Source of the DNA: a virus | Strand: one strand, 5' to 3' | Length of the DNA: 33,005 bases | Virus genome (UHGV): UHGV-0323875 | Shown here: positions 1 to 33,005 of the stretch, piece after piece | How positions within the stretch are numbered: the first letter of the stretch is position 1 | Layout of the letters: every line of letters begins with the position of its first letter | The notes under the pieces: generated by a model | The model's input: only the letters and a program-made list of their open reading frames with translations | Told to the model about the DNA's origin: nothing | Database searches by the model: none | Translations under genes and position numbers: made by a program

Positions 1-812
1 TAGCCATCAAGTTCAATTTCTGATATCTCACCTTCGATCAGCACGATTTTGGCTGTCTGATTACTGGATACCGTAGTAGATTTTGACTTGAGTGTCTTAC
101 GTCCTTTAATCAACCATGACCCGCCACCATCTTTGACCCAGTCAACAAGAGTCTCAGCCCAATGAGAACCTTTGAGTTTCAAATTGCCATCTTTGTTTTC
201 AAAAATAGTGGTCACAGTATTTGCATTGGTATCTTTTTCAAGCTTCCGTAAATCATTGGTTAACGCTTGCTTACTGCTTCCGAAGATATTCGGAGTAATC
301 AGCGTAAAGCTGACTTTGTCGATAAATTGAAGCCTATGGTATTCTGACCAAAAATCTTCCATTTCAAGACAAGGCTCTATAAATATTCTAAGTCCTAACT
401 GAGCCAAATAGTCGTTATTGGCTAGATCTTCAAACGCTTTAGCAACTTGTTGCGCATCCTTGAAAACAGCGGTTTTCCTCTCAACCAGTAACACCTGCTC
501 TACTTTGTCCCAAATCCATACGATAGGTGGATAGTTGTCTACATCGTACTCTCGAAAGTCTTTATCATGTCCTTTAATCTTTTGCAGCTTTGATATGACT
601 CCAGCCATAACACCATCAGTAGGTTTTATGCTCAATTTCAGGGTGTAACTAGTTTTCTTATGAACGGAAGGTGTTGATGACGTCATGTGTAAATTTTTTG
701 CAGCGATAACCATAGCATTTTCAAAATGAGAGATATCTTTCTGAACAGTTCCTTTCGAAAAGAGGTCTGGATCGCGCGGTCTCATTAACACACGTAAGGC
801 ATACAACTGCAT
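1..812 (-). CDS. Hypothetical protein, runs off the window (more than 270 aa); AT-rich; N-terminus MQLYALRVLMRPRDPDLFSK
   Basis: ATG at 812 (minus) preceded by AGGAG with a 7 nt spacer; the minus-strand frame stays open to position 1; GC content clearly lower than the prophage core; no family recognised by eye. Not in the ORF track because it is truncated by the window edge. Confidence 0.5.
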   Translation of the reverse strand, partial: MQLYALRVLMRPRDPDLFSKGTVQKDISHFENAMVIAAKNLHMTSSTPSVHKKTSYTLKLSIKPTDGVMAGVISKLQKIKGHDKDFREYDVDNYPPIVWIWDKVEQVLLVERKTAVFKDAQQVAKAFEDLANNDYLAQLGLRIFIEPCLEMEDFWSEYHRLQFIDKVSFTLITPNIFGSSKQALTNDLRKLEKDTNANTVTTIFENKDGNLKLKGSHWAETLVDWVKDGGGSWLIKGRKTLKSKSTTVSSNQTAKIVLIEGEISEIELDG

Positions 813-890
813 AAGAAAACTCCTGTAAACTATTTGGTTTCATTATTCCATAAAACCAAGCACTTTCAAGAGCTTAATTTTCTTTCAATT

Positions 891-906
891 CTGTATGCAT
901 ATACAG
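891..906. promoter_or_regulatory. Consensus LexA (SOS) box CTGTATGCATATACAG in the promoter region of the leftward gene 1..812
   Basis: Perfect CTGT-N8-ACAG palindrome with an AT-rich spacer, about 80 nt upstream of the minus-strand ATG at 812; overlaps TTTACA/TATATG and TTGAAA/ATAATG promoter-like hexamers on the minus strand. Confidence 0.55.
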
Positions 907-1515
907 TATCATTCAATTTTGTAAAATTCAAACCTTGATTTTTGCCCATTCCTTACCACGATCATCATGGTATTTAGCTGTCTGGTTAGGCGATTTATGT
1001 CCCAGAAGTTTTTGGGTGTCGACGCCCTGAGCTTCGTAAAGTCGCTCAGATAAAGATCTTTGTTCATGGAATGTGGCGGGCGAACCTTCACCCCAGTCAA
1101 TGCCTGCTAAATCCCTCGCTTTACTGAAATTCATCGTCAATGTATTGGCTTTTACTTGCGCGCCACGTTCAGCCTGTGAAGTAGTACGAAAAAAATGTAC
1201 AAGGTATGGGCTGACTGCATAGTCACGGCAGCGGGCTACTACATCGCGTAAACTCCAGTTAATTGCATTGAGGCGAAGGGAAAGCGGGATGGCGATTTTG
1301 CTCCCGGTTTTTTCTTGGATGACGTGAAGATGATCATCCCAAATATCGCTAAATTTCATACGTGAGATATCACCTAACCGTTGGCCGGTAACCAGTGCTA
1401 ACAGCATGGCATTCCCCATATAACGATGGCGGGCATCTGCGATATCAAAGATTTTTTGCCATTCTTCAAGACTTAACCGTTGTCGGGTAATTTTTCTTCT
1501 GGGTTGTTTGGTTGC

Positions 1516-1552
1516 CAGTGCTGGATTATAGCCCGGAGGTACTTCCCCATAG
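1516..1552. repeat. Left arm of a 37 bp inverted repeat (1 mismatch) bounding the inverted int segment
   Basis: The reverse complement of 1516..1552 equals 1843..1879 except for one A/C difference; encodes GEVPPGYNPA on the minus strand. Confidence 0.85.
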
Positions 1553-1842
1553 GACAGGATCGCAACCAGCAAAGGAAAAGCAATCACAACGTCAACCTGG
1601 TTAGATCGCTATCAAGCAATCCAGGATGACAGACTGGAAAGTGGCGATATAAAGCTAAACACCTATAAACAGAAAGCCAAACCAGTATCCTTGCTCAGGG
1701 AACGAGCAGGAATGAAATTAATTTCATCAGTTGATGTAAGGGATATAGCACAATTACTTGACGAGTATATCACTGCCGGGCAACCGAGGATGGCGCAAGT
1801 AGTCCGCTCCGTTCTAATTGATGTATTCAAGGAGGCACAACA

Positions 1843-1879
1843 CTATGGGGAAGTCCCTCCGGGCTATAATCCAGCACTG
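1843..1879. repeat. Right arm of the 37 bp inverted repeat in int
   Basis: CTATGGGGAAGTCCCTCCGGGCTATAATCCAGCACTG; encodes GEVPPGYNPA on the plus strand. Confidence 0.85.
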
Positions 1880-2054
1880 CCGGGTTCTTTGCTCAGCCAG
1901 GCGTGAATTTGCCTCAGTGGCAATAGCAATGGCTTCAGCTTCGTTTGTGCCTAAAGAATGAAACTTCCCGGTCACTGGATGTTTATATCGCCAATAGACT
2001 TTATTTACTTTTCTACTATAAAGCGGATACAAGTTCGGGACTGAAACATTATTT

Positions 2055-2300
2055 TTACGTGGTCTGGCTGCCATTACTTAAAATCCTTTGTAGAATAATA
2101 GAATCATTTTTCTTGATGACAGGAGTAACTAATTCCCCAACTAACTCTGCGTCCTCACGCACTCGCCATAGTCGACCTTGTTTCATTGCCGGTGGACAAA
2201 ATAAATTCTGCTTAGCATAACGACGCAATGTGGACACGCTTGGAGGATTACTTCTGTATTTTTCCGCAGCCCATTCCTCAAGTGTCAGCATTTGAAGCAT
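2055..2300 (-). CDS. xis: Excisionase (lambda Xis-like)
   Basis: LTLEEWAAEKYRSNPPSVSTLRRYAKQNLFCPPAMKQGRLWRV parallels the lambda Xis N-terminus; overlaps the int start as in lambda; start chosen at the internal ATG with a GAGG RBS (ORF track extends to 2315). Confidence 0.7.
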   Translation of the reverse strand: MLQMLTLEEWAAEKYRSNPPSVSTLRRYAKQNLFCPPAMKQGRLWRVREDAELVGELVTPVIKKNDSIILQRILSNGSQTT

Positions 2301-2343
2301 TTTTGATAACCTCATTTCTTTTGCTACAAAACTATTTCACTAG

Positions 2344-2892
2344 TTAATTTCGCTGTCTGGATTGTTTATGCATCTTATGCAGCTCTTTAAAGCGTTCCAT
2401 AAACATCCCGTAGGCATGGCCCGGTGCCAGTGGAATCACGTTGAACATCTCTGTTGCCGGGATGCCTTCCAGTACAGGCCAGAAAGAGCCATCATCAAGC
2501 CCGAGATCGCGGCGTTCGGTTGCCAGCATGATGAGATCGGCATATTTCACGGGCGTACTCATAACCGGGGGTAACCCGTATTTCTCACGGATTACGGCGT
2601 CTATTTTTTCTTCCATCTGTTTATAGTCAGGAAGAAGGCGTTTCAGTGGAGCGGGGATGTCCTGGCAATACACTTCTGTTGCATCATGCATTAACGCTTC
2701 AAAAGCAAATTCCTGCGGTACCAGTTGGCTGCAAAGAACCGCATGTTGGGCGACGCTGTAGAAGTGTGAAAGATGTCCTGCAAAGCGACAGATATTTGAA
2801 AGGGAAAACGCGATATCGTTAATAACGATATCGTCTTTATTTATCCTGTCATAATAAAAATGCTTCCCAGAAAAAGTTTTAATAAATGACAT
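2344..2892 (-). CDS. HD-domain phosphohydrolase (YfbR/YfdR-like 5'-deoxynucleotidase family)
   Basis: H..H and HD motifs (FAGHLSHFYSVAQHAV...ALMHDATEVYCQDIPAPLK) align with the YfbR HD domain; start MSFIKTF with a GGAGAA RBS. Confidence 0.6.
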   Translation of the reverse strand: MSFIKTFSGKHFYYDRINKDDIVINDIAFSLSNICRFAGHLSHFYSVAQHAVLCSQLVPQEFAFEALMHDATEVYCQDIPAPLKRLLPDYKQMEEKIDAVIREKYGLPPVMSTPVKYADLIMLATERRDLGLDDGSFWPVLEGIPATEMFNVIPLAPGHAYGMFMERFKELHKMHKQSRQRN

Positions 2893-3020
2893 TTTGTTCT
2901 CCACGTTATTTGCGCTGCACCGCACTGAATTCTGGTAAAAGGAAGCCCTCACCATCCGGCGATTATTGAGTTAATTACGTTTCCATAAATGCCCCCGCAG
3001 GGGCATTTGCAGTAATCAAA

Positions 3021-3845
3021 TCAGGCGGTGAAAGTACCAATAAAGGTTTCTACTTTGCTGTCTTTGAATTTCTCAACAAGCAGATCGCGAAATTCGTTAG
3101 CCATTTCTTCCTGCACCGCCTCCAGCTGAATAATGCGCAGAACAAGTACAGGACGATCGCCAGTGATAATGCTGAGGCGTAATTTAAAAGAACGTTCTTT
3201 CAGACCTTCAAACGGAACGCATTTAAATTCAAATGCCACTGGCATAATGTCTTTGGTCTTCGCTTCGACAGACTCCATCAGGGAGCGTTTGCCGCTGAAG
3301 TCATTGTCTTCAAAATCAGCAGTCTGGTTCGCTTCAATTGTGATTTTACGGATCGCCGCAGCCGCTTTGGTTGCCTGAATGGCGTCACCATTAGCATCAA
3401 AGCCCACAAGGTTGTCGGCCCAGTCTTCAATCCATTCTGCCAGTGATTTCTGGGAGTTACGCTCGCCGTGAACAGACAACAGAGCAGAGAACGGTGCTGT
3501 CTTTTTCAGTTTGAGAGTGGCGGTGTTATCTGCGTGGCCTGGTTCATCAATAGTACCCAGGTTAAGCACACTGACGGCACGCATATTATCAGCATCGATA
3601 AAGCAGCGGGTGCCTTCATCTGCAAGATCTTTAGAATAACGGGTAAAGTCATCAATGCTGGCAGTGGAAAGCGCACCACGGAAACGGAAGCGATTTAAAT
3701 TAAATTTTTCCAGGTCATGAATGCGGAAATTCTCAGGCAATGCCACAGCATCGGCACCAATCTTACTGATAATTTCATTAACACCCTGAGCAGAAATAAG
3801 GGCATGGATTTGATTAATTGCGGTTGCGTCTAAGTTCTGAGACAT
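3021..3845 (-). CDS. Hypothetical prophage protein, 274 aa (YfdQ/DUF2303-like)
   Basis: Long ORF with ordinary composition; size and position match the YfdQ family of KplE1-type prophages (from memory, not searched). Confidence 0.5.
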
Positions 3846-3910
3846 AATAAGTCCTCACTATATAAAGATATTCAGTGATGAGATAAATAATCAGTTAATT
3901 AAAAACGATA

Positions 3911-4273
3911 TTAACGACCTGCTGCGCGGAGTTTTCCGTCAGGTTCACCGGCAAGAGTCAGTAACTGTCCCTGGTCTTCCTGCAGAATAGTCAGGCGACC
4001 ACCGCGATTGACATACATCGGCGTTTCGGTGGTGTCTTCTTCGGAAATTTTCCCGCGGTTAGTCGGGCGAACATATGAGAGTTTGTGTTTGATTTTCACA
4101 CGGTTCTCATCAAATGGTTCGATTTCCAGGTTGAGTGAGACCTTACCTTTGGTTTTCGTGTTCATCACACCGGAAGCGACTTCACTGAGAACTGCGCCGA
4201 TTTTGGTTTCAAATACGCCGCCGTCCAGCTCCCCGATAAATGCCTGCACATCAGTACTGCGTTCGCTAGCCAT
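3911..4273 (-). CDS. Hypothetical prophage protein, 120 aa (YfdP-like)
   Basis: Start MASERSTD preceded by a GAGGAG RBS; the upstream extension to 4591 in the ORF track is GC-rich non-coding-looking sequence. Confidence 0.5.
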   Translation of the reverse strand: MASERSTDVQAFIGELDGGVFETKIGAVLSEVASGVMNTKTKGKVSLNLEIEPFDENRVKIKHKLSYVRPTNRGKISEEDTTETPMYVNRGGRLTILQEDQGQLLTLAGEPDGKLRAAGR

Positions 4274-4710
4274 TTTGCTGCTCCTCATCATATCGACCCT
4301 GCAAGGCCGATTAGTTTCTCCACAAAACAGAGAAGAACACCTGCGGTGGCAGCCGCCCGGATGGATTGGGTTATGAGCCCGTCGTCCGGTGATGCTCTTC
4401 TCTGTTTTGTAAAAAGGACGGTACCAGCCGGAAGCAAGGGTACAAACTGGTACCGCCAGGACTACACACAGCATAAAGTTGTGGTGCCGGGTGCCTCCCG
4501 GTGCCTGGCGAAGGTTGCACACCAGACGGGTGGGTATCCACAGAAGGTCGACTGTCAGCCTCAACCTTAACCCGCGTGCGCTGAGCCGCATTCACCACAA
4601 CGCTAAGGATTCTCTCTGGTTGAAAATACTTAGCTGTTATGTGCCTGTCTTTTCACCACTTCAGGCTCGGTGGTATCCTTTTAAGCCCGTATACATAAAA
4701 GGAAAATCAA

Positions 4711-4860
4711 ATGACTTTTGATGAAAAAGAACTTGATAATGCAATTAATAAAATCATCGTAACGTCGCTCTTTTCCTGTCTCAGCGACACTCAGCAGAAA
4801 CAGTTCTACGAATCGGCTTTCAACATGATCGAGCGTTGTTGTTTCTGCGATGCCGACTAG
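4711..4860 (+). CDS. Small hypothetical protein, 49 aa
   Basis: ATG with an AAGGA RBS; MTFDEKELDNAINKII...; below the ORF-track size cut-off. Confidence 0.35.
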   Translation: MTFDEKELDNAINKIIVTSLFSCLSDTQQKQFYESAFNMIERCCFCDAD

Positions 4861-4873
4861 TTACCTGAAAAAA

Positions 4874-5149
4874 TCAGGAAACAGTTGGCTGATGCTCTTC
4901 GAGTGCGACTTTCTGACCAATTTTCTGAAATGTGCTCTCCGAATTTGGACAAATAGAAAAAGGCCATTTCCATTCAGGGTCTGATGGAAATACTTCAGCC
5001 TGTTCCAAAGCACGGCGTAAAGAGAACACAACTCCAGCCATAATCTGATGTTTCCCATTGGCCCAGCTATCGCCGCTCTGATCTACATGGGCGGCTATGT
5101 CGTATGACCAAACGACTTCACCACTATTGTTTAAAATCTGGACTTTCAT
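4874..5149 (-). CDS. Hypothetical protein, about 91 aa, first gene of the leftward operon downstream of cI
   Basis: ORF 4874..5170; an AGGTG RBS favours the internal start MKVQILNN. Confidence 0.4.
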   Translation of the reverse strand: MKVQILNNSGEVVWSYDIAAHVDQSGDSWANGKHQIMAGVVFSLRRALEQAEVFPSDPEWKWPFSICPNSESTFQKIGQKVALEEHQPTVS

Positions 5150-5275
5150 TTCATACACCTGCTTTAACATGAGTGCCTAGTGGCACAACATGACTCAACG
5201 AATCATCCTGGACTTCATATGCCCCAGGCGGCTACTTCGTGGGCGTCCTGCCTGTTCGTTATTTTTGATATAAAA

Positions 5276-5289
5276 TCTAACTTAACTTA
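5276..5289. promoter_or_regulatory. Putative repressor operator (OL-like), palindrome CTAACTTAACTTAG
   Basis: Same CTAA(G/C)-N4-CTTAG architecture as the two sites between cI and cro. Confidence 0.45.
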
Positions 5290-5355
5290 GTTATTATGGC
5301 AAGAGAAAACACCAAACTTTTCTTAGTTCGGTGCCTTAGTTAGAGAAGAGAGGTC

Positions 5356-5982
5356 TTAGAGTTCGTATTGAACTCCTTTGACTACACCAATGATAAGGCA
5401 ATTACCATTGATAGGGATGTTGGGATACCGAGGATTTAATGGCACTAAAAACTTTTGAGGGCCATCGATGACTAATTTTTTTACTGTAGCTTCGTTTGTT
5501 CCATCAAGTCGAGCGATGACTATTTTTCCATGACGAGGTTCTGCATCTGGATCTACAATCACTGTTGCGCCTTCTGGTATTGTTGGGAGGCCATTAGGGT
5601 TAGTCATGGAGTCACCTTTAACCTCTAATGCAAATGAGTTATCACCAATCTTTAATGATGTATCTACCCACTTGTCCACTTCACTAAACACTTCTGCTGC
5701 CCTGCACTCAGTAAACTGCCCAGCCTGAACCCACGATATTACAGGAACTCTGCGCATGTTTGTGACGAGTTTGCCTTCAAACTCAGCACCATAAAGAATG
5801 TAATCTATTGACGTATTGAAGAACTTCGCTAATTTCGAAAGTGCCTCCCCACCAGGGGTATTGATGTCTTTCTCCCAGTACCCCACAGCAACGTCGCTTA
5901 CTCCACAAAATTTACCCAATTCTTTCTGGGACGTTCCGGTAACTCTTCTCAGAGCTTTTATACGCTGACCAACCGTTTCCAT
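5356..5982 (-). CDS. cI: CI-type prophage repressor (N-terminal HTH, C-terminal S24 LexA-like peptidase domain)
   Basis: HTH segment TSQKELGKFCGVSDVAVGYWE; C-terminal GDSM...G.TV.VD...G.IV.AR motifs typical of S24 autocleaving repressors; divergent to cro. Confidence 0.9.
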   Translation of the reverse strand: METVGQRIKALRRVTGTSQKELGKFCGVSDVAVGYWEKDINTPGGEALSKLAKFFNTSIDYILYGAEFEGKLVTNMRRVPVISWVQAGQFTECRAAEVFSEVDKWVDTSLKIGDNSFALEVKGDSMTNPNGLPTIPEGATVIVDPDAEPRHGKIVIARLDGTNEATVKKLVIDGPQKFLVPLNPRYPNIPINGNCLIIGVVKGVQYEL

Positions 5983-6004
5983 AGGAGCACCATTTCTTGA
6001 ATTG

Positions 6005-6067
6005 CTAAGTAATCTTAGTTTTTATTGACCAAAGATAGATTTGTAATTAGCATCTAATAAAACTTAG
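6005..6067. promoter_or_regulatory. OR-like region: two 14 bp palindromic operators (6005..6018 CTAAGTAATCTTAG; 6054..6067 CTAATAAAACTTAG) with a TTGACC -35-like hexamer for rightward transcription
   Basis: Repeated inverted half-sites CTAAG/CTTAG in the cI-cro intergenic region; the site at 6054 sits just upstream of the cro RBS. Confidence 0.5.
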
Positions 6068-6079
6068 TTTGGAGGGCGT

Positions 6080-6280
6080 ATGACAACTGACGATATCGAA
6101 AGCTACTTCGGCAGTATTGAGAAAGTTGCTGCTTTTTTCGGCATAACAACTGAAGCCGTTTATCAGTGGCGAAACCGTCCGGGCCAGTTAATTCCAAAAG
6201 GACGTGCAGCAGAAGCTGCATATAGAACTTGCGGACGGTTGCCATTTAAACCTGAGCTTTATGAAAAATCTAATGGATAA
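6080..6280 (+). CDS. cro: Cro-like HTH regulator (YdaS/Cro family)
   Basis: 66 aa; GGAGGG RBS; ITTEAVYQWRNRPGQLIP is a Cro/YdaS-like HTH; divergent from cI. Confidence 0.75.
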   Translation: MTTDDIESYFGSIEKVAAFFGITTEAVYQWRNRPGQLIPKGRAAEAAYRTCGRLPFKPELYEKSNG

Positions 6281-6869
6281 ATCGATTAACAGAAACCACA
6301 GAACGATGAGGCTAACCGTGGGTAAGCATCACTGGAAAGTAGAAAAACAGCCTGAGTGGTACGTGAAAGCTGTCAGAAAAACTATCGCAGCGTTGCCGGG
6401 TGGTTACGCTGAAGCAGCTGACTGGCTGGATGTAACAGAAAACGCATTATTTAACCGCCTTCGTGCCGATGGCGATCAGATTTTCCCGCTGGGATGGGCA
6501 ATGATTTTGCAACGTGCTGGTGGAACTCACTTCATTGCTGACGCTGTGGCGCAGTCTGCAAATGGCGTCTTTGTGTCTCTTCCTGACGTCGAGGATGTGG
6601 ACAACGCCGATATTAACCAGCGCCTGCTGGAAGTCATTGAACAGATTGGCAGTTATTCCAGACAGATTCGTTCGGCAATCGAAGACGGTGTGGTGGAACC
6701 GCATGAGAAGACAGCAATTAACGACGAGCTGTATCTCTCAATTTCGAAGCTGCAGGAGCATGCAGCACTGGTCTACAAAATCTTTTGCATTTCAGAAAGT
6801 AATGACGCCCGCGAGTGTGCAGCTCCGGGCGCCGTGGCGTGTCGTGACTGTGGAGAAACTAACGCATGA
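6261..6869 (+). CDS. CII-like regulatory protein (putative)
   Basis: Position immediately after cro; about 200 aa; start ambiguous (ATG at 6261 or 6273, ORF track 6204). Confidence 0.45.
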
Positions 6870-7204
6870 ACAGTTTAACAACACACTACCGTCGCTCGCA
6901 ACTGATTGCGCTTCCTGTACCGGGTGGAAAAGCGAAGGTGGAGTATTGCTATGCAGTTAATGTACCAGGTGACAGGGAAATTGTAACCCACAGCTTTGCT
7001 GAGTGGGCTGTGGGTGATTTCAACCGGCAGAAGGAGACAGTCCTTTGCGACAAGTTAACCGCTGGTTCAAAGATCACTACGGAGTGCCCGTCAGAGTCAT
7101 TCGTTGGGAGCCGGAAACACAACGAGTTATCTACCTCCGCGAAGGCTATGAGCATGAGTGCTTCAGCCCGCTCGAACAGTTTCGTCGTAAATTCAGGGAA
7201 ATAG
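6866..7204 (+). CDS. Hypothetical protein; only the first ~60 codons look protein-like and a second frame (7045..7224, AAGGAG + TTG) looks more coding downstream
   Basis: Frame-2 [13 protein letters not shown]...; frame-1 ORF encodes [54 protein letters not shown]; possible frameshift or two overlapping small genes. Confidence 0.35.
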
Positions 7205-7213
7205 AGGTCGGTC

Positions 7214-8155
7214 ATGAGCACTAAATTAACCGGCTATGTATGGGATGGTTGCGCTGCATCAGGCATGAAATTATCCAGCGTGGCAATTATGGCCCGCCTG
7301 GCTGATTTCAGTAATGACGAAGGTGTGTGCTGGCCATCAATTGAAACTATTGCCCGTCAGATTGGCGCGGGGATGAGTACCGTCAGGACGGCTATCGCAC
7401 GGCTGGAAGCAGAAGGCTGGTTAACGCGTAAGGCGCGTCGCCAGGGTAACCGCAATGCGTCGAATGTTTATCAGCTTAACGTTGCGAAGCTTCAGGCAGC
7501 GGCATTTTCTCAACTGTCAGATTCTGACCCGTCAAAATCTGACGCATCAAAATCTGACCCGTCAAAATTTGATGCGTCGAAATCTGGCAAAAAAGCGGGT
7601 TTTCACCCGTCAGAATCTGGCGGGGATCCGTCAGTAAAATCAAAACATGATCCGTCAGATAAAAAACCTTCTCGTCCGGACGCTTCGCAACCGGACACGC
7701 AGACGGATGAACAGGATTTTTTAACTCGCCATCCTGATGCGGTTGTATTCAGCCCTAAAAAGCGCCAGTGGGGAACGCAGGATGATTTGACCTGCGCACA
7801 GTGGCTCTGGAAAAAAATCATCGCCCTGTACGAGCAAGCCGCCGAATGTGACGGCGAGGTGGTTCGTCCCAAAGAACCGAACTGGACAGCCTGGGCAAAC
7901 GAAATTCGCCTGATGTGTGTGCAGGATGGTCGTACTCACAAACAAATCTGCGAGATGTACAGCCGCGTCAGCCGCGATCCGTTCTGGTGCCGTAACGTGC
8001 TCAGCCCGTCGAAGTTGCGGGAAAAATGGGATGAGCTTTCCCTGCGCTTATCGCCGTCCGTCAGCACGCACACAGAAAAACGCGAAGACCCGTACTTCAA
8101 AGCCAGTTACGACAATGTGGACTACAGCCAGATCCCGGCGGGATTCAGGGGGTGA
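7214..8155 (+). CDS. Replication initiation protein (lambda O-like, N-terminal winged HTH)
   Basis: Position after cro/cII; N-terminal HTH; internal low-complexity linker (DPSKSDASKSDPSKFDASKS) encoded by iteron-like repeats, as in lambda O. Confidence 0.7.
   Translation: MSTKLTGYVWDGCAASGMKLSSVAIMARLADFSNDEGVCWPSIETIARQIGAGMSTVRTAIARLEAEGWLTRKARRQGNRNASNVYQLNVAKLQAAAFSQLSDSDPSKSDASKSDPSKFDASKSGKKAGFHPSESGGDPSVKSKHDPSDKKPSRPDASQPDTQTDEQDFLTRHPDAVVFSPKKRQWGTQDDLTCAQWLWKKIIALYEQAAECDGEVVRPKEPNWTAWANEIRLMCVQDGRTHKQICEMYSRVSRDPFWCRNVLSPSKLREKWDELSLRLSPSVSTHTEKREDPYFKASYDNVDYSQIPAGFRG
7513..7660. repeat. Iteron-like ~15 bp tandem repeats (CCGTCAAAATCTGAC variants) inside the O-like gene, followed by an A-rich stretch: putative phage replication origin
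   Basis: At least 5 tandem or near-tandem copies, plus further CCGTCAG motifs. Confidence 0.6.
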
Positions 8156-8646
8156 TCATGAGTCTTTTGAATGACGTTCAGAAATTCATTGAAGCCCATC
8201 CGGGCTGTTCTTCCGGAGACATTGCGGATGCTTTTGCAGGTTACTCACGGCTGCGCGTTCTGCAGTCAGCAAGCAAGTTACGTCAGAGTGGGCGTGTGGC
8301 TCACCGTTGTGAAGGAGATACACGCAGACATTTCCCGCGCCTGACTGAGAGAGCGCAGGAGCCGGAACCACAACCAGTTCGTGAAACCAGACCTGTGCGC
8401 AATTTCTATGTCGGCACTAACGATCCCCGGGTGATTTTGTGCCTGACCCGCCAGGCTGAAGAACTGGAGTCCAGGGGCTTATACCGTCGTGCTGCAACGG
8501 TGTGGATGGCGGCATTCCGTGAAAGCCACTCCCAGCCAGAACGAAACAATTTTCTGGCGCGTCGTGAGCAGTGCTTACAGAAAAGCAGCAAGCGCGCTGC
8601 ATCGGGTGAAGAGTGGTATCTGTCAGGGAATTACGTGGGGGCGTAA
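8152..8646 (+). CDS. Hypothetical protein, 164 aa (possible PerC/YfdN-like regulator)
   Basis: Start and stop overlap the neighbouring genes; C-terminal LYRRAATVWMAAFRES segment resembles PerC/ANR-type helices (weak, from memory). Confidence 0.45.
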   Translation: MIMSLLNDVQKFIEAHPGCSSGDIADAFAGYSRLRVLQSASKLRQSGRVAHRCEGDTRRHFPRLTERAQEPEPQPVRETRPVRNFYVGTNDPRVILCLTRQAEELESRGLYRRAATVWMAAFRESHSQPERNNFLARREQCLQKSSKRAASGEEWYLSGNYVGA

Positions 8647-8972
8647 TGACGACGTTAACTCAATGCCAGCATCAGGTGCTGGATATGCTGATTTCTTACC
8701 AGAAAGAGCGTGGCTTTCCGCCAACCAATCAGGAGGTGGCAACCATGCTGGGATACCGTTCAGTGAATGCAGCGGTAGAGCATCTTCGTGCACTGGAGAA
8801 AAAAGGCGTCATCACGATAAAGCGTGGCGTGGCCCGGGGGATCACGCTTCATACCACAGTGAAGGACGACGACAGCGAGGCAGCCGGGATTATCCGCGCA
8901 CTGCTTGCCGGTGAGGAAAACGCCAGACTGCGTGCAGCCCACTGGTTACATGAGAGGGGCCTGAAAGTATGA
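8646..8972 (+). CDS. LexA-like DNA-binding-domain protein with no S24 peptidase domain
   Basis: LTQCQHQVLDMLISYQKERGFPPTNQEVATMLGYRSVNAAVEHLRALEKKGVITIKRGVARGITL parallels the E. coli LexA N-terminal winged HTH nearly residue for residue; the protein ends after about 108 aa. Confidence 0.7.
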   Translation: MTTLTQCQHQVLDMLISYQKERGFPPTNQEVATMLGYRSVNAAVEHLRALEKKGVITIKRGVARGITLHTTVKDDDSEAAGIIRALLAGEENARLRAAHWLHERGLKV

Positions 8973-9358
8973 AGCTGATCCTGCCTTTCCCGCCCAGCGT
9001 GAACACGTACTGGCGACACCCCAACAAAGGGGCGTTTGCTGGTAAGAGTCTGATAAGCGCAGCGGGGCGCAAATTCCAGAGCGCGGCATGCGCAGCAATA
9101 GTTGAGCAGTTACGTCGTCTGCCGAAACCAACGTCGGCACCTGCTTCAGTGGAGATCGTGTTGTTTCCTCCGGATAACCGGATCCGCGATCTGGACAACT
9201 ATAACAAGGCGCTGTTTGACGCCCTGACCCACGCGGGTGTGTGGGAAGACGACAGACAGGTGAAAAGAATGCTGGTGGAGTGGGGACCGGTTATCCCGGA
9301 AGGGAAGGTCGAGATCACTATCAGTAAGTATGAGAAACCGGCGGGTGCAGCCGCCTGA
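8969..9358 (+). CDS. rusA: Holliday junction resolvase RusA
   Basis: LPFPPSVNTYWRH...RDLDNYNKALFDALTHAGVWEDDRQV matches the RusA signature. Confidence 0.85.
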   Translation: MKLILPFPPSVNTYWRHPNKGAFAGKSLISAAGRKFQSAACAAIVEQLRRLPKPTSAPASVEIVLFPPDNRIRDLDNYNKALFDALTHAGVWEDDRQVKRMLVEWGPVIPEGKVEITISKYEKPAGAAA

Positions 9359-9377
9359 TTAAGAGGAGAAACGAAGT

Positions 9378-10175
9378 ATGAATAATCTGATGGTTATTGA
9401 TGGTATTGAAGTTCGTCGTGATGCTTATGGGCGTTACAGCCTGAACGATCTGCACAGGGCTGCCGGTTCTCTGGATAAGCATAAGCCTGCATTCTGGCTC
9501 CGTAATGAGCAAACTGAACGTTTAATAAGCGAGTTGCAGATTTGCAACTCGGTCAATATAGAGCCAGTTAACGTTATTCGTGGCGGAAATAACCAGGGGA
9601 CGTATGTCTGCAAAGAACTGGTGTATGCCTATGCAATGTGGATCAGCCCGTCATTCCATCTGAAGGTGATCCGTACTTTCGATATGGTAACCAGCACACC
9701 GGAAAAATTATCCGGGCAGGCTGCTGACAAGATGCAGGCTGGCGTGATCCTGCTGGACTTTATGCGCCGGGAGTTAAACCTGTCTAACTCTTCAGTGCTT
9801 GGTGCCTGTCAGAAACTCCAGGAGGCTGTTGGCTTACCGAATCTGGCTCCGCGCTATGCCATTGATGCTCCTGCTGACGCGCCTGATGGCTCAAGCCGCC
9901 CCACGCTGTCACTGAGTGCACTGCTGAAGCAGTATGGTATCTGCCTGACAGCTAATCAGGCATATCACCAGATGGCGAAGCTGGGGATCGTTGAACAACG
10001 CGAACGATACAGCCGTACCGCGATTAACAACATCAAAAAATTCTGGTCGCTGACGGCGAAAGGCTGCATGTTCGGCAAGAACATCACCAGTCCTGCAAAT
10101 CCGCGCGAGACGCAGCCGCATTTCTTCGAATCCCGATTCCCTGAGCTGTTAAAGCTGCTCGATACCGTTCATTGA
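9378..10175 (+). CDS. KilA-N domain protein (antirepressor-like)
   Basis: N-terminal YSLNDLHRAAG...KP.FWLR motif of the KilA-N domain; GAGGAG RBS. Confidence 0.65.
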   Translation: MNNLMVIDGIEVRRDAYGRYSLNDLHRAAGSLDKHKPAFWLRNEQTERLISELQICNSVNIEPVNVIRGGNNQGTYVCKELVYAYAMWISPSFHLKVIRTFDMVTSTPEKLSGQAADKMQAGVILLDFMRRELNLSNSSVLGACQKLQEAVGLPNLAPRYAIDAPADAPDGSSRPTLSLSALLKQYGICLTANQAYHQMAKLGIVEQRERYSRTAINNIKKFWSLTAKGCMFGKNITSPANPRETQPHFFESRFPELLKLLDTVH

Positions 10176-10176
10176 G

Positions 10177-11172
10177 GTGACCGTGAGAGCACTACTGACC
10201 CCTGAAATTGCCCCGCGTATGGGGATCGTATTGTTCAGACCAGGTTCAGAGCTGATGCCCCTGTTTATGCAGGGGCGTGTCCTGCTGGAGCCTGAGCCGG
10301 AACGTTATTCATCTTTCGCCAGTGGTGCCGTTCCGGCGGCATCACAACCGCTGGCGGATGATCCTGCCGTTCAGGCCGTGTTCCGCAATGAGGCAGTGAT
10401 CCGTCGTGCTGGTGGCGTGGAATGTCTTGAAAGCTGGTTACTTCGTGAAAAAGGCTGCCAGTGGCCTCATTCCGACTGGCACAGCGAGAACATGACCACA
10501 ATGCGACACGCTCCGGGCGCAATCCGTCTGTGCTGGCACTGCGATAACCAGCTGCGCGATCAGTTCACGGAACGGCTGGAATCAATGGCAACGGATAACT
10601 GTGCCCGCTGGGTGTTGTCTGTTGTGCGTCGGGATCTCGGTTTTGATGACAGTCACGTTGTGACAATGCCGGAACTGTGCTGGTGGCTGATTCGTAATGA
10701 CCTGGCGGATGCCTTACCGGAAAGTGCAGCCCGTAAGGCACTTAGATTACCGAAGCCTGTTGTGCCGTCTGTCACCCGGGAAAGTGACCTTGTGCCTTCG
10801 GTTCCTGCCACCAGCATCATCCAGGATAAGGCGAAAAAGGTGCTGGCGCTGAAAGTGGATCCGGAGTCGCCGGAGTCTTTTATGTTACGCCCAAAACGTC
10901 GCCGCTGGGTTAATGAAAAGTACACGCGCTGGGTTAAGACACAGCCGTGTGCATGTTGTGGAAAGCCTGCTGATGATCCCCACCACTTGATAGGCCACGG
11001 TCAGGGGGGAATGGGTACAAAAGCGCATGACCTCTTTGTGTTGCCTTTGTGCAGAAAGCATCACGACGAGCTGCATGCGGATACCGTGGCATTTGAAGAG
11101 AAGTATGGCTCCCAGCTGGAGCTGATATTTCGTTTTATCGATCGTGCGCTGGCAATAGGCGTACTGGCGTAA
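10177..11172 (+). CDS. DUF968-like protein with a C-terminal Cys/His (HNH-like) motif
   Basis: C-terminal CACCGKPADDPHHLIGHGQGG...LCRKHHDELH; GTG start directly after the KilA-N stop. Confidence 0.45.
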   Translation: MTVRALLTPEIAPRMGIVLFRPGSELMPLFMQGRVLLEPEPERYSSFASGAVPAASQPLADDPAVQAVFRNEAVIRRAGGVECLESWLLREKGCQWPHSDWHSENMTTMRHAPGAIRLCWHCDNQLRDQFTERLESMATDNCARWVLSVVRRDLGFDDSHVVTMPELCWWLIRNDLADALPESAARKALRLPKPVVPSVTRESDLVPSVPATSIIQDKAKKVLALKVDPESPESFMLRPKRRRWVNEKYTRWVKTQPCACCGKPADDPHHLIGHGQGGMGTKAHDLFVLPLCRKHHDELHADTVAFEEKYGSQLELIFRFIDRALAIGVLA

Positions 11173-11185
11173 GTGGAGAATGAGC

Positions 11186-11938
11186 ATGAACCTTGAAGCC
11201 TTACCAAAATATTACTCCCCAAAATCTCCAAAATTGAGCGATGACGCACCGGCGACAGGCTCTGGTGGTTTAACGATTACGGATGTGATGGCTGCGCAGG
11301 GGATGGTGCAGTCGAAAGCACCACTGGGTTTTGCCTTATTCCTGGCAAAAGTTGGTGTTCAGGATCCTCAGTTTGCGATTGAAGGTCTGCTCAATTACGC
11401 GATGGCACTGGATAACCCGACATTGAATAAATTGAGTGAAGAAACCCGGTTACAGATCATCCCTTACCTTGTGAATTTTGCCTTTGCTGATTATTCCAGG
11501 TCTGCGGCAAGTAAGGCTCGCTGTGAGCATTGTGCTGGTACTGGATTTCATAATGTATTGCGCGAAGTGGTGAAACACTCCAGAAGCGGTGAATCTGTTA
11601 TCAAGGAGGAGTGGGTGAAGGAACTATGTCAGCATTGTCATGGTAAGGGAGAAGTCAGCACAGCGTGCAGAGGGTGTAAGGGTAAAGGTATTGTCCTGGA
11701 TGAAAAAAGGACCCGGCTTCATGGCACGCCTGTTTATAAGATTTGTGGGCGTTGCAATGGAAACCGGTTTAGCCGTTTACCAACCACACTGGCGCGGCAT
11801 CATGTCCAGAAGCTGGTACCAGACCTGACGGATTATCAGTGGTACAAAGGATATGCAGATGTCATTGATAAACTGGTTACAAAGTGCTGGCAGGAAGAAG
11901 CATATGCAGAGACACAATTGAGAAAGGTGACAAGATAA
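11186..11938 (+). CDS. Late-gene antitermination protein Q-like (zinc-binding CxxC repeats)
   Basis: Position immediately upstream of the late promoter/terminator and lysis genes; CEHCAGTG, CQHCHGKG, CRGCKGKG, CGRCNG motifs. Confidence 0.6.
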   Translation: MNLEALPKYYSPKSPKLSDDAPATGSGGLTITDVMAAQGMVQSKAPLGFALFLAKVGVQDPQFAIEGLLNYAMALDNPTLNKLSEETRLQIIPYLVNFAFADYSRSAASKARCEHCAGTGFHNVLREVVKHSRSGESVIKEEWVKELCQHCHGKGEVSTACRGCKGKGIVLDEKRTRLHGTPVYKICGRCNGNRFSRLPTTLARHHVQKLVPDLTDYQWYKGYADVIDKLVTKCWQEEAYAETQLRKVTR

Positions 11939-12045
11939 ATGATTTTCGACGAAGATGGCGACATGATACTTGCATTTTTCAAAAAATCTGGTTAGGATTC
12001 TCCTAACGATGGGCTTTATATGTCTGCCGTTAACGAAATCATAAC

Positions 12046-12076
12046 AAACCTCGCTTCGGCGGGGTTTTTGCTTTTC
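12046..12076 (+). terminator. Rho-independent terminator (tR'-like) downstream of the Q gene
   Basis: Stem ACCTCGC / GCGGGGT with a TTCG tetraloop followed by TTTTTGCTTTT. Confidence 0.6.
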
Positions 12077-12088
12077 TGGAGGTCAATA

Positions 12089-12346
12089 ATGCAGGGCGAA
12101 AAGCAGCAGCCATATTTTTTTAACCCTGGTATGACTGTTGAACAGCTTGAAGACTGGCTGGAGCAGCAAAAGCTTCATCTAAGCCGCTATAACCGTCTGG
12201 TAAAAGAAAAAGCAGAGCTTGAAGAACGGCTCAGTGATATTTCTGTGGAAATTGAACGAATGTCTGCTGGTGGTTTTAACGGAAAGTTGAGTTTCCCCTG
12301 GGAGTCAAGTTCGCTTCTGAGAAATCATCAACAGGGTAGTGTTTGA
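12089..12346 (+). CDS. Hypothetical late protein, 85 aa
   Basis: GGAGG RBS and ATG at 12089; the ORF-track start at 12020 would overlap the terminator. Confidence 0.45.
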   Translation: MQGEKQQPYFFNPGMTVEQLEDWLEQQKLHLSRYNRLVKEKAELEERLSDISVEIERMSAGGFNGKLSFPWESSSLLRNHQQGSV

Positions 12347-12425
12347 CTGAAATAATAAACAGACTGTCATTAAGATCCCTTCCCCTCATATCTGAGAGGA
12401 CCAACAGCAATTAAGAGGGGGCTAA

Positions 12426-12812
12426 ATGTCCGATCCGATTTCCGGTACTGGGCTGGCTGGTGGTGCCCTGACGGGTGCCAGTGTTTATGGACTGCTGACC
12501 GGAACTGATTACGGCGTTGTATTTGGCGCATTTGCAGGGGCTGTATTCTACATAGCAACAGCAGCAGATCTGAGTGCATCGCGCCGACTGGCATATTTTA
12601 TCGTGTCATATATTGCCGGGATTCTTTGCTCTGGGTTGGTTGGCTCCAAGCTGGCGAACTTGACCGGATACAGTGATAAACCTCTGGATGCTATTGGTGC
12701 CGTAATCGTCTCTGCTTTAGCCGTTAAAATCCTGACGTTCCTGAATAATCAGGATATCGGCTCGCTGGTGGCGCTCATAACGCGCCGGGGAGGTTCAGGT
12801 GGAGCTAAATGA
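12426..12812 (+). CDS. Holin (putative, multi-pass membrane protein)
   Basis: Gly/Ala-rich hydrophobic segments; first gene of the lysis cassette. Confidence 0.6.
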   Translation: MSDPISGTGLAGGALTGASVYGLLTGTDYGVVFGAFAGAVFYIATAADLSASRRLAYFIVSYIAGILCSGLVGSKLANLTGYSDKPLDAIGAVIVSALAVKILTFLNNQDIGSLVALITRRGGSGGAK

Positions 12813-13080
12813 CCCGACAGCAACTATAAATGCGCTGTTATGTGCTTGTGTTGTTATTACTCTGATGTTTTATCGTCGTGGTGATTCGCGGCATCGTCCT
12901 TGGGTTTCACGTTTAGCCTGGCTGATTACTGTTACATACAGTGCTGTTCCGTTGGCCTATCTCTGTGGGATTTATCCCCATTCCTCATGGCCCATTATCG
13001 TGGCGAACACTATTTTTCTTTCCGTGCTGGTGGCCGTCAGAGGCAACGTTGCACGTCTGGTTGATCATCTGAGGCACTAA
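12799..13080 (+). CDS. Small membrane protein (holin/antiholin-like)
   Basis: 93 aa with predicted transmembrane helices; lies between the holin and the endolysin. Confidence 0.5.
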   Translation: MELNDPTATINALLCACVVITLMFYRRGDSRHRPWVSRLAWLITVTYSAVPLAYLCGIYPHSSWPIIVANTIFLSVLVAVRGNVARLVDHLRH

Positions 13081-13694
13081 TGAACCAACAATTATTTCAA
13101 AAGGCGGCTGGTATTAGCGCCGGGCTGGCTGCGCGCTGGTTTCCGCACATTGATGCTGCAATGAAAGAGTTTGGAATCACAGCAGTTAACGATCAGGCCA
13201 TGTTCATTGCACAAGTTGGGCATGAATCTGCTGGTTTTACCTCGCTGGTAGAGAATTTTAACTACTCGGTTGAAGGGCTGAAGAAAACCTTTGGTAAGCG
13301 CCTGACGCCGTATCAGTGCGAAATGCTGGGGCGTGTCGATGGTAAACAGGTCGCTCACCAGCCACAAATAGCCAATCTGGTTTATGGTGACCGCATGGGG
13401 AATAACAGTCAGGGTGATGGCTGGAAATATCGCGGTCGTGGCCTGCTGCAAATCACTGGTCGTGAGAACTACACCAAATGCGGTACAGCGCTGAACCTTG
13501 ATCTGATCAGTACGCCAGAACTTTTGACGCAAGAGCGACATGCGGCCCGTTCGGCGGCATGGTACTTCACGTTACGTGGTTGCCTTCTATATTCGGGGGA
13601 TGTTGAGCGCGTCACGCAGATTATTAACGGCGGGCAGAACGGCATTAAAGACCGCCGTGAACGTTACGCCAAAGCAAAAACCGCACTGGTATGA
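13080..13694 (+). CDS. Endolysin, glycoside hydrolase family 19 (chitinase-like lysozyme)
   Basis: FIAQVGHESAGF...YRGRGLLQITGRENY...INGG motifs typical of GH19 phage endolysins. Confidence 0.8.
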   Translation: MNQQLFQKAAGISAGLAARWFPHIDAAMKEFGITAVNDQAMFIAQVGHESAGFTSLVENFNYSVEGLKKTFGKRLTPYQCEMLGRVDGKQVAHQPQIANLVYGDRMGNNSQGDGWKYRGRGLLQITGRENYTKCGTALNLDLISTPELLTQERHAARSAAWYFTLRGCLLYSGDVERVTQIINGGQNGIKDRRERYAKAKTALV

Positions 13695-13701
13695 GGTCGC
13701 A

Positions 13702-13971
13702 ATGGGACTTGAAATGATTATCGGCCTGGCTGTTGCTGTGCTGGCTGCAATTGCAGGTGCTTTTGGTCTGGGTAAATCACGCGGTACAAGCATCGCAGAA
13801 ACACAAGCGAACCAGCAACGCACTGAAGAACGCGCAGCAGCTACTGAAGCCGTTGCAGAACGCCGGGTAGAAACAACAAAAGGAGCCAGGGATGTACAGC
13901 AGACTGTTAACCATCTTCCTGATGACGATGTTGACCGTGAGTTGCGCGAAAAATTTACCCGCAAAACCTGA
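13702..13971 (+). CDS. i-spanin (Rz-like)
   Basis: N-terminal transmembrane helix followed by a charged coiled region; directly follows the endolysin. Confidence 0.6.
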   Translation: MGLEMIIGLAVAVLAAIAGAFGLGKSRGTSIAETQANQQRTEERAAATEAVAERRVETTKGARDVQQTVNHLPDDDVDRELREKFTRKT

Positions 13972-14134
13972 AGTAACGGACACGGCCTGTGACTGGGTAA
14001 GCATCATCTACCTTACTGAGCACGATATTGCCGTGCTGGATAAACAGACGAAGCGGGACATATTGGCGCACAACAAATCAGTGCAGGCTAACTGCATGAA
14101 GGATCCAGGTCGTGAACGTAGAGAACCTAAGTAA
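13892..14134 (+). CDS. o-spanin (Rz1-like lipoprotein), overlapping the end of Rz in another frame
   Basis: Signal peptide MYSRLLTIFLMTMLTVSC with a lipobox Cys; overlaps the Rz 3' end. Confidence 0.6.
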   Translation: MYSRLLTIFLMTMLTVSCAKNLPAKPEVTDTACDWVSIIYLTEHDIAVLDKQTKRDILAHNKSVQANCMKDPGRERREPK

Positions 14135-14342
14135 CGCGCATTACATCTATAACGAGATGAAAGAGCTACAGCGACAGAAAACCATACTGGAAAGTGGTGC
14201 TGGGCTTGGTGTGACAATCCAGTCTACCTATCAAGACGATGCCTTTCTTGAGGCCATACGCCCGCATGCTGTTGCTGAGCTTGATCACCGCATAGAGAAA
14301 AAGAAAGCTGTGCTGGTTGATTTGGGTATCTCCTTCTCCTAA
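14112..14342 (+). CDS. Small hypothetical protein (uncertain)
   Basis: 76 aa ORF with a GTG start overlapping the Rz1 end; no recognisable family. Confidence 0.3.
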   Translation: MNVENLSNAHYIYNEMKELQRQKTILESGAGLGVTIQSTYQDDAFLEAIRPHAVAELDHRIEKKKAVLVDLGISFS

Positions 14343-14416
14343 TGAATTAGGAGCTACAGCAGGTTTTAATTATGTGCTTATGATATTCTTCCCTAGTTAA
14401 TTAACTGGGGGAGTAA

Positions 14417-14980
14417 ATGCAAATGCTTGAATTTGTTGAGTCAGTAAGAAAATCTTTATTAGATGAAAATTATGAGGCTGCATTGTTTATTGCCTTATCT
14501 CTTCCTGATATATGTGGGAAACTTGAAACTCCTGAAGAGCGGAACGGGCCAAGAGCAAAAAGATGGTTTAAGGATAACCTTAAGGATAAATATTTTGCAG
14601 ATAATCTTTATGAGACGTTTTTGGCTAACTTTCCCGAGCAATTAGATAAAATGCCTCAATACTTAATCGATGATTTAAAAACAAAAAAACCATTGGTAAG
14701 CTTTGACCATGAAAGCTACTGGGCTTTAAGAAATGCATTTTTGCATGAGGCATCTGATAGTACTAAGTTACAAAAAATTCAACTTACGCACTCTTCTGCG
14801 CACATGAATATGTTTAACGGTGTGCTTCAGTTAAGTGTTATTAATTTATCTAATGATATCTGCGATGCGGTAGTTAAGTGGGTTGAGCGGATGAAGGATA
14901 ATAATGATGTATGCCAGAGGATAAATTCGAGGGCAAAAATCAAAAATGAAATGTTGGGTGGCGCTATTCGATTTGGGTAG
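14417..14980 (+). CDS. AT-rich moron protein of unknown function, 187 aa, with an R-x4-H motif (possible HEPN-like)
   Basis: Marked drop in GC content relative to both flanks; GGGGGAG RBS; motif WALRNAFLHE; followed by a strong terminator. Confidence 0.5.
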   Translation: MQMLEFVESVRKSLLDENYEAALFIALSLPDICGKLETPEERNGPRAKRWFKDNLKDKYFADNLYETFLANFPEQLDKMPQYLIDDLKTKKPLVSFDHESYWALRNAFLHEASDSTKLQKIQLTHSSAHMNMFNGVLQLSVINLSNDICDAVVKWVERMKDNNDVCQRINSRAKIKNEMLGGAIRFG

Positions 14981-15041
14981 TCTTACAAATTATCAAATCA
15001 TTCCTACATGTTATCTCTAAATTTTAGAGTTACATAAGAAT

Positions 15042-15072
15042 AAAAAAACACCAGCTTTGGCTGGTGTTTTTG
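15042..15072 (+). terminator. Rho-independent terminator after the moron gene
   Basis: A-run, stem ACACCAGC / GCTGGTGT with a TTTG loop, then TTTTT. Confidence 0.7.
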
Positions 15073-15082
15073 CGGAGCATGT

Positions 15083-15433
15083 ATGCCAACTTTAATACCC
15101 CGCGCATGTCGCAAACGTGGTTGTCCTGGCACGACTACGGACCGTTCAGGCTACTGTGAGCAGCATCGCAATGAGGGCTGGCAGCAGCATCAGCAGGGTA
15201 AGAGTCGCCATGAGCGTGGCTACGGCAGCAAGTGGGATATCAAACGCGCCCGCATCCTGAAGCGTGATAATCATCTGTGTCAGAACTGCCTGCGTACTGG
15301 ACGTGCTGTCGCAGCCACAACCGTTGACCACATCAAGGCGAAGGCCCACGGCGGTACTGATGAAGACAGCAACCTTGAGAGCCTGTGCTGGTCGTGTCAC
15401 GCAGCGAAGACCGCGCGCGAGCGGCTCAAGTGA
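15083..15433 (+). CDS. HNH endonuclease (terminase-associated)
   Basis: CxxC...H.H...N...CWSCHAAK motifs; directly upstream of the terminase small subunit. Confidence 0.75.
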   Translation: MPTLIPRACRKRGCPGTTTDRSGYCEQHRNEGWQQHQQGKSRHERGYGSKWDIKRARILKRDNHLCQNCLRTGRAVAATTVDHIKAKAHGGTDEDSNLESLCWSCHAAKTARERLK

Positions 15434-15559
15434 GAATTAATGTCATCATCAGCCTGGGGAGGGGGAGGTCAAATCTCTGCGACCGCGCGCCTTCCGGACC
15501 GCCCGCCCCATCGTTTTTTTATACCCGCGAAAAATGAAATTTAACCAGGAGTGCCGCAT

Positions 15560-16054
15560 ATGGCTGGAACGGCGGGGCGTTCCGGGCGTCGCCCCAAGCC
15601 AACGGCGCGCAAGGCGCTGGCCGGAAATCCCGGCAAGCGAGCCCTGAACAAAGATGAACCTGTTTTTACGCCCATCAAAGGTGTTGAGCCACCGGAGTGG
15701 TTCGCTGAAGAAGATCTCCCTCTCGCCACGATCATGTGGCAACTGACAACCAAAGAACTCTGCGGTCAGGGCCTGCTGTGCGTGACTGACCTCGCGGTGC
15801 TTGAGCGGTGGTGCGTGGCCTACGAGTTCTGGCGACGTGCCGTGAAAAATATTGCCAGACAGGGCAACACCATCACCGGTGCAATGGGCGGTATGGTCAA
15901 AAATCCTGAGCTGACCGCCAAAAAAGAACAGGAGTCCGAGATGAGCAGTACGGGGGCAATGCTCGGACTCGACCCCAGCAGCCGCCAGCGTCTGATTGGC
16001 CTGGCGGGGCAGAAGAAAGCCACTAACCCGTTTCTGAAAATTATCGAATCATGA
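15560..16054 (+). CDS. Terminase small subunit (P27 family)
   Basis: N-terminus [14 protein letters not shown]...[10 protein letters not shown] typical of P27-family TerS; AGGAG RBS. Confidence 0.75.
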
Positions 16055-17784
16055 GCCGGAAATCTTACCCCAACGTAAATGCTGCCAATCAGTATGCCCG
16101 GGATGTCGTGCGCGGAAAGATTGTGGCCTGCCAGTTTGTGATTCAGGCCTGCCAGCGCCATCTTGATGACCTGATGGCGGAAAAAAGTAAGTCGTTTCGT
16201 TACCGCTTCGACAAGGATCTGGCTGAACGGGCCGCCAAATTTATTCAGCTGTTGCCGCACACCAAGGGTGAGTGGGCATTTAAACGGATGCCCATCACGC
16301 TGGAGCCGTGGCAGCTCTTTGTGATCTGCTGCGCGTTTGGCTGGGTCAATAAAGGCTCCCGGCTGCGCCGCTTCCGGGAGGTGTATACCGAAATCCCCCG
16401 TAAGAACGGCAAATCGGCAATCTCTGCCGGTGTTGCCCTGTATTGTTTTGCCTGTGATAACGAGTTTGGCGCGGAAGTGTATTCCGGTGCCACGACAGAG
16501 AAACAGGCGTGGGAAGTCTTTCGCCCGGCGCGACTGATGTGTAAACGCACACCCATGCTGACGGAAGCGTTCGGGATTGAGGTTAACGCCTCAAACATGA
16601 ACCGTCCGGAGGATGGGGCGCGGTTTGAACCGCTGATTGGTAACCCCGGTGATGGTTCATCACCCCACTGTGCGGTGGTGGATGAATATCACGAGCACGC
16701 CACAGATGCGCTTTACACCACGATGCTTACCGGGATGGGGGCGCGACGTCAGCCACTGATGTGGGCCATTACCACCGCCGGGTACAACATTGAGGGGCCG
16801 TGCTACGACAAACGGCGGGAAGTCATCGAGATGCTCAACGGCTCGGTGCCCAACGATGAACTGTTCGGGATCATCTATACCGTTGACGAAGGCGACGACT
16901 GGACCGACCCGCAGGTACTTGAAAAAGCTAACCCGAATATCGGTGTGTCGGTTTATCGCGAGTTTTTGTTAAGCCAGCAGCAACGTGCGAAAAATAACGC
17001 CCGTCTGGCAAACGTCTTTAAAACAAAACACCTCAATATCTGGGTGTCGGCGCGTTCGGCGTATTTCAACCTGGTGAGCTGGCAGAGCTGCGAGGATAAA
17101 TCACTGACTCTTGAGCAGTTCGAGGGGCAGCCGTGCATTCTGGCCTTTGACCTGGCGCGTAAGCTGGATATGAACAGCATGGCGCGACTTTATACCCGCG
17201 AGATTGACGGTAAAACGCATTACTACAGTGTGGCCCCGCGTTTCTGGGTACCGTATGACACGGTGTACAGCGTCGAGAAAAATGAAGATCGCCGGACAGC
17301 CGAACGCTTTCAGAAATGGGTGGAAATGGGCGTCCTGACCGTTACCGATGGTGCAGAGGTGGATTATCGCTACATCCTCGAAGAGGCCAAAGCGGCGAAC
17401 AAAATCAGCCCGGTCAGCGAGTCACCCATCGACCCCTTCGGGGCGACCGGGCTGTCACATGACCTTGCTGATGAAGACCTGAACCCCATCACCATCATTC
17501 AGAACTACACCAACATGTCCGATCCGATGAAAGAGCTGGAAGCGGCAATTGAATCGGGGCGCTTTCATCATGATGGCAATCCCATCATGACCTGGTGTAT
17601 CGGCAACGTGGTCGGCAAAACTATTCCGGGTAACGATGATGTGGTGAAGCCCGTCAAAGAGCAGGCGGAAAACAAAATTGACGGTGCAGTTGCGCTGATT
17701 ATGGCGGTTGGCAGAGCCATGCTGTATGAGAAAGAAGACACGCTGTCTGACCACATTGAGTCCTACGGGATCCGCTCGCTTTAA
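16051..17784 (+). CDS. Terminase large subunit (HK97-like)
   Basis: 577 aa; P-loop-like PRKNGKS; immediately downstream of TerS. Confidence 0.8.
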
Positions 17785-17795
17785 CTGAGGTAATT

Positions 17796-17978
17796 ATGAT
17801 CATGCTGATTCTCGCGCCTCTGGTGGGCGTGCTGGGGGCGCTTTTGCTGGCGTATGGTGCCTGGCTGATTTATCCCCCGGCGGGGTTTGTTGTTGCCGGG
17901 GCGTTGTGTCTGTTCTGGTCGTGGCTGGTGGCGCGATATCTCGACCGTACACAGCTGTCTGTCGGCGGAGGTAAATAG
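17796..17978 (+). CDS. Small hydrophobic protein, 60 aa
   Basis: Two predicted transmembrane helices; between terL and the portal gene. Confidence 0.35.
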
Positions 17979-19219
17979 TGTTCTTTTCGGGATTATTTCA
18001 ACGAAAAAGTGACGCGCCGGTGACCACCCCAGCAGAGCTGGCGGATGCTATAGGGCTGTCATATGACACCTATACCGGAAAGCAGATCAGCAGCCAGCGG
18101 GCCATGCGACTGACGGCGGTTTTTTCCTGCGTCAGGGTGCTGGCAGAGTCGGTCGGGATGTTGCCCTGCAATCTGTATCACCTGAACGGCAGCCTGAAAC
18201 AGAGAGCCACCGGCGAACGTCTGCATAAGCTGATCTCCACGCATCCCAATAGCTATATGACGCCGCAGGAGTTCTGGGAGCTGGTGGTCACCTGTCTGTG
18301 CCTGCGGGGAAACTTTTACGCCTACAAAGTGAAAGCATTTGGCGAAGTGGCTGAACTGCTGCCCGTCGATCCTGGCTGTGTGGTACCGAAGCTTAACAGT
18401 AGCTGGGAGCCGGTCTATCAGGTCACATTCCCGGACGGCTCCACGGATGTGCTGACCCAGGAGGATATCTGGCATGTGCGCACGCTGACGCTGGACGGTC
18501 TGGTGGGGCTGAATCCCATCGCCTATGCCCGCGAGGCAATATCGCTGGCAGCTGCGACCGAAGAGCACGGGGCCAGACTGTTCAGCAATGGTGCGGTGAC
18601 GTCGGGTGTGTTGCGTACAGAGCAGACGCTGTCAGATCAGGCTTACGAGCGCCTGAAGAAAGATTTTGAGGAGCGTCACACCGGGCTTGGTAATGCTCAC
18701 CGCCCGATGATCCTTGAGATGGGGCTGGACTGGAAGTCGATGGCGCTGAACGCCGAGGACAGCCAGTTCCTGGAAACCCGCAAGTTTCAGCTTGAAGAAA
18801 TTTGTCGTCTGTTCCGTGTGCCATTGCACATGGTGCAGAACACCGATCGCGCCACCTTCAACAATATCGAAGAGCTGGGGCTCGGATTTATCAACTATTC
18901 ACTGGTGCCGTATCTGACCCGCATTGAGCAGCGGATCAACACCGGACTGGTACGAAAAAGTAAGCAGGGTGTTTATTACGCCAAATTTAACGCCGGGGCG
19001 TTACTGCGCGGGGATATGAAGTCCCGTTTTGAAGCCTACGCCACCGGGATTAACTGGGGAATTTACTCTCCCAATGACTGCCGCGACCTGGAAGATATGA
19101 ATCCGCGTCCCGGTGGTGATGTCTATCTCACACCGATGAACATGACCACGAAACCCTCCGATGGCAGTAAAGCCGGTAAGCAGAAGGATAACGCCAATGC
19201 AGACGAAACAACGTCTTGA
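17978..19219 (+). CDS. Portal protein (HK97 family)
   Basis: 413 aa; position between terminase and prohead protease. Confidence 0.75.
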   Translation: MFFSGLFQRKSDAPVTTPAELADAIGLSYDTYTGKQISSQRAMRLTAVFSCVRVLAESVGMLPCNLYHLNGSLKQRATGERLHKLISTHPNSYMTPQEFWELVVTCLCLRGNFYAYKVKAFGEVAELLPVDPGCVVPKLNSSWEPVYQVTFPDGSTDVLTQEDIWHVRTLTLDGLVGLNPIAYAREAISLAAATEEHGARLFSNGAVTSGVLRTEQTLSDQAYERLKKDFEERHTGLGNAHRPMILEMGLDWKSMALNAEDSQFLETRKFQLEEICRLFRVPLHMVQNTDRATFNNIEELGLGFINYSLVPYLTRIEQRINTGLVRKSKQGVYYAKFNAGALLRGDMKSRFEAYATGINWGIYSPNDCRDLEDMNPRPGGDVYLTPMNMTTKPSDGSKAGKQKDNANADETTS

Positions 19220-19847
19220 TGTACCGCTGAGTCTGAAATCTGTCAGTGACTCCGGTGAGTTTGAAGGATATGGCTCCGTCTTTGGTGTAAAGGACAGTCA
19301 CGATGATGTGGTGATGTCCGGGGCATTTGCTGCGTCCCTGCGGGCGTGGAGTGACAGAAAAGCGTTACCTGCGCTGCTCTGGCAGCACCGCATGGATGAG
19401 CCCATCGGTGTTTACACCGAAATGAAGGAAGACGATGTCGGGCTTTACGTCAGAGGGCGGTTGCTCATTGATGATGATCCCCTGGCAAAACGCGCACATG
19501 CACACATGAAGGCCGGTTCGTTAACCGGCCTTTCTATTGGGTACGTCCTGAAGGACTGGGAATACGACCGGACGAAAGAAGCCTTTCTGCTGAAAGAAAT
19601 CGACCTCTGGGAAGTCAGTCTGGTGACGTTTCCGTCTAACGACGAGGCGCGGATCAGCGACGTCAAGAACGCACTGGCCCGCGGGGAAATCCCCGAACAG
19701 AAAAAAATCGAAAGAGTCCTGCGTGATGTCGGACTCTCCCGTACCCAGGCCAAAGCATTCATGGCCGGGGGCTATGGCGCACTGTCCCTGCGCGACGCTG
19801 AGGATGTGGGCTCTGCACTGAATGCACTGAAAAATCTGAACTTCTAA
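19197..19847 (+). CDS. Prohead maturation protease (HK97 family)
   Basis: Follows the portal gene; AAGGA RBS; size about 216 aa. Confidence 0.7.
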   Translation: MQTKQRLDVPLSLKSVSDSGEFEGYGSVFGVKDSHDDVVMSGAFAASLRAWSDRKALPALLWQHRMDEPIGVYTEMKEDDVGLYVRGRLLIDDDPLAKRAHAHMKAGSLTGLSIGYVLKDWEYDRTKEAFLLKEIDLWEVSLVTFPSNDEARISDVKNALARGEIPEQKKIERVLRDVGLSRTQAKAFMAGGYGALSLRDAEDVGSALNALKNLNF

Positions 19848-19861
19848 TCAGGAGAAATACG

Positions 19862-21067
19862 ATGGCGGTTGATATTAAAGATGTCGAACAGGTCGCGCAG
19901 GAGCTGCAGCAGAAGTTTGACGACTTCAAAGCAAAGAACGACAAGCGCGTGGATGCGATTGAGCAGGAAAAAGGCAAACTTGCCGGGCAGGTGGAAACCC
20001 TGAACGGGAAACTCAGCGAGCTGGAAAACCTCAAAAGCGATCTTGAAAAAGAGCTGCTTGAGCTGAAACGTCCGGCAGGTGGTGCGCAAAATAAACTGGC
20101 CACCGAGCATAAAGAAGCGTTTGTGGGCTTCCTGCGTAAAGGCCGTGAAGATGGCCTGCGCGATCTGGAGCGCAAGGCATTACAGGTGGGCACCGATGAA
20201 GACGGCGGCTATGCCGTGCCGGAAGCACTGGATCGCAACATTCTCACCCTGCTGAAAGATGAAGTGGTGATGCGCCAGGAAGCCACGGTGATCACCGTTG
20301 GTGGTTCCGACTACAAAAAACTGGTGAATCTGGGCGGCACGGCTTCCGGATGGGTTGGCGAGACTGACGCGCGCTCCCAGACTGCCACCTCAAAACTGGG
20401 CCTGATTGAACCTTTCATGGGGGAAATCTACGGTAACCCGCAGGCCACCCAGAAAATGCTGGATGATGCCTTTTTCAACGTGGAAGCATGGATCAACAGC
20501 GAGCTGGCAACCGAATTTGCCGAACAGGAAGAAATTGCCTTTACCACCGGCGATGGTACCAAGAAGCCGAAAGGGTTCCTGGCGTATGAATCCACTGATG
20601 AAACCGATAAGGTCCGGGCGTTCGGCAAACTTCAGCATATTGTATCCGGCGAAGCGACGGGGGTGACCGCAGACGCCATTATCAAACTGATTTACACGCT
20701 GCGAAAGGCACACCGCACTGGCGCGAAGTTCATGATGAACAACAACAGCCTGTTTGCCATCCGTCTGCTTAAAGACAGCGAGGGTAACTATCTGTGGCGT
20801 CCGGGGCTGGAACTGGGACAGCCGTCCTCTCTGGCGGGTTACGGTATCGCTGAAAACGAACAGATGCCGGATATCGCCGCTGATGCGAAAGCCATTGCAT
20901 TTGGTAACTTCAAACGGGGTTACACCATCGTTGACCGTATCGGCACCCGCATTCTGCGTGACCCGTACACCAATAAACCGTTTGTCGGTTTTTATACCAC
21001 CAAGCGCACCGGCGGGATGCTGGTCGATTCGCAGGCCATCAAACTGCTGAAGATTGCAGCGGCGTAA
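19862..21067 (+). CDS. Major capsid protein (HK97 fold) with an N-terminal coiled-coil delta domain
   Basis: 401 aa; N-terminal coiled coil followed by a capsid-like body; followed by a stem-loop. Confidence 0.8.
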   Translation: MAVDIKDVEQVAQELQQKFDDFKAKNDKRVDAIEQEKGKLAGQVETLNGKLSELENLKSDLEKELLELKRPAGGAQNKLATEHKEAFVGFLRKGREDGLRDLERKALQVGTDEDGGYAVPEALDRNILTLLKDEVVMRQEATVITVGGSDYKKLVNLGGTASGWVGETDARSQTATSKLGLIEPFMGEIYGNPQATQKMLDDAFFNVEAWINSELATEFAEQEEIAFTTGDGTKKPKGFLAYESTDETDKVRAFGKLQHIVSGEATGVTADAIIKLIYTLRKAHRTGAKFMMNNNSLFAIRLLKDSEGNYLWRPGLELGQPSSLAGYGIAENEQMPDIAADAKAIAFGNFKRGYTIVDRIGTRILRDPYTNKPFVGFYTTKRTGGMLVDSQAIKLLKIAAA

Positions 21068-21074
21068 TCACTCA

Positions 21075-21094
21075 GGGGCGCGGAACCGCGCCCC
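21075..21094 (+). other. GC-rich stem-loop (GGGGCGCG-GAAC-CGCGCCCC) immediately after the capsid gene; possible attenuator or RNA-stability element
   Basis: Perfect 8 bp stem; no strong T-tract. Confidence 0.45.
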
Positions 21095-21116
21095 CTGTTC
21101 TGACGGGTGAAGAATC

Positions 21117-21317
21117 ATGATCCTGAAACAAGATCTGAAATGGTCACCGGACGGTATGCGTGTTGAGGTCATTCAGGCCGGTGAGTATGACGACGGGGCG
21201 CTTCCTGCCCGGGTGCAGGAGATTGCACTTCAGGCCGGGTTAGCAGAGCGCGGAATCAGTGCAAAAAGCAGTAAAGCGGCAAAAGAGAAAAAAGCCACGA
21301 CCAGTAAAGAGGGATGA
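21117..21317 (+). CDS. Small hypothetical head-module protein
   Basis: 66 aa ORF between the capsid and connector genes. Confidence 0.35.
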   Translation: MILKQDLKWSPDGMRVEVIQAGEYDDGALPARVQEIALQAGLAERGISAKSSKAAKEKKATTSKEG

Positions 21318-21643
21318 GTATGCTTCTGACAATGGAAGAGATTAAAGCCCAACTCCGGCTGGATGAGGATTTCGATACTGATGACCGCCATCTGCAACTG
21401 CTGGCATGTGCGGCACAAAAGCGGACGGAAACGTATCTGAACCGGAAGCTCTATGCACCGGATGAAACCATTCCGGACAGCGATCCGGACGGGCTGCACC
21501 TGCCGGATGATATTCGTCTGGGGATGCTGATGCTTATCAGCCATTTTTACGAAAACCGCTCGTCGGTTACGGAAGTGGAGAAACTCGACATGCCGCAGAG
21601 TTTTGGCTGGCTTGTCGGCCCGTACAGGTACTTTCCTCAATGA
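21314..21643 (+). CDS. Head-tail connector protein (gp6-like)
   Basis: About 109 aa; conserved position after the capsid gene. Confidence 0.5.
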   Translation: MSMLLTMEEIKAQLRLDEDFDTDDRHLQLLACAAQKRTETYLNRKLYAPDETIPDSDPDGLHLPDDIRLGMLMLISHFYENRSSVTEVEKLDMPQSFGWLVGPYRYFPQ

Positions 21644-22050
21644 AAATTCGTCAGGCGCAGACCAGCGCAACCTACATTCTGCCGGACCCCGGTGAACTGA
21701 ATAAACGCGTCCTGATCCGCCTGCGGGTGGATATGCCCGCGGATAACTTTGGCGTGGAGCCTCAATACCCGGTTACGTTCCGGACATGGGCGAAGGTTAT
21801 CCAGACCAGTGCCACCACCTGGCAGGAAACCGCGCAGACCGGGGACGCCATCACCCATTACATCACCATTCGTTACCGCCGGGGGATCACCGCTGATTAT
21901 GAGGTGGTCTGCGGTGACAGTGTGTACCGGGTGAAACGTCAGCGCGATCTGAACGGGGCGCGGCGCTTTCTGCTGCTGGAGTGTACGGAGCTGGGCGAAT
22001 GTAGGCAGAGTCACGGAGGCAACAATGACGACTTCCTTTTTACACGTTGA
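21640..22050 (+). CDS. Head closure / head-tail joining protein
   Basis: Position and size. Confidence 0.45.
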   Translation: MKIRQAQTSATYILPDPGELNKRVLIRLRVDMPADNFGVEPQYPVTFRTWAKVIQTSATTWQETAQTGDAITHYITIRYRRGITADYEVVCGDSVYRVKRQRDLNGARRFLLLECTELGECRQSHGGNNDDFLFTR

Positions 22051-22531
22051 TTTTCAGCAGCCCGCGGAGATGCGCTTTAACCGCGCCCGTGTCCGGCGGG
22101 CGTTTGTCACGATTGGTCAGCGTCATATGCGTGATGCCCGTCGGCTGGTGATGCGCCGTGCGCGGTCGGCACCGGGTGAAAACCCCGGTTATCAGACCGG
22201 ACGCCTGGCTCGTTCGATTGGTTACATGGTGCCGAGAGCCAGTAAAAAGCGAGCCGGTTTTATGACACGCATTGCCCCTAACCAGCGCAACGGGAAGGGG
22301 AACCGGATGATCTCTGGTGACTTCTATCCGGCGTTTCTGTTTTTTGGTGTCCGGGGAGGAGCAAAACGTCGTCGTAGTCATCATCGTGGTGCATCCGGTG
22401 GCAGCGGCTGGCGACTGGCTCCACGTAATAACTTCATGGTGGAAACGCTTGAAAAGAACCGCAGCTGGACACGCTATTTTCTGGCGCGGGAATTGCGTAA
22501 ATCACTGAAGCCGGAGCGACGACACAGATGA
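22025..22531 (+). CDS. HK97 gp10-like tail-attachment protein (putative)
   Basis: Basic protein of about 168 aa in the conserved position. Confidence 0.4.
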   Translation: MTTSFLHVDFQQPAEMRFNRARVRRAFVTIGQRHMRDARRLVMRRARSAPGENPGYQTGRLARSIGYMVPRASKKRAGFMTRIAPNQRNGKGNRMISGDFYPAFLFFGVRGGAKRRRSHHRGASGGSGWRLAPRNNFMVETLEKNRSWTRYFLARELRKSLKPERRHR

Positions 22532-23088
22532 AACTGACGCCTGTTATTGCTGCACTGCGTGCCCGCTGTCCGTATTTTGAAAACCGGGTGGCAGGCGCGG
22601 CCCAGTTCAAAAATCTGCCGGAGGTCGGAAAGCTGAGACTCCCGGCGGCGTATGTGGTACCGGGTGATGACTCTCCGGGAGAAAACAAAAGCCAGACCGA
22701 CTACTGGCAGGAGCTGAAAGAGGGCTTCTCCGTGGTTGTCATACTGAGTAACGGGCGTGATGAGCGCGGTCAGTTTGCCTCGTATGATGTGGTGGACGAT
22801 GTCCGGCAGATGCTCTTTAAGGCTCTGCTGGGCTGGAACCCGGAGGCGTGCGGTAACCCGATTACCTATGACGGCGGCACGCTGCTGGATCTGAATCGTC
22901 ATGAGCTGATTTATCAGTTCGATTTTTCGGTCATCAGCGAGCTGACTGAAGACGATACCCGCCAGCAGGATGATCTGAACAGTCTGGATGAACTGCAAAC
23001 GCTGGCGATTGATGTTGATTATCTCGAGCCCGGTAACGGGCCTGACGGCGATATCGAACATCACACCGAAATAACCCTTCCTTCCTGA
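22528..23088 (+). CDS. Tail terminator / virion morphogenesis protein (putative)
   Basis: Position just before the sheath gene. Confidence 0.4.
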   Translation: MKLTPVIAALRARCPYFENRVAGAAQFKNLPEVGKLRLPAAYVVPGDDSPGENKSQTDYWQELKEGFSVVVILSNGRDERGQFASYDVVDDVRQMLFKALLGWNPEACGNPITYDGGTLLDLNRHELIYQFDFSVISELTEDDTRQQDDLNSLDELQTLAIDVDYLEPGNGPDGDIEHHTEITLPS

Positions 23089-23096
23089 GGATCCTC

Positions 23097-23267
23097 ATGT
23101 TTGTCAAACCTGTTAAAGGGCGGTCAGTTCCTGACCCTGCCCGCGGCGACCTTTTGCCCGCCGAAGGGCGAAATGTTGACGAGAACAACTACTGGCTGCG
23201 CCGTGAAGCAGCGGGTGATATCCGGCGCGTGAATAAAAAGGTGAATACCGATGACGATAAGCTTTAA
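23097..23267 (+). CDS. Small conserved tail-module protein (DUF2635-like), 56 aa
   Basis: ATG at 23097 with a GAGGA RBS; MFVKPVKGRSVPDPARGDLLPAEGRNVDENNYW; below the ORF-track cut-off. Confidence 0.45.
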   Translation: MFVKPVKGRSVPDPARGDLLPAEGRNVDENNYWLRREAAGDIRRVNKKVNTDDDKL

Positions 23268-24747
23268 CACCATTCCGTCGAATACGCTGGTTCCGTTGTT
23301 TTATGCGGAAATGGATAACCAGGCGGCGAATACTGCACAGGACAGCGGAGCATCGCTGCTGATTGGTCATGCCAATAACGGTGCAGAGATTGTTGCCAAC
23401 AGTCTGGTACTGATGCCGTCGGCAGACTATGCACGCCAGATTTGTGGTGCGGGAAGTCAGCTGGCGCGTATGGTCGAGGCTTATCGCCAGACTGACCCGT
23501 TTGGCGAGCTGTATGTGATTGCCGTTCCTGAATCCACAGGCGCGGCGGCAACGGTTACGCTGACGGTGACCGGGGCGGCAACCGAAACCGGCACGGTGAA
23601 TGTGTATGTGGGACGTACCCGCGTGCAGGCACCGGTGACTAACGGCGATAACGTCACGATGATTGCCAGCAGTATCCAGGATGCCATCAATGCCGTTCCG
23701 GCCCTGCCGTTTACGGCTTCATCTTCGGCAGGCGTGGTTACACTGACCGCGCGTCATAAGGGGCTTTGCGGGAATGAAATTCCTGTCAGCCTCAATTACT
23801 ACGGCTTTGGTGGGGGCGAAGTGCTGCCAGCGGGCGTACAGATTGCCGTGGCGACGGGTACCGCCGGAACGGGTGCTCCGGTTCTCACCGGCGCGGTGGC
23901 TGCAATGGCGGATGAGCCGTTTGATTATATCGGCCTGCCGTTCAACGACACGGCCTCCGTTAACACGCTGGTGACCGAGATGAACGATACCAGCGGTCGC
24001 TGGAGCTATGCGCGTCAGCTGTATGGTCATGTGTATACGGCAAAGATCGGCACGCTGTCAGAACTGGTGACCGCAGGTGACCAGTTTAACCAGCAGCACA
24101 TTACCCTGGCGGGGTACGAAAAAGACACCCAGACGCCTGCCGACGAGCTGGCGGCAAGCCGTACCGCCCGCGCAGCGGTGTTTATCCGCAACGATCCGGC
24201 ACGTCCCACGCAGACCGGTGAGCTGGTGGGTATGCTGCCTGCGCCGAAGGGGAAACGGTTCACGATGACCGAACAACAGACCCTGCTGTCTCATGGCGTG
24301 GCAACGGCGTATGTCGAAAGCGGGGTACTGCGCATTCAGCGTGATGTCACCACGTACAGGAAAAACGCTTACGGGGTTGCGGATAACAGCTACCTCGACA
24401 GCGAGACGCTGCATAGCAGTGCGTATGTACTGCGCAAACTGAAATCCGTCATTACCAGTAAGTACGGGCGTCACAAGCTTGCCAGCGACGGTACCCGCTT
24501 TGGTCCCGGTCAGGCGATTGTCACCCCGGCGGTGATCAAAGGGGAACTGCTGGCAACCTACCGTCAGCTTGAGCGTGCGGGGATCGTGGAAAACTACGAA
24601 CTGTTTAAGCAGTACCTGGTTGTGGAGCGTGATGCCAGCGATCCGAACCGCCTGAACACGCTGTTCCCGCCTGACTATGTTAACCAGTTGCGTGTCTTTG
24701 CCGTGGTTAACCAGTTCCGTCTTCAGTATTCAGAGGAGTCTGCATAA
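23251..24747 (+). CDS. Tail sheath protein (Mu gpL-like)
   Basis: 498 aa; followed by tube, chaperone and tape-measure genes. Confidence 0.75.
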   Translation: MTISFNTIPSNTLVPLFYAEMDNQAANTAQDSGASLLIGHANNGAEIVANSLVLMPSADYARQICGAGSQLARMVEAYRQTDPFGELYVIAVPESTGAAATVTLTVTGAATETGTVNVYVGRTRVQAPVTNGDNVTMIASSIQDAINAVPALPFTASSSAGVVTLTARHKGLCGNEIPVSLNYYGFGGGEVLPAGVQIAVATGTAGTGAPVLTGAVAAMADEPFDYIGLPFNDTASVNTLVTEMNDTSGRWSYARQLYGHVYTAKIGTLSELVTAGDQFNQQHITLAGYEKDTQTPADELAASRTARAAVFIRNDPARPTQTGELVGMLPAPKGKRFTMTEQQTLLSHGVATAYVESGVLRIQRDVTTYRKNAYGVADNSYLDSETLHSSAYVLRKLKSVITSKYGRHKLASDGTRFGPGQAIVTPAVIKGELLATYRQLERAGIVENYELFKQYLVVERDASDPNRLNTLFPPDYVNQLRVFAVVNQFRLQYSEESA

Positions 24748-25103
24748 TGGCCCGTATCGGGGGAACCTGTTATTTCAAAATTGACGGTCAGCAGCTATCG
24801 CTGACCGGCGGCATTGAGGTGCCCATGAACAGGACGGTCAATGATGACATCATCGGCCTGGACGGTTCAGTGGACCGCAAGGAAACTCACCGTGCGCCTT
24901 ATGTTAAAGGGACCTTCAAGGTGCCGAAGAATTTTCCGGTGAGCAAAATCACCTCGTCTGATGAGATGACCATCACTGCCGAGCTGGCGAACGGTCAGGT
25001 CTATGTACTGTCGTCTGCCTGGCTGCACGGCGAAGCGAACCATAATGCCGAAGAAGGGACGGTTGATCTTGAGTTCCACGGTGAAGAAGGGGATTACCAG
25101 TAA
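24747..25103 (+). CDS. Tail tube protein (Mu gpM-like)
   Basis: 118 aa; directly after the sheath gene. Confidence 0.65.
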   Translation: MARIGGTCYFKIDGQQLSLTGGIEVPMNRTVNDDIIGLDGSVDRKETHRAPYVKGTFKVPKNFPVSKITSSDEMTITAELANGQVYVLSSAWLHGEANHNAEEGTVDLEFHGEEGDYQ

Positions 25104-25372
25104 TGAAAGAGCTTGAGTTAAAGAAACCGATTACTGCTCATGGCGAGACACTCTCCGTACTGGAGTTTGATGAGCCCACCGGGAAAGATGTCCGCGAGCT
25201 GGGGTATCCCTACCAGATGAATCAGGATGAGTCCGTCAGACTTCTGGCGCATGTGGTATCGAAATACATTGTGCGGCTGGCGAAAGTGCCGCAAAACTCT
25301 GTCGACCAGATGTCTCCGGCAGACCTGAATGCTGCGGCGTGGCTTGTGGCTGGTTTTTTCCTCCAGGCCTGA
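25103..25372 (+). CDS. Tail assembly chaperone; a -1 frameshift would extend the product to 25521
   Basis: Conserved position before the tape-measure gene; slippery heptamer at the 3' end; ORF 25339..25521 lies in the -1 frame. Confidence 0.65.
   Translation: MKELELKKPITAHGETLSVLEFDEPTGKDVRELGYPYQMNQDESVRLLAHVVSKYIVRLAKVPQNSVDQMSPADLNAAAWLVAGFFLQA
25354..25360 (+). promoter_or_regulatory. Putative -1 programmed ribosomal frameshift site T_TTT_TTC
   Basis: X_XXY_YYZ heptamer in the zero frame of the chaperone gene, five codons before its stop. Confidence 0.6.
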
Positions 25373-25513
25373 CGGCTGAATACCTCACTGATCGCTTCTT
25401 TGACTGCGCCAGCTACTGGCGCATTAATCCCTTCGAATTGCTGAATATGCCGATCAGTGAAATTCCCTTGCTGGTCAGTCAGGCAAACAGGATAGAGCAG
25501 GAGAAACGCACAC

Positions 25514-27349
25514 ATGGCTGAATTTGAGCTTAAGGCGTTGATCACCGGTGTCGACAGACTTTCTCCCGCGCTGTCGAAAATGCAAAAGAAAATCCGGGGA
25601 TTTAAACGCCAGGCGGAAGAAGCATCACAGGGTGGGCTGGCGCTTGGTGGCGGACTGGCAGCGGGTCTGACGCTTTCCCTGAAATCTTATGCCGATCAGG
25701 AAAACGCCGCCACCGGGCTGAAAGTCGCCATGATGGATGCGAACGGCGAGGTCGGAAAGAGCTTTCAGGACATCAATAAACTGGCTATTGGCCTGGGTAA
25801 CCAGCTACCCGGTACAACGGCTGATTTCCAGAACATGATGCAGATGCTGGTGCGTCAGGGGATCCCGGCAGAAAACATTCTTGGTGGTGTGGGTAAAGCG
25901 ACAGCTTATCTTGCGGTACAACTGAAAAAAACACCGGAAGCGGCTGCTGAGTTTGCTGCAAAGATGCAGGATGCTACCGGAACGGCGTCAGAAGACATGA
26001 TGGGGCTGTTCGACACTATCCAGAAGGCGTTTTATCTGGGCGTTGACGATACCAACATGTTGTCCTTCTTCACTAAAACCAGTTCTGTTCTGAAGATGGT
26101 GAACAAGGACGGTCTTCAGGCTGCACAGAGCCTTGCCCCTATCAGCGTCATGATGGATCAGATGGGGATGAACGGGGAGTCGGCAGGTAATGCCCTGCGA
26201 AAAGTTATCCAGTCCGGATTAAGCGTTAAGAAAATCAGGGACGTCAATAAAGTCATGGCCCGCCAGAAACTCGGAGTGCAGCTCGATTTTACTGACGGCA
26301 AAGGGAGTTTTGGCGGTCTTGATAACATGTTCAGGCAACTGGCAAAGCTGCGAAAACTGACCGACGTTAAGCGAACAGGTGTACTTAAGGCAATATTTGG
26401 TGATGATGCCGAAACCCTTCAGGTGGTCAATGCTCTGATCGATAAAGGAAAGGATGGTTACGATCAGATCCAGCAGAAGATGAATAAACAGGCCAGCCTG
26501 AATAAACGTGTTCAGGCACAGCTTGGTACGCTGTCCAACCTGTGGGAGGCAATGACGGGGACCGCAACTAACGGTCTTGCAGCTATTGGCGGCGCATTTT
26601 CTGGTGACGCTAAAAATATCACGCAATGGCTGGGGGAGTTGGGGGAAAAATTCACGAAGTTTGCGGATGAAAATCCCCGGGTTATTCGCGGCGTCGTCGG
26701 GCTTGCTGCCGGTCTTGCGATTCTGAAACTGGGATTGATGGGCGTGGGCAGTGCCATCAGTATCGTCAGCAGGATCATGTCGATGACGCCGATTGGCATG
26801 ATTGCGACGGCGATTGCCCTGGCTGCGGGATTAATTATCACTAACTGGGATGTTGTCGGACCTTATTTTAAGAAACTCTGGGAAACCATTAGTCCTTATT
26901 TTGAGGCTGGCTGGGAACTTCTGAAGAAGGTTTTTGCCTGGTCGCCGCTGGGGATGGTGATCAATAACTGGGGACCGGTTGTTAAGTGGTTTCAGCATAT
27001 GTGGGATAAGCTGAAGCCGATTATTGAATGGTTTACCGACAGTTCCGGTGACACGGTCGATGCCATTAACTCGGCGCAGTGGGGCGCGGGTGCTTATGAT
27101 GCTTATGGGACGGGAATACCGGCACGGGGATACACTCCTTATCCGGCGGTGGATCCGGCTCAGGCAAACAACGCCTCCGATGCCACAGGCTCGAATCCCT
27201 TCATGATTAACAAAGCTTCTGCGCCAAAAGTTGATGGTGAGATCAAGGTCTCTTTTGTGAATTCGCCTCCGGGTATGCGGGTTATGGAAACGCGATCCAG
27301 CGGTTTTGATGTCAGCCATGATGTTGGCTATACGCGCTTTGGCAGGTAA
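25514..27349 (+). CDS. Tail tape measure protein
   Basis: 611 aa, Ala/Gly-rich with central hydrophobic segments; conserved position. Confidence 0.75.
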   Translation: MAEFELKALITGVDRLSPALSKMQKKIRGFKRQAEEASQGGLALGGGLAAGLTLSLKSYADQENAATGLKVAMMDANGEVGKSFQDINKLAIGLGNQLPGTTADFQNMMQMLVRQGIPAENILGGVGKATAYLAVQLKKTPEAAAEFAAKMQDATGTASEDMMGLFDTIQKAFYLGVDDTNMLSFFTKTSSVLKMVNKDGLQAAQSLAPISVMMDQMGMNGESAGNALRKVIQSGLSVKKIRDVNKVMARQKLGVQLDFTDGKGSFGGLDNMFRQLAKLRKLTDVKRTGVLKAIFGDDAETLQVVNALIDKGKDGYDQIQQKMNKQASLNKRVQAQLGTLSNLWEAMTGTATNGLAAIGGAFSGDAKNITQWLGELGEKFTKFADENPRVIRGVVGLAAGLAILKLGLMGVGSAISIVSRIMSMTPIGMIATAIALAAGLIITNWDVVGPYFKKLWETISPYFEAGWELLKKVFAWSPLGMVINNWGPVVKWFQHMWDKLKPIIEWFTDSSGDTVDAINSAQWGAGAYDAYGTGIPARGYTPYPAVDPAQANNASDATGSNPFMINKASAPKVDGEIKVSFVNSPPGMRVMETRSSGFDVSHDVGYTRFGR

Positions 27350-27410
27350 TGAAAAATTAATCTGTTAATGAGTCCCACTCCGGTGGGATTTTTTATGTAC
27401 GGAGTTTATA

Positions 27411-28759
27411 TGACGTGGAAAGACAGACTTCAGGACGCGTCATTTCGCGGTGTGCCGTTTAAGGTTGAAGAAGAAAGTACGGGAACCGGTCGTCGTGTGG
27501 AAACGCACGAATACCCGAACCGCGACAAACCCTATACCGAAGACCTGGGGAAAATCACTTTCCGCCCGTCCATCACGGCTTATGTGGTGGGAGATGACTG
27601 CTTTGACCAGCGCGATCGCCTGATTGACGCGCTGAATAAACCCGGTCCCGGCACGCTTGTCCATCCGACTTACGGTGAGCTGAAAGTCTGTGTTGACGGA
27701 GAGGTTCGGGTCAGCACATCGAAGAGTGAAGGGCGTATTGTCCGCTTTGACCTGAAGTTTGTCGAAGCGGGAGAACTCTCTTACCCCACTTCAGGTGCGG
27801 CGACGGCGCAGACGCTGATGTCATCCTGTTCTGCACTGGATGACTGCATCAGTGACAGCTTCAGCGGTTTCAGTATCGATGGCGTGGCGGATTTCGTGCA
27901 GAACGACGTTATTGGTAATGCCAGCATAATGCTGGGGTATGTTTCTGATGCGATGAAAGTGGTGGATTCTGCCGTATCGGATGCCGCCAGGCTGTTGCAG
28001 GGGGATATCTCGGTACTTCTGCCGCCGCCATCGTCAGGCAAAAATTTCGTTGAGCAGGTGCAGAAAATGTGGCGTACCGGGAAACGCCTTTATGGTAACG
28101 CCAGCGATCTGGTCACCATGATCAAAACGCTTTCCGGTGTCAGCCTCGGCAGTGATCTGCAACCGCGCGGCGTCTGGAAAACGGACAGTAAAATCCGCAT
28201 TCAGATCTGCTTTCACCCGGCGCAGCGCCAGAAACAGCGCATCACTGGTTGTACGGGACAACTCCTTATCAATTGCCGTATTCAGTGTGTCGCGAATGTC
28301 AGTCAGTTCTTCCCACGTCGGCAGATCAACCGTGTTTTTCATCGCCGGTGCATTGTTCAGTGCCGGATGCGTGACGGAAGGCCAGCCGGTGCTCTGTGCA
28401 GCTGTTGTTGCCTGCCCCACTGCGGCATTCTGCATCACCGCGGAAGTTGTTGGCGCAGGCAATCGGGTGACGGCATACGCCGCTTCGCTGATTGCGGTCG
28501 TACGAAGGGTGCTGGCAACCACGTTACGCTGCTGCGTCGCCGTAGCGGTGGTTTTACTGTCCGTTTTCCAGACGCCAACACGCGCCTTGAACAGTCTGCA
28601 CGGATCATTCAGCGCACACCGGATGAGGTTTTACCCGCGCTGGTGCTGGCGGCGACCTGGTTTGATAACGCGACGCGTGACGCGGACATTATCCGGCGTA
28701 ATGCCATTACGCATCCCGGCTTTGTGCCGGTGATCCCTCTGAAGGTGCCAGTGCAATGA
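27411..28759 (+). CDS. DNA circulation protein (Mu gpN/gp43-like); carries an internal 358 bp segment in inverted orientation but remains one open frame
   Basis: N-terminus MTWKDRLQDASFRGVPFKVEEESTGTGRRVETHEYPNR; residues encoded by 28194..28551 are Cys/Arg-rich junk on the plus strand while the minus strand reads TTATATQQRNVVASTLRTT...KADLNAD. Confidence 0.65.
28169..28193. repeat. Left arm of a perfect 25 bp inverted repeat (GGCGTCTGGAAAACGGACAGTAAAA) inside the DNA circulation gene
   Basis: Exact reverse complement of 28552..28576. Confidence 0.9.
28552..28576. repeat. Right arm of the perfect 25 bp inverted repeat (TTTTACTGTCCGTTTTCCAGACGCC)
   Basis: Exact reverse complement of 28169..28193. 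Confidence 0.9.
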
Positions 28760-29835
28760 ACGATAACGTCACGCTACGGGTAAATGGCCGGGAGTGGAAT
28801 GGCTGGACATCGGTGCGCATCGGTGCCGGTATTGAACGGCTGGCGCGGGATTTCAGTGTGGAGATCACCCGCCAGTGGCCGGGAGATGAGGGTATCACCA
28901 CGCTTCAGCCGCGCATTAAAAACGGTTCAAAAGTGGAAGTGCTGATTGGTGATGAGCGGGTGATCACCGGCTGGGTGGAGGCGACTCCCGTTCGTTACGA
29001 TGCCCGTTCGGTCAGCACCGGTATTGCCGGACGCAGTCTGACCGCTGACCTGATTGACTGTGCAGCCGAACCGACACAGTTTAACGGACGATCGCTGGTA
29101 CAGATTGCGCAGGCGCTTGCTGCGCCTTTCGGCATTGAGGTGGTGAACAGCGGTGCGCCGTCGGGTGTTATTCCTGATGTCCAGCCTGATCACGGTGAAA
29201 CGGTGATTGAGGTAATCAACAAAATACTCGGTCAGCAGCAGGCACTGGCTTACGACGATCCGCACGGCAGGCTGGTGATTGGCGGTATTGGCTCAACGCG
29301 GGCACATACCGCGCTGGTACTTGGGGAAAACATCCTTTCCTGCGATACGGAGAAGAGTATCCGGGAGCGGTTTTCTGTTTACCAGGTGGCGGGGCAGCGT
29401 GCCGGAAACGACGATGATTTCGGTGAGGCCACCACCACCGCGCTGCGGGCCCGCACAGAGGACGCATTTATTGCCCGTTACCGTCCGATGTATATCAGGC
29501 AGACAGGGCAGGCTACGGGGGCAGGCTGTATTGCGCGTGCTGACTTTGAAGCCCGGCAACGGGCGGCGCGGACGGATGAAACCACCTATGTGGTGCAGGG
29601 CTGGCGACAGGGTAACGGTACGCTGTGGCAACCCAACCAGCGGGTGATTGTCTTTGATCCGGTCTGTGGTTTTGACAATACCGAACTGCTTGTTTCGGAA
29701 GTCACGTTTACTCAGGACCAGAACGGCACCCTGACGGAAATCCGTGTCGGCCCGCCTGATGCTTATCTGCCTGAACCTGAAGACCCCGGCGCGCGGAAAA
29801 AGAAAAAAGCCAGAGTACAGGAGGACCCGTTCTGA
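28756..29835 (+). CDS. Baseplate hub protein (Mu gpP/gp44-like)
   Basis: 359 aa; position after the DNA circulation gene. Confidence 0.65.
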   Translation: MNDNVTLRVNGREWNGWTSVRIGAGIERLARDFSVEITRQWPGDEGITTLQPRIKNGSKVEVLIGDERVITGWVEATPVRYDARSVSTGIAGRSLTADLIDCAAEPTQFNGRSLVQIAQALAAPFGIEVVNSGAPSGVIPDVQPDHGETVIEVINKILGQQQALAYDDPHGRLVIGGIGSTRAHTALVLGENILSCDTEKSIRERFSVYQVAGQRAGNDDDFGEATTTALRARTEDAFIARYRPMYIRQTGQATGAGCIARADFEARQRAARTDETTYVVQGWRQGNGTLWQPNQRVIVFDPVCGFDNTELLVSEVTFTQDQNGTLTEIRVGPPDAYLPEPEDPGARKKKKARVQEDPF

Positions 29836-30383
29836 TGAGGACGATTGAAGCCATGCAGCGACAACTTCTCGGCCTGATTGGGCGGGCAGTGGTGAAAAGC
29901 ATCAGTGCCGCCACGAAATGTCAGACCGTGGATGTGTCCCTGATTGCCGGTGAACCCAAAGCCGGGGTTGAACATCTTGAACCCTACGGTTTTACCGCAA
30001 GGGCAAACAGCGGTGCGGAAGCGGTGGTGTTGTTTCCGGATGGCGACCGTTCTCATGCGGTGGTTGTTACGGTGTCGGACCGGCGCTACCGCCTGAAAGG
30101 GCTGCATACGGGGGAGGTGGCTGTCTATGACGATCAGGGGCAGTCCGTGACGCTGACCCGGGAGGGGATCGTGGTGGACGGTGCAGGTAAAACAATCACG
30201 TTTCGCAATGCGCCTAAGGCTCGTTTTGAAATGGACCTGGAAGTGACCGGACAGGTGAAAGACCTGTGCGACTCCACCGGCACCACCATGTCAGCGATGC
30301 GGCTTGCCTATAACGGGCATCGTCACAGAGAGAACGGTCAGGGCAGTAACACCGACAAACCTGATAAAGCGATGGAGGCATGA
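29835..30383 (+). CDS. Baseplate assembly / spike protein (gpV, Mu gp45-like)
   Basis: 182 aa; conserved order. Confidence 0.6.
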   Translation: MRTIEAMQRQLLGLIGRAVVKSISAATKCQTVDVSLIAGEPKAGVEHLEPYGFTARANSGAEAVVLFPDGDRSHAVVVTVSDRRYRLKGLHTGEVAVYDDQGQSVTLTREGIVVDGAGKTITFRNAPKARFEMDLEVTGQVKDLCDSTGTTMSAMRLAYNGHRHRENGQGSNTDKPDKAMEA

Positions 30384-30808
30384 TGGAACTGTGGCTGACG
30401 GTGAACGGTAAACGCACCTGCGCCAGCGCACCGCTGGATCCGCTGACCCGTGCCGTGGTGATTTCCCTGTTCACCTGGCGGCGGGCTGAACCTGATGACA
30501 ATGCCGACGTCCCGATGGGATGGTGGGGGGATACCTGGCCTGCGGTACAGAATGACCGTTACGGCTCCCGACTGTGGCTGCTTCAGCGCAGCAAACTGAC
30601 CAATCAGCTGGTGCAGACGGTAAGGGGATATATCCGCGAATGCCTGCAATGGATGATTGATGACGGCGTGGTGTCCCGTATTGATCTGGATATCCGCCGC
30701 ACCGGGATTAATGAGCTGGGTAACAGTATCACCCTCTGGCGTCGTGACGGACCGGTAATGATTTCTTTTGATGATCTGTGGAGTGCGATAACGCATGGCG
30801 GACAGTGA
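30380..30808 (+). CDS. Baseplate wedge protein (GPW/gp25-like, Mu gp46)
   Basis: 142 aa; conserved order. Confidence 0.6.
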   Translation: MMELWLTVNGKRTCASAPLDPLTRAVVISLFTWRRAEPDDNADVPMGWWGDTWPAVQNDRYGSRLWLLQRSKLTNQLVQTVRGYIRECLQWMIDDGVVSRIDLDIRRTGINELGNSITLWRRDGPVMISFDDLWSAITHGGQ

Positions 30809-31853
30809 ATTTCAACGCCCGACGCTGGCAGAAAATATCAGTATGCTCCGTAACGATTTATTCGCCAGGCTGGACGTCAGCGACACGCTCCGGCGCATGG
30901 ATGAAGACGTGCGGGCAAAGGTGTATGCGGCGGCGCTGCATACGGTTTACGGTTACATCGATTATCTGGCAATGAACATGCTGCCTGACCTGTGCGATGA
31001 GTCCTGGCTGGCGCGACATGCTGCGATGAAACGGTGTCCGCGCAAGGGGGCCACGTCTGCCAGCGGGTATATGCGCTGGGAAGGTGTCAGCGATGGCCTG
31101 AAGGTGACCGCCGGGAGTGTTATTCAGCGCGATGACCTGGTTCAGTACACGACAACTGACGATGCAACCAGCTCCGGTGGTGTCCTGCGCGTGCCGATCG
31201 CCTGCTCAAGTGCAGGTGCGGTCGGTAACGCTGACGACGGTACGGCATTAATCCTGGTCACGCCGGTGAATGGTCTGCCGTCTTCCGGTGTGGCTGACAC
31301 CATTACAGGCGGATTTGATACTGAAGAGCTGGAAACGTGGCGCGCCCGCGTCATTGAGCGGTATTACTGGACGCCGCAGGGCGGGGCTGACGGGGACTAT
31401 GTCGTTTGGGCTAAAGAAGTGCCCGGCATTACCCGCGCATGGACATACCGTCACTGGATGGGAACGGGAACTGTCGGTGTGATGATTGCCAGCAGTGACC
31501 TGATTAATCCCATTCCGGAAGAATCAACGGAAACGGCAGCAAGACAACATATCGGGCCACTGGCCCCGGTGGCAGGCTCTGATTTGTATGTATTCAGGCC
31601 GGTGGCACATACGGTGGATTTTCATATCCGCGTGACGCCGGACACACCAGAAATACGGGCTGCCATTACCGCGGAGTTGCGTTCGTTCCTGCTGCGTGAT
31701 GGTTATCCGCAGGGAGAACTGAAGGTATCGCGTATCAGTGAGGCGATTTCCGGTGCGAACGGGGAATACAGCCATCAGTTGCTTGCACCGGTGGACAATA
31801 TCTCCATTGCGAAAAACGAACTGGCGGTACTGGGGACGATTTCATGGACGTGA
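30795..31853 (+). CDS. Baseplate J-like protein (Mu gp47-like)
   Basis: 352 aa; conserved order. Confidence 0.65.
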
Positions 31854-32428
31854 CAAACGATGATTACATCCGCCTGTTATCGGCACTGTTGCCGCCCGGT
31901 CCGGCGTGGTCAGCCAGCGATCCGGCGATTGCCGGTGCGGCACCGTCATTAACCCGTGTTCATCAGCGTGCGGATGCCCTGATGCGGGAGCTGGATCCGC
32001 GCACCACCACTGAACTGATAAACCGCTGGGAGCGTCTGTGCGGTCTGCCGGATGAATGTATTCCCGCAGGGACACAGACCCTTCGTCAGCGTCAGCAACG
32101 GCTGGATGCGAAGGTTAACCTGGCGGGCAGCATCAACGAGAATTTTTATCTTGCACAGCTTGCTGCCCTGGGCAGACCAGATGCCAACATCACGCGATAC
32201 GACAAAAGCACGTTCACCTGCTCATCGGTCTGTACTGACGCGGTGAATGCGCCGGAATGGCGGTATTACTGGCAGGTCAACATGCCAGCCGCCACAAACA
32301 CCACCTGGATGACATGTGGCGATCCCTGTGATTCCGCGCTGCGTATCTGGGGCGACACCGTTGTCGAATGTGTGCTTAACAAACTCTGCCCGTCGCATAC
32401 CTACGTAATTTTTAAATATCCGGAGTAA
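31844..32428 (+). CDS. Tail protein (Mu gp48 / YmfQ-like, DUF2313)
   Basis: 194 aa; immediately precedes the tail-fibre gene. Confidence 0.6.
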
Positions 32429-32431
32429 TCC

Positions 32432-33005
32432 ATGCATCGTATAGACACGAAAACCGCGCAGAAGGATAAGTTCGGCGCGGGTAAGAACGGTTTTACCCGT
32501 GGTAACCCCCAGACCGGCACACCTGCCACCGATCTGGATGATGACTACTTTGACATGTTGCAGGAGGAACTTTGCAGTGTTGTGGAGGCATCCGGTGCCA
32601 GCCTAGAGAAGGGGCGGCATGACCAGCTGCTTACAGCGCTTCGTGCGCTGCTGTTAAGCCGCAAGAATCCGTTTGGCGATATCAAATCGGATGGCACGGT
32701 GAAAACGGCTCTCGAAAACCTTGGTTTGGGAGAAGCGGCAAAACGAAATGTGGGAACAGGGGAAAATCAGATACCTGATATGTCATCATATGCATCAGGT
32801 TCAGGCTGGCGAAAAATGCCAGATGGTTCAATTGAACAGTGGGGACGAATTAGTTTTCCTGGTGATTACTTCGTCTATATCAACACCTTTTTCTTCAGGC
32901 CATTCACCTTTTTCAACATAAAGAGACTGAAGTTCGTAAGGATATGCCAGGTTGTTTACGTACAGATATTTCATCATTACCAGCCCTTAGCGAAAAACGC
33001 ACCAC
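32432..33005 (+). CDS. Side tail fibre protein, N-terminal part (StfP/StfE-like); the reading frame becomes antisense junk after about residue 143
   Basis: [48 protein letters not shown] is a conserved tail-fibre N-terminus; a [14 protein letters not shown] motif follows; downstream [17 protein letters not shown] is F-rich and antisense to a minus-strand gene start. Confidence 0.6.
32828..32977 (-). CDS. Tail-fibre-assembly-like gene start ([37 protein letters not shown]), apparently truncated after about 38 codons
   Basis: ATG with an AAGGG RBS and an in-frame upstream stop; the N-terminal pattern (AYPYEL...G.WPEE) resembles Tfa proteins; the remainder is antisense of the tail-fibre gene. 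Confidence 0.4.

What the first reader, a model, noticed from the sequence alone, without database searches (positions are those of the whole stretch)
32700..33005. Tail-fibre gene runs into the antisense of a tail-fibre-assembly gene start: probable third inversion or a degenerate invertible tail-fibre segment
The conserved tail-fibre N-terminus is followed, after [14 protein letters not shown], by F-rich nonsense that is exactly antisense, in the same codon register, to a minus-strand gene start with its own RBS ([31 protein letters not shown]), which itself runs into antisense tail-fibre sequence after about 38 codons. If a few-hundred-bp segment starting near 32862 were flipped, the tail fibre would be followed by a rightward tfa gene, which is the normal order. 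In addition, 32709..32734 (CTCTCGAAAACCTTGGTTTGGGAGAA) is an imperfect palindrome resembling Gin/Pin/Hin crossover sites, encoding a [10 protein letters not shown] stretch. The far boundary lies beyond the window.
Basis: partly seen in the sequence, partly recalled or inferred. Interest (0 to 1): 0.6.

Follow-up and report, generated by a model that had tools for sequence, protein, structure and literature searches.

The report
Private small inversion inside Pin tail-fibre switch

Summary
The window is an e14/SfV-type E. coli prophage. Its tail-fibre gene (stfP orthologue, from 32432) is native up to 32865. It then continues, with a 1-nt overlap, into the exact reverse complement of the first 38 codons of its tail-fibre-assembly gene and the last 9 codons of the fibre.

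In public genomes identical to the window here, its mate lies 1.87 kb to the right, beside a pinE-type serine invertase. Both orientations occur, always switching at 32716-32735.

The 32865/32866 junction is something else:
- It lies 130 bp inside the segment and has no crossover-like sequence.
- It is absent from 5,426 complete E. coli genomes, from phage records and from three contig collections.
- It is one of three private 0.3-0.4 kb inversions in a window otherwise identical to GCA_019147615.1 (one mismatch in about 32.4 kb compared).
- The two inversions seen complete carry a 25-37 bp inverted flank duplication and a small loss. That fits a double polymerase template switch, not conservative site-specific recombination.

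Verdict: a known Pin switch plus a private illegitimate inversion, either lesion or artefact. Low interest.

The parts
31844..32428 (+). ymfQ (Mu gp48-like baseplate gene), directly upstream of the fibre gene; context only
   Evidence: ORF of 194 aa. Annotated as YmfQ family in relatives. PF10076 Phage_Mu_Gp48 on the identical product.
32432..32715 (+). Constant 5' part of the tail-fibre gene (stfP orthologue, codons 1-95)
   Evidence: Translation. Window 31066-32750 is 97.6% identical to the K-12 e14 jayE-ymfQ-stfP region, with similarity ending just past the crossover site. 100% identical to L004 and L006.
32709..32734 (.). Left Pin crossover site (ixL), CTCTCGAAAACC-TT-GGTTTGGGAGAA; the core shared with the right site is 32716-32735
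   Evidence: In relatives it forms a 20-nt, 95% inverted repeat with a site next to pinE. The natural orientation variants L004/L007/L008 versus L005/L006/D2 switch exactly here. Contigs L009 and L010 end inside it. It contains the K-12 P-segment repeat TTGGTTTGGGAGAAG (PMC12529663).
32736..32865 (+). First 130 bp of the variable fibre cassette (codons 102-145). The Gp53-like C-terminal domain begins at codon 128 and is cut at codon 144/145.
   Evidence: 100% identical to L006 up to 32865. Pfam PF21882 covers aa 128-195 of the intact 207-aa protein and gives no hit on the window's version.
32865..32866 (.). Novel junction (1-nt microhomology, the A at 32865). It joins L006 12071 to the reverse complement of L006 12373.
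   Evidence: The 30-mer across it is absent from genome contigs, viral contigs and metagenome contigs. The native 30-mer is in 16 IMG/VR contigs.
32866..32977 (-). 5' end of the tail-fibre-assembly gene tfa (codons 1-38 of 147), inverted
   Evidence: Translation. 100% identical to tfa of D2, L004 and L006. The intact protein is PF02413 Caudo_TAP, E = 6e-32.
32977..33005 (-). Last 9 codons plus stop of the same fibre cassette (...GGAFFAKGW*), inverted. Carries the tfa RBS AAGGG and the TAATG stop/start overlap.
   Evidence: Sequences of D2 and L006. 100% match.

Best explanation
The region holds two separate things.

(1) A standard e14-type invertible tail-fibre P segment. Its left 26-bp Pin crossover site is at 32709-32734. 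The right site and the pinE-type serine invertase lie about 1.6-2.2 kb beyond the window end.

(2) Inside that segment, 130 bp past the crossover site, the left end of a private, illegitimate in-place inversion of about 0.3 kb. It reverses the last 190 bp of the fibre cassette and the first 113 bp of its chaperone gene. This cuts the receptor-binding Gp53-like domain at residue 144/145 and the chaperone at codon 38.

The inversion is not made by Pin. It belongs with two other private 0.3-0.4 kb inversions in this window. Their complete junctions show what a polymerase produces when it copies up to point 1, jumps to the opposite strand a few hundred bases ahead, copies back past its departure point, and returns just downstream. 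This is four-point template-switch order 3-1-2-4.

What is shown:
- the junction and its uniqueness;
- the absence of any crossover-like or homologous sequence at the breakpoints;
- the non-conservative anatomy of the two sister events.

What is inferred:
- that event C has the same right-hand structure as the other two;
- that the cause is a double template switch.

Whether the switch happened in the cell (a replication error that inactivates the prophage) or in the tube or assembler cannot be told from the sequence. I rate the two about equally likely.
For: - Junction position: window 28576-32865 is 100% identical to L006 7782-12071. Window 32865-33005 is 100% identical to the reverse complement of L006 12233-12373.
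- Uniqueness: none of 2,078 matching E. coli records covers the junction. Phage records lack it. The exact junction 30-mer is absent from three contig collections, whereas the native 30-mer is in 16 IMG/VR contigs. Junction-spanning ORFs are not on record.
- True Pin sites: the inverted-repeat pair in D2 flanks 1.85 kb, with pinE adjacent. In 35 related loci the only opposite-strand block is the whole P segment, always L004 11922-13806.
- No Pin involvement: only two ix-like sites exist in the relatives' P segment, neither at the breakpoints. Breakpoint inverted complementarity is not above chance for any of the three events.
- Sister event A: window 1553-1879 is inverted. The 37-bp flank is duplicated in inverted orientation (1516-1552 and 1843-1879), 15-18 bp are lost, and the net change is +19 bp.
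- Sister event B: window 28194-28576 is inverted. The 25-bp flank is duplicated, 2-4 bp are lost, and the net change is +21 bp.
- Junction microhomologies are 0, 3, 1, 1 and 1 nt.
- The window is otherwise identical to GCA_019147615.1, with one mismatch in about 32.4 kb compared. That mismatch (1540, T for G) lies 13 nt from a junction of event A, inside a duplicated flank.
- Literature: the 3-1-2-4 order is described in 10.1101/2021.11.26.470150. Non-reciprocal template-switch inversions with small end changes, and 'showers' of events in single E. coli cells, are described in PMC3161906.
Against: - Only the left junction of this event is in the window, so its size and right-hand anatomy rest on analogy with events A and B.
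- Microhomology at the junctions is minimal (0-3 nt). That is less than reported for E. coli in vivo template-switch junctions (3-30 bp, PMC3161906) and for proximal MDA chimeras (at least 2 nt in about 93%, PMC1855051).
- Three such events in 33 kb with essentially no point change is far above any plausible genome-wide in vivo rate.
- Three in-place double-switch chimeras reaching an assembly consensus is also unusual for an artefact.
- No reads are available to decide between these.
Confidence: 0.72

Rival explanations
1. The three small inversions, this junction included, do not exist in the organism's DNA. They were produced during amplification, library preparation or assembly, for example by in vitro polymerase strand-switch chimeras or misplaced fragments. 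This is the artefact branch of the best explanation rather than a separate mechanism.
For: - The window is otherwise identical to a public genome.
- All three events are absent from every collection searched.
- No comparable event occurs in 35 related loci.
- The window stops 141 bp after the junction.
- The density of three events per 33 kb would be lethal if genome-wide.
- The inverted blocks (327 and 384 bp) are about the size of single sequencing fragments.
- MDA chimeras are 85% inverted joins of nearby sequence (PMC1855051).
Against: - Events A and B are complete in-place inversions needing two matched switches each, whereas typical chimeras have one junction and are minority species.
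- Junction complementarity (0-3 nt) is lower than reported for proximal MDA chimeras.
- The flank duplication, small loss and adjacent base change do not look like a purely computational flip.
- Nothing is known about how the sequence was produced.
Confidence: 0.4
2. A programmed third inversion. Pin (or another invertase such as PinQ) recombines a secondary crossover site inside the P segment, as in multi-site systems (Min of p15B, shufflons), giving extra fibre variants.
For: - The junction lies inside a segment that Pin does invert.
- The fibre ORF stays open in the same codon register across the junction.
- Serine invertases can act in trans on this segment (PMC12529663).
Against: - No ix-like sequence occurs at either breakpoint. 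ixL and ixR are the only sites in the relatives' P segment within 9 of 26 mismatches of ixL.
- No inverted repeat occurs at the breakpoints.
- The product encodes antisense nonsense and truncates both genes.
- The junction occurs in none of about 2,000 matching E. coli records, although whole-segment flips are common (33% of 562 genomes in PMC12529663).
- The sister events lie in the integrase and DNA-circularisation genes and are non-conservative, which a serine invertase cannot produce.
Confidence: 0.03
3. The junction is not an in-place inversion but one end of a larger rearrangement. After 33005 the sequence would simply continue as the right end of the P segment in its other orientation (rest of the block, the 130-bp cassette start, ixR, pin). 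That would leave a 130-bp inverted duplication and delete about 1.4 kb, namely the second fibre cassette and most of both chaperone genes.
For: Relative to L004, which has the opposite P orientation, window 32865-33005 is collinear and forward (L004 13355-13495). Only one novel junction would then be needed.
Against: Both other events in the window are in-place inversions with a return junction 330-380 bp on. A fold-back plus a Pin flip is a less economical history. Not testable within the window.
Confidence: 0.1

Closest known systems
Invertible P segment of cryptic prophage e14 of E. coli K-12 (stfP-tfaP / tfaE-stfE, PinE; also inverted by PinQ)
   Same: - Same gene order: ymfQ, then a fibre gene with a constant N-terminus, a crossover site encoding ...ENLGLGE..., alternative C-terminal cassettes each with its own chaperone in opposite orientations, and an adjacent 184-aa serine invertase.
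- Window 31066-32750 is 97.6% identical to K-12 up to the crossover site.
- The repeat TTGGTTTGGGAGAAG is shared.
- Both orientations occur in sequenced genomes.
   Different: - The cassettes to the right of the site differ from K-12's. Here they are a Gp53-like 207-aa fibre with a 147-aa chaperone, against a 273-aa fibre with a 197-aa chaperone.
- The segment is 1,873 bp rather than 1,797 bp.
- The prophage is complete (SfV-like), not a remnant.
- The junction under study is not part of this system.
Gin/G segment of phage Mu, Cin/C segment of P1, Hin of Salmonella (serine invertase family; from general knowledge)
   Same: A 26-bp imperfectly palindromic crossover site with an AAACC-NN-GGTTT core. 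The switch changes the tail-fibre C-terminus and its chaperone.
   Different: None that matters for the site itself. The 32865 junction violates the family's conservative cut-and-rejoin chemistry, judging by its sister events.
Replication template-switch inversions (four-point model, order 3-1-2-4; E. coli stress-associated non-reciprocal inversions, PMC3161906)
   Same: An in-place inverted copy, an inverted duplication of the departure flank, a small loss at the return point, little or no homology, and a base change next to a junction. Several events in one genome ('shower').
   Different: The inverted tracts here (327-384 bp) are longer than typical short template-switch mutations and shorter than the kb-scale E. 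coli inversions reported. Microhomology is lower than the 3-30 bp reported there.
Inverted chimeras of multiple displacement amplification (PMC1855051)
   Same: Inverted joins between sequences a few hundred bases apart on the same molecule.
   Different: MDA chimeras are single junctions with a deletion and usually have at least 2 nt of complementarity. Here two events are complete double-switch inversions, and only 1 of 5 junctions has at least 2 nt.
Intragenic invertons (10.1101/2023.03.11.532203)
   Same: Small inversions inside coding sequence, flanked in this window by 25-37 bp inverted repeats (events A and B).
   Different: In true invertons the inverted repeats pre-exist and both states are conservative. 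Here the repeats are absent from every relative and were created by the event itself.

Membership tests
Pin/Gin-type invertible tail-fibre segment (e14 P segment) | 26-bp imperfect-palindrome crossover site inside the fibre gene at the constant/variable boundary | tested here: met
   32709-32734 is the only such site in the window. Similarity to K-12 stfP ends just after it.
Pin/Gin-type invertible tail-fibre segment (e14 P segment) | Second site in inverted orientation and an adjacent serine invertase gene | not testable with these tools
   Both lie beyond the window end. They are present in relatives identical to the window here: ixR at L006 13788-13813 and a Resolvase+HTH_7 gene at 13868-14422, predicted at window positions of about 34582 and 34662.
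Pin/Gin-type invertible tail-fibre segment (e14 P segment) | Both orientations occur, with the switch exactly at the crossover sites | tested here: met
   L004, L007 and L008 versus L005, L006, D2 and L030. The opposite-strand block is always L004 11922-13806. Contigs L009 and L010 break inside the site.
Pin/Gin-type invertible tail-fibre segment (e14 P segment) | The junction in question (32865/32866) is a crossover-site junction | tested here: not met
   It lies 130 bp downstream of the site. The breakpoints L006 12071/12072 and 12373/12374 show no ix-like sequence and no inverted repeat.
Pin/Gin-type invertible tail-fibre segment (e14 P segment) | Conservative exchange (no gain or loss of bases) | tested here: inconclusive
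   The right junction of this event is outside the window. The two sister events are non-conservative, with net changes of +19 and +21 bp.
Multi-site inversion systems (Min of p15B, shufflons) | More than two crossover sites within the segment | tested here: not met
   Only two sites lie within 9 of 26 mismatches of ixL in L006 11000-14500.
Template-switch inversion (four-point order 3-1-2-4) | Inverted in-place copy that starts a few hundred bases ahead and runs back past the departure point, duplicating the flank in inverted orientation, with a small loss at the return | tested here: inconclusive
   Met in full by events A and B. For this event only the departure junction is visible, and it has the expected form.
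Template-switch inversion (four-point order 3-1-2-4) | Microhomology at the switch points | tested here: inconclusive
   0, 3, 1, 1 and 1 nt at the five visible junctions. This is slightly more than chance but short.
MDA or strand-displacement chimera | Single inverted junction with an intervening deletion and at least 2 nt of complementarity in most proximal cases | tested here: not met
   A and B have two junctions each and return in place. Only 1 of 5 junctions has at least 2 nt.
Intragenic inverton | Pre-existing inverted repeats flanking the segment in the uninverted state | tested here: not met
   Relatives carry each flank only once. Breakpoint complementarity is at chance level.

The most novel reading that the evidence does not exclude
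The three micro-inversions are real and arose in vivo as a localised burst of template switching confined to this prophage, for example during abortive in situ replication of an induced prophage. It would be a previously undescribed way in which prophage genes (integrase, baseplate/DNA-circularisation protein, fibre and chaperone) are scrambled and the element is locked in place.
Probability: 0.08. Interest if true: 0.55.

Novelty: already known. Interest (0 to 1): 0.18.

Why it matters
- It separates a textbook programmed switch from a look-alike. The switch is the Pin-invertible tail-fibre segment of e14-type prophages, recently tied to phage defence through chimeric Stf proteins.
- If the sequence is a true state of the DNA, this prophage cannot excise or build tails, because three genes are broken.
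- If it is an artefact, the record needs correcting.
- The cluster of three identical-style micro-inversions is the only unusual aspect, and raw reads are needed to judge it.

Tried and rejected
- **Looking for the source or any other carrier of the junction.** Exact 30-mer scans of genome contigs, viral contigs and metagenome contigs found nothing for junction C. The same held for a junction of event B. Megablast against 5,426 E. coli genomes and against phage records found nothing. Exact-product look-ups of junction-spanning ORFs, the 49-aa ORF and the 463- and 449-aa readings of the DNA-circularisation gene, found nothing. The sequence therefore could not be extended to the right.
- **Cryptic Pin site at the breakpoints.** Rejected.
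- **Pre-existing inverted repeats or quasi-palindromes at the breakpoints of any of the three events.** Scores were at the level of random position pairs.
- **Similar micro-inversions in 35 related loci.** None found; only whole P-segment flips.
- **A simple in-silico or assembler flip of a block.** Rejected for A and B because the coordinate offset changes by +19 and +21 bp, a flank is duplicated and bases are lost.
- **Selection for open reading frames across the inversions.** B stays in frame and open and C stays open to the window end, but A destroys the integrase frame. There is no consistent signal.
- **Strand polarity of A and B as evidence for in vivo leading-strand switching.** Dropped, because the same duplex can be read as a valid switch order on either strand.

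Full report
**What is in the sequence.**
The + strand ORF starting at 32432 encodes the conserved fibre N-terminus. After ...[20 protein letters not shown] it runs into F-rich sequence with no stop before the window ends. The minus strand from 32977 reads [38 protein letters not shown], then eleven unrelated residues and a stop. Both genes use the same codon register.

**What the window is.**
The window is an e14/SfV-type prophage of E. coli. Its order is integrase, regulatory and lysis genes, HK97-type head genes and Mu-type tail and baseplate genes, ending with ymfQ and the fibre gene. It is 97-99% identical to prophages in strains D2 and fEC.1.

A look-up of its baseplate-J protein and of a KilA-N protein returned the same NCBI contig, GCA_019147615.1 JAEABD010000002.1. 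Over the roughly 32.4 kb that could be compared, the window differs from that contig by one base (position 1540), by the orientation of the tail-fibre segment, and by three small inverted blocks.

**The genuine invertible segment.**
- In relatives the fibre gene is followed by a chaperone gene, then a second chaperone and a second fibre C-terminus in reverse orientation, then a 184-aa Resolvase+HTH_7 invertase annotated pinE.
- The only strong inverted repeat in that region pairs AAACCTTGGTTTGGGAGAAG inside the fibre gene with its complement next to pinE.
- Among loci that are 99-100% identical to the window, some carry the segment one way (L004, L007, L008) and others the other way (L005, L006, D2). 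In 35 related loci the only opposite-strand block is always the whole segment, L004 11922-13806.
- Two public contigs end inside the site (L009, L010), as expected when a culture holds both orientations.
- Similarity to K-12 e14 (jayE-ymfQ-stfP) runs at 97.6% and stops just past the site.
- The K-12 P segment, its repeat TTGGTTTGGGAGAAGG and its inversion by PinE and PinQ are described in PMC12529663.

**The junction that prompted the finding is something else.**
- Against L006, window 28576-32865 and window 32865-33005 are both 100% identical, but the second block matches the reverse complement of L006 12233-12373.
- The breakpoints are therefore L006 12071/12072 and 12373/12374, enclosing 302 bp. 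These are the last 190 bp of the 207-aa fibre and the first 113 bp of the 147-aa chaperone.
- The junction lies 130 bp inside the P segment.
- Neither breakpoint resembles a crossover site. In the relatives' segment only ixL and ixR come within 9 of 26 mismatches of ixL.
- The two breakpoints share no inverted complementarity above that of random position pairs.
- The product is non-functional. The Gp53-like C-terminal domain (aa 128-195 of the intact protein) is cut at residue 144/145, and the Caudo_TAP chaperone is cut at codon 38.

**The junction is private.**
- None of 2,078 matching E. coli records (5,426 genomes searched) spans it, and no phage record does.
- The exact 30-mer across it is absent from the genome, viral and metagenome contig collections. 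The native 30-mer at the same place is in 16 IMG/VR contigs.
- ORFs spanning the rearranged junctions are not on record.

**Two sister events explain its nature.**

| Event | Inverted block (window) | Gene hit | Flank duplicated in inverted orientation | Bases lost at right end | Net change |
|---|---|---|---|---|---|
| A | 1553-1879 | integrase | 37 bp (1516-1552 and 1843-1879) | 15-18 | +19 bp |
| B | 28194-28576 | DNA-circularisation gene | 25 bp (28169-28193 and 28552-28576) | 2-4 | +21 bp |

- In both events the duplicated bases are those just left of the block.
- Both are also absent from all E. coli genomes searched.
- No relative has the flanking repeat, so the repeat was created by the event.
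- Junction microhomologies are 0, 3, 1, 1 and 1 nt.
- The only base difference from GCA_019147615.1 lies 13 nt from a junction of event A, inside a duplicated flank.

A serine invertase exchanges strands conservatively and cannot produce this. It is what the four-point template-switch model predicts for the order 3-1-2-4 (10.1101/2021.11.26.470150). Non-reciprocal inversions with small changes at both ends, and several events in one cell, have been reported in starving E. coli (PMC3161906).

The visible junction of event C has the form of the departure switch. I infer that it returns about 0.3 kb further on.

**In the cell or in the tube?**
This cannot be decided from the sequence.
- *For an artefact:* three events in 33 kb with essentially no point change, none in any other assembly of this prophage family, and a window that ends 141 bp after the junction.
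- *Against an artefact:* two events are complete, in-place double switches, which are not typical of amplification chimeras. Those are single inverted junctions, usually with at least 2 nt of complementarity (PMC1855051). The flank duplication and loss also exclude a simple computational flip.

I rate the two origins about equally, and a programmed origin at a few per cent.

**Verdict.**
- Observation: confirmed.
- Interpretation: partly supported. The crossover site, and the idea that a flip restores gene order, are right. Attributing the junction to the invertible system, or to its degeneration, is not.
- The real biology here is already known. The anomaly is a private illegitimate inversion, either a lesion or an artefact.
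- Interest is low. The only point worth following is whether the cluster of three micro-inversions exists in the source DNA.

Noticed in passing
window 1516-1879: Private 327-bp inverted block inside the integrase gene (event A). The 37-bp flank is duplicated in inverted orientation (1516-1552 and 1843-1879), 15-18 bp are lost, and the integrase reading frame is destroyed after about 65 codons.
   Followed up: yes
window 28169-28576: Private 384-bp inverted block inside the Mu-gpN-like DNA-circularisation gene (event B). The 25-bp flank is duplicated in inverted orientation and 2-4 bp are lost. The net +21 bp keeps the ORF open (449 or 463 aa) through about 128 antisense codons.
   Followed up: yes
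window 1540: The only base difference (T for G) between the window and GCA_019147615.1 in about 32.4 kb compared. It lies in the left copy of event A's duplicated flank, 13 nt from the junction, which suggests error-prone synthesis tied to the event.
   Followed up: partly
window 1-33005 versus L011+L004 (GCA_019147615.1, contig JAEABD010000002.1): The window is essentially the same prophage as in this public assembly, integrated at icd like e14, but with the P segment in the opposite Pin orientation. The one mismatch in the flipped part (32720, C versus G) is simply the natural ixL/ixR difference.
   Followed up: yes
L009 11941 and L010 11925 (contig ends), equal to window 32735 and 32719: Two public assemblies break their contigs inside the 26-bp crossover site. 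This is a practical sign of mixed P-segment orientation in the sequenced cultures.
   Followed up: partly
window 27340-27386 versus L001 942-1608: Strain D2 carries an extra 0.6-kb stretch, holding a 531-bp hypothetical gene, between the tape-measure and DNA-circularisation genes. The window and fEC.1 lack it.
   Followed up: no
window 12031-15173 versus L003: The lysis module differs completely from that of strain fEC.1, a mosaic replacement, while being identical to GCA_019147615.1.
   Followed up: no
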